The notes under the pieces are model-generated. The model did no database searches and was not told the origin of the DNA. It worked only from the letters and a program-made list of their open reading frames with translations. Positions 1-64,000 of a stretch of 64,000 nt of DNA are shown here, piece after piece. Position 1 is the stretch's first letter. The number at the start of each line of letters is the position of its first letter. The position numbers and the translations under genes are program-made. The stretch is from Gekko japonicus (Eukaryota): positions 531,622 to 595,621 of the forward strand of contig NW_015159728.1 of the NCBI RefSeq assembly GCF_001447785.1, in the 5' to 3' direction.

Positions 1-222
1 CCCGGCTAATGTAGCCACACCCCCTGTACAGATACCAACCTATGAGGTTGAAGAGAATACACCCAATCACAAGCGGTCCCGCTTTGTACGGTGATTGGCA
101 GACACATTCTGGGCTAGGGCTCCTATTGGTTACATTAGGATCCTAGCCCAGAGGCGAAGCTTAACATGGTATCTTAATGGGACGGTTCACATAGCAGTTA
201 TATATACAGTCAATACATAACA
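1..222 (-). mobile_element. LTR-like sequence, 5' (U3) end, truncated by the window edge
   Basis: Minus strand begins TGTTATGTATTGACTGTATATATAAC, a TG start typical of Gypsy/ERV LTRs; CCAAT motifs and internal inverted repeats. Confidence 0.45.
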
Positions 223-230
223 GAAGCCAT

Positions 231-473
231 TAGGGTTGCCAAATGGGGCCGGGGAATCCCCGCTTGAGGCCCGATTTCCGCAGTGGTGAATTGCTGACGT
301 TGGGGGCGTGGCTGAGCTCGTCGGGGGGGGGGGCGACGAGCTCGGCCACGCCCCCAACGTCAGCGTCACACGTCACTTCTGGTGACGTGCTGCCGGCGCG
401 CACGTCCATCAAGACTTCCCGGACGCCGGCAAGGCTCCCCCACTCCAAGGGGTGAGTCAACTTGGCAACCCTA
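231..473. mobile_element. Young non-autonomous hAT-type MITE
   Basis: TIRs TAGGGTTGCCAA/TTGGCAACCCTA; perfect 8-bp TSD GAAGCCAT (223-230, 474-481); CpG-rich. Confidence 0.85.
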
Positions 474-958
474 GAAGCCATGAAGGAACTAGAAAAGATT
501 CTTAAGTGTAAGGATGTGTCGCTGGTGACTAAGATCAAGTTAATTCATGCAATAGTATTCCCCATTACAATGTATGGGTATGAAAGCTGGACAATGAAGA
601 AAGCTGACAGCAAGAAAATAGATTCCTTTGAAATGTGGAGTTGGAGGACCACCAAAAAGAAAAGAAAAGTTGGTTTTAGATTGAATCAAGCCTGAAGTCC
701 CCCTAGAAGCTAAAATGACTAAACTGAGGCTTTTGCACTTCTGTCACATTATGAGAAGACAAGAATCACTGGAAAGGACAATAATGCTAAGAAAACTTGA
801 AGGCAGCAGGTAAAGACCCAACATGAGTTGGATTGACTCAGTAAAGGAAGACATGGCCCCCAGTATGCAAGACCTGTGCAAAGCTATTTTGGAGAACATT
901 AATGCATAGGTTCGCCATAAGTCAGAAACTACTTGACAGCACTTAATGCACACACATA
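474..958 (+). mobile_element. RTE/BovB-like LINE 3' fragment
   Basis: Translates to AMKELEKILKCKDVSLVTKIKLIHAIVFPITMYGYESWTMKKAD, the RTE ORF C-terminus; ends with RTE-type TTGACAGCACTTAA..CACACA tail. Confidence 0.85.
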
Positions 959-961
959 ACA

Positions 962-1505
962 CAGTGTGGTGTAGTAATTAGATGTTGGATTAAAAACTGG
1001 GAGACCCAAGTTTGAATCTCCATTAAGCCATGGAGCTTAATGGCGCGGAGAAGGAGCGACGCAGCAGGCCGGAGCCTGACTTGGACGGAGGCCGCTGCGA
1101 GCATGCGCGAAAGCACAAAGTGGTCCGGGCCTGGAGATAGCATTTGTGACAGCCGGAAAAAGTGGAACTGCGAAGACCTGTGCCAGAGAAGGGTCGCCGC
1201 CGGACTGTCCCCTCGCAAGAAGATCTGCTACAACAGAATAAAGGATGCCTGGTAGGCTTCTCACCGTCCCTACACATATGTGGCCCTAGATTAGGATCGT
1301 ATGAATTAGAATTGTAGAGCCCCTAGGGGGTGAGCGGGATAGAAGCCGAAGGATAAATAAATAAATAAATAAAATGGAAGCTTGCTGGGTAACCTTGAGC
1401 CAGTCACACTCAGCCTAACCACCAGGGTTGTTGTGAGAATAAAATGGAGAGGGTGAGAATTACATAAGCTACTTTGGGAGAAAACGAAGCATAAATAAAT
1501 AAATA
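962..1505 (+). mobile_element. Old tRNA-derived SINE interrupted by the 1039-1373 insertion
   Basis: A-box-like TGGTGTAGTAATTAG, B-box-like AGTTTGAATC; continues after 1374 with CTGGGTAACCTTGAGCCAG; (AAAT)n tail; similar copy at about 7527-7750. Confidence 0.65.
1039..1373 (+). mobile_element. 5'-truncated CpG-rich retroposon related to the 30279-30922 element
   Basis: Shares GAGCGGGATAGAAGCCGAA plus (TAAA)n tail with 30891-30922; near-TSD ATGGAGCTT / ATGGAAGCTT. Confidence 0.7.
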
Positions 1506-3886
1506 TGCACAGACCCTGGGAAGTTGTGTGCGTATACAGAGTCTGTCCATAAAAGCTTTGAAAACAATACATTAATATTTACATGCAAACATGCAGCAAA
1601 ACAGTTGGGCTTAAGTACAAGGGAGTGTGCAGGCTATTGAAGAAGCAGTTAATGAAAAAACACTGCACTCCTAACCAGGGTTAGACCTTTCTAAATCAAT
1701 TGACTTCAAAGTACTTAGAAGGGTGTGTTTTTGTACTGTAAACTGTCAGATTTGAGGAGAGAGTATATTGGCTCAAAAAGTTTTGTCATAATTTGATGGT
1801 AGCTTACTATGGGGATGAATGTGGAATACATTGCCTGAAGGAGGGAGTATCACTCCTTTCCCAGAATCTCCAAGGCTCCTTTATAAACAAAAATTCTTTG
1901 TGCTATTCACTACCATTCCTCTAACTGGAATATCTGTACAACTATGGAACCAAGCATTTTTGTATGGTTAGTTGGAGTCCACTAGCTTTGGCTTGTATTC
2001 TACAAGTTAATGCTGTATCAATACTTAATTTGAATGGAAGAAGTAGAGTTCATTTCAGTGCAAGTGTTTTATATCTAGATATATAATCAAATACCAATAA
2101 AAGTAAGTCTCCTTTGTCTAAATATTAAATACTTCTGAATCTTGCAAATTGGTTTAAGACCATATAACTTATTTTCTGCTGTGGGGGAGCAGGGGGCACA
2201 ACTCTTTTTCGCCTGGAAAATTAAGGCAGCTTTCGTCAGCTGGAGGAATGTGCCAGCTTCTAGAAATGGGTTGGTGGGGAGGTTTTCTGTCCTTGTTTCT
2301 CAAGTAGAGTTGGTTGTCCCTCATCTTCAGTGTCCATACGCAAACCCTGAGGGTTACAGAATAGGCAGTGGTGAAAGTTACTTCACACAAGCTACAAGTT
2401 TAAAAAAAACCCTTTATTCAGCATTAAACATGAATCACTAATAACTGAAAAACAATACTATACTTCCTTGTTCTGTATGGAAAACGGCCCATGCAAACAT
2501 TTGTTTAAAAAAATAAGACTGTATTGTATACATTTCGTGCAAAGCAAGTTCAACATTGCAAGAGTGCTAAATTCCATTAAGTTCTGTATAAAGTTTGCAA
2601 ATCTATTAACTGCTGATATCAGTATTCCAGACCAGCTGGAGGAAAATCTTCTTTGGACTCTGATATAAAAGTGTTGTTTCATGTTGTTTCACATTATTCC
2701 ACTCCTACCAGTTTCAGAATTGCTGCTTTACTTGCCACGAGGGCTTGATTTTTTACTTAGTAAAAGAATCGTGATGGATTTTTTTTTCTCCAATTGGAAT
2801 TTTCACCCTATTTAGGTATTGCAGTTGCCCACATACGTAAACAGAACGGATGACTTATGATTATCGTCTACATTGGCTTACAGTTGAATGTTGTATATAA
2901 TGGCTTTGTTGGCTCAACAGTTAAAGTTTAAAGTTATTTATGTGCAAGTCCCTTAAAGAGGAATTGGAACTAAAAGATCAGAAAGCAATATGGTATGCAA
3001 GCATTTGTATACACCAATCAGCACCTTCAGCTCCTATTAACACTAAGCTATAAGTTCTCTTATTTATGATCATAGAAATCGTAACTCAGTGGTTGTGGTT
3101 GAAAAACATTTAAAACCCATCTTCATAGTTTTCTCGGAACTGCTTCTTGTATCTCTGCCTTTGTCCATCCTAGTTTTATTCAACGAATGAGAGTGGAATA
3201 GCAGATCAGTATTGAATCCTTAGCTCTGCATATTTGAAATGTGAGGTATGTACACAGCTGCAATGTCAAGAGCCCACCTGAAATGTTGTTCTGAGATATC
3301 AGTGTCATGACCTGTTATTGAACGTCTGAGAACAGGGAGCTTACTAGAAGTAACACAAATAGGTTGCTCCTCCACAAAGGGATTTTCTGTTTACCCCTCA
3401 CAGCTCCTGTTTTCCTCCCCCATCATGGGCTTTTCGCTTAAAAAAAAAAAATCAATAGTAGGAATATTGCTACAGTTTTAGGACATTATCGCAACAGAAC
3501 AACTATCAGTTTAACATCAAAAAGCCTGCCAGGGATGCTGGGGGAAACAGGACCAGATGTGGGCAGGGAGGTATGGAAATGTATACCTTCACATCTACAT
3601 GCTCTTGAAGCCTACTCTGAGTTCTGTCTTTAAGGAAATACTGTACCAAAACAGAGCTAAGGAAAGACTGAGAGGGTGGACAACAGCACAATGCTGTCAA
3701 GTGGCAGGCTAAAAGAAAATTACTGTAGCAAGGGAGGCATGGAACAAGAGATCCATGAGAAAGCAACCTTAGTTTTAAACCCAATTTTGGAGTGACACTT
3801 TGTACTACAGTACAGATGGTGATAGTCTGGTTGATTAAATGGCATAGATATGAAGCTACCTTACAATGAGGCAGACTATTGGTCGG

Positions 3887-4650
3887 TGTGACGGACTGTG
3901 CTTTAAAAACTCATAAGTGCTGTGTAAACATGTAAAGGACTATGAAGGGTTAATGCCTCACAGAGCCAGAGAGCCTTGAGTGGCAGGCTGCATCAGTAGA
4001 GCAGAAAGACTTGGGAATTGACTGCTGAAGACAACTCAGTTTAGCTCTAAGTGAGAACTGGAACAGTTTAGCCCTGACTGAGGAGAATTTAGCACTGACT
4101 GAGAAACGTTTAACAGTGACTGAGGGCTGGGAAGGTTGGCAAAGAGGAATGGGAGGATTGGTGAAGACCCCCATTTGGCCCGAAAAAGGGAGAGATCTTC
4201 TAGTTAAGAAAAGTGATTCCCTGCCCAGTTGGATAAGGGAAACAGCTCAAAGTTTGGAGTGATCTCTGGTGTGCTCCCTGCCTTCTGAAACCTGAAGAGT
4301 CAGTTAAACTCAAGAAAGTTAACTGGAGTGTTTAGGACCACTGAAACCAAAGTCTGTCATCTCTATGATTGTAAGACTTTGTGAAAAGCTTTAAATTCAC
4401 CTGCTGAAAACATATTAATGTGAAATTACTAAGTTACCTCAGAGTTCATTATAGATTTACCTCAGACATTTTACCCCTGCTTTCACCTGACTCTCTATGT
4501 TGAATTAAATATTTCATTTATTTTTGAACTTTAAAAAGCCTCTTGTGTGTTGTTTTCAGAAGTGTAAGTTAAGGAGGGAGATTTTGTCTCTTCCCTCAAG
4601 TTCCTGGACTGAGCCAGCATCAGAATATAATACTGTGACAGGGTGTGACA
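3887..4650 (+). mobile_element. Probable solo LTR
   Basis: TGTGAC start, GTGACA end, internal ATTAAA; no clean TSD seen. Confidence 0.45.
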
Positions 4651-6430
4651 GCCATAAACCTTCACAGAAGAAGAAGAAAATAGATAAAGGGGCTGCTCAG
4701 CCAGAAAGGAAGGGGGAAAAGCAGGCAAAACCCTGCATCTGAGTGAGGGAATGGGGCTAGATCATTATAGTAAGCTAAGACATTCCTGGTTGAAATCTCA
4801 CCTTAGCTATGAATTCACTTGGTGGCCTTACGCAAGCTACAGTTCTCTCAATTTTATCACAGGCTGTAGTATGGGGATTGTGTTCTGGCTATTAAAGAGA
4901 TTATTTCAAACTTTTTTTTATCCTGCACTCTGAACCAAAAGTATTCAAGGTGTTTTACAATAATAAAATTTAAAATAGTATCCACAAGCATAAAACATGC
5001 TAAAAATGAAAAAGATAAATAAAACTTGCTTAGATAAAATCAGGAAACAAAGGAGAAACTCAACTAAAAGCAGATAAAGGAGAAACTAGTGAAAAACTTG
5101 AGAGATTTTTTTAAAGCTTAGCCTGGCACTTGAAGGACTGTAAATTCAGCCGCAGTAGGGAGGGACTTCTAAATGTTGGTGCCACAACAGAAAAGTCCCT
5201 GTTCCCAGTTCTTGCCTACCACACCTCAGACTGAGGATACTCAGAGCAGAGTTTTTGATGATCTTTGTTGGCAGGCAGACTCATACAGGTGAAGGCACCC
5301 TGGTCTCAGGTACCCTGGTCTCAGGCCAGATATGGGTTTATGAGGAATACCTGATTACTGTCGTCTAAATGTATAAATGCTTTGAATATTTAATACATGC
5401 TATATAAAATCACTAAGCATTTGTTCTATTGAGTAAGAAAGGCATATAGCTTCCATGCTTTTAACTTGTATTACTCTATCCAGCAGAAATACTAAGAGCG
5501 CTGAAATATACAGTTTAAATGGGAGTAACAGTTTTGAACAAACTGTTCAGGAATCTGTGCATTAAGAACCTGTTATTTTGAAGAGGGCTCTCACAAGTCC
5601 CATATCATATGGAGAACTTTCTCACTAGCCATTTGATTTGTTTTTTGGCCTGTCCATATAAAATATATTCACCAGTACAGGGCAAAAGCCCAGTGCAATT
5701 TATGACAGCTATGACGTTTTAATCTTGAAATTAGGGCTATCAGCCACCAGAAGAAAGCTGATTAACAGCTGAGATGGAAGGACATGCCTCTTCTCACACA
5801 ATCATGCCACCTACAGTTTGTGTGAGTTCTTGCATTGTAGATACTTTTTAAATTGACTACACATTGGTGGCAGAAAGTGCCATCAAGTCACAGCCAATTT
5901 ACGGTGACCCCATAGAGTTTTGAAGGCAAGAGACATTCAGACGAAACTATGAAAGGTTGTTATGATTCTTGAGGCACATGTTGAGTGTAAGATTTGGGGA
6001 CAGCAGGATAGCCTCTGGGAATACAAAGATCTGGTAGTAAGTATCCCAGCATATACACATACAAATTCCCTGCTGTGTGGTGGTAAGGGTGTTGTACTAG
6101 GATTGAGGAGACCCAGCTTCAAAACCCCACTCAGCTGCTCCCTGGGTGCCCTTGGGCTGGACCCTCTCAGCAACCTACTTTGCATGGTTGCTGTAAGAAA
6201 AAGATGGAGGAGGGACGAATCATGTACATATGCCGCTATGAGCTTTGCAGAGGAAGGGTGGGGTAAACTGTAAGAGATAGACTTGCAGTCACGGGGTTCC
6301 AGAAAGCAATATATATCATCTTCTTTGGTGGTTCTCTTGGCTGGGAGATCAATCCAGAAAGTGCAGCAAGATCGCTGTGAATGTGCTTGGCATGTATTGT
6401 TCTCTGCCCCTTGACAAACAACCACTCTGT

Positions 6431-7222
6431 TCACATTTCCACTCTTTTCTGGCTTTCCAACCATTCCCTCCTCACATCAGCAATCTCCTGGCCATACCAA
6501 TCATGTAGCTTTGAGAAGCAGGCTGTCTCTGGAGACACAGGGCTTTCCTGTACAGTGGAAGCAAGGCCAGCAGTCAGCACTCCACTTACGTTGCTGCCTG
6601 CCAGCCTTCGGCGAGGAGGTAGAGGTGGGGGTTTTATATATCCCCCATCGTGGTCAAAAGAAACTCCTCCAACAAGGGAATAACTATCACCCCATGTAGC
6701 ATAACCATTCTCCATGATGACAGGGTGCTCCGGGACAGGTACCATTGTGGGGTTGGAGAGATGTCTCTTCCGGCCAGAAGATGACTTCTTTGGAAATTTA
6801 TGGCTGACAACCAAGTTCTTCCGGGCCTCCTCCAGTTGTTTCTCTAGCTCCTTCACCACTAGCCTCATGTAATCAAAGCTGGCCCGTGAAAGTGCCTTCA
6901 CCCAAGCTTCCATAGCCGTTTGGCAGTCAGCAACCAGCACGTAGGCCTTGGCACCAGCCCCATCAAAGCGGATGGCGAAGGCAAACTCCTCCGCAGCCTC
7001 ACATAGCTCAACAGTACAGCCCTCCAACACGATGAGCCCCAGGGGGTCACGGCTCTCCCGCTCTTCAAAATAGAACAGCAAGTTGCCCTTGAGGACAAAC
7101 CAGCGGCGCTGGTAGGACGTGGTGTGATGGTGGCGCTCCACACGCTTACACAGGAAGCCAGTGTGATCTGCTGGAGAGTCGCACGTGGCATAATGGGCCA
7201 CACTGCGCTCATTCAGCTTCAT
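6431..7222 (-). CDS. PHETA2: PH domain-containing endocytic trafficking adaptor 2 (sesquipedalian-2 / IPIP27B / FAM109B), 263 aa, single coding exon
   Basis: MKLNERSVAHYATCDSPADHTGFL N-terminus, PH domain (YQRRWFVLKGNLLFYFE), coiled coil, C-terminal F&H motif FSKLHDWYGQEI; polypyrimidine+CAG acceptor just upstream (exon starts 7237); head-to-head with NAGA as in mammals. Confidence 0.95.
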   Translation of the reverse strand: MKLNERSVAHYATCDSPADHTGFLCKRVERHHHTTSYQRRWFVLKGNLLFYFEERESRDPLGLIVLEGCTVELCEAAEEFAFAIRFDGAGAKAYVLVADCQTAMEAWVKALSRASFDYMRLVVKELEKQLEEARKNLVVSHKFPKKSSSGRKRHLSNPTMVPVPEHPVIMENGYATWGDSYSLVGGVSFDHDGGYIKPPPLPPRRRLAGSNVSGVLTAGLASTVQESPVSPETACFSKLHDWYGQEIADVRREWLESQKRVEM

Positions 7223-10189
7223 AGTAATGATGTCCCCCTGCAGAGAGAGAGAGAAAATGTACTGAACTTCCTGTTTGGCATAGGCTGCTTAATTGAAAGA
7301 AACAGAAGGCCACCCCTGAATCTTTTAAAAGATAAGCCCTTCTGCAGGATCAGATCCGCCACTACAGTGATGCTGGGCTAAACCCTTACACCACTAAGAT
7401 CCAGCCTACTCTAAGGAATATTTATTAAACTATCCAGAGCTAGGCCAGCAGTTAGGTGCTACAGGAGCAAGAGGAGGGACGCCCATACTTAGCAACATCA
7501 GCCTGCAGCAACCAATAAATTAGCGAGGCGTAGTCATTAGACTGTTAGACTAGGATCTGGGAGAGCCAGGTTCCAAGCCTCACTCTGCCATGGAAACTTC
7601 CTGGGTGACCTTGGGCCAGACAAACGCTCTCGCCCTAAACTACCTCTCAGGGTTTTTGTGAGGACAAAATGAAAGGAGACAAGCCCAGTGGAAACTGCTT
7701 TGGGTCCCCACTGGTGAGAAAGGTGGGGTATAAATAAAGTAAGTAAATACAATCACCTGCCCCTATTCATGGAGAAATGGGACTTTGACCTGGCCTCTGC
7801 AGTCATATAAACCCATGTTTGTACCAATATAGAAAATGGAGGGTTAGATGGTAGTTCTCGGGACATTTCTCAGACCGAAAGACTTGCTGGGCTTCATCTC
7901 TCTCCTTGCTACCAATGCCAGTTGGTGCAAAGATGTTGAAGACAGGAATCCCAATCTGAAACAGAAAATGGTTCAACTGGCGTTTCTGCAGGAAACCGAA
8001 CAGAACCCAAGAACTATGAAGTATTGTAACGCTCCATGGTTTCTTGCCTTTAAGAGATCATAATATTCACAAAGGCAACATTCCACATATAAATACATTC
8101 AGCCTTTCTGGTTAGAGTTTCTGCTCCTGGTTATGTTGATCATTCTCCTCCCATCCATGCAGACAGAACTGTTCCAGAGTCCTAGTACATCAATAATAGA
8201 CACACCCATCACCCTCTAGGGATTGCAAGAGACATTAGTCCAAATAAAGCGCCAGAGGGTGCAACTCATTCAGAATGATTTTGCCACCGAAATGACTGTC
8301 AGTAATCAAAGTCCCAAGAAGCTGATGGAGGCTATCAGCTGTAGTGCACAACCACCCACAAAGCAGTGTGCCACAGGGAATGTGTCAACCTGTGGCTACA
8401 AGCACAAGAGCAGGGCTAGCTTTTGTTTTGTTTTTAAATGACAAGCTGAGATCACGCACAAACCCTTTGCCAGGCCCATTCCCTCTCCTCTTTCATTCGA
8501 ACCCAACCATCCCCTCTCCTGCCTCCACTGTGTACCTGTCCTCCTCCAGCCCTTGTGTAACTAATAGAGTTGAGGAGGCTTCCAGGCACAGATGGTGCCA
8601 GTCCTTTCTTCTTGCACCTGGGTACTCTGCAATAGCAGTCAAAGTTGCCTACTGAGCTCCATTCCCCCCACTGAATATCACAGGTTGAGAAGTGGAGAAA
8701 ACAACTACTGAATTTCAATATAAAACTTCCGCGGGGGGGACGGGGGGACGACGACGACCGTTCCTTGTCCATCTTATTCAGCCACCGTAACCACTAGTTT
8801 TCTTCTGATTCTGCCCTTGGGATGCATACTTTACCCCAGATGCAGAAGATAGTTTTGTTACATTTGGAACCAGTGATCTCCGTGTTAAGCACACACTGCC
8901 CTGTGGCCTACTAGAGCCAAAATACTTCAAGTTCGATTTAGAACAAGAAAGGCGTTTTCAAAGCCCCAGACCGTCTGGGTATGTCTGAGTAAAACGTTTC
9001 TCCCGGTTGACAGACTTGGCAGAAAATTGTTTCCCTTTCAAGAAACAAACCTGCCCTAAAATGTGGGGTAGATAATCCACCTTACCTCGTTTTAATTCAG
9101 GAATTCAAATATCTGGGTCCTCTGTTGCATCTGGCCGTTATCCCTACCCACCCTCCCTTTTTTAGAGTACTTTCCTCTTGGCTACCCTCTTCTTTTGTTA
9201 AACTCCGGCTACTACTCGTGCATATTTCGTGGAGCAAAACCCGGAAAGTATAATCCTCAGTGCAGTAGGAACTACGTGGACCGTCTGGGATAGCCCTCTG
9301 CAAACCAGGTTTTCCAACAACCTCAAATCAATCACAGAGACGATGTTTCACGCTGTTTATTCCCCTGTTCCTTTCTCTCCTTCCAGGTCCTGGAAGCCAC
9401 ATATAGAAGAATTCTGACGTGTACGCGACGATTGAAGCTTCTTTGCTTTGGCCATGGATGTCCTTGCTGATTAAGTTTTTTTTCTTGGTCGTTTTATTGC
9501 CCCCATAAATGATGTCCTTTATGTAATTATATTTAGCAGGCCAAGTATGTTCCTTCCAAAATGTGGAGGCAGTTAAGCGCACAGAAAAGCCCCCCAATTT
9601 GCCCCCTAAGATTTCATTGCTAATATTATCTTGTAACAGTAGTTTTAAATTTATGCCGGTCGCCAACAGCTTAGAGTTATAAAATCCTCATTTAGAATGT
9701 TCGGAGGACCTGGTGGCGGAATGCTCCAGGCTGAATACATTCAGAAACCAGATGCCTCGGTGATTTTAAAATATGCGTCCTGTGCCAAGAGCAAATCTCC
9801 ATCTCTATGGCAACTCCTGTACTTATCCTAGGAGCTCTCTTGATAGCCCTTACCAAAGAAGAAATTGCTTTAATAAAGTAGGATCGCCTAAGACTACAGA
9901 TGCTGTTAACAGGATAGCGGGTGAAAGTTGCGCGGAGAAAAGTAAACAAACGGTACCGTAGCGCCTGCTCTGCACCTCGTTGCCCTCCCTGAATAGCCAC
10001 GCGAGGGCACTCCGTTACGAAAGCCACAAAGTGGCAATGACTAAATCGGGAAATAAACACCCGCGGTCTCACCAAGTGCCGGGAGAAACCCTGAGACTAG
10101 TCCCATGACCCACACTGGCATGGGACTATGGCTTTGCTGAGTCCATATGGAGTGGATGTATTGAGAGAGAGAGAGCGCCTAATACGAAA

Positions 10190-10410
10190 CAGCCCTGACC
10201 TGAATAGTCCAGGCTAGCCTGATTGTGTGGGATCTTGGAAGCTAAACAGCATCAGCCCTGGCTAGGACTTGGATGGGAGACCACCAATGGAATACCCGGG
10301 TCGTGATACAGGAGCAGGCAATGGCGAACCACCTCTCAACCTCTCTTGCCTTGACAACCCTACAGGGTTGCCATGAGTCACCTGTGATTTGTCAGCACTT
10401 TCGATTGCCA
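10190..10410 (+). mobile_element. 5S rRNA-derived SINE (SINE3 type) with RTE-like tail
   Basis: 10217-10302 resembles 5S rRNA (GATCTTGGAAGCTAAACAG..TGGATGGGAGACCACC..GAATACCCGGGT); followed by GGGTTGCCATGAGTC..GTCAGCACT RTE-like end. Confidence 0.7.
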
Positions 10411-10445
10411 CCTAATGCCAAGCAGGCCCTGGAGCTCTTTGAAAC

Positions 10446-10722
10446 AAAGAAGAAGAAGATGAGATTGGATTTATACCCCGCCCTTCACTACCCAAAGGTG
10501 GCTCAGAGCGGCTTACAAACTGCTTTCCCTTCGGCTCCCCACAACAGACACCCTGTGAGGTAGGTGGGGCTGAGAGAGCTCTTGACAGAAACTGCTCTTT
10601 TTCAAGAACAGCTCTTATGGCTTGCCCAAGGCCATCCAGCCAGGTGCAAGTGGAGGAGTGGGGAATCAACCCCAGTTCTCCCAGATTAGAGTCCACGCAC
10701 TTAACCACTACACCAAACTGGC
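10446..10722 (-). mobile_element. Squam3-like tRNA SINE
   Basis: Head GCCAGTTTGGTGTAGTGGTTAAG, B-box GGTTGATTCC, tail GGGCGGGGTATAAATCCAATC(TTC)n; four copies in window. Confidence 0.85.
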
Positions 10723-11326
10723 TCACCAAACAAAGACAACAAAGGCCCTGGGAAAGAGCTTTAGAAACACAAATGAATTCACCTTCCTACCTCTAGTGAG
10801 GAAATAGTCCAGATTTTGAGGGTGAGGTGGGGATTAAGGTGCTTCAGAAATCAAACCTAGCTGCAGAACAGCTTGTGGGAGTCTTTGACCATCTGTTTCC
10901 TTACTTTTCTCCCCCCACCCCCAACTATTGTAACTATACCCAGTTCTGCACAGGATTATAGCCTTTGTGGGTTTGCTAAATGAATTGTTCTACATGTTTC
11001 TGTTTTAGACCCACCCCCCAATCCTTAACCCTGGTTGTTCCTGCAGAATCACAAGTGAGCAAAGGAACTGTCGATCAATGTCAAAGAGCATCCCCAGGTA
11101 AAAGTTAACAGTGGAACAGATTGGTTATCCTGGGAATCCACAAGTTATATTTATTGCCTGAGACGCAAGGCAAGTTACACAGTAGTGTAAGTCAATAAAA
11201 TCAGCAAGATGGGACATCCAATAAACAATGCAATAAAACAAGCAGACATCTGAAACACAGTTGAAACAATGCTGAAATGAAGCATAAGTATCCACATTAA
11301 GCAATGCAGAAATTATGTAATAGGAG

Positions 11327-11639
11327 CAGGGGTCTTGTTGTAGAAAAAGAGCTGCCGGAGCTCATTAGCATAACTCATTAGCATAACTTATTTGCATATG
11401 CCACGCCCCCTGACATCACCGGAAGTGACAGAAGGCCACACACCCTGACATCACCGGAAGTGTGTCAGAAGGCCCGGCTACTTACCCTCCTGCTTCATCC
11501 TCATTCCCAAACGGAATGAGGATCGAAGCAGAGGGCGGGGTAAAGAAGGGGGCGGGGCTTCACCACGTGACAGCCCCGCCCCCTAGAGGTTCTCTTCCGG
11601 AGCTCCGTACCTGAGAGCTCCCCCCCGACTAGAGCCCTG
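11327..11639. mobile_element. hAT-type MITE nested in an L2 remnant
   Basis: CAGGG..CCCTG termini; perfect 8-bp TSD AATAGGAG (11319-11326, 11640-11647). Confidence 0.8.
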
Positions 11640-11649
11640 AATAGGAGTA

Positions 11650-12235
11650 TACCTAGCAACAGACAGTATGTACTATGCACAGTCCACAGTCACGATCCCT
11701 TTATCACAGAATGTTTCTAAAACCATTTTGTTACAGTATAGCCCTACTGCCTATGAAAAAAGCACTCCTGAATTATTCAGTTTTGCATAGTTTGAAGAAA
11801 AGACAGGAGGGTGGGAGCCTTTCAGCCCTCCCCCAGCAGGCCATGCCAGAAGATGGAGGTCACAACAGAGAATTCACATGTATGGGCAGTTGCTGATTTT
11901 GCCCATTTGCAGTGAGCAAAACTGTTGTGGTGGAAGGGGGGGGGAGGTGGTCCCACAGAGATGAGGAACCAAAGCCATGAAGGGCTTTGAATGTGACAGC
12001 CAATATCTTCAATTGAGTCCTGTAATTAATGGGCAGCCCTGTAACTAACGGAGTGACTGCGAAATGGGAGTAAGGTGCATGTTCTTCCTAGTTCCCGGTA
12101 AGAACTGAGCTGCAGCATTCTGGACCAGCTGAAATCTCTGAGCTGACTTCAAGGCAAGACCTATGTAGACTGCATTGCAGTAGTCAAGTCTCAATGCTCC
12201 TGTGGTGTAAATCCAGGTAGATAGATAAACTGTGG
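11650..12235 (-). mobile_element. L2 LINE 3' fragment
   Basis: Minus-strand peptide LRLDYCNAVYIGL..QLVQNAAA, typical L2 ORF2 C-terminus. Confidence 0.8.
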
Positions 12236-12237
12236 CT

Positions 12238-12382
12238 GTGGCCACACACTCTAAATAAAGCAATTTCAGTCCACTTTCAATGCACTTTCCAACTGGATTT
12301 TGACAGTTCACACAGTAAAATCCAATTGGAAAGTGCACTGAAAGTGGATTGAAAGTGGATAATTTATTGTGTGTGTGACCGC
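12238..12382. mobile_element. Palindromic MITE
   Basis: Fold-back GTGGCCACACAC..GTGTGTGACCGC with internal TCCACTTTCAATGCACTTTCCAA / TTGGAAAGTGCACTGAAAGTGGA; related split copy at about 18510-19030. Confidence 0.7.
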
Positions 12383-12827
12383 AGAGAGTGTGTGTGAAAG
12401 CACCCCAGAGTAGATGTCCAAAGGAACCTTAGCTGAATGGAAATATCCTGAACCATAGGTGAAGAGCTGGGAGTGCATGTCTGCAGCTGCAGTCCTGAGG
12501 GTCCTTTCTTCAGAGTAAGCCACAATGAGTAACATGGGCCTCACTTCTGAGCAGACCTCCTGAGGTCCCTCCCCATGTCAAGCTTTCCATTACACAGGGA
12601 GGTGTCTCTGTTCGGGTTTCTCACCTAACTTGCAGGTGAGCTTAGAGGAGAGGGGGCTCAAGACACTTGTGTCAGGAGCATTTCCCATCCCCGTAGTAGA
12701 GACAGAGCCGCAGCAATGTGGCCAGACAGAAGCAAAGCTGTTCCGTGCAGAACAACAAAACTTCAGTTCCTGCCATGTTCTTTCAGGCCTTAGTAGCAAC
12801 AGGAAAGAGCCCCTGTGGGAGATCAAC

Positions 12828-13014
12828 TAGGGTTACCAACTCAAGGTTGGGAAATACCTGGAGATTTTGGGGGCTGAGCCTGAGGAGGGCAGGTTTGGGG
12901 AGGGGAGGGACTTCAATGGGTTATATCGCCATAGAGCCCACCATTCAAAGCAGCCATTTTCTCCAGGTGAACTGATCTCTGTTGCCTGCAACCATCTGGA
13001 GGTTGGCAACTCTA
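12828..13014. mobile_element. TAGGGTTGCCA-type non-autonomous DNA element (older copy)
   Basis: TAGGGTTACCAAC..GTTGGCAACTCTA termini; related copies at about 14016-14200 and 55700-55912. Confidence 0.65.
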
Positions 13015-13324
13015 AGGATGTCCCAGAGCAGCCATGGAGGAAGGGCTACCTACGCCTCATCTCAGCGGGTGAGGTAAGGAGAACCTTCTGTGGTGCTGGA
13101 CAGGTGTCCTTGTGAAAGGAAAGGGCCAGGGCAAAGGGGCTCTTTCTTTCCCCCCCTCCTCATCCAGGAAACATGAGAGCCACCTTGCGGAATTCTTTCT
13201 GTGGTGGTGTGAATGAAGAGAGACAGTGGTCTCTTCCCTGGCCTTAGAAAGGCCACAGTTTATGGGAATTCTTTTTATTCCTTTGTGAATTACATGGCTC
13301 CCTCAATGCACTTCACCTTGAGCA

Positions 13325-13676
13325 GAAGAAGAGAAGAAGAGATTGGATTTACACCCCACCCTTCACTCAGAGTCTCAGAGCAGCTTACAAACTCCTTTCC
13401 CTTCCCCTCCCCTCCCCACAACAGAGACCCTGTGAGGTAGGTGGGGCTGAGAGAGCTTTCAAGGACAGCTCTGACAGAACTATGGCTTGCCTAAGGTCAT
13501 CTAGCAGCTGCAAGTGGAGGACTGGGGAATCAAACCCGATGCTCCCAGATTAGAGGACAGCTCTGACAGAACTATCCCTTGCCTAAGGTCATCTAGCAGC
13601 TGCAAGTGGAGGACTGGGGAATCAAACCTGATGCTCCCAGATTAGAGTCCGCACACTGAACCACTACACCAAACTG
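13325..13676 (-). mobile_element. Squam3-like SINE with a 92-bp internal tandem duplication
   Basis: Same family as 10446-10722; unit 13462-13553 repeated at 13554-13645. Confidence 0.85.
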
Positions 13677-15155
13677 CCTCTCTCACAAACAAGAACAGAA
13701 GAGAGGAGACCCCGCCCTGGGGGCCACTTGTCTCAGCTCGCTCCAGGGCTGTTTTAATGCCCCAGTCCTATGGCAGAGTGGCTGTCCACACCATTAAGTG
13801 CACCGTACCTTCCCTCCATGCCTTTCCTCACATTTTAATCCCTCCTTCCCTGCCTCCCTCCCAGGAGCTTGAGGCCGTGATAAGCCCCTGCCCCATTTCC
13901 TCATGACAACAGTCCTTTGAGAGAGGTTAGAGCTTGGCCCAAGGTCACCCTTCCCCCTTCCTTTTCCCTCCGTAAAGAGACCACCGAGTCCTACTCTTTG
14001 ATTGGCTCTGTGGGTAGGGTTGCCAGCTCTGGATTGGGAAAATACCTGGGGTTTGGGGAGGGCAGGGGAGGGACTCCGATGGGTTATAATGCCACAGAGT
14101 CCACGTTCCAAAGCAGCCATTTTCTCTGCCTGAACTGGTATCTACTGCCTGGAGATCAGTTATAATCCCAGGAGAGCTCCAGATACCACCTGGAGATTAT
14201 AACACCTGAGTGATGGAGTGCAGTTGGGAACAGAGGAGAAGCGCTTGTTCCCTCAACCCTTTCCCAGGTGAATGAAGAGCTGATATCAGGGAGTCCATGT
14301 GCATTCAGAAGGAAAAGAGCTGTGGTTGACTGCTTATGCATATGCACAAATGGCAATTTTAAAAAAAATGGCACCCGCGGGTATGCTCCACAGTTATGGT
14401 GCGGGAAGTGTGAACACTCAACCGGGAGCATCTGCATGCTGAGGCAGATGACGGGTACAATGTCTCAATGACATTCTCTGGAATAACCAAGACATCTGAT
14501 TGGAGCCCCGGTCTTGCCAGAGCAACCCTGCGAGGCAGGAGATGGGTGATCCAAGAAGAATTAGGCTCTTCCAGGTCCATTGAAATCATTGGGTTTAGGA
14601 AGGATGTAATTCTACTTGGGATCATACCGCAAGAGTATTCAATGGCTGAGTGCAGATTAGAAACCATGTCTTTCTAGTCCGGTACTCTAATCGCTACACT
14701 ACCTGGGCTTCCTTCTAGACAAGAAGGTGGATCTGGCCATCCCCCCAAATACCCTTCCTCCAACTTATATGGCTTTTCCTCCCACTTCAGTAGATCTTCC
14801 TCCTACAGAAGAGCCACTTAAGTTGGAAGAAGATTCCTTAGATTGGAGGAAGCCTTTAAACTTGAGCCAAAAGGAAAGGTGAGGTATAATATTTTTGAAT
14901 ACTGCATGCAGGGTATCAGTATTTATTAATAAATGAATTGACGAAGGATTCATGAATCCCAGGAGAAAAGGAAGTAATGTATGCTGCTAGAAGAGGGATG
15001 ATATGGAATTGTAAAGGAATAGTAGCCTGAGGAAGCCTCCGTGGACTATCCACTAAGGATAGCAACCAGGTGTTAAGGGTTAAAAAACCATTTAAAGTCA
15101 TAAAAATAACTCAGAAAACACTAGAATGCAATGGATAGACTCCGTTTGGACAATC

Positions 15156-15746
15156 TGTCACAACCCCCCCCCCCCCAAAGGGGTCTGTCCCTTGGGTTGT
15201 TCAAATCAGCTTGGTGGTGTGGAAAACATGGTGGTGTTTTAAATTCTTTCTGGTTGTGTGAATTAGAGTTCTGGGTTAGTAACTTATTCCAATTGTTCTT
15301 AGAAACAGAATCAAATTTATTTACAAAAATAGTACAACAATAAAACATACAAATAGGGGGAAAGGATATGTACATAGAATAAAGACGAACAAAACCAACC
15401 TAGCTCTTTATCTATCGCACTGACGCTGAGCAGCTTGTTTCCAGCAGCAGATGCCGAAGCAGAGTTCACCGAGGAATAAATAGCCTCCTCCTCCAGGCTC
15501 ACCAGTTCTTCAACCAAAGCCTCCTCCCATCACTCTCTAGCATCTTCTTGCCTGCGAGGGTGGGTGTAACTCTCTCTCAAAGTTCCTGGCATCTCCTGGG
15601 ATCCTTCTTCTTAGCTGTCCCTGCCTCCTAGCTAAATGCTAGTCCAGCTGTCATGTGTTAATTGATAGACCAATCACCAACTTAGATCAATCAATCTAGA
15701 TCAAGAACTGTCAAAGATCTTGGGCTGTCATGCTGTTGTTTTGACA
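15156..15746 (-). mobile_element. Probable solo LTR
   Basis: TGTCA..TGACA termini, minus-strand AATAAA near 15316; no clean TSD. Confidence 0.45.
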
Positions 15747-16803
15747 GCTTCTAGCTGGGTGCTGTTAGGTAATTTGTAACAGGTGCTCATTATCCAGTGA
15801 CACTGTAGGCCTAATACAATCCAGATACAATTTAGGCATAATAACTTTACTGAAACATGCAAAGACTTAGGTCTTAAAGACCCAGCTACGTGACAGCCAT
15901 AACAACTGAAGGGACAAATCATGGCAAGCCAGACCGGCAATGGCCAGAAATGAGGGAATGCTAGATTGCCGGGCCACCATCATTCAAATTCTGAGAGTCA
16001 TTGGGCAGGGTCTGATGATGTCCGAGGTGGCTGGGTGAGGAGGACCTCGTGATGCCCCACATGGAATAACTATATCTGTAGCAGTATGGCTGCACACCAC
16101 TAGCATTTGAGGGTAGTCACAACCAAAGATGGCTTTGAAGAGGTGGATCGTATAGCAGATGAAAGACTTTAAACACTGGAAACTGAGTCTGTTTAGTGTG
16201 AAAAAATCACTATCAGACTATTGCCTCCCATCTCCAGTTGATGAGTTGCCACAAACAGGCATGCACAGAAATCTTCAGACAGCCACATCTCTCTAACGTG
16301 GCCTACCATCAACCGTCAAGGGAAAAGGGATTCGCTGATAATCATATTAGGAGTCCCATGTGCTGATCCGTGTGCCTATAATCTTCTCTCAAGAGACGTT
16401 GCAGGACAGGAGGCATTGATGTGTGTGTTTGAGTGGTGGTGGTGGGTTAAGATCAGTGTTGCCAGTCCCTGAGTGGGGGCTGGGGATCCCCCACCACAGC
16501 TCCTGTTTCCCACAATTGTGGGAGGAAAATGAAAAAAACAAAATGGCTGTCAGGCCTATGGCATGAAATCACTTCTGGGGGGAGCCCAGAAATGATATCA
16601 CATCTCTCTAGTAATTGCTGAAAACCCTATAGTAACACCACAGAAATTTCCAGTGATTCCAAGAGATGTGTGAAATCACTCTCATGTTTCCCTCCAGAAA
16701 TTTTCCCTGAAAACTCTATGGTTTTACAACAGAGTTTCTGGGGATTCCTAGAGAGGCATGACATGACTTCTGGATTTCCCCCCAAAGTGGTATCACACTA
16801 TTG

Positions 16804-17143
16804 TAGGGTTCCCAAATGTGCCCGGGGGGCGGGGAACCCCCCACTTCGGAGCCCCCGAGTTCCGCCCCGGAGGAATCCGGGCCCGGGGGAAACCCCGCCC
16901 CTGAAGCTGCGTCAGCGGAGGTGACGCAGTCACATCGCTGACGTTGGAGGCGTGGCTGAGCTCGTCGGGGTGGAAAACCATATGTTCCCCCCCCCCGACG
17001 AGCTCGGCCCCGCCCCCAACGTCAGCGACGTCTGACGTCACTTCTTGTGACGTCGCAGCGGCGCGCGCGCAGGGACGAACGGCGAACTCCCGGCCGGAAC
17101 GGAGCCTCCCCCACTGGTGAGTTAAAAGGATTTGGCAACCCTA
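16804..17143. mobile_element. Young hAT-type MITE related to 231-473
   Basis: TAGGGTTCCCAAAT / ATTTGGCAACCCTA TIRs; perfect 8-bp TSD CACTATTG (16796-16803, 17144-17151); same internal hairpin as 231-473. Confidence 0.85.
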
Positions 17144-18617
17144 CACTATTGGCAACGGCTTCCCCCTTATAACCCCCCCATCTCCCACTGCTTGCCAAGG
17201 GGAATTTTCTGTGTTGCACAAGGGTTGGACTAGATGACCCTTGAGGTCCCTTCCAGCTCTGTGTTCCACTTGGGAAGGCTCAGGGTCGTAATGCAGCTCC
17301 TCCTTCCACTGCCAGCTGGCTGAGTTTCTGTTTGGGTCAGCTGGTGGTGCTGGGGAGCCACAGAGGGCTGCCGACTGCCACACTGCCACTCTTGATTGCT
17401 CTTCATGGTGCTCCACCCTCAAGCCCCTCCACCATTTTTAAGGAGCCTCACCTTGCCTGCCGATGCTGCGGTGAAGCAGGCCGATGCTCCTGGCAAACTG
17501 TCAAGCAGCTCAAGAGCCAAGTGAAAAGCTGCTGTGTAGGAATTCCCTCCTGGGCCATCATTGACATATTTCCATGAGGTTGACTGCTTTCAGTGTGGGT
17601 GGAAACCCAGATCCTGCCCTGCCTTCTCCCAGGCAGCAGGGACTCCACATCTTACCCCGCTCACAGCCTCACTGTAGCAACTTGCAGGGCCGAAAGCACC
17701 ACACAAACTTCCTGGGGGCCTCTGTGGAATGTGCAGGGCCCAGGAGGTAGGCTTGCCAAGTCCCCCCGGGGGGCAGGGAAACCCCCGCCCCAGAGGCCCA
17801 TTCCCCGGCAGCGGCGGATTGAGCCCCGGGGGGAACCCCGATGTGCGCGTCACCAGGAAGTCACCTCTTTGGGACTCTTACCACAGACACAAAACTTCCT
17901 ACTAACCACCACTTGGTATTCAAGAGCTGCACATTTGGGTTTCAGCACTTGGCAGAAGGGAAGGGGAAAGGGGAGGCAAGGAACACACTTTGACAGAGGT
18001 CTTAGAAAGAAAAGGATGAGGCTCTGAGGGAGACTGGGAATGATGATGGAGACTGGGTTAGAGTAGAGTAATCCAAAAAAGTGGATGTAGCAGGAACTGA
18101 AAGACAGATTTCCATCCAAAGGAAGACTTGAGTATGTTAAAGCACCGAACTCTCAAATGGCCAAAAAACATGGTCAGAGGCAGGATTTGGGAGTTGCCAC
18201 AGGGAGAAACTGTTCCAGAGAGCCCTAGTGTCAATGGGACCAGCGGTGTAGACTTTCCAATTTCCCGGGGGGGGCTGGGGCTGGACCAGAGGCATTGCTT
18301 TGCTAGGAGCAAGGGTGGCTCCCGGGGGAGGCTGAGTATCTTCCTGAAAATTTCGGCGGGGGCTCACGCCCCGCCGCCCCCACGAAGATTACGCCTATGA
18401 ATGGGACTGGGGTCCTGCAGGATCAGGCAAATAAGGCAATAATGATTCCAAGTTTCTGTCAGTCATCTTCTTTGCTTGGAAGGAATGTGGCACCTTGCAA
18501 GTGCCCTGGGCACTTTTTACACAAGCTAAACAATGCAGTTTCAATCCACTTCAGAAACCATTTGTGAGTGGATGTTGCCATTTCACACAGTAAAATCCAG
18601 TTGCAAAGTGGATTAAG

Positions 18618-18992
18618 ATAAGAACATAAGAGACGCCAATGTTGGATCAGGCCAAAGGCCCATCCAGTCCAACACTCTGTCACACAGTGGCCAAAAATAC
18701 CAGGTGCCAGGTCCAGCAGTGGGGCCATTACATTAGAAGCCCTCCCACTGTTGACCCCCCCAAGCACCAAGAAGACAGAGCATCACTTGCCCCAGAGCCC
18801 CTATCTATACCTTGTGGCTAATAGCCACTGATGGACCTCTGCTCCATATGCTTATCTAATTCCCTTTTGAAGCCGTCCATGCTTGTAGCTGCCACCACTT
18901 CCTGTGGCAGTGAATTCCATGTGTGAATCACTCTTTGGGTGAAGAAGTACTTCCTTTTATCCGTTCTAACCTGACCGCTCAGCAATTTCATT
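18618..18992 (-). mobile_element. CR1 LINE 3' fragment inserted in a palindromic MITE
   Basis: AAGAACATAAGAG..GGATCAGGCCAAAGGCCCATCCAGTCC is the reverse complement of a CR1 3' end; MITE halves flank it. Confidence 0.7.
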
Positions 18993-19029
18993 GGATTGGA
19001 TTGAAAGTGAATTGAAAGTATGTTTTTTC

Positions 19030-20030
19030 TTGTGGACTAGACTGAGTTGAAAGAAAACTTTTTTTGCAGCCTCATTAATGTGCATCTCCAGCAGTAATGC
19101 TGGATCCGGTATGATCCCATAGGCTCTGAGTCAGCAAAACCCCAGCTGAACCCCATTAGAGATTCTTCAAGATCTCCACCTTCACAGCCAACATAATTTC
19201 TATCTTGTCTGGGCTCAGTTCAATTTGTTCAGTTTGTTCACTTTCAGACATTTAACCAGAGCAGTCAGGCAGTGGCTCATCAGACTTCTACCTCATCACC
19301 AGGGGATTTGTATGGAAAGAGGGCAGCATATCATCAACATATTGATGACAGCCAGTTCCAAAGATACAAATGATTTCTACTAAAGGCTTTACATAGAGAT
19401 TGAATAAAATGCAGGATAAGACTGTGCCTTGTGGAACCCCACAGGACAAATCCCACACTGAAGATAACCAGTCTCCAACAGCAACTTTGAGTCCAGTCCA
19501 TGAGGAACCATTTAAACCAGTCCAAGGCACATCCCGTTCCCTACTTCTGCCTCCAAACACCTCAGCAAGATGACAAGGTCTGCTGTATCAATGGCTGCAG
19601 ATAAATTCAGCTGGAGCACCAAAGAGGCATGGCCTTTGTCTGCATTCAGATGGTGATCATCAACTAAAGTCACTGACCAAGAAATCCACTGAAGCCGTTC
19701 CATCCCATAGGCCAGCATGAAACCAGAAAAGCGTTGAGAACAGATGAGTTATCCAAGAAGACCTGCAGCTTGTCTGTTACTGTTCTCTCAATCACTTGAG
19801 ATTAGAGGCTAGGAAATAGTTGGCCACATCATTTTTCTGTAGGAATTTTTTAAAAAAGTAATGGGCAGATAACCAAAGTCTTTGAATGGCTGAGGGAAGG
19901 TACCCTGGGTTAGTGACTGATTTATTATAGATATCAAGGGCTTATTAATGTGGTCCTTACATGATTGTAGTAGCCAGGATGGGCAGGGATCCAGACCATG
20001 TGGTGACCTTCACAGATTCCAGGGTTTGCC
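19030..20030 (-). mobile_element. Degenerate L2 reverse-transcriptase fragment
   Basis: Minus-strand peptides LNLSAAIDTAD, SCGVPQGTVLSCILFNLYVKPL, HQYVDD. Confidence 0.8.
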
Positions 20031-21129
20031 ATGTATTCCTAATTTAGAAATGGTTACCTAATTAATGCATCCTCTCATTTCAATGGTTGATACTTTCCCA
20101 GATGTGGGATGGCCATTCTGGCAGCCTCCACAAATATGCTTCTTATGCTTTTGTTCCTATTATGGTCAAGCCCTGTTACACACATACATATCTTTCTTGC
20201 ACAATCAGGAGCTAAACATTACTGGGTATGGTATGGTATATCACCATATACAACATATAGTAATCACAGGAACATAAGAAGAACCTGCTGGATCAGACCT
20301 AGCATCCGGTTTCATACACTGGCCAACCAAAGAGAGCCTAGAAGCCTCCTAATACTGGTGTTCAAAATTTATTGCCTCTGGACATGGAAGTTGCCTTTGG
20401 CTATGGATGGAGATATACAACCTATTTATTTCTTCCTTCATCATAGCTAAATTTTAATAGGCTTGAGCCCAATTCATCCACTGCATCTCCTTTTTGTTTC
20501 AGCTGCAGCAGACTAATATGGCTATCCCAAAGCAATCTGAAGCCTTGTTGATTGTAGACATTTCCCCTGCAATTAATGATGACAGTAAAACCACAACCAG
20601 AGAGGTAAAATTGTTGGGATAGCGCATCAGAATCTCAGTTAAACTGGAATTAAAGCCAAACTCCTTTTCAGCTGGAGACAAAGTAGGCTTACTCAGATCC
20701 AAGTTCCATTTATTTTGATGAGATTTACTCCCAAGTAAAAGGATTGCAGCTTTTGGGTCATCTTACAGACCACTTTCAGGATGCAAGTTTACACATAGTT
20801 ACTTAAACCCTCTTGACTTTAGTGTGGCTTATTTCTAAGTAAACATACACAGAATCGGACTACAGAGCAACAATCCTAAATCCTTTCTTGAAGCAGTCAC
20901 ACTGAAATCAATTGATGGGTCACTTGCTGTTGCAGGGAGACAGCATGCTATTGAACTCCTGTGGCTGGTATTATAGGCGTCCAAACTATAGTCCTGTTAA
21001 GTTTGGAGAAATTATTTACTGCTGGAGCACGCCAGACAGTTTGTTGTATTTGAGACACAACAATATTCCAGACCACCACCTGCCTACAGTATAGCATAAT
21101 TCTTCATCGTGATCCAGAAAGAGGTTCTG

Positions 21130-21630
21130 TGAGAGGATGACGCTGCTTTCTGATTCTCAGTTCCTTAGTCAAAGCAAGGGTGCAGAAGCCAGACCCGCCT
21201 TTCTGCTTTTCGAGACTGGCCACAACTAGCTCCTTTGCTCACTTCGACTTCCAGCTGTCTGCAGAAAGCGGAGCGCTCACATCAGCTGACTCGGTGTTCA
21301 GACCGCCCAAACTGGTCAGGTGACCAGTGGAAGGAGGGGAACACGTGACTGGCCGCAGCTGGGTTCGGAAGGGATTTCCAGTTGCTCTTTTCCATTGCCC
21401 CTTTTCTGTGTAGGTTGGTATCTCTGGCAGTTCGTGCTCTGACAGTGCTGGGGTGCGCGGTTTTTGCAGGTGCTTTGGTGGGTGCTGCTACCTCATTGGA
21501 GGGGGGTCTGGTTTGCAGTTAGCGATTTGTTTTGAGCATGTAGCTTCTCTCTTTTTATACTAAACAAAGCCGCAGAGAGGAGTATATGAGAGACTAGGAA
21601 CTTCAGTTCCACTCCTTGGTGAGTCTGGTG
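21130..21630. promoter_or_regulatory. Putative NAGA (and possibly PHETA2) promoter / first-exon region
   Basis: Local CpG enrichment in non-repeat sequence between divergent genes; E-boxes ATCAGCTGAC (21281), GTCAGGTGAC (21315), CACGTGAC (21342); candidate + strand donor GTGAGT near 21619. Confidence 0.55.
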
Positions 21631-24600
21631 AATGCATGTTTGTTTGCTTCTTTAAATGCTTCCTTTCACTTAAGCTTGTCTGCTAGCAGTCTGGAGGTTG
21701 CTGAACTATTTCTACAGGATCTCTTAGGGTGACTATATAGAATTCGTGTTGTGTGTTCTTTAGTCGCCTGTTGTTGGAAGAGTGAAATGGTACACGTCTA
21801 CTATGCTCTGGAAGCTTTAGTTCATGGTTCCCCCCTGGGGTTTTTATGCCTTACTCTATAAAGGTGGCATCCACCCATGAAGCTTAATGCTTTTCTCCAG
21901 TGAACTATTTGCAAACTGTTGCTTAGATGTGGATTTGCAGGTAGGCTGCTGTGTTGTAAGTGCATCCGTTACTTCACAGCAGCCAAAGAAGCAAGTGTAA
22001 CTCATGTATTAGCTGTCTGTCAATTGGCTTTGAATGGTGGCTGTAATTCGCTGGGTTGTTCTAATACCCTAGGGAGTTCAGACAGTATTGCAGTCTCTGA
22101 GTGGAGTGAATCTCTGTTCTGTATATAGTTCATCCCCAAAGGATGATAAAGAAAATCAAATGTTTGTGTTGAGCCACCTCATGTTCCCTCTCCAAGGGCC
22201 AATTCAGATGTTCAGAAAAAGGCAGTGTTTGTGGTTAATTGTTGGGCTTCCATGCCACACCATCACACAGTGTATCAAGACTGTCTGTGGAAGTCATCAA
22301 CTACCTCTAATTTGTTGAGCTACTTTCCTGGGCACCAGGGTTCCCAACCGAGATTGAACTGTGTTTCAGAATCCTGATTACTAGGAAATAATCTCATCTC
22401 AAAGTATTAATGCAATTGGAGTTCTGTCATCAGTCTCAGGGAAGGAGTGTTCAAGCCCAGCAATCACCATGATGTGTGCTGATCACAACCAAATCTAGTT
22501 TTGGTATGAAGAGGCATAGGCTACTCTGTAGAGTCCATCGAGTTCGTAAGAATCCTGTTTCATCAAGATGGGAGCACTCTAAGTAATAGTGAGGTATCTT
22601 TCATCCCTACCTTTAAAAAATCATTTCTGGCTAGCATTTGTTTCTTTTTAAAATAAATTTGTAAATGAAAATATAAATTGGAACAGTACAGCTGGATAAG
22701 TGCTTGGGTGACAGTGAATCAGAAAGATACCCCCGTGCCCCCCCCCCCGATTCTTTCCAAAACTCCTAAGGGTTCTGAGCCACCCCTCTCACAATGCACA
22801 GTGCAGCTGCTGGGGTAACAAAATACCTTTTGCTGGCAGTGAATGCAACTCCCTTGATATTCTTAAGATAATGCTTACCAAAAAAGAATGGGTAATGTGG
22901 ATCATGTTGCATAGGAAACCTATCCCGTAGACAGAAAACATTGCTCATGTTTCTCCTTAGAATACTGCTGGAATGTACAGATTTTCCTAAGCATGCGAAG
23001 CTTGCCCCACTGCGTGCATTTTAAAGTGCATTCTCTGAGAGGGGAACCATCATTCCATTTGCACATACTGCCTGGGAATGGCTGGGCAAGACAGATCCTG
23101 TACAATTGTCCTACTTGCCCAATTCCAGGATTTACCAAGACAGCAGAAGGGAAGGAAAGCCCCTTCAGTGCCCTTGTGCATTTTTAGAGGAATTCATATG
23201 CTTCCTCTCCAAAGACCTATTTATGCAGATAGGATCTATCACTCCTGTTTTACAAGGACAGGAAAATGAGGATAAGATTTGCTGATGGGATAGGCCATCC
23301 CCAGTGAAACTTAGAAATGCAAGGACAGTTGTTGTCCTGCCAGCGTTCTGTAGATTGTGCAGCTGCTGTATGTATTAGCTGACTAATCTATGCTGTCTGC
23401 TGTGAGGGGAAAATAAATACATGTCACCATTAATGCTTATCTCTGGGGGGGGGGGGCAGGCTGCACACCTTTTCATCATGCCGGAGTCTAGGCCCTCCCC
23501 ACCTTGAAACAAACAGCCATCACGGAAGGGAGGCAGCGGTGTGGCAAGGGTGCCCATACCCGGTCAAAACCTACATCCCCAGCATTTAAAGTGCTTGGAA
23601 TGTAATTGAATTGCTGTTTACTACTTGATAGGCCAATTTGGGGTTGAAAGTTGAGTGAACAATATAACCAGCATCTCTGTCCCACACCCTGGGAGTCTCT
23701 CTGTATAGGTAAAAAGTGCATGAAGTGCCTGGAACTCTGGTCAGTACTTGGCCACTTCTTTTCAGGACTTTGGATTTTGGCATCTACTGTACTCACTGTG
23801 GGTGCCATGGGAGGCAGATGATTGTAATGCTGCATCTCCTTGGAGAAAAAGAGATCCTGGGTGACAGTGTCTTATGGCAGTGCTGTTAAGGTGACATATG
23901 TCAACTGCCTGCAATGCTTGCTTTCCCATGTCAGGAGCAGGAAGATCAGGCCCACCTGCATAAGTGACCCAAGTAGCCGCTTGGATTGGCAACACTTTTA
24001 AAGCAATTGATCAAGTCTGGTATTGTATGAAATGCGTATACAACATTTCAGAGCAAGCTATGGCACACCCTAGCAAAATGTCTTAGCCCAGCCCTGGCAG
24101 TGAGAACAAGAACTAGGAATATGCTTTCCCCAGACAGTGCAGGTGATGCTGATGAATCCACAGTTCCATAGAGCCCTGGATGAAGATTCCTTCAGGCTCA
24201 TAGGAGGTTCTCTCTTTGCCGTCTTCAATAACAAGAAGAGAAGATCAGTCACTGCACAAAAGCACAGCAACCAAATAAAGTGGTTTCAGTTCCTTGCTGA
24301 TGTTGGGAGTTAGCAGCAGAGTTATGGGGAACCTTATATGCTTTCTGTTTCTCACCAAAGCTGCCTGATGTGCTTGAGGATGAAAAGAGAATGTGAAATG
24401 CTCTTATATCCACAATGTTAAATGCTGGCTTGCTTGGAGTATGAGCAATGTGCAGGAATTCCATTCTCTTGTTTTATGTCAGCTCCATTCCTCAGCCCAG
24501 ACTTGTAACTGGTTTCCTTGTGCCTAATCACCTGTAAAGAGTAAGGATGGCTATCACATAATCAGGCAGAAAAAAAGCTTTTCTAAGTGGATGTTTCTTG

Positions 24601-24636
24601 GGTCACAATTAGCTAACACCAGTATGAGAGAGCCGA

Positions 24637-25063
24637 TGTCAGAGTCTGGGTGTAATACTCTGTATTCCCGCCTAACCCCTCATTCCTGACACTCTGGCAG
24701 AGTCCCAAGTCAATCACACTCAACAACAGTCCTTAAGAGAGGTGCAGTTTATTGAGAGAGGTACTCAGGTCATCATGCGACACGCTTGTGTCAGGAATGG
24801 GGGGCTGGCGGGAATACAGAGTATTATACCCAGTTCATACAGGTCCTCCTGACGGCCGTAGACCAATAAGCAGGGGCAAGCAAGCGTGCTTAAAAGAAAA
24901 CGGCCCTCGCTCTCAGCGGTAAAAAGCAGTGCAGCCGAGCTCAGCTCCAGGGTCACAGTAGAGATAACGGGAAGAAACCAGGAGCGCATACCAGGAGGAG
25001 AGGGGAGCTGGGATGAAAGCGGCGAGGAAAACACAATCCAAGCCATGGCGGCATTAGCCGACA
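24637..25063 (-). mobile_element. Probable solo LTR with a long internal inverted repeat
   Basis: Minus strand TGTCGG..TCTGACA; TATAAT and AATAAA motifs; CpG-rich; TSD not convincing. Confidence 0.5.
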
Positions 25064-25691
25064 GCCAGTGGGCTAGTAAGAATGTTGTGGGCCGATAACT
25101 TTGATGGATTTTTTCTCCTTGTAAATTCCTTAGTTCTTAAATGGTTTTAGTTTGCTGATTTTAGGCTTAAATGCAATATGTGTTTACTCTTTAAACATAT
25201 CTTGCATCAAGAACTCAGGAGTAGATTGCCACCCTGTCTGTCTCATGTTATGTGTCTGGATTGTTGATAGCCTGATAAAATCAGTGAGGTTTTTACTTCA
25301 CAGTAGCCTCTAAAAGCTGAGTGGCTCCTTGGAGAGCTTCTAGTTCTACTGTTCAGGTCGGCCATGGTCTCTCCTACCCTTTACTTATGGCATGTTGGTT
25401 TTCTGCTTCTGAAGGGCTAGTGGGATGGTGCCAGTTCTTCTTGCCCCGCCCAATGTGTTCAAAGTGTATTTGTTTCACAGCCTGCATACCCAGCCATCCC
25501 ACTGCAGAGCAGAAGTCACGAGGGCGCTTGGGCACCTGGCCCAGTAGGATATGTACATTGAAAACACTTCCTGGTAACAGTGCCCACACGCATCCAGAAA
25601 CCTGTTGCTGTGTTGTGAGATCAGAGTTACTTTAATCAGCTGTAAAGTTGTTTTGCCCCATTCCCACCACATTTCTGAGCTCTCTCAGGAC

Positions 25692-25897
25692 CAGTGCTCG
25701 CTCTAAGCAGTAGAGACTTGTGAGCAAAAATTCTACTTTGTGAGCTACTGGCATTAAAGTTGTGAGGAAGCTATTTGGCTACTGCATAAATTGGTTTGCT
25801 CTGGAGCCATCCTTCCTGAGCTAAGACAAAAATGTTTGAGCTGGAGACTAAAAAACTGTGAGCTAGCTCACACTAACTCAGCTTAGAGGGAACACTG
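25692..25897 (+). mobile_element. hAT-type MITE (CAGTGTTCCCTCTAAGC TIR family)
   Basis: TIRs plus 8-bp TSD CTCAGGAC; three copies in window. Confidence 0.85.
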
Positions 25898-26342
25898 CTC
25901 AGGACTGATGTCAAGAAAGCCGGGTCAGGGCAAGGCACAGCATGAGGCAGAAGTGTACTGACTGATAGAAGGTATCCAGACCAACGGTGGCCAACCTTTT
26001 GGGCAAGTGTGCCACAAATCCAGTGCAATACTGTTGAGTGTGCTGCTCTCATGCATGTTAGGCAACATTTGTAGTGCCCATCCCTCTGCCTTGGAGTGGA
26101 ATTGCCCATGCTCTGCTAAGGGAAGGAAGAAGCAGCTGTGCAGCTCAGTATAAACAGGCAGAAGTGCAAGCCTGCTGTTATGCTTCTGTGAGTCCTGCAG
26201 AATCTCTTGCTCCTCCTGTCCAAATGGACAATAAACACCTGCTTCCTGTTCCCATATACTGTAGGCTGGCCATCCATCCTACTGAGTTTCAGCACTGTTT
26301 GCCTCTGTTATCTGTACAGTGATAAAAAAATAATGGGAGAGG

Positions 26343-26621
26343 AGAAGAAGAAGAAGAGATTGGATTTATACCCCGCCCTTCACTACCCAAAGGTGTCTCA
26401 GAGTGGCTTACAAACTCCTTTCCCTTCCCCTCCCCACAACAGACACCCTGGGAGGGAGGCGGGACTGAGAGAACTCTGACAGAAACTGCTCTTTTTCCAA
26501 GAACAGCTGTGCCGGAACTATGGCTTGCCCAAGGTCATCCAGCAGCTGCAAGTGGAGGAGTGGGGAATCAAACCCGGTTCTCCCAGATTAGAGTCCGCGC
26601 ACTTAACCACTACACCAAACT
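26343..26621 (-). mobile_element. Squam3-like SINE
   Basis: High similarity to 10446-10722. Confidence 0.85.
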
Positions 26622-26885
26622 TAAGAATAGTGCCAAAAATGGCAGTGACAAGTGCTGCCACTCTGATAGGAATTGGGAGCCCTTGAGTCCTTGGTTTCCT
26701 AATACAAACAGTTTGAAAAGAACTGAACAAAAGAATGGACAATGCAGTGGACTATGGAAGTGAATGGAAATAATGTCTAGCAGCTTACTTGAGGTATAGA
26801 CAAGGCATGTTGGGAGATGGGTCTCTTATTGAAAGGTACAGCTTTGTCACCTCTGTCTCCAGCAGCGATCCATCACCTTGTGGCC

Positions 26886-27040
26886 ATGAGCCTGGTAGTC
26901 TTTGTCTTCATATTGGCTCTAGCCTCCTTCTGCCAGGCTCTGGAGAACGGGCTCATGAGAACACCCCCAATGGGTTGGCTTGCATGGGAGCGATTTCGTT
27001 GTAATATTGACTGCAAGAATGATCCTCAGAATTGTATCAG
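26886..27040 (+). CDS. NAGA: Alpha-N-acetylgalactosaminidase, coding exon 1 (signal peptide and mature N-terminus)
   Basis: GCCATGA start; [18 protein letters not shown]|[25 protein letters not shown]; donor GTAAGT at 27041. An upstream exon could add residues. Confidence 0.9.
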
Positions 27041-27168
27041 GTAAGTGAAAGAACTTCGGAAACAATGCAGTCTGAACTAAGCTCAGCTCTGTTTTTGTGG
27101 GACAGATCCCTTGCAGAATGCTCAGTGTTGCCCTTTTTCCTGCCATAGGCTACAGGTCTACCTTTCAC

Positions 27169-27374
27169 CAATGCTCCCTCTAAGCTGTGGAGTCTTGTGA
27201 GCAAAAATTCTACTTTGTGAGCTACTGGCATTAAAGTTGTGAGTGAGCGATTTGGGTACTGCATAAATTAGTTTGCTCGGGAGCCATCCTTCCTGAGCTA
27301 AGACAAAAATGTGTGAGCTGGAGGCTAAAAAACTGTGAGCTAGCTCACAATAACTCAGCTTAGAGGAAACACTG
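27169..27374 (+). mobile_element. hAT-type MITE (same family as 25692-25897)
   Basis: TIRs; TSD CCTTTCAC/CCTTTCCC. Confidence 0.85.
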
Positions 27375-28931
27375 CCTTTCCCTATTGAACTTTCTGACTA
27401 TCCCCCCCACTGTTTTCTACTCCTCAAATTATGTTTTCTTGACAGCTCATTGCAGCTTCTTCTGGACAAAGATAACCTGGCCACAGTTAGCCATACTATT
27501 GTAACACCTGAGCTGGATTACTACAATGAGTATGCTTGGGGCTGCCCTTGAAAATTGTTTATAAATGTCAACTGGTTAAGAATGTGGCCCCTAGATTACT
27601 AACTGAAGCATGTCAGTTTGATTGTCTCACACCAGGATAAAAGATCTGCACTGGCTGGCAGTATGTTCTGGAGTACAATTCAAGAAATGGATTTTGACCT
27701 TTGGAGCCCCATAGAGCTTTGGGGGCTTGGCAGTGGCTGCCTGAGACTACTGCTGCCCTGTCCCCACCCAGGAAGCCAGAAGAGCTAATGCTTCTTGCCT
27801 CTTCATTTCCCCCCAAGCTTTTCTAAAACAAGCATGGCAAGTTGTGCATACCATGGCTGTTGGGAATTCTCGAACAAAATGGTGGCCAAAATTCACAAAA
27901 ACAAGGGATCGCACAAGATTTTGGGAAGCCCTAAAGGGCATGGATAACTTTCTGTGCTGCTGAGAGACTGGGGGAGGAGATGGGAAGTATTAGTTTTTTC
28001 AGCTCTTAGCACAGAGGCAGCAGCAAGGTAAGTGCAAGGTACAGAGGGGTAGGAAAGAGGTTGCTGTCCCCTAAAATACTACCTCATGAATGAGCTGACC
28101 TGGACCACAGTGCTTGAGGGACCACCTTCTCTCTTGGGTACGTCCTTTGAGACCTGCTTCGGAGGCCGGTTCTGGATCCTTGGCCATCTGAGATCAAGCT
28201 AGCAGCAATCAGTAAGAGGACTTTCTCAGTGGTAGTGCCCTGTTTATTTTTTTCTTCCTTGAACAGCAGATCCTAAAAGGCAGGGTTTTTTCCTACTGTT
28301 TGGTGCAGAATATCTGATTATGGAAGGAGGGGTACCAAAATGGGCCCTTGCCTGGAATGTTCTACACTAGGATCTTAGTAGCTGAGTTCAGCAATTGCTG
28401 TTTGGGCCACTTTGTTTGTTATGTTTTTAACATATATTTTTATTGTATGCACAAACAAAATGGTATGTCTACCAGCACGTGTGATACAGGGTATATGCAC
28501 AGTCGTATATATAGGGCAGATACAGGGTAGTTCTCGAATGGACATAGCTCCTTCTGCCGTGTTTTTGTACCAAACGTTCTATGGATTCTCAGTGAAGTAG
28601 CCCTTAGAACTGCTTCACTCCCTTGTCAGTGCAGTTTCTGAACAAATTAGGACTTCTTGTAATTTTGCAGTGAGGAGATTTCTGTGGGGAGTAAGGGAAA
28701 ACAATTGTTATGACACTTGGAAGCAGATTGCACAGGATGGAGATAAGTTCGCCATTTGTGGGAGAACAAGCTATAGCAACACTTATAGGAAGCATATTTC
28801 AATACAATGTGCAGCTCTGCAGGATCGCTGGGGTTGTACCTTTTGTGTTTCATATTGCCCCAAATAGTTTATGGTCACTTCAGCTTTTTTTAAAAAAAAA
28901 TCTTCTGTTTTCTGTTTTCTTTGTGGGGCAG

Positions 28932-29106
28932 TGAAAAGCTGTTCGTGGAAATGGCAAACTGCCTGGTGACCGATGGCTGGAAGGATTTGGGCTATGAGTA
29001 TGTGAACATAGATGACTGCTGGATGGCAAAGGAGCGGGATGCCAAAGGACGACTGGTTCCAGATCCTGAGAGATTTCCTAGTGGGATCAAAGCCTTAGCA
29101 GATTAT
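28932..29106 (+). CDS. NAGA: NAGA coding exon 2
   Basis: (S)[35 protein letters not shown]; AG/GT boundaries, 175 nt, phase consistent. Confidence 0.95.
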
Positions 29107-30278
29107 GTGAGTGGACTCTTCTAGTGTAGAAGCAAGATCTAGGTGGTCTCATCTCATCTGTGATTTTTTTAAAGCCTCTGTTGAGGCATGAGCTGTGAGG
29201 ATTAAGCAGTGCGCTGGGCTCCTAACGTATGACTCCTTAAAGGATTAAGGGCTGTAATGTACTTAATTGAGAGTCTGAGCCAGTGGGTTGCTTGTGGAAA
29301 ATTTCTTCAGATCACAACGTGCTTTTACTTGCTTTGCCTCTGTGTCCTCTACTGCTGTTCCAGGTGTGCTGGAATTGGAGGCAACAATAGCACAGGAACA
29401 AAAGGTAGACATTGCAGGAGAGACTGGGGGGATGATTGGAGCTAGGGTGGAGTTTTGGGGAATGGGGAAACATCCTCCACAGAGCAGGCCAGGATTATAG
29501 AAGGAAAGAAAACCCCTCATATCCATGTGCTGTCCTTCTAGAAATCAAGGCAAGGGTGTTGGGAGAAAGAGTAAATCAAACTTCAGTTCTGTGTTCTACA
29601 GTAGCCATATAGTAGAAATATGGTTTGTATGAGAAAGAGTATGCTTCTGATGGCAGATGAATGAATTTTCTAAGATGGGGCAGTTTGAGGTGCTTGACCT
29701 GGGTTAGACTGTATTTTGGGGTTAGTGATTGTGACAAACAGCATGACTTTTGTGTTTGTCCCACACAACTAACCCTCAGAAGTCATTGTTGATATAGTGT
29801 TGAAAAGTTTGTACTATCCTGAATTTAACTCCAACAAGATCTTTATGGTCTGGCTACTAGAAAGGAGACAAAGCCCCACTGAGACCAGGTTCATACACAG
29901 CTTTTATCCTTACACATGAGCACATGTCTGTGGATGCACATTCACAAGAAAAGCATAATGCGACAATGGCAGTAAACCAGTCCATTCAACAGAAATGCCA
30001 GTGACAAAAAAATCAACAGAAATGCCAGTGACTGAAAAGTACTGCCACAGTCACAGAAATTGCTGCCAATTGTATCTGTGTGCCCCTGGTTCTTAATTGT
30101 TTTTCCCCATATAATTCTGGCAGCACACACCTTGGCTGCTTGTGTGTAAGAGAAAGTCATGTGTGAACTTGCTCTTAGAGAACATTAGTTGTGTGTCTCA
30201 TGAAGTATTAAGCTGTGACGTGAACAAAGACGCTTTCCCTTCCAGAAACAGACAAAGGTGCTCGGTACATAATCTCAA

Positions 30279-30922
30279 GGGTGGCGCAGGTGGTTAAACC
30301 GCCTGCTGGTAACATCTGCGAACAGCTGCTACAGCTGTTCAAATCCACTGCGGCCAGAGCTCCCGCCCACCCAGCGGTTCGAAAGCAATAATATCAAGAC
30401 GCAAGTAGATAAATTGGGTACCTGCCTTAGATGGCAGGGAGCACCCTTCCCCGTCAGGGGGGCTGGTGAAGCATTGGCGGCGAGGCGAAGAACAATGACG
30501 GCATCGGCGGCAGGCGGCAAAAATGACAACCGGGCGCAACATCGGCAGCGATCCAGACGTCGGCGGAGGGTGGAGCCAGGAGACGCAGGGAGAGCGTGAG
30601 GCGCAGGCGTGGGCGGAGCCATGACAGACAGAGCCGAAGCCGCGCCAATGTGAACCAAGCACCGAATGGATATACCAACCACAGCCGACACCGAGGGTCG
30701 CAGGAGGAGAAGGAGGAAGAGCCGGAGAGAGCTGTGTCAGCAACGGGCCGAGGGGCCGAATCATGAGTAAGAAGAACAATAACTCCATCTACAGGGTGCC
30801 GGTAGGGCAGTCCCCACCCCGATTAAGTTGTGGCCATAGTTAGGGATAATAGAGTAACTGTAAGCCGCTCAGAGACCCCTTGGGGGGTTCGAGCGGGATA
30901 GAAGCCGAAATAAATAAATAAA
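30279..30922 (+). mobile_element. Chimeric SINE-like element: Sauria-type tRNA head, CpG-rich body, L2-type tail
   Basis: A-box TGGCGCAGGTGG, B-box GTTCAAATCC, Sauria-like GCGGTTCGAAAGCA..CAAGTAGATAAATTGGGTACC, tail TGTAAGCCGCTCAGAG..GAGCGGGATAGAAGCCGAA(ATAA)n. Confidence 0.75.
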
Positions 30923-31005
30923 AAGCATTGCCAAGTGTGGCTTAGTTATTCTACTTGCCTTTGCAAATTCCTCTGTATCTCAGACGTCACAATTTATTTT
31001 GGCAG

Positions 31006-31183
31006 GTACACTCACTGGGGCTGAAGCTTGGCATTTATGGAGACCTCGGTACCCACACTTGTGGCGGGTACCCTGGCACTACATTGGATCAGATCGAACA
31101 GGATGCTTTAACATTTGCAGAATGGGGGGTCGACATGCTGAAGCTAGATGGCTGCTATTCATCAGCAGAATACCAGGCCAAGG
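31006..31183 (+). CDS. NAGA: NAGA coding exon 3 (catalytic nucleophile, KLDGC)
   Basis: [36 protein letters not shown]; 178 nt; AG/GT. Confidence 0.96.
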
Positions 31184-32857
31184 GTAAGAGCCAAGGCTTC
31201 CTGCTTGCCCCTGTGTCTCTCCATCTCTCACACTCTTCCAATCCTGTGCTGCTCCCTCGCTTGACAATGATCAGGTTAAATTAAAATCTAAACCATATAA
31301 GCAAAAATAAAAGTGTTTTTAAAGATCGGATTTTTTGTTATTTAAATGATCATAATAACAATCTGTTTAACAATGAACTAGTTTAAAATGAAATCTGAAT
31401 TCCATCATGCATACAAACAAGCTCGTCAACCTCTGTATGTAAAACTGAATCATGAGTATCTATCAAACACATTAAAATCTGTTTTTCTGCGTAGAAAAGG
31501 GCCGGGGAGGATTATGGCTTCTGATGTTAAGCATTATAAATGGTACAATAAGCCATGCATAGTGTTGGGCTTGGGAGTGAACCTGGGGGAAAGTGCATCA
31601 TCATAAACACAAGGAGCTAGAATATACCATCTGGGCATCCATGGAACCCTATTTTGTGTTTTTCCATTTACTATGGCCTTGAAAATGAATGTGAACATTT
31701 GTGACTCTTCCAGATAAACAATGTAATGCTTGCAAAGCATCTCTTTAAAAAATGTTTGTCTAGTAACTCCCAGCCATTGCTTTGAGAGCCTTAAAGCCCT
31801 ATAAAGCACATGTGTATTTGATAGTAATCCCCACTCTGCTTACAGCTTTAGCCTTCAATTAAGTGATCTTGTTTAATATCATTCCATATGTACAGAGAGC
31901 CAAACAGAAATCTCTCTGAGCTGGTATAATTCCATAGTGTGAGTGGGCTACCTGTTCAAAGTGACTGGTATACTCTGAAATGGCATAATGGTCAGTTTAG
32001 TAGCTAACCAGTGAGGATTAATTAGTGCTATAAGCATTAAGTATGCATGTATGTTCAGGAAGATACAGATTTCAGAACTGTAAATTGGATTGAAATCATG
32101 ATTTAAATCACGTTGACTTTATCAGTCTTTGTTATTGGACTTGGAGATGCTCTATGAGCATATTTCTTTTATGCTGAGACAGATACACACTCTATAGGAT
32201 TGTTACTCTTGAAGTTGCATAAGGTCACCTACTTCTGTTCCCGGTATTCATTCATAATATTCAAAACCTTTTGAAGACCCCTTTTATTACCTCACCATTT
32301 TAAACTGTCCTAAAAAGCAAAAGGTTCTTTTTGTTACTTTATTATTATATTCATTTTGTCACAAAATTCTAGAAGTGCATCCAAAGTGGCTGCAGATACA
32401 GTCATATTAGGACTTTGCCATATGCTTACACAGATGATTGCTCTGTTAAGGGACCAGCCCACCCCAAGAAAGTCAGCCACTGGACAGATTGTTGTAGGTT
32501 AGTTATTGTATGCCTGCTTGCATACAAGACATCCCCCTTTACAAGTGTGTAGCAAGCTACCCATGCCCCATGGAGACAATATACTGAGCTAGATTTTAAA
32601 AGAAGCTTAAGTAAAATCGCTGTGTTTAATGTATATTGCCTACAATATCAGGTCTCAAAAGGTAGCTGATTCTAATAGGGCCACAACACAAAAGTCTCTG
32701 ACCCAAGTTCTAATCAGTCTCATCCCTTGATAGGAGGAGAGCTTGTGCCAGAGACAACAATAAAGCTCTTTATGGGTTAATAATGTCTACATAGAGGCAA
32801 GATGAACATGAGTGGAAAGGGATCTGTAAGAACTTTCAGAGTGGCTCATAGGAATAT

Positions 32858-33580
32858 AAAGTTTGAGTCCAGTGGCACCTTTAAGGCCAACAGAGTTTTA
32901 TTCAAAGTATAAGCTTTTGTGTGCACACATACTTCTTCAGATACATTGAAATGGAAGTTTCCAGTCATTCATATAGGTAGAGGGTGAGCAGCAAATTAGC
33001 ATGTAACATAATGAAGATATTTAATAAATTCAAGGACCAAACAGGAATAACAAGCTTAGTTTATATGGTTACCATTTGTTTGTGTTTAATTGGGGGGGGA
33101 GGGCATAGTGAAGGAAATAAAATATATAAAAATGGGCATTTGGGGACAGCCAATTCCTCCTCAAAGAAGAGGATGCTGTAAGTTCACCTCCATGCTTGAG
33201 AGGAGACAGATGGAGCATAATAGCAGGGTCTCAGTTAATTATCCTCAGCATTCCACAATTAAGAAGTGTACATCTGCACAACAATTTCTGATTTTGATAT
33301 ATTTATTTCCTTCATTAAGTTTTCCCCTGGAATTAAACTCAAACAAATAGTAACCATATAAACTAAGTTGGTTATTTTCATTATGCTCTATGCTAACTTG
33401 CTGCTCAGCCTCTACCTATATGTATGGACTGGTAACTTCCATTTCAGTATATCTGAAGAAGTGTGCATGCACATGAAAGCTTATACCTTGAATAAAACTT
33501 TGTTGGTCTTAAAGGTGCCACTGGACTCAAACCTTGTTCTGCTGCTTCAGATCAACACAGCTACCCACCTGAATCTATCT
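32858..33580. mobile_element. Penelope-like element remnant with inverted pseudo-LTR arms
   Basis: About 200-bp arms in inverted orientation (32858-33090 vs 33331-33532) containing GGCACCTTTAAG..AAGCTT..CTTCTTCAGATAC. Confidence 0.75.
33449..33486 (+). ncRNA. Minimal hammerhead ribozyme motif (Penelope-associated)
   Basis: ATAT-CTGAAGA-A-GTGTGC(AT)GCACAT-GAAA-GCT-T-ATAC: core boxes, stem II, palindromic AGCT stem III, short stem I. Confidence 0.6.
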
Positions 33581-34237
33581 TCATAGTAATATAAAATGTC
33601 ATAAAATCTGAACGTCCAGTATTCAATTAAAAGTCACCATTGGCTATTTTTTTCTACTGATGCAGAGTGCTTTCACTATGCTGAAATCCTTTTGCATTGG
33701 AAAATAGAGTGGAAACTGGTTTGGTTTGTATCTGAACTAACTGGTGATTGTGTCTCTCCTTGGTGCCACAAAACCAGAGTATTTAGAATTGAGCTATTGG
33801 TTTCCAGCATTTTCTGTCTAGTGATCTGAGGTCAGATATAAGCTACATGAATATGGATGGCGGCAGCTCTGCTACCTCCTAACTTTCGAAAGATAGGAAA
33901 GTCTCTTCTCTCTCCTTCCTCTGAGAGTCCCTGCCCCCTTTCCTAGAAAACTGAGAAGGTTTCATTTTCAAGTTAACCAGATGGTATGAGAATGGGACTA
34001 TTTCTGTCCTTAGAGAGGGCTTGCAGGCTCCAGCAGTCACTTGGACCCCAATTTGAGAAACATTGTAAGTCCTCATGACTGAGGTAGATTCTGACCTTGA
34101 GTTGGAGAAGTGCTCATGGGGTGAACAATGCCTTTCTTCTTCTCACCATGCGCCTATCCTCCAAATGTCTATAAAGACCCCACAGCAATTTACTTTGACC
34201 GTTCTTTTGATATTTTATCACTCTTTGTCTGTAAAAG

Positions 34238-34332
34238 GTTATCCTCGAATGACCAGGGCTCTGAATGCAACAGGTCGCCTTATTGCCTATTCCTGTAGTT
34301 GGCCAGCATATCAAGGGGGGCTTCCACCTCAG
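34238..34332 (+). CDS. NAGA: NAGA coding exon 4
   Basis: (G)[31 protein letters not shown]; SCSWPAY is the NAGA-type specificity pocket; 95 nt. Confidence 0.96.
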
Positions 34333-34839
34333 GTGAGGCATCATTGAGAAGGCATTGGGGTTGTATTTTCTTTCTCTTGGTTTAAACTATGCTGCACAGC
34401 TGCCCCTTGAACCATGTTCAGAATTCTGAGCTGAAGCTTCTCACCCTCCATTTTGATGATTGGGGCAGGGGGTGAGTAGAAATATGGCAAGCATTTCCTT
34501 TTATATGGCAAGCAGCAAGTGTTCCTCTCTGATCTTGTACTGGCCTTTGGAAACCCTCAGGAGCCAGTGAGAAGTCTCGTTGCTTCTGAATGTCTCTCAG
34601 GCTTGGTGTTATGTCAGGGACAAGGCCTCACCTTTCCTGTCAAGGGAAGGCCTGAGTCATTGATGGCAGACTTCTCGGCGTGACTCTTCAGAAGGGAACA
34701 CAAAAAACAGAGAAGGGAGGCAAATTATGGTACTGCTCTTTCTCCAGCATTACTGTAGAAAAACACAGCCAATCAATCACATTTGTCCTCTTCCATTGTA
34801 CCACATGGGGTTAGTCCTTACAGCTTCCCTTCCGGTATG

Positions 34840-35104
34840 TTTTTTTCTGAGGCTATCGTACTTTACTTTGGTCATGTTATTAGAAGATGAGACTCACTGG
34901 AAAAGACAATAATGCTAGAAAATGTTAAAGGAAGCAGGAAAAGAGGAAGACCCAACATGAAATGGATTGACACAATAATGAAATCCACAGCCTTCAGTTT
35001 GCATGACCCGAGCAAGACTGTTAATGATAGGATGTTCTGGAGGCCATTAATTCATAGGGTCACCATAAGTCCAAAGTGGCTAGACAGCACTTAACAGACA
35101 CACA
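34840..35104 (+). mobile_element. RTE/BovB-like 3' fragment
   Basis: MLENVKGSRKRGRPNMKWID..; tail GACAGCACTTAACAGACACAC. Confidence 0.75.
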
Positions 35105-35905
35105 TCTTTTTTTCTTATTGATACAGCTTTTTCTTGACGCCTTGGGCACAACACCTTAGTTCTCCCCTACTGAAATGACACCTAAGTATGTGTAGCTACA
35201 TGAATGCATATTCTTCCCCTATTTCTCCCTGCCTCCACTTCCCTGAGTAATCTTCTTAGTCTTAGAATTTTGGGATGCAAGTTCCCTCAGGGCAGGGGCT
35301 GGTCATCTTGTGGTCTACTCTGTACAGTGCCATGCACACTGATAAGCAATAAAATATACTCTAAAAGGGGTCCCTCTCCATCATGTTTCTTTTCGGAGCA
35401 TCCCAGGGGTGTCTAGTTGAACACAGAGTGCTGAAATCATTAGTCCTCTGGCCTGATGCAGCAGTGCATTTCTTATCCATAGGACAGGAACAGGGTGCCG
35501 ATCGAGAGTCCTGGCTTGTCCCATAAGCACTTGTTCATAAGTATCAGTTCAGGGTACAGTGTTACCTGATGAAATATGTTTCCCCAAACCTTGTGTAATA
35601 CTTATACCTTACACAATCCCACAGTTTCTGGTATTTTAGCATAATCTCTAAATTGCTATACTGTCTTGCATTCTTCTCTTTGCCTAGATGACACGCTTTG
35701 GTCACCTTTCACGTTGGATGGCCAAACACATTTTAACTAAAAATTCAACCTTTTGGTGGTAGATGCCCTTTCATTGTCATCAGCTAATTCAACCCCTGAC
35801 AAGCACAGTACTGTGTTTTCTCTCCACCTGCATCTTGTACCACATGATCTTAATAGAGTAAACAGTCCATCTCTGGAACATACTCTCTTGCACACCCTTT
35901 CCCAG

Positions 35906-36067
35906 GTAAACTACACCCTCCTGACCAATGTCTGTAATCTCTGGAGAAACTATGATGACATTCAAGACTCCTGGGACAGCGTCCTCTCCATTGTGGATTG
36001 GTTTTCAAAGAATCAGGATGTGCTTCAGCCACAGGCCGGCCCTGGCCACTGGAATGATCCAGACATG
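35906..36067 (+). CDS. NAGA: NAGA coding exon 5 (acid/base Asp, WRNYDD)
   Basis: [33 protein letters not shown]; 162 nt. Confidence 0.96.
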
Positions 36068-37147
36068 GTAATATTGAACCAAGGAATGTTGAAATGAAAA
36101 CTTGGACTTAACAGGGGAAGTTTCAAAGATAGAAAATGCAATTGCATAGAATTCTTGGCAGGGCTTCTTCCCAGCATTTTACATAACAGGGTGCAAGGCT
36201 AAGTGAAATTATCTTCCTGGCCCAGTCCTCATGGGTATAGTTTAAAAATACCCATGCTGCTGTGCCAGCTTTCTGAAACTAAGCAGGTCTGTTTCTTGGA
36301 TGAGAGACTTCTTGGGAATCCTATGTTGCAGTACCTTGACTCCTGTAATGGGGAGTCCTTGAAAGGCCCATCCTTCTGTATAGCCTGTATTGACCCAATG
36401 TGTGCCATCAAAGCACTTCATGAAGAAGAATCTGCTTTCAGTTACCTGTATGCAGATTTGTGTATTGTGCCCAGAGCAGGTGTAGGATAGGTGCTAAGAG
36501 AACAAGCTGTGATCCAGGAGGTCCTTTGTTCAGATCTTGCCTCTGAGCCAAAGTGGCCTTGGGCAAGCCATTCTCTCTCTCACCCCCACCTTAGCAACTG
36601 GAGATAAAAGTGCTGGCCTTAACAGAGTTGTCGTAACGATTACAAGATGTTTGTGAAACACTGTATCAATTCTGAATTGCTATTTAATTCAACTGTTTAT
36701 ATGGAGAGATAAAGAGCTATATAGGACTCAGGCAATGCCTCCCCCACCACTGAAATGCAACTCATTCCCTCAGACATAACCTTTTTAATCTTCTGAGACT
36801 TCACCAGGCTTGAAAAATTACAGGCAGAGGATGCCTGTTTTTGGAGAGTTTTAAGGACTAGAAACTTGTGTTTTTAATGAAAAAGAAAAGTTGAGATACT
36901 TTGGATGCTGAATTCTGCACCTAATAGCTACTTTCTGTGCTGGCAAGATGTGATCTGGAAATACACCTAACCCTAACAATACCCTCTTAGAACATCTATA
37001 GACACATCTTGGTTCTGGATAACCCAGCCCCAGGACAGTAAACTAACTTGTCACGTTCCCATGTGGTGAAGCTAGAGGGGTCTGCAAAGTCAGCCATTTC
37101 TGCTGACTTTGTATCATGTTTTTTTGCTTCCTTCCTGTGTCCTGCAG

Positions 37148-37345
37148 CTAATCATTGGAAACTTTGGTCTCAGTGAGGAACAGTCCCGGTCCCAGATGGC
37201 CTTATGGACCATCCTTGCTGCACCTCTTTTCCTATCCACAGACCTCCGCACGATTTCTCAAAGTTCCCAGGAGATTCTGCAGAACAAACTGATGATCAAA
37301 ATCAACCAAGATCCCCTGGGAATCCAAGGACACAGAATCCTTCAG
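37148..37345 (+). CDS. NAGA: NAGA coding exon 6
   Basis: [35 protein letters not shown]; 198 nt. Confidence 0.96.
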
Positions 37346-37508
37346 GTAAGAGAATCAGAGAGGCCTGGAGCCTGTGAGTGGCTGAGCAAGCCATGTGACT
37401 CCTTGGAGCCAGAATTTCCTAGAGGATTCAAAGACCTTAGATGGGGGGGCGGGGTTAATACTGGAAGTGTATTACAGCTTTTTTGCTAGTGACACATTGT
37501 TTTCCTAG

Positions 37509-37652
37509 GAGAAATCTCACATAGAAGTGTTCCTGAGGCCACTTTCCAACTCAGCCAGTGCTCTGGTTTTCTTCAGCCGGAGGACAGACATGCCATATCA
37601 CTACACCACCTCCCTTGCCAAGCTCAATTATACACAAAATGCCATATATGAG
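37509..37652 (+). CDS. NAGA: NAGA coding exon 7
   Basis: [48 protein letters not shown]; 144 nt; absent from the ORF track, read by hand. Confidence 0.93.
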
Positions 37653-40341
37653 GTAAGTAAGGAAAGAACCCTCTGCCTCTCGTAGCAGTTGCCATCCAGC
37701 ATGCTACCTGTTAGGGCGGACATCCACTGTGGAATGAGGCTTCCAAGACCACATGCTGTGTATACTGGGGATGTAATCTCCAAGGAGCCATCTGTGCATG
37801 TAGTACTGCATTCTAAATATTACTCTTGGGGAAATGTCATTCATTGGCTTCCTACATGTCCCACCCACTGATTCTTGGAATTGTGCCTTTTCTACCTACC
37901 TTGCCACAGTCTCAGTGGCCACAACTGAGCAACAGTGTGGTAGGTACCTTAAGTGAAGCCATGTTGGGACTCTCTCATAGAGAAAAGCTCCATTATGCAC
38001 AAACCCTTGGTGGGAGGGAGGTGACAATCACCAGATGCATATAGTACCACTCACTTGTGGTGGACTTATCGTGTGGATCAGCCTCTACATTGTTACATTG
38101 AAAACGGCCACCATGCCTCTGCTTGCTTGTGCAAATTAGTTCTTAGTTGCGTTGTGTATTTGCATTAGTATGGGAATATCACATGACAAACATGAGTCTT
38201 AACAAAATTGTTTTCTGAAAGGGAGGGGAGTTTGATTGTGTGTAGGGGTGGTGGCCTGCTCACCAAGCCAGAGGCAAAGCCCTGGGCAACAGCAGAGTGT
38301 CACAGCAACAGCTTCTGGCAGGCAGGGCTCAGCAACCGGGTCCAAAGGCAACAAAGTTCACAAGACTCACGCAGCTGGTAGGCTCATCTTCAGGGTTTCA
38401 CACATATTGATCCCACTCTGGCTCCAGCCTCACTGCAGGCTTATATAGAGAGTTTCCCTGCAGGTGATGCTAGATCCAGCATTATCCTCATCTGGCAAGC
38501 TGAGTCAGCTTCTCTACTCACAAGAGGCAGCGGGGCCCCAAATCCTTCAGTGGCTTGTTGGCTTCTTCTGGCACTTCCTTGCTCAAGGGGAGGCTTTGGG
38601 CTGTCAGGCATGCATGCCTGTGCCCGGTCCAGGCCTCGGCCCTAGCTCTTTGCCTTCTCTGCTCCTGGGGATACTTTGGCCGGTTCATGCTGGGACCTCC
38701 TGGCTCAAGGGTTCCGCTGGCTCAGAGGGCATTGGCAGCACTGGTGAAGGTTCCCTTTTGGGGGGGAGATACTGAGCAATCCACCTCACAGGGCTCCAAT
38801 GAGGACTCATCATCCCACGCTAACCCGGGGTGGTCTATGACGGGTGGTGTGCAAGGAGATGAGGGTGCTACAAGGTCTTCTGGTGCTTTAAAATCCAGCT
38901 TGTCAGTACAATTAGGGTTCACTGGCTGAGTAGCATCACTGTGAAACAACTACTGCATTCTGCTCGCAGTCTGTCTCAAATGGGCCTTAGGCTTGATTTT
39001 AAACCTGATGGTGGTGAGGACAAAAGAACTCAGCTGTGGGACTTTGCATTCTCACCATGTCCCATTTAAAATGATCTACCTGTATGAATTCCCACAGGCT
39101 AGTTATTTCGCCTCAGCCAGTGATAATGTTTAACGTATGCCTCAAAGATTGGTTTCTCTGTGTATTAATTGGGCAGCTTTCTATTGTAATCGTTATGTTA
39201 CACAGCATGCTACACATATGTGACTGTGTGTCCTTCACACATGTACCTCCTGAGCTGGTTACAGGATCCTAGCTGTATCTATAGGCGCATGCTTGTGATG
39301 ATGATGGGGGGGAAATATGAGACAGAGAAAGCCTTTAATTAAACTAAATATTTATTAAATACAGGGACAGAAAGAAAGGGGGCAAAACTAGAGAATGCAA
39401 TAAAATATAACTTGGGCAATGTAATGAAAAAGCAATTGAACACACATTAAGGAATACAACAGAGAGCAATTAAATAATGGCCACACGTAATGTATGGACA
39501 TGTGGTGTGCCCTAAAGGGAGCAGGGGGGGAAGAAAGGATCGCAGATGATCTGGGAGAGGAAGGGTAGGGCCTGAAGTGGAGAGTGCAATGAGGGGAGGT
39601 AGAAAGGCATTGAGGTGGGGGAGGGGAATGCTCGGCCAAGCAAGGCTAAAGAAGAGAGGTAGGGGGAGAGAAGCTGATGGTGATGCCCAGGAGCTGATAG
39701 GGAACAGAAGGAAAGGGGAGTGCGGTGATGGGAGAGGAGGAGGGAAGTGGAGCAGGGGACAGAGAGAACAGGAGGCAAGCATACAGTGGGAGTGAGAGCA
39801 GCTGGGGGGGCAAGATAGATGGGGGAGATCTGCACATGTTGGTTGATACTGAAGTGTGAGCATACTTCAGTTATAGTGGTGGAAGGATCTGGCTGGGGTG
39901 AAAGTGAACTGAACTTTAACAAGTGTCACAGTGGTGAAAGTGTACCTAAAATGCAAGGCTAAACTTGGGTCTATTTATATCCGAATTCATTCCTTTTACT
40001 GCCAGTCGTGGGAACAAAGGCAGAAAATGTTATGCTGCTGATTACGGTTCACAGGGAAGGCCTGTGTTATTTGGGATGCTTCTTGAGGGGAAATGAATGT
40101 AAGCACTAGTTGTTCATTCTGGCCTGGGCAAGGAGTAGCCCTTGGCACTGCACAAGCCTTTTGATACGTGGCATGACAGTTTCCCCGGGAAACCTGGTTG
40201 TCTCATCATAAGATGGCATCTGATTAAAGTCAGTTCCTATCATGATCCTCTGATTTGAGTGCAGTTGGGAGTCCACTGGAACCGAAGTCCTCAAGAGTGC
40301 AGGGCACACTGGGGCTGATGCTGCTTCTTTGTTTTTGGCAG

Positions 40342-40530
40342 GTGCAAGATGTCTACACTGGTGAAATAATCAGTGGGTTGAAGATTGAGGACAACTTCAA
40401 GGTGGTCATTAATCCCTCTGGGGTAGTAATGTGGTACGTCTACCCAATAAGGAACCTAGACCAGCCTTTCAGCTTCCTAAACCAGCTTTATAAACGTGAC
40501 ACCAAGAAGTTCCACCCTTTTCCACTGTGA
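40342..40530 (+). CDS. NAGA: NAGA last coding exon
   Basis: [36 protein letters not shown]..stop; total CDS 1296 nt. Confidence 0.94.
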
Positions 40531-41522
40531 CATCAAAAGGCCAAATGAATCCTGGGTTGGTACAGCATCTTAGGAAACCTGGTGTGGCTGATAGTACCCC
40601 ACACTGAAAAGAATCAAATTGTACACGTTGGTAATTTACGCATGGCTTCTGGGTACTAATGGAGACAATGTATATCTACCTCAACAGGCTAAGGGAAAGT
40701 AAGGTACTTGGAGAATTGCAGCCTTAATGATTGCCTAACCATGTATATATTAAAATACTCATAGTGTTATCTAGATAGCCTTAAACAGTAGAAGGGAATT
40801 TTGAACTATTCTTATGATTCTGAATCAGCTGCCACAGTAGATATTTAATACCCAGTGGAGAATGATCTTCTGAGAGCTGCGATCTGCTATTCTGCCTACA
40901 TACTAGGGCTATATGCAAATCTTTTTCAAATGTGCAGTAGTAGTTGGGGAAGTTCTACTTGTGACAGGCAGGTGTTCTACGCCTGTGTTCTACGATACTG
41001 CTTGGGAGAGACTGAATCACATTTTCAAATGCAGTGTTGTATCAGACCAGAGGTCCTTCGGGTCCAGTAGTGGCCTATCGTTTGTCTCTGTCATATTCCA
41101 CTTGTAAGGTTCCCTGTTTGTCCCCAAGATCAGGTATTTAGGGCGATGGAAACACTTGTCTATTGCCATAACCGTGACTTGTACTACTCATGAGTACTGA
41201 GCACAAACGTACATGTACTAGACTAGCCTATGGTAATCTCGATAAGGGGTTAGATCTTAACAGAGGATCTTTCCTCCAGTGCGAGATGTTTTCCTAAGAC
41301 CCAAAAGAGTCTATTTGTCACAGAAAGCACTTCTCCCTCTTGCATCAGAGGATGGCTGTTTTGTACCAGAGAAGTCACCACTTCCAGTGGAGCAGATTGG
41401 CAGGAGCCAAGCTGTGGCTTTCCATGAGCAGGCCAGTATGGAAGCAATTTCCACACCTCAGGGAATGTCTCACATTTTGTCCTGTAACTTAGTTCACTTG
41501 TCAGTTATTGAATCAGATTTGG

Positions 41523-41528
41523 AATAAA
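41523..41528 (+). terminator. Candidate NAGA polyadenylation signal (alternative at 42561-42566)
   Basis: AATAAA downstream of the stop codon. Confidence 0.4.
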
Positions 41529-42124
41529 AGGATAGTCATAGAAACCATGACAGTCCAAATAATTCAGAATTGAAACCTGAAAATTCAGCACTTTAGGCTG
41601 AAGGACGTATTTCAGGATGCTGCTCTACCAGAGAAGGCATGTCAACATCATGACTGCCAAAACTTCTGTTCTTTGAACAGCAAATAGGAGAATGAATGAC
41701 TAATATACTGGAACTTTTTTGGAGGGGGGGACACAAGTTCTACCTGTTAACAGGGGGGGAAACTCATTTTTACATGCTAGCTTTATATCTTTGAAGTAGT
41801 AACTTAGAGAGAATATACATACAGCTTGTTGCTATGAGGGGACATAGCAACTCGTTAACTGTTAGGAAGCACTTCTGTATAACAGGAAAACAAAATGGCT
41901 ATAAATGTCTCTGGGGAGTGGGAAAAAATTCAGCAGTGAAAAAACAGGGCAGAACTTAAGCTTAGAGACAGTACACAGTTTTGAGAAATGTACATACAGC
42001 CTAGAAACTTAATTACCTTAATTACCAAAAGAAGGGAGTCAGTTTGGGTAGCAGATTGTACAGTGAGCAATGTCCTCTCCCATAATCTCTTTTAGGGGAC
42101 TTCATGTTAAACAAAAGTAATACT

Positions 42125-42401
42125 GGCCCCGGTCACATGGGCCGCATATTGCGGGAGGGAGGTGTGGCTAATTGCCCCGGAGGGTAATGCTGTGCTCCGG
42201 TGTGATCACACCACGGGCGTCTGGAGGCAGCCCGTGGCAAACGTTTACTAGTACCTTGGAGGTACTAGTTTTTTAACTTGCATTGTTGGCGGTAAGCCAC
42301 GGGTGCGCTCCACTTCCCAGATGTTGGGGTGTGATCGTGCCCAGATAATCCACCCACCATCCGTGCCTCTCCCGTGGCAACTTTGCCGTGTGACCGGGGC
42401 C
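42125..42401. mobile_element. MITE with 3-bp TSD (PIF/Harbinger-like)
   Basis: TIR GGCCCCGGTCACA / TGTGACCGGGGCC flanked by ACT on both sides; CpG-rich. Confidence 0.7.
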
Positions 42402-42714
42402 ACTGTATATCAAATGATACAGATGCAAACAGTTATCAAAACTGGTACAAACTGAACTTGTGCAGGCCAAAATCAAGTTTATCACTGGAAAATTCTGGTA
42501 CTTGTCAGCCATTTGGTGCTACTTTCAATTTGTTTGTAACTTTTATGCATTTGTCTATGGAATAAAGATAATTTGAGACATTGCTCTGCTTGCATTAATG
42601 AATATTGAGTTAGTTATCTTCCAGTCCTTATTAAAGACTCATAGAAGCAAAGAGTTAAGATTGGTAGTACTCAGGAACCTTGTTGATGTTGAAGTAGGGC
42701 AGCATTGTTCCCAC

Positions 42715-42921
42715 CAGTGTTCCCTCTAAGCTGAGTTAGTGTGAGCTAGCTCACAGTTTTTTAGCCTCCAGCTCACACATTTTTGTCTTAGCCCAGGAAA
42801 GATGGCTCTAGAGCAAACTAATTTTATGCAGCAGCCAAACTACCTGCTCACAACTTTAATGCCAGTAGCTCACAAAGTAGAATTTCTGCTCACAGGACTC
42901 CACAGCTTAGAGGGAACATTG
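42715..42921 (-). mobile_element. hAT-type MITE (same family as 25692-25897)
   Basis: TIRs; perfect TSD GTTCCCAC. Confidence 0.85.
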
Positions 42922-43121
42922 GTTCCCACTACCAAGAAATTGTTCCAGGCTAATTATCCGCCCACCAATCTCTGCACAAAGCACAGTTCATTGAGCAGTC
43001 AACATACCAAAACAGACAAAGATTTCAATACTTCTGTATTAAAGTGCAATCCAAAAATATTACAAACGGAGCTAGATATATTGTAGAAAGCTGTAAGCAT
43101 CTTGGATTCCAGTTAAAAGAT

Positions 43122-43127
43122 TTTATT
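43122..43127 (-). terminator. Candidate WBP2NL polyadenylation signal
   Basis: Minus-strand AATAAA about 1.45 kb past the stop codon. Confidence 0.45.
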
Positions 43128-44573
43128 AGAAAAAAGAACCTCCCACGTCTGTAATACTGAGTAATGCCCGCTCAGCTACTAGAGGGGGAAACTGATACCA
43201 CAGTGTGTCTTGAGCTCTTGTGGGGGAAAAAGTCCTAGTCTGTTCAAGGAAAAATTCCCCAATATCCCCTCCATCCATCAAAAGGAACATGCGTTCTCTT
43301 TAGAACTAAATAAGTCAAGTTGCAGCTAAACCAGACTCCTCTTAGCAACAGCTTTGTTAAGAAAGGCATTCTAACAAAAGTTTCCAGAAAGCAGCACAAG
43401 GCTAAAAAAAGTCACAGTTCTTGCCTTCCTCACTCAAAGTTAAGCTAGTTTTTCCAATAGTGTCCCTTGCTCACATAGTTTTGTTGCATTGTGCAATGCT
43501 TCTAGTTACATTCATGCCTAGCTCAACCTGCACAAAGGCCAAGCTGGAGAAATGGCTTCAGTGTTCATCTCTGACAAGACACCTTCCTGCTAAATACACT
43601 TATCTCTGTTACTGTGGACAAAGGAATGCTGAGCAAGGATGGGACTGGTTTCCAGAAGATTCTCCGCACAGGTCCCAACTGCAGGATGCAGGAACTACAC
43701 CCTTTGTTCTGTTCACCAGGTCCCTAGTTTCACAATGCTTCCAGTTCATATAAACAGATCTTCCATCTGCCAGAACCTGGCCTCATTTAGATTTGAGACC
43801 TGTTACTGTGTCCCACCCACTGCAAAAGATCAGATACACTTGAGATCCACAGTCATAAGGAAAGCAACTGAGAATTCTAGTGTATGAAATCTGTAACACC
43901 TCAGTACTTCTCTTTCATGATGAGTGATCAGAATCCAAAGAGCAAACAAAATCTTTGCTGTGTGATTTCCCCCATGTAATGGAAGATACAGTAACAGCTA
44001 CTGGTTAGTCTTCTGGCCTTTCCCCATCCAACCAACTGGACTTTTTAAAAAGATGCTGGCAGACTTTCCCCCGAAGTCTGCCATGCCACTTACCCAGTAA
44101 GGAGACAGAAGTCTCCAACATATTTACAGGATTCCCTCTTATGCATTAAACTGCACAGTTAAAACTTTAACACTGCACTGATGCCAATGGGCATAAGACT
44201 TCTTTTATATTCATATTTGTGAATTTTAAAAGAGTTCTGCTTCATGCAAAGAGGTCCAATATTTCATTTCTATGCATGGGACTTGTCTTCCTTTGCAGTG
44301 CGGGTAATTCACCTCTCCTTCAAACTAAAAGGCTGAAACAGTCACAGCATTTCCGTCCTGGCCCCAGGAGAAAATCCAAACAGTCAGGAAAGTGTTACTA
44401 TCACTGTCATTTTGTATTGCCCTGACAAGAGTTTTAAGAGCTGTTGATGTTAAATCACCCAACATGATATATGTTATTGACACTGAATGATCTAGTAACA
44501 GAGAGCCAGAGGTGGTGGCAACGAGGTCTTCAAGGGCAAAAACACACAAGGGAGGTTGGCTGCTGGGCTCCTG

Positions 44574-44621
44574 CTAGTTGTTTTTTTTCTCCTCGGGTGG
44601 TGAATAAGGAGGCGGCTGACC
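44574..44621 (-). CDS. WBP2NL: WBP2NL exon 8
   Basis: GQPPPYSPPEEKKNN*, resembling the WBP2 C-terminus; TTTTTAG acceptor. Confidence 0.88.
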   Translation of the reverse strand, partial: GQPPPYSPPEEKKNN

Positions 44622-45706
44622 CTAAAAAGAAAACAAAACTGCATCATTCAGGCTAGAATACTTAAGGCTAGGCTGTTTTTATTCCTTCTGGCTGCTATTT
44701 ATTAGTTATTTCCATGCAACGTCCTTTGTGATAGCTCCTTATTGTGCTCCAAGATGGACAAAACACATCAAGGTGAGAGTAGTGGAACCATAAAGTATCT
44801 TGTTATTTTCCACATTATGCAAAAGAAGTTTGGTATTGCCCAGAAAAATGCTGCAAGCCACACTACACGATTTTATGTGTATGCTTGTTTTGAAGAGTTA
44901 CAGTGCTATGTCTCACCATTATCCCCTTCCTTTAATTGGCGGGGGGAGAGAGAGAGAGATACTGGATATCCCAGCATCAGCATTACTCAACTGACAAGGT
45001 GCTGTTTTTTAAACACACACTGTGTCCTTGAGTTCTCTCACTCTTTGCACTAAGCTCCAATACCAGGTTTGCTTACAGCACTATAAAAAGTTGGCTTGTC
45101 TAATCTAACCATTTGCAAGTTAGGCTCATCTCAGAAATATAAAAGCCTGGGAAATGAAAGGTTTCTGGAGCCTTTTTCTCTCTCCAATGTTTTCCAATGG
45201 AAAAACTGGAACATTTCAGGGCACACTGGGGGAAAAAATTCCTATGAAATATTTTCTCTTACAATGAGTAAATTGTATGGCATGAAAAAGTCTGAGGACT
45301 TTTCCCAATGGACAACCCTCTTATACCATAGACATATACAGTATTTCCAAGATAATTTACATTTGAATAAAACTATTTGGCAATAAATATGCTAAAATGT
45401 ATTCACTAAGACATTATTAAAAGGTATCCAACATGCAGTTTCTGTCCAAATAGCAAACTTTTTTTTTTACTACAGAGTTTGTTTTCTACCGTCAACCTTT
45501 TCCCCTTCCTCTCAGATGGCAGTAACGTTTCCCCCCCCCATGGGGGAGGGGAACAGAAAGTGTGTTTTTTCCTGGGGCTTCAAAATGTCCAGATATCTTA
45601 CATGTCTAGTTCAGCTGCTTGTGAGAGCATCAAAAACCTAGCTCTTCCTACACCACTGTTTCCCACTCCTGCTCCACCCCAAAGATCTCCTCCCGAGATT
45701 CCTTAC

Positions 45707-45783
45707 CATAGGCATGTAGACATTATGGGGATCGGCAGGGTTATAATATGCACTAGAAGTTGCAGGTGTTGCTTTGTTGCCAC
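45707..45783 (-). CDS. WBP2NL: WBP2NL exon 7
   Basis: (G)GNKATPATSSAYYNPADPHNVYMPM; 77 nt. Confidence 0.9.
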
Positions 45784-46769
45784 CTACAAAGTAAGGGAAG
45801 AACCAGGCAGAACTTGTTCACAGATACAAAAACAATAGAGATGATTTGTAGAGCATCTTTTTCTGGATAAGACAAGAGAGGGCAGATTCCTCCATTCCCT
45901 GCAGGAAGGGAACGCAGCATGACTACGTACCCAGCACCATCAGCTGTTTGATTTTTAACTGCAGTGGTTTTGAGGGGCCAAGGATGGGGGACCGGACAAT
46001 GATCACAAGGACAAAATGACATCAAGAAGCAGGCCAACAAAGATGGAGGAATCCACACACAAGCACACACAGTTCCAATGCAACCCTTCTCCAAGGTTAG
46101 GTAGCTACAAGGACTTCAGCCAAAGTGTGCATTCTTGTTGGAAAATATTATGATTTTTGATATGCTTTTGAGACTATGACCAGTCTTTCACCAGGTTTCC
46201 CTCCACAATCCCTCAGAATTAGTTACACTTTTACATATGAAGCTGACTTATATCAAGTCAGACCACTGGTCCATTTAGCTTTGTACTGTCTATTCAGACC
46301 ACCAGTGGCTCTTAAGGGTCTCAGGTAGAGTTATTCTCAACACCTGATACTTTGAAATATTTTAAACTGAAGATGCCAAGGGCCTTCCGCATGGGAAGTA
46401 TCTGCTCCAGTACTCAACTACAGCCCCTGTCCTTATTGCTAAGATAACTGGCTGAAAACATTACTGAGGAAATCAGATGACTATATGTGGACAGCCCTCA
46501 GGTTCCATATACATGGAATAAATATCCCCCTCCCCTTTCCAGTCATATTCCATCTCTTATTGAAACAGTTAGCAGAAAAAAGCACAAGAATTCATTTTAA
46601 ATATAGATATCCTCCAAATAGTAGAAAATATGATAGAACAGAAGTGAATTACTTATTAACATGTTTACTATTTATGCCTCTTCAACTGAGAACTTCTTAT
46701 TCAAAACCTAGGAAATGCCATCTAGGCAAAATCTGACATTAATTTTAAACAAAGAAGCCCTCAAGAGAT

Positions 46770-47031
46770 GAAGAAGAGATTGGATTTATACCCCACCCCT
46801 CACCACCCGAAAGCGTCTCAGAACGGTTTACAATCTCCTTTCCCTTCCCTTACCCACAACAGACAGAGGGGGCTGAGAGAGCTCTTTTGAAAACTGCTTG
46901 TGAGAGAACAGCTCTGAAAGAATTTGTAACTGACCCAAGGTCACACCAGCAGCTGCACGTGGAGGAGTGGGGAAATCAAACCCAGTTCTCCCAGATTAGA
47001 GTCCACACTCCTAACCACTACACCAAATTGG
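46770..47031 (-). mobile_element. Squam3-like SINE
   Basis: Similarity to 10446-10722. Confidence 0.8.
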
Positions 47032-47076
47032 ACAAGCCTTTGTCACTGCCACTGGAACCCTTTTTACTCGTCTTAC

Positions 47077-47187
47077 CTGGCATTCCAGGCTCCGCCCAGG
47101 CTGTAGGGGCTGAAGGGCCTGCAGCAGAAGGGCCAGGATATGGAGGAGGAGGTGCCATATACATCCCACCTGGTGGTGGATACATGC
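47077..47187 (-). CDS. WBP2NL: WBP2NL exon 6 (PPxY motif)
   Basis: (G)MYPPPGGMYMAPPPPYPGPSAAGPSAPTAWAEPGMP; 111 nt; AG/GT. Confidence 0.88.
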
Positions 47188-48906
47188 CTGAAGGAAGGAG
47201 ATATTGCGTGCCACATCACTCTACATACGTATCACAGCAGTATGCAGCTGATAGCAGTTCTGCATTAAATGTCATCCCCTACTGTCCCAGAAATAAGGCC
47301 CCTGTTTCTTGAGTGACTCATGTATTTAGAGCTGGAAGACCATCATGCAAGATGTCTACCCCAGTTCTGTCATTGTTCCCACTAGCTGTACAGCATGCGC
47401 AGAGTGAAGCATCCTGCACTGGTATACTGTGGGGAATGATGCAGTGAACCAATGCATTCTATACAATAAGTTAAGGGTTATGTGGACAACCTTTTGTAAC
47501 TGCCACTGGAACCCTTTTTACTGTTCTTAGGATTAAGGATGTAGTGTGGGGGGTTTTGGGGGGGGTTAACGAATAGCAAATAGTAATTTGCTATTTGCTG
47601 AACTGCTACTAGTGGCAAAACACTGTAAACAAACTTATAATAAAAGAATATCAAAGAAAGATTTTGACACAGCATTAATACAATTATTATTTGCAAAATA
47701 CTTCAGGAAGTAATGAAATCAGAAGTTATCACTACAGTATTAGGACTTGTACTTGAACAAATAAGTCCACTGTATATATTATACTGTTGTTATTGCAGTG
47801 TTCTTCAATCTTGTAATCTAGCTTTATTGCACTGTGTTACTATAATGTTGTATGCATTATACTGTTTTACTACATTATTTTCCAGTCTTGCACCTCTGTT
47901 TTAATGTGTTCCTACTGCATTGTTTTTAATTATGTAATCAACCTCTTTAAGTAATCCACTATCTCAGCAAGAAAGGTGGACTATAAAAAATAAATGTTAC
48001 TTGCCCAAATGAGAATAAACCATGTGACAATGTCAAGCAAAGAAGTGTTTTTTACTGCTTGCAATAGGATATTGGAGGATTAAGACTGTTCCTTTTCTAA
48101 CAATTAGTCAGCCTTCTTTTCATGATTTATTTTTATGAGATTTATAATACATTTTTAAAAGATATTTCTTATTCATTTAGAGAAGTCGTCCTCTATTAGT
48201 ATTATTATTATTAATAATAATACTAATAATACTAATAATAATAATATTTATATCCCGCCCTCCCCGCGGATGGGCTCAGGGCAGCTCACAATTAACGGGT
48301 ATGTATAATGACTACTCTTGTTACTAACTATGATCCTCTCCACAGAAGCAAAGTCTGTTCACATATTATCATTTATTAGATTTCTGAATAGCCCCATCCC
48401 TGAGTACACAGAGCTCTGGGCAACTTACAACAGGTTAAAACGTATAAAAATACAAATGAAAATCAACAATCAGTTAATCTTAATTAATCTTAATCTTTGA
48501 TTTGGGTCAGCTGCTTCAGTCATTTCCACTACCTGGAATTTATTTTTCTGTTTCCTCTCACTGTGTGGGGGAAGGGGAGGATCATCCAATTACACTGATC
48601 CAGGGCAGGCAAGGAAGTACCCTCTTCACACATCACAAAACTGGTTTATGGAATTTACTGCAACTGGCTTTGAGAGCTTAAAAGGTGATGAGAAAATGGG
48701 ACACCCTACTTGAGGGTTTCCCAGAAGCATATGACTGGCCAATGTAGGATGCTAGACTAGATGCTAGTACAGAGGCATTTTTAGCTTAACCCAGCTCTTA
48801 CGTTTTAACATATTTTTGTCCACTTCTATAGTAAATACTATAGGGGAGTATAATACTGCCCGTATCTGAGCAACACAATCTTATGAAGACAGCTAGAACC
48901 ACTCAC

Positions 48907-49110
48907 CTGGAGGAGGCGCATACGGATATCCCATAGGTTGTGCAGGTCCGTATCCATTCATGTAAGGGTACGGTCCAGCAGCAGGCGGTGAAGTAACATA
49001 AGCCCCTGGTGCTGATAAGTAACTTCCTGGAACAGGTGGATGAGGGGCATAGCCCCCAGCAATATATGCAAACCCATAGCCAAAGCTCTGAACAGGTACT
49101 CCCCTGGAAG
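48907..49110 (-). CDS. WBP2NL: WBP2NL exon 5
   Basis: (A)SRGVPVQSFGYGFAY..MGYPYAPPP; 204 nt; AG/GT. Confidence 0.88.
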
Positions 49111-49506
49111 CTAAACAGAATATATTTAGTAAGCAAGATTTAGAGGAGAAAATGTTTTCACTGCATTTTGGTGAGCAATATGACTGTATTCATCATATTT
49201 GTCAGCTCAAATCCTGAAATGGATGCACAAGCATATAACTAATGTATCAATAAATGTTGGTTTTAAGCAACTCTTTCAAAAAAACCCACTATGTTGACAG
49301 ATGTTTGTTATCAGTACTGTTTGTTATCAGCAAGAATGGAACTTGAGGGTGAGAAGAAATAGGTCAAGGAGTGCAAAAATCATAAGCATGAAGTAGTGGA
49401 GAGTGTGTTTCTATTGCAGGACTATTTAGCGCACAGCTGTCAATATCTGCTACTTAAACCAGGCAGCAGGTACTAAACAATTAGGACTAGAGGGCAAGAG
49501 TCTTAC

Positions 49507-49599
49507 CATCTCTGGCCTGTCTGAACATCAATTCCCCAAATTCAATGGCACCTCCACTGCAGAAGATCATCTTAAATGAAGCCTGACCTTCCCAGCCAC
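49507..49599 (-). CDS. WBP2NL: WBP2NL exon 4
   Basis: (G)GWEGQASFKMIFCSGGAIEFGELMFRQARD; 93 nt. Confidence 0.93.
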
Positions 49600-50528
49600 C
49601 TATGGGAAATAATCATAGACATTTTAATCATGAAAGGTTCTCAAGATAAAAACTAGGATTGAATCTTGTCTGTTTCTTGGCAGTGAAGGCAAAACAAACA
49701 TTGTTTAACTTTAAAAAGTGAGATAATTGTGAGATTCAACTGTATTTTACAACTGGCAACACACTACAATGAAAGCTCCAATGCACCCCAATATTAAGTA
49801 TAGTACCCACAAAACTAAGTTACAATGAGATTTGTGCAAGGGCAGCACTTGGTCAATTGCTCTCTTCTTCTCCCAGCATCCAAAAAGGGCTCACGGAGAT
49901 GCTTCTTCTTTGAAGTAGAAACTCAAAATGCTGAGGGAGTGAAAATCTGCACTTCACCTTGAAAGACCTAGGTGGGTAGTGGGTAGCTTAAGCCAAAGCC
50001 AAGTGTTTCCCACTTAAAAAAAAAAAATTAATCAGAGTCTGAAACGAACCATAGTGTGAGCAAAATCTTTAACTTATTTCAGCATGAAGCCTCTGTGACT
50101 TGGTTGTCAAATTCTTAGCTGAAATGCAAGTTTAAAAAAAGAAAGAAAGAAAGCTTCTCCTACTTTCAAATCCAAACTGTCAGAAGAGCAGAAAGAAAAT
50201 TAATGTGGACAATCCTCACAATGCTTATTTTATACCGGTGCCACTAGAGGAAAGCATTTGCAAGCCAAGATGGTTATTTCCACAAGTCGAAGACTGACAG
50301 AGAATCAGGTCAACATGGAGGGGGGGGGGGTTGTTTTGTTTAGCTGCAGGTATTTACTAAACAGTACAAGGGAATTCTCTCTCAGATCCAAAGGGATTCT
50401 ATATATTCTCTGTGGAATCCGTTGCCCAAAAGCAATGGGAATGAAAAACTAAATCCTCCAATGGAATATATACATGCCTACTACAAACTCAACAAATGCA
50501 TTTCTCTGCATGACTGGTGGTAACATAC

Positions 50529-50664
50529 CTCCCGGTTCTGCTTGAATCACTCCTTTGATATAATTAGCAGAAAATACTGGCTGTTCAATAGAGCATCCTT
50601 TCATCAAGGTGAATGGCATCTGGAAGGACATCATTGGGTCTTTGCCCTTGGACAAAAAGATAAC
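50529..50664 (-). CDS. WBP2NL: WBP2NL exon 3 (GRAM domain)
   Basis: [45 protein letters not shown]; 136 nt. Confidence 0.94.
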
Positions 50665-51168
50665 CTGCAAGAAAATACAAAGCAGCACCCCAGTCAAAGA
50701 TCTCATTGTGGAGAGGGACATCAATAAGGGAAAGATGTTCCTATCCAAGGTATTCAAGGCCCAACCTGTAGAAGATTTACAGGCAGTCATTTAGGAAATT
50801 TCTGCAGGTGCACACTGAGAAAAACCGCTAAAATGTTCCATACAACAATTCAGGAGCATTATCCTCCATTGCATGTGGAAGAAAAGTCTCAGGTTGCAGG
50901 TTAAAGGTGGGTATACAGCCTAAAATTTTTGAAGACTATTCAGAAGAAAGACCCAAAGTTAAAGGGGCACAGTTTACTAGCATCAAGCCCTTCATTCCCA
51001 AAAAAAGGAGTACAGCCTAAATATCAACCTAGCAAAAGCCCCCTTGGCTACCTGCACAAATCAAACCAAACCTGGATCCAGGAGTGCTCATTTCCTCTTT
51101 TAAAGAACGATCACTTAACAGTGTCTGGACAAAAGTAATGGACTGTATGCAACTGGCCCAAAACTTAC

Positions 51169-51277
51169 TCTGTAAGGGGTAAGTAACACCATCCCTTTCT
51201 TGGTGCCTTTGAAGATATCAGATTTGCCGGTCACATCAGAGAAGGTCAATTCCACATCTTTACACTGCTTGATGATG
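51169..51277 (-). CDS. WBP2NL: WBP2NL exon 2 (GRAM domain)
   Basis: (C)IIKQCKDVELTFSDVTGKSDIFKGTKKGMVLLTPYR; 109 nt. Confidence 0.93.
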
Positions 51278-51839
51278 CTTTAAGAGAAGATAACAAAACA
51301 CAGATTACAATTAGCATATTTCAGAGCAGACGGTATCAGCACAGATGGGTGAAGAGTCATCTTTACAAGAAATGCCAAAAGAAGATAATGCATTCCAATA
51401 AATGTATTAGCCTTCAGGCACGAAGCTGGAAATGCAGTCTCCCTGAGGACTAATCTCTAAAAATAATAAGGGCAGGTTCCAATAGCATTTCTGATCAAAT
51501 AATGCTAGGATACTGACTGAAATATTATCCAGACCTGTGCCTCTACTGGACACACACTACTGGACATACAAACACTACTGATGCAGTCTTTACTTAAATG
51601 AAATCCACCCAAACAACCCACTAACAAGATGACATTTTAGGGTAAGGCAGCTAGGCTAACACTTTCTTTTTGTGATAAATGTAATAACTTATCTTTTTTG
51701 TGATACATCATTGTACAAAGATTAAAAATTTTGTGCTGTAATCTTACATACACTTACTTAGGAGTAAGTGTTAAAATCAAAACCTGCTTCTTAATAAACA
51801 TGCATATGACTGGGCTGTATGGGGTACAGCTATCAAGCC

Positions 51840-52890
51840 AGCTCAAAACAGAAGAACAAGTGTTGGTTTTAGGAAGGTCTAATGGCGATTCAGGATTGGG
51901 GAGTCAACTCCCAGTCCTTGATGGGGTGCCTCTGACACCGGCACCTACTGTCAGGAGCCTGGGGGTGATCTTGGACCCTGCTCTGTCCATGGAGGCCCAG
52001 ATCACCAACGCTGTACACTAGGCATTCTTCCAACTGCACCAAGGTAGGCAGCCGGCCCCCTACCTGTCTCGCCCCAACCTTGCCACAGTAATCCATGCAA
52101 TGGTCACCTCCAGGCTGGATTACTGTAACTCGCTTTACGTTGGGCTACCCTTGAGACTGACCCGGAAGCTCCAAATGGTACAAAATGCGGCTGCGTGGGT
52201 CCTTACAGGGACCCCACAGAGAGCAAATATCCATCCAGTGCTGCATGAGCTACACTGGTTGCCAGTGGAGCATCGGATCGGATTCAAGGTTTTGGTGCTT
52301 ACCTTTAAAGCCCTTAACAGTAAGAGACCTACGTATCTTCGGGACCACCTCTCCCAATATGTCCCCTGAAGGGCATTAAGATCAGCAGACAAGAATCTTT
52401 TGGTGATTCCCGGCCCCAAAGATATCTGGCTGGCCTCAACCAGCCTTTCTCAGCCTTGGCCCCAGCCTGGTGGAACTCTCTGTCGAATGACATCCGTGCC
52501 CTGCCTCATCTATTAGAGTTCCGCAGGGCATGCAAGGCAGAGATGTTCCGCCAGGCCTTCGGTTGAGGCCAGCGATGGTTCCCTTACATCTGCCCGGCAC
52601 CCTCCCCTCCCCCCTCCCCTCATGAAAATCTGAATGCTAGGTATGCCATCTTGTTTAAAGTGTTGAAATATCCATGTTGAATTTTTTATATTGAATTCTG
52701 TAGTTTTAACTGGTTTTAAAATTGTATTGGAATTTATGCTGTTGTATGAGCACTGCAACCCTAGAGTCTGATTCGACTGGCTTTCGAGCAAGGGAAACCT
52801 TTACCTTTACCTAAACCACACTGAGCCCCGCAAAAGGGGGAAGGGTGGTTAAGAAATTGAATTAGATCAATCAATCAAATGAAATAAATC
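51840..52890 (+). mobile_element. L2 LINE 3' portion, with a Sauria-SINE 3' piece inserted at about 52747-52812
   Basis: VRSLGVILDPALSMEAQI, MVTSRLDYCNSLYVGLP..QNAAA; Sauria tail GGGAAACCTTTACCTTTACCT. Confidence 0.85.
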
Positions 52891-54579
52891 TATTTCAGTG
52901 GGGCTTACTCCCAAGAAAGCATTCTTAGAAGCATGTCATTAATCTGCTGCCTGACACCTCTTACCCCTTATAACCAGCTTTTACTTTGCATCCCTCCAAA
53001 TGCTTCAATAAGCCACATGAATCAACTTTGGTGGCAAGGAAACAGTTTCGAGCAAAAAGCCACATGAATCATCTTTGCTTCATATCCACTTCCTACTTTT
53101 CAAAAGCATACTAGCGCTCCCTTAACAGCCAAGGGATCTGCTACTCAGCTCATTCTTTCTGCAAAGAGTTCTTTCTGAACATTCTCACCAGAATATTCCT
53201 AAATCATTTTTTTTGCTTGAGAAAGTTTTACCAGTGACATACTGTTCAAGAATGTGCTACAAAAGAGGCATAATGCATTCTGGTTCATCTCGCTCACTGA
53301 CCAAACAGAAATCATGTGACACCAATTTAACTCTTCACATTCCTTCTGGATCCATATCAACAAGGTACTGTTTTCTGGATCAACAGGCTTCCCTACAACA
53401 AACTAGGAGGCTAAATCAAATGGAATCAATGATGCAGCATCAGTCAATCAACACAATTGCTAAGAATTAAACCAAAGTGACTAAATCAATAGCCGATGGA
53501 ACGCAAGAGGAGGACAGTCTGCAGCGACACTTCCTACTTTCCCAATTTGATTTACATTGCAAAAAATATCACTTCTAACAACCACAGGAGAAAAGGTAAT
53601 AAAGGAGATGCTGGTATAATATATTGTATAAAAAACAACTAAGGCAGCTTTCTGATCTGACCCTCATGGATGAAAATTATGAGTCCTGAACTATTCAGCC
53701 CAAGTGAACGCACAGTCCTCGACACTGCTGTCAGCAACCTTGAAGAAGAAAGACAGGCGTTTACCCTTAGCAGCAGATACCATCTGATGGCCAGTTCATT
53801 CCCATATCACCCCTTATCCTGCAAATCCTGCTTGAGACGCATAAAAACCTGCAGCTCACACCTTCAGAAAAACCTCTGAAACCCATGAAGAACAATGCAT
53901 GTGTGGCCATATAAAATATACAACTTTATTAATAACAACATCTTTCCTACATAGTTATGCCAATTTAAAAATGCTCAAACCACACATGGGGTACCACTTC
54001 AAATAAGAGCAGTCGAAAGAATAAGGTCAGACCATCCTACTTTTAATTAACTTCCGAGTTCATTAGAATAATGATGACAAAGGCTTTAATCTGACACAGC
54101 TCTCCACTCATCCCAAAATGGGAAGCCTCCCTAACCAGGGAAAGATGACATCTGGCTGCTAGAGCTACAGCCCAAATCCTGCTGGCCATGATTTACCACA
54201 AAAGAAATGCAATCCAGACAACTCTGTCAGAGGCACTGCTGATGTGACTGGCCTGCCAGAAAAACATTAAGGAATTTATTTATCCTGCACTGAGTTCCCC
54301 TCCTCTCTCTCTCCAGAAAGGAGAAGCGTGAGCAAGAGAGGCTCTTTATCAACTTGTACTTATGGGCCTGACGCATGACAGAGAGTAGAAGACGTGGATT
54401 AGGGTCACGCTGCGTGAAAGGGGGAAGCGTGTATGGGTCACACCATTACTGAGCTGTGGACTCAGAAGGGCAGTTCACAGATTAAAAGCGCTGTAGTATC
54501 TCCGCTCCAGGAACGGGGAGGGGGCAAGAGCCTCAGCCTACAATTTCTGGGAGGAAAGCCCAAGAAGGGAAGGGGGGCA

Positions 54580-55240
54580 ACCCTGAGTGGCATTCCCTCG
54601 GGTGGTACCGTCCGGACGCGTCACAATCCCGCTGTAGGGACGAGGAGGAGGGCCTCAGGCGTCGTTCTCAGTGGAGGAACGGGGGCGACTTTGTTAGGGG
54701 CACCCCGAGGCTCACTATACGAGCTGCCGTCGCCTGCGCAAAGAGAGGCCAACACGCGCTTTCCAGTCCCCGAGGGTGGACGACGCGGGCTTCCCGGGCT
54801 CCAGTCCCACCCCAACCCACCCCACGGTTACCATTCCCCGTGGGGCAACACAACCCCGCCGCCCTCTGAGTGGTTCCTGTTCAGCGCCATCTTCGCAGCC
54901 AGCGACACCAACTGGGGCGGTCCTCCTCTCGCATCCTTCCCCACTTCCCGCGAAGGCGCCCCGCAGCAGCCGTGACCTCCCGGCGCTCCAGCCCGCCTCT
55001 TCGCGGGGCGGGGCAAGTGGGAGATTGGCCGGGGGGCCGACGGAGGCGGGGCCTTCCTTGTCACGTGAGGAGGAGGGCGGGGTTAATAACGGAAGTGCAC
55101 GCCGCCGCGGCGGGGGCGCTTCTAGTTTTGCTGGTTAGTCCAAGGCAGTTGTACTTTTATGTTGGTGTGATTGTAAGAGCCCGACCTCGTGGTAGAAGGG
55201 CCGTGACGCAGCAGCCTCGTCGAGTGTGTTCTCCCTAGTC
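54580..55240 (-). promoter_or_regulatory. CpG-island promoter of WBP2NL
   Basis: Dense CpG, GC boxes (GGGGCGGGG), ATTGG, GTCACGTGAG (55060), CGGAAGTG (55090), YY1-like GCCATCTT over the ATG. Confidence 0.8.
54832..54890 (-). CDS. WBP2NL: WBP2NL exon 1
   Basis: AAGATGG start; MALNRNHSEGGGVVLPHGE; 59 nt; GTAACC donor; locus between NAGA and SEPTIN3. Confidence 0.9.
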
Positions 55241-56515
55241 AGGGATGTAATTATTATTATGCTTTATTTATATTTATGGCCTGCCTTTCTCGTTAGGACT
55301 CAAGGCGGATTACACCCAATAAATCAAGTCAACAGGGGCATCCAATAGACCAGGGGTACCCAACCTTTTTGAGCCTGCTGGGCACATTTGGAATTCCGAC
55401 AAGTTATGGTGAGTGCAGCAACAAAATGACTGCCACAGGAGGCAGCGCCAGCCACAAAATGACTGACACAACTTAACTTTCAGTCGCACAGTGCTGATCC
55501 TTGTGCTGTGGTGGCAGCTGCCCGACCACTGGAATAATTCAGTTTTACGTAGCCTTTAAAAAGCCAGGAGGTTCTTCACCTCATCATGAAGACCATTCCA
55601 GTAACGTGGGGGCCACATTAGAGAATGCGTGTGTACAGGCAGTTGTTGATTTTGTCCATTTGTAGGTTGGTACCTGCAGATGGCCTTGCTCAGAGGAGCA
55701 AAGCTGGGTTGGAAAATACCTGGAGATTTGGGAGGGGGGGGTGGAGCTTGAGGAGACCGGGGTTTGGGGGGGGAGGGATTTCAATGAGGTATGATGCCAC
55801 AGAGTCCCAACTTCCAAAGCAGTCATTTTCTCGAGGGGAACTGATCTCTATCACCTGGAAATCAGTTGTAATCCCAGGAGATCTCTAGTCACCACCTGAA
55901 GGTTGGCAACCATACTGTAATGACAGCATAGAGGAAGAGGCAGTCCCACAAATATGAAGGACCAAGGCCGTAGAGGGCTTTGCATGTGGTAGTTGAATAG
56001 CCAGTACCTTGAATTATCTTGATAATTGATGGGCAACTCATGGAGTGATTGCAGAATGGAAGTAGTATACATGCTGCATTTGGTTCCCAATAGTAACTGA
56101 GCTGCAGTATTCTGCACCAACTGGAGTCTCCCAATTGACTTTGAGAGGAGATCTATGTAGAGCGCATTACAGTAGTTTAGTCTCAGTGTTATCAATAGGG
56201 ATGGGCATGAACCTAAAAAAGGCGGTTCAAGGCGGCCCATAGACCGAACCCCAAATCAAACAGGCCCCACACAAACTGAACAGGTCTGGCAATTTCAGTT
56301 CCCCCTTTCTCCTGTGCGATACACCAGCAGCTGGTTATTGTCACCATCTTCCTCTGGATGATCATGTGTCTCAGCAGTCCAGTTGTTCCTTGGTCACTCA
56401 TCAAACTGCATCATTCTGGTTGCAGTAATTTGGTTAGTTGTTGGGTCTAGAATTCTGTTGTTGGATTCCATGCTCCCTTAGGAATGCCTGCACTGATCTT
56501 GACATGTATTCACCA

Positions 56516-56867
56516 TAGGGTTGTCAGACCCCACCCCGTTGGAGACAACATTCCCCCACTGCCAGGCCCCACCTCTCCATTGCCAATCAGCTGGCTGGCA
56601 GAGGGGTGAACTTACCCCCCAAAAGATGGAAATCCATCTGACATGCAGCAACATGTCTGCGTCACTGACACATGACCCAGAAGTGACAAGTGGGCAAATA
56701 CTCTGTGGTAGAAGCCAAATTTGCCATAGAGTTTTTGCCCAAATACCACAGTGTCACCCTGAACGTGATGGCATCACTTCTGGGTCACGTGGGCAGTGAC
56801 GTGGACATGTCGCTGTCTGTCAGATAGGCTCCCAGTAAGTCCCCTCATCTCCCGCCTGGCAACCCTA
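56516..56867. mobile_element. hAT-type MITE
   Basis: TAGGGTTGTCAG / CTGGCAACCCTA; TSD ATTCACCA/ACTCACCA. Confidence 0.7.
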
Positions 56868-58704
56868 ACTCACCAAGAAGAAAATAAAAGGAGGCATCAC
56901 AGGGCAATTCCCAGGTTAAGACAAAGAGAGGCATCCCATTTAAGGATATAGTGCCTGTAATCATATTCTCATAGTTTTTTATAGTTAATCTTTTATAGTT
57001 ATATATTTGCTAGTTATTATATGATAGTATAAACCTTGTATAAAGATAAGAAAAATGTTTTTACTGTTTTATTTTTTATGTTTCTTGCTCATGCTTTCCT
57101 ACCTAGCCCTATAGATAGGAAAAAATGGCAATAGACACAGAAGTATATTATGTTGGCGTATTGATTATCTTACCATATTTTGATTTATGATGCTTTTTCA
57201 TGTTTTATAATATTATGCAATATCCTTTAAATGCGTTTAACAAATAATATTTTATGCTCTCACTTTTCCCTTTGTCCCTTTTCATTTTGTATCCCTTTAA
57301 ATGATAAAATTACATATATGAATAAAAGGATATAACACCTGTACACACTTAGAGTGTGGTGCCTCTCCTCCCCCCCCCCCAATGTCCAGGCGTGCTGAGT
57401 CACTCACTCCAACAGTTGCAAACATTAGCTTTGACCAAATGAAGGACTTACTGGTATAAATGACTGATGAACCAACTGACCAAATAAAGTAACACACCAT
57501 TTGTTCAAATGACACTTTGTTTAATCAGACAACAGAACACAATAGAAAGTTAAGTCTACTTACATTTACATCACTGGTATATGTCTGTCATTTTTTTCTC
57601 AATTAGGGCTAGACAGATAACAAAGAACTTCAATAGGATACTTTCGTGGGCTGGAGCTATCAGAAGGATCCAGGCTTCATTCATTCCCTCATGCTTTCAT
57701 ATCTTGCTCTAAATTACCTTATAATAATCTACCGGTGTGCCCATGAACTTTATTCCAAGAAGGGTCTAGATTTCCAAAATGCTTGAGTACATCTTGATAT
57801 GCACAATGACAATGTGGAATTTACAGAGACCACAAGAGGATTCTGCTGATACTTTCTCAAATGGTATCCTTTGCCTCTGTTTATGGCCTTTTGTCCCTGT
57901 GTTATCATACAGATCCATGTGTAGCATCAAAGACAGAAAAAAAGAGGAAAACCAAAATATCACCTTCCTAACGTCTTATCACACGGTTGGCACTGCATCA
58001 TTGTAATACCAGTAATCCAAGAGAGTATTGTTTAGTCAGTTAAGTATTGACATTGGGGGGAGACTGGAATGGAGAATAAGCACACACGCACAAACACAAA
58101 CCCCTGGCTGCTGCAGAAGACTATGAACACCTGGAGTTCCCATTCTTGGCCACTGAAAGACAAAGGTCTATCCAGACAAGGGGTGTATGCAGATCACTGC
58201 TTTCCCCCATAATGGACTGCGTTGACCGGAAGCTTAGATTGAGTATAACATAAATGGGAAATTCTCTGGACTTGCTCAGTTTGGCATGAGAATACAATTC
58301 TAAACCTAATTTTATTACATTGCAAGTAAAGTAGCACACAAAAATATTTTTTTGTAGTTTTTAGAGTTATGCAAACAAAAACTGTAGGGCAGGCAAGGAA
58401 CCCATCAAGACTTCTCCATTTGGGATGCCCAGACCAGTCCAGTCCAAACTTCCTTCATTAAAGAGAAAAATCTTCATTCATTCCTCAAGTGCACTGCTGC
58501 CATATAGAACGGAAACAAAACATAACGGAACCAAAACATAATTAAAGTTACAGTGAAAGGAAAAGCAATAGTATCAGTGCCTTGTATATCTTGTATTGTC
58601 AGTGAGAGATGCTGTGAGAAGTGAGCTTTTTGTTATGATCTCACCAGTCCTTGCTTGTTTCAGTGCCAAAAAGACAGCGGCTTAAATAGATGGGTACTAA
58701 TGGC

Positions 58705-58826
58705 TTCTAGTCGTGCCAGCCACATGACCACGGAAACATCTTCGGACAGCACTGGCTCTTCGGCTTGGAAATGAAGATGAGCACCACAACCCTAGAGCTT
58801 TCGAGCAAGGGAAACCTTTACCTTTA
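58705..58826 (+). mobile_element. Sauria SINE 3' half
   Basis: GCCACATGACCACGGAAACATCTTCGGACAGCACTGGCTCTTCGGCTTGGAAATG..ACCTTTACCTTT. Confidence 0.8.
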
Positions 58827-59725
58827 ATGGCTTCTGCAGCTTTGAAGATACATCTTGCATTAGGACTGTGAATAAACCGGTGAGCATGTTATAGCCATTA
58901 AGTGGAGACTGACCTGCTTTAAACTGTTCCATATTACAGCTTTCTGTACATGGTGAGCTGTTTGTGTGTTGCAGTTCACTACATGAATGGACTCCTTTTC
59001 TCCACAATGCACATGGCTTGAAAAAACTGCTGGTCCCCTTAATAAATCGTGGTGTACAAACAACTCACCCCATGGAGACAGGCATCTAAGGATGTGACAA
59101 AAACACCATACCTTGATGGTCACCCTCATCAGGAGAGAGACAAGGGTGCTGCTTCTACAGGATCTCTCAATGGTTTTCAGTATCACCAGCCATAATATCC
59201 TAGATGGGCTAATTGAGATGGGGTTTCAGGGACACAACACTTTGGTGGTACCATTCTTATCCGGCTCACAGCTTCCAGAAGGTGGTGCTGTGGGACAGCT
59301 GCTCAACTACATTGCGCTGGGAAGTCCTGCAAAGTTCCATGCTGTGCCCCAAACCATTTGCTTGTAATTGCTGGGAGAGGTTGTATTGTGATTTGGAGGA
59401 AGCATCAGAATGCCAGTGACACAGTACTTCATTTCTCCTTTTCAGCAGAGTCTGATGAGATAGCCCAATAGTCTGAACAGATGTCTCAAGGCAGCAATGA
59501 ATGGGCTAATAAACTGAAATACAGCCCAGACAGGACTGAGGTGCTGATGACTGATAATATGGCTAATAGGAGAGTGAGGATACAATCTGTTCTACAATGG
59601 GGATGGCTCTCCGAAAGGGTTTGCCACTTGAGGATGCCATTAGATACATGCCTAAAAACTGATGTACCAAGTTGCTTCTGTGGCATGTAGCATCTTTAAC
59701 CAACTTCAATTAGTGCAGCAGTTAT

Positions 59726-59975
59726 ATATTCAGTTGGGTAGCCATGTTGGTCTGAAGCAGCAGAACAAAGTTTGAGTCTATAAGCTTTCATGTGCATGCA
59801 CACTTCATCAGATACAATGAAACGGAAATTGCCAGTCCATGTACCTATATGTATGGAATGGTAATTTCCATTTCACTGTGGCTGAAGATGTGTGTGTGCA
59901 CACAAAAGCTTATACCTTGAACAAAAGTTTGTTGGTCTTAAAGGTGCCACTGGACTTAAACTTTGTTTTGCAGCA
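59726..59975. mobile_element. Fold-back Penelope-like remnant within a decayed L2 (about 59100-60300)
   Basis: Same sequence as 32858-33580, arranged as a hairpin. Confidence 0.7.
59779..59815 (-). ncRNA. Minimal hammerhead ribozyme motif (Penelope-associated)
   Basis: Minus strand GTAT-CTGATGA-A-GTGTGC(AT)GCACAT-GAAA-GCT-T-ATA. Confidence 0.6.
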
Positions 59976-62736
59976 GTTACAGCCTTCCTTGAGAAGCAAG
60001 ATCTGATCATAGCGATCTATGGTCTGCTCTGATCTAGGTTAAGAGGGCTCCAGTACATTCTGCCTTCGAGGGGCATTTAAAACCTTCACTTGGTTCAAAA
60101 TGCAGCAACAAGATTTTAGCTGGTGTTGATTTCAGTGTTAAGAAAACTCCACTGGTTGCCTATTCATTTCTGGGCACTGTATGCATCTGCCAAACAGTTA
60201 AGATCATCTTAAGATGCCCTGCCTCCTCCATCAGGAAGGAGGTGGGTGATCACCAGAGATGGAGCTTTTTCTGTTGTGTCACCTTGTCCTCTACAACCAC
60301 TTGCCCAGCACTAGTACTGGGGGTGGAGGGGGGGGGGATTTTTCTTTTCCCTGGCATTTGTGACTTAATATTGAAGGTCGTTGGTTATAGTTTATGGCTA
60401 TATTAATTTGATCTTTAAAAAAAAAACAGTATGTTTTATTGCTCTGACTGTTGCTCTCCTTTATTGTTTAGAACTTCTTTGGCTTCTTGGCAATGGCAAT
60501 TTTTATGCTTTAGTTCTGTATTATTAATGGTGAGTGTGCCAGACTAGGACTGGGGATACCTGTCTTCAAAGCCCCGGCTCACTGGGTATTCTGGGGCCAG
60601 TCATAATCAGTCTAACCTTCTGCACAGGAAACGCAAAGCAGGGAGAACCACGTATGCCACTAGCACCCTCCTTGGAGGAAGAGGGATTAAAAATGTAGCA
60701 TAAAAATGTTAGTTCTATGCTGTGGTTTTATGCTATTGCCTTATGCTGTAGCTTTATTGTTAATCTTCTGCTACTGTTAATTTTTTTTAAATCATTACAT
60801 TTTTTTAAAAAACAACCCTTTGTAAACTGCCTTAAAAGTATTTTAGCAGAAAGCAGGCCATAAAATTGTTTTAAATAAAATAAATACAGTAGTTGAATAA
60901 ATAGCCTCTTATGAAGAACAACTTCTCATGTTATTTGAAGGTTTATCTCACTAGTTTGTAAAAGGACGCAGAATACACAATGGAGGTCTCTTTGTGACTC
61001 CCTAGCTCTATGGAATGTCCTCCCTAAAGAGGCAATCCCTTGGCCATATTAGATTAGGTTATTCTGGAAAATACTCCTTTATACATTCTGTTTTAATAAT
61101 CAGTGGCAACTGTGGACTACTGTGTACTAGATTATATAGTATTGGTGTCAGTCTTTTTCTCGTTATATCTTTACAACTTTGTATACCTTGTGTAGTTGTT
61201 AACTACCTTGGTTCCATCTAGAGAAAGACTGGGTATAATTTCTAAATAAATAACTATTGGGCAGAAGGGAATAGTGAGGGTATATGCACTGACATCCGCA
61301 AATGAGCAAAGGCTGCTTATTCTTGTGAAAGAGGGAACAAAACTGACCTATATTTTATGGCACTTTGGGAGGCAGTGTGAAACAGTGATGACAGAGGAGG
61401 GCTAATATGGGACTCGTTCTACCCAGGCCATTACCTTATCCTAAACCTTCAGCAGGGACTCCCCACACACCTTGATATCTTTTCTCCATAGCCATGAGAG
61501 CCAGGCACTTGTTCTTTGTTTAAATAATACATGCTGGAATTGTGAGGGCCAGCATGGAGCTGCCAGATTCCATTTTGGGATGTTGGCAGTTGGCAGCCAT
61601 GTGGCTCACAAGACCCAGTCTCAGCAAAATCTACAATATGCACAGATCAGGGTAAGGAAGCCACACAATGGAATTAAAGAAGAACATGCCCTAGCTAGTT
61701 ACACTGTTCCTTCAAAGATTCTTTATGTTGACTGACCTCTGAGTGTACACAGTCTGGGGAATATTCCCAGCATAAGAGGTCCTCTGCTTAGCAGAGAGTT
61801 CCCCTCCCATAGTCAAGGGGTCAGAGGGAAGAAAGGCACAAGTGAGCCATGTTGCGCTCTTGCTGTTTTCCGTGGATGCAGCAATCCAAAGGGGATTGTC
61901 GCAATCATGGGTTTGTTAAAACATCTTGAAAGTAGCTCCGAGAATGCAGAATAACAAGGAGGATCAATACATATTGGAATTGTAACAGCAACTTAAGAGT
62001 GGCATTTATACTTATGACAAAAAAAATTTGCACCATGATTTGAAAGAGATTCCTTTCTTTAAAATGCTGTCCCCCATATCAAGAAATCTACTACTTCTGA
62101 ATCAATTCTCAACTCCACTTTTCTCTCCACAAATTTACCTCCTTCCAAGGGAAACAAGATAACCCAAACCCTGTCCATCTTCCCCATACTGACACCTTGA
62201 TTCTACTTGGTAATCAACCCCTCTCATTGATTTCGCTGGAATTTACTTCCAAATGTCCATTTCTCGTGCTTCCACACTGAAAAGTAAGCCTATAGAACAA
62301 GAACGGCGTAGCAACCCAATCTCTTCCAGCCCTATGAAACTCACATCCAAAGTATGGCTCTGTAGTTCCTGTAGTGCGTTCAACATCTTTACACCAGTCT
62401 CATTTTTCCCTTGCAGACATTCCAAGTGACCCCAGAGATCAAATCACTTCCCTTCAATATTTCCCACAATCATGATGCCCAGTTGAGAGTCTTGGAATAT
62501 GTGACAACGGAAGACTAGTGTCTGCTGTGCAAAATACAAAATTCATATAATAAAAAAGAACCAGACTGGGACATTTGGGGAAAGCTGGGAGCTGTGCCCC
62601 TAGTTCTTTCCTCATATGCACACACAAAGGATATTCCACATGCTTCAAAGAGAGGCCTGAATTCAAATCAAAGGTAAGGGTGGTGTGGTGGCTATAATTC
62701 ATAGACAGCAGGTGATAGCAGACCAGGAGGGGTCAT

Positions 62737-62872
62737 TCACAGATTGCTTTCATGATTTTCTTCTATCTCTACGGTCACCGGCGGAAGCCCCCCATTGTCA
62801 TTCAGTCGTTTAGCCCTGTAAGTTTCATAGTGGATGTTGTGTGTTACCTCCTTTAGGTCTTGAAGGTGGGTC
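62737..62872 (-). CDS. SEPTIN3: Neuronal septin 3, last coding exon (read-through, isoform B-type C-terminus); rest of gene lies beyond the window
   Basis: (R)THLQDLKEVTHNIHYETYRAKRLNDNGGLPPVTVEIEENHESNL*; polypyrimidine+CAG acceptor; synteny with WBP2NL. Confidence 0.93.
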
Positions 62873-64000
62873 CTGAAGAATACATGAGGAAAAGAAAAGG
62901 AGAAAAGAGAAGAAAGTTCACTAGATAAGTCATGTGATGTTCAAGTAGTTCATTGCATTAAAGGACAACTATCAGCAGAGTTCATCGAACAGTGGTAGTT
63001 TGCCATTTCACAGCACGTTCATTTATTCAAATGTATTTCTGAAGGATGCAGGGGGGCCCCCTTTTGTATCCCAACAACTAGAGTTTTGAACATGGGGGCT
63101 CCATTTAGGTAGCATGGCATCATCTAACCTCCATGAATTTAATCATCTTTTAAATTTACCTTTTATTGTCTGTGACCATCACTGTCTGTTATGGCAGTGG
63201 GTTCCAGAAATGTATGCCCCAAGTAAACTCCTGAAAATGGTAAATCAGTTTCACTGATGGACTAGGAGTGCCATCCTTAACAGAGTTATACCCTTCTAAA
63301 CCCATTGACTTCAGTGGATTTAGAAGGACGTAACTGTCTTGGAGAGCACTGTAAGTTCTCGTCTTACAAAGCAGGGAGAAAAATCTCTCTGTGCACTTTC
63401 TCTATATGATTCATAATTTAATCAACTTTTAATGTCCCACCCTTTAGTTGTCTTTTTCTAAAAAATTTTTTAAAGATTGCTGAATGTTTTATCCTTTCCT
63501 GATCAGGATGGTGCTCACACCCCTTAATCATTTTAGCTGCTATTTTCATAAACTTTTACAGCTTTATGATATATTTATTTTTGCTACACCAAATCTGTAT
63601 GCAATATTTATGCAACTGTACTATAGACTGATGTAATAGCATAATTATACTGGTTGCTTTATTTTCAATCCTTAGTGTGGACCTTGCCCTTTTCACTGCC
63701 ACGGCACTAACAAATTGATCCCAACAGGGTATAGGAAGTCAGGATGTTTGATCCCCTGCATCACATCTAATCACACTAATCTTATTTACCAGTTTCCCCC
63801 CATTTTTAACAAGTTTGGGGAAATGCTTCACATTGTCATCCTAAATACATTGGTGTTCACAAATAGCTACTTTGCTCATTCTTGATTCCAAATTATTTAT
63901 TAATATTAACACTAGTCCTACTGTAGTTCCTTGGGGGACCTCACAACTTACTTCACTCAACTGAAAGTACTTTCTAAAGGTAACTTTATATGCATTTGTA

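Follow-up and report, generated by a model that had tools for sequence, protein, structure and literature searches.

The locus examined here lies in a stretch of 64,000 nucleotides of the Gekko japonicus genome, referred to throughout as the window, and it raises the question of whether a head resembling Sauria SINEs, a CpG-rich body and a 3' end of the L2 type, which follow one another within some 640 nt, form a single mobile element and, if so, how that element was assembled and which enzyme moves it. An earlier note on this DNA had read the locus as a young SINE family that exchanged its partner LINE from RTE to L2 and gained an unusually long body. The features bearing on this reading are collected in Table 1.

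Table 1. Features of the long SINE copy and of neighbouring or related sequences in the window
Feature	Position	Strand	Basis
Long SINE copy, near-full-length, lineage A	30280..30923	+	family alignment
tRNA-type head and Sauria-related segment	30280..30440	+	66-74% local identity to host Sauria copies
A box, putative internal Pol III promoter	30282..30293	+	conserved across lineages
B box, putative	30337..30346	+	B box present in 38 of the 53 complete clan copies
Second B-box-like motif, common to Sauria	30376..30386	+	
Conserved hairpin closing the Sauria-related part	30421..30438	+	both partners of one pair altered in 14 of 51 copies; mean pairing probability 0.59
Variable GC/purine/CpG-rich body, no conserved ORF	30447..30793	+	56% mean pairwise identity; T 11.6%
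Conserved clan-specific 3' block	30794..30858	+	absent from sampled host LINE
L2-type 3' hairpin, predicted recognition signal for a LINE reverse transcriptase	30859..30907	+	LINE and Squam3 matches, fold
(ATAA)n tail	30908..30923	+	
Alpha-galactosidase/NAGA-type gene exon	31006..31183	+	Pfam Melibiase_2, E 1.6e-23
Classical Sauria SINE 3' fragment, for reference, outside the element	58705..58826	+	
Sister lineage C copy of the same clan, 5'-truncated	1032..1373	+	

The window copy lacks the family's first 6 nt, and its start, given before as 30279, is corrected to 30280; a further 23 nt have been deleted from the head after 30357. It differs from the majority sequence of its lineage by 3.6% at non-CpG positions, and no target-site duplication (TSD) was found around it. 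The putative A and B boxes described earlier are present. The Sauria-like segment is likewise real but reaches to about 30440 rather than 30422, and the body of about 430 bp that had gone unrecognized, although purine- and CpG-rich as described, gives up its last 65 or so nucleotides (30794-30858) to a block conserved throughout the clan. The sequence at 58705-58826, cited for comparison as classical Sauria, is indeed the 3' part of a Sauria copy with ACCTTT repeats at its end. Downstream of the SINE, the galactosidase-type exon is joined at its ends to other sequence by one contig and by RNA reads. The SINE lies upstream of this exon in the sense orientation, its 3' end about 83 nt before the splice acceptor, and it presumably sits within an intron of the gene.

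Elsewhere in the window, an open frame of 285 aa (6434-7288, minus strand), which runs antisense to the galactosidase-type exon, presumably resembles a PH-domain protein. Two GC-rich palindromic repeats (231-474 and 16801-17031), related to each other and bearing inverted motifs at their termini, are probably non-autonomous DNA transposons.

When the genome was searched with the element, all of the best 40 of 4,364 candidates had the 3' end in common, and among these same 40, 22 of the 39 copies other than the window's were full-length with the same 5' start. These copies split into two lineages, A and B, both with a majority sequence of 668 nt; a third, lineage C, measures 624 nt and has the same layout at 64-66% identity to A and B. 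A tail motif of lineages A-C has 111 exact matches in the genome (control, 0), and the 102 distinct loci retrieved with it were all SINE copies and none a LINE, with a best match to A at 27, to B at 36 and to C at 39. In 28 of the 102, the start lies no more than 9 nt from the shared 5' end; the others have lost 5' sequence to varying extents. The unit is thus dispersed and present in many copies, and it has a uniform 5' start, a simple-repeat 3' tail and 5'-truncated members, as is characteristic of a SINE. That unrelated fragments had merely become nested by chance at the window locus is refuted by the same junctions at dozens of independent loci, and can be considered extremely improbable; the family with fixed junctions proposed in the earlier note stands. 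Its youth does not. Recent amplification is confined to the terminal lineages, where median non-CpG divergence from the lineage majority amounts to 2.7% in A (n=16), 5.8% in B (n=20) and 2.5% in C (n=21), whereas the order of head, body and tail is common to dozens of lineages, whose bodies are 56% identical, and to a sister branch besides. The lineage of the window copy is therefore recent, at about 3% divergence, and the joining of head to tail is old.

The breadth of the clan became apparent from motif searches, which gave 1,260 exact genome matches for a head motif and 5,002 for a less stringent tail motif (controls, 0 for both). Of the 1,260 head-motif matches, 100 were listed, first by contig number, and 90 loci from among them were examined; none was a classical Sauria element, 76 reached an L2-type tail within 900 nt, 12 were interrupted or escaped the tail pattern, and two ran into gaps. 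Complete copies with both ends numbered 53 (395-962 nt, median 662 nt), and on average any two of them are 83% identical over the head, 56% over the body and 70% over the 3' part. Together with the window's, these 54 copies form 48, 40 and 35 clusters at 90, 85 and 80% body identity, and such a number of lineages (35-48) among the copies sampled departs from the picture of a few master copies. Approached from the other end, 26 of 30 tail-motif loci sampled align to clan copies, and none of the 30 has a LINE ORF2 frame upstream in sense. A sister branch, D, was reached through loose ends in the RNA data; a motif of it has 1,573 exact matches (control, 0), and 15 of 30 copies are complete (529-582 nt; e.g. 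G000:C8:531409), with the same layout and head type and a 3' end made of an L2-type hairpin and an (ATT)n tail. Another motif from the RNA loose ends, a tail variant, had 0 genomic hits. The similarities of head, body and tail covary among copies (Spearman 0.32-0.52), copies with similar bodies having similar heads and tails, a pattern that agrees with a single ancient joining of the parts and subsequent vertical divergence, and not with repeated capture of bodies. The clan is large, old and many-branched, and the lineage in the window is one twig of it. Its length, about 530-710 nt, reaches or exceeds the published maximum for SINEs, since the median full copy of 662 nt, which bears out the unusual length noted before, compares with a range of 75-662 nt (mean 253) over 175 families in the available part of the SINEBase account (PMC3531059).

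Two near-identical clan copies were seen 1.4 kb apart (G000:C34:468911 and 470348) with the same flanks and with repeated short 5' starts upstream, and are probably the result of local duplication. Head-only pieces or internally interrupted copies also adjoin members of the clan (L002:2726-2864, L022:1203-1327 and L115).

The relationship of the head to Sauria was assessed against copies in the host rather than a published consensus, and the query biased that sample towards one subfamily. Over its first 200 nt or so, the element shows 66-74% local identity to 30 host Sauria loci, and the match of the clan profile to Sauria extends no further than model position 193, so that the Sauria-related nature of the head, as claimed earlier, holds. 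In global alignments, heads of the main branch of the clan are 79% identical to one another, 67% to those of branch D and 57-58% to those of Sauria, and the sampled host Sauria heads are 89% identical among themselves. The Bov-B-related 3' part of Sauria found no match on 54 clan copies. The head folds into hairpins like the arms of a tRNA, several of them with compensatory changes, although the counts of such changes do not represent independent events, given that the copies are related. A perfect B box is lacking in 15 of the 53 full copies, and neither ARAGORN nor Rfam reported a tRNA in the element.

For the 3' end, the relevant comparison is with a host LINE that was retrieved from an ORF2 fragment and codes for a reverse transcriptase. 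This LINE is taken to be an L2 element, an assignment resting on ORF2 motifs and on the tail type recognized in the Squam3 study rather than on a tree. Of 30 copies, 24 terminate in a hairpin of the type seen in the SINE, followed by (AAAT)n, and the SINE tail is 76-80% identical to the LINE end over 45 nt, with a compensatory change in the stem. The hairpin at 30859-30907 has a fold z of -2.6. Placed on the host LINE, the clan profile matches only the last 55 nt or so, and the conserved 65-nt 3' block is absent from the sampled LINE copies. Similarity to the Squam3-like copies in the window is 85% over 27 nt, and in the available part of the Squam3 paper this tail type is assigned to L2 and very few TSDs are reported (PMC7983390). 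The L2-type tail announced by the earlier note is thus matched both by host LINE 3' ends and by the L2-type tails of Squam3. Because the tail resembles Squam3 (85% over 27 nt) somewhat more closely than it does the sampled LINE (76% over 45 nt), it may derive by way of Squam3, which may have been its immediate donor. A LINE with the exact tail of the clan, or with its conserved 65-nt 3' block, was absent from the 102 tail-motif loci of lineages A-C, from the 30 loci sampled with the relaxed motif and from 18 matches to the LINE C terminus in the retrieved DNA, and the sampled host LINE is no more than a candidate partner.

Squam3-like SINE copies occur in the window at 10448-10721, 13326-13677, 26343-26623 and 46763-47031 (minus strand). 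The one at 13462-13675 contains an internal tandem duplication of 92 nt that resembles the SINE-derived satellites described in the available part of PMC10702118. A repeat of about 274 nt with a (CTT)n tail, also in the window, appears to fit a Squam3 subfamily that the accessible text of PMC7983390 lists for Gekkonidae.

Further information on the mobilizing enzyme comes from insertion signatures, for which TSDs of at least 8 nt were counted and compared with a null from shuffles. Such duplications flank five of 115 copies of lineages A-C (null 3.3%) and none of 37 full-length copies, two of 53 in the wider clan, none of 15 in branch D and two of 23 copies of the host LINE, but 14 of 30 host Sauria copies (null 1.3%). 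The signature of the clan is therefore L2-like and not Bov-B-like; with TSDs rare as in the host LINE and unlike those of host Sauria, it follows the tail and not the head. Judging from the sequence data, mobilization is likely to have been carried out by an L2 enzyme and not by that of Bov-B, the probable source of the enzyme that copies Sauria.

The composition of the element is also distinctive. Positions 30423-30858 are 60.6% GC, 63.8% purine and 11.7% T and contain 33 CpG, with an observed/expected ratio of 0.86 as against 0.26 for the 64-kb window. The absence of TTTT from 30279-30922, noted before as compatible with a full Pol III transcript, was borne out, there being not even a TTT; in one copy, however, this means little by itself, since TTTT is likewise missing from 12 other intervals of this size (640 nt or longer) in the window. 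Across the clan, only one of 53 full copies contains TTTT, as against 6.4 +/- 2.1 expected from dinucleotide shuffling, where one replicate in 100 was as low. This depletion fits a Pol III transcript, but three of 15 branch D copies contain TTTT, and a low T content is not specific to Pol III, the 5' region of the host LINE being likewise low at 15% T. A coding body was ruled out; the longest ATG-initiated frames vary from 19 to 208 aa over the 53 copies with none conserved, and stops interrupt the frames of the lineage A and lineage B majority sequences. Structured RNAs, including HDV-like ribozymes, gave no near-threshold Rfam hit in the window region or at 20 loci. A long-range helix closing the body was also rejected, as it appeared in the alignment fold only, with a mean probability of 0.06 in single-sequence ensembles, and was absent from averaged helices. 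Between 16 and 45 RNA reads per run fall on the window locus over 1.7 kb, many of them from sister lineages, and reads of the family (99-665 per run) come from both strands with no pile-ups at starts or ends, a pattern that read-through transcription would also give. There was no RNA record among the matches listed for near-identical sequence.

Taken together, the clan is quite probably one of long, tRNA-headed SINEs served by Pol III and by the L2 machinery. A single old recombination or template switch would have joined a Sauria-related 5' part of about 190 nt, a GC-rich body and an L2-type 3' end, and dozens of source lineages would then have diverged vertically, with the body drifting under weak constraint. 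Pol III would transcribe the unit of about 670 nt from its internal A and B boxes, the ORF2 protein of a host L2 would recognize the terminal hairpin and the A-rich tail, and target-primed reverse transcription would insert full or 5'-truncated copies without long duplications.

This account has to be weighed against others that differ on the direction of the exchange, on the source of the body and on novelty. An ancestral SINE with this head may have given rise in parallel, or in the reverse order, both to Sauria with its Bov-B tail and to the clan with its L2 tail, without any swap from RTE to L2. Such a course has real weight while falling short of probable, as clan heads are more diverse in this genome, both within the main branch and between branches, than the sampled Sauria heads, and as they stand well apart from Sauria with no intermediate bearing Bov-B remnants seen; yet the bias of the Sauria sample towards one subfamily tempers the first of these points, near-identical sequence is listed under one organism only (in a search limited to very close copies), and Sauria, by the accessible text of PMC13295347, is reported across lizards and snakes with a partner LINE that may exceed 180 My. 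An unlikely alternative is a bipartite, internally deleted L2 derivative, in which the body would be an L2 5' UTR with an internal Pol II promoter and a Sauria-type head would have been added to it. The 5' region of the host LINE, about 1.5 kb long, is indeed rich in CpG and, on the same strand, rich in G and poor in T, and varies strongly between lineages (no consistent long ORF1 was seen in the copies inspected), and in two LINE copies it opens with a 10-nt motif, presumably YY1-like, that also occurs in the bodies of lineages A and B. Bodies derived from LINEs in bipartite elements are moreover known for RTE and Vingi, according to the available part of PMC5786205. On the other hand, the shared motif was present in none of 51 wider-clan bodies, the clan profile found no match on 30 host LINE 5' regions (of the one LINE family sampled), and local alignments of the body with the LINE 5' region scored 37-42, barely above the 35-39 of dinucleotide shuffles.

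Little credence is likewise given to a fuller version, by which the clan would have captured a CpG-rich LINE promoter region as its body of about 350 nt, with dozens of lineages amplifying at once under pressure from host silencing while the hairpins of head and tail were structurally held; were it true, it would provide the first L2-derived SINE body and a SINE population whose evolution resembles that of a swarm of LINE promoters. Finally, the family could have been catalogued already, for instance as Anolis SINE 2 or as a gecko entry in Repbase or Dfam, a prospect to be taken seriously though with some scepticism. De novo repeat finders should hardly overlook a family of thousands of copies, and Anolis SINE 2, here compared by description only, is given Anolis LINE 2 as its partner and both boxes, A and B, in its head in the accessible part of PMC3747384. 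Nevertheless, three named squamate families measure about 190-350 nt in the available text of PMC10702118, in contrast to the 530-710 nt of the clan, no description of a long, Sauria-headed and L2-tailed SINE was found in the literature (Repbase and Dfam lying outside that search), and head motifs of the clan are absent from the readable parts of the supplements of two papers. The long SINE clan joined once and moved by L2 remains the preferred reading. The clan offers material on how SINE bodies originate and persist. Each insertion adds a CpG-rich segment of 350 nt to the genome. Two SINE groups with homologous heads and opposite insertion signatures in one genome also constitute a natural experiment on the selection of the partner enzyme by the 3' end.

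Among known systems, the Sauria SINE, or Squam1, is the closest at the 5' end, for it shares with the clan a homologous region of about 190 nt, the A and B boxes, the second B-box-like motif and the hairpin that follows. Sauria is, however, about 350 nt long and continues into a Bov-B-related part and (ACCTTT)n, whereas clan members are 530-710 nt long and have at their 3' end an L2-type hairpin followed by (ATAA)n or (ATT)n; set against the Sauria length of about 350-360 nt in the available part of PMC10058329, the clan median of 662 nt lies well outside. Squam3, a Ther1-derived SINE with an L2 partner, is alike in its type of terminal hairpin, its (TAAA)n-type tail and its very low rate of TSDs, but as described in the accessible part of PMC7983390 it is 218-271 nt long and has a CORE body and another head, such that only the last 27-45 nt or so resemble the clan. 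Neither the CORE body nor the length of 218-271 nt is found in the clan, in which the terminal 27 nt alone match the Squam3-like copies of the window. Anolis SINE 2, with its partner Anolis LINE 2, is comparable, again by description in the portion of PMC3747384 available, as another lizard SINE that has both boxes and is paired with an L2. The tail-exchanged or bipartite SINEs ERE4B, WALLSI2, IdioSINE2 and SINE2-1_ACar, as treated in the available part of PMC5786205, similarly combine a tRNA head with the 3' part of another element. Their bodies are short and come from the 5' UTRs of RTE or Vingi, the only LINE groups credited with SINE bodies in that part of the account (Kojima 2018), whereas the clan body is about 350 nt long, untraced and only 56% identical among concurrent lineages. 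Since tail exchange among SINEs is already established, the clan represents a striking variant of it and not a new mechanism.
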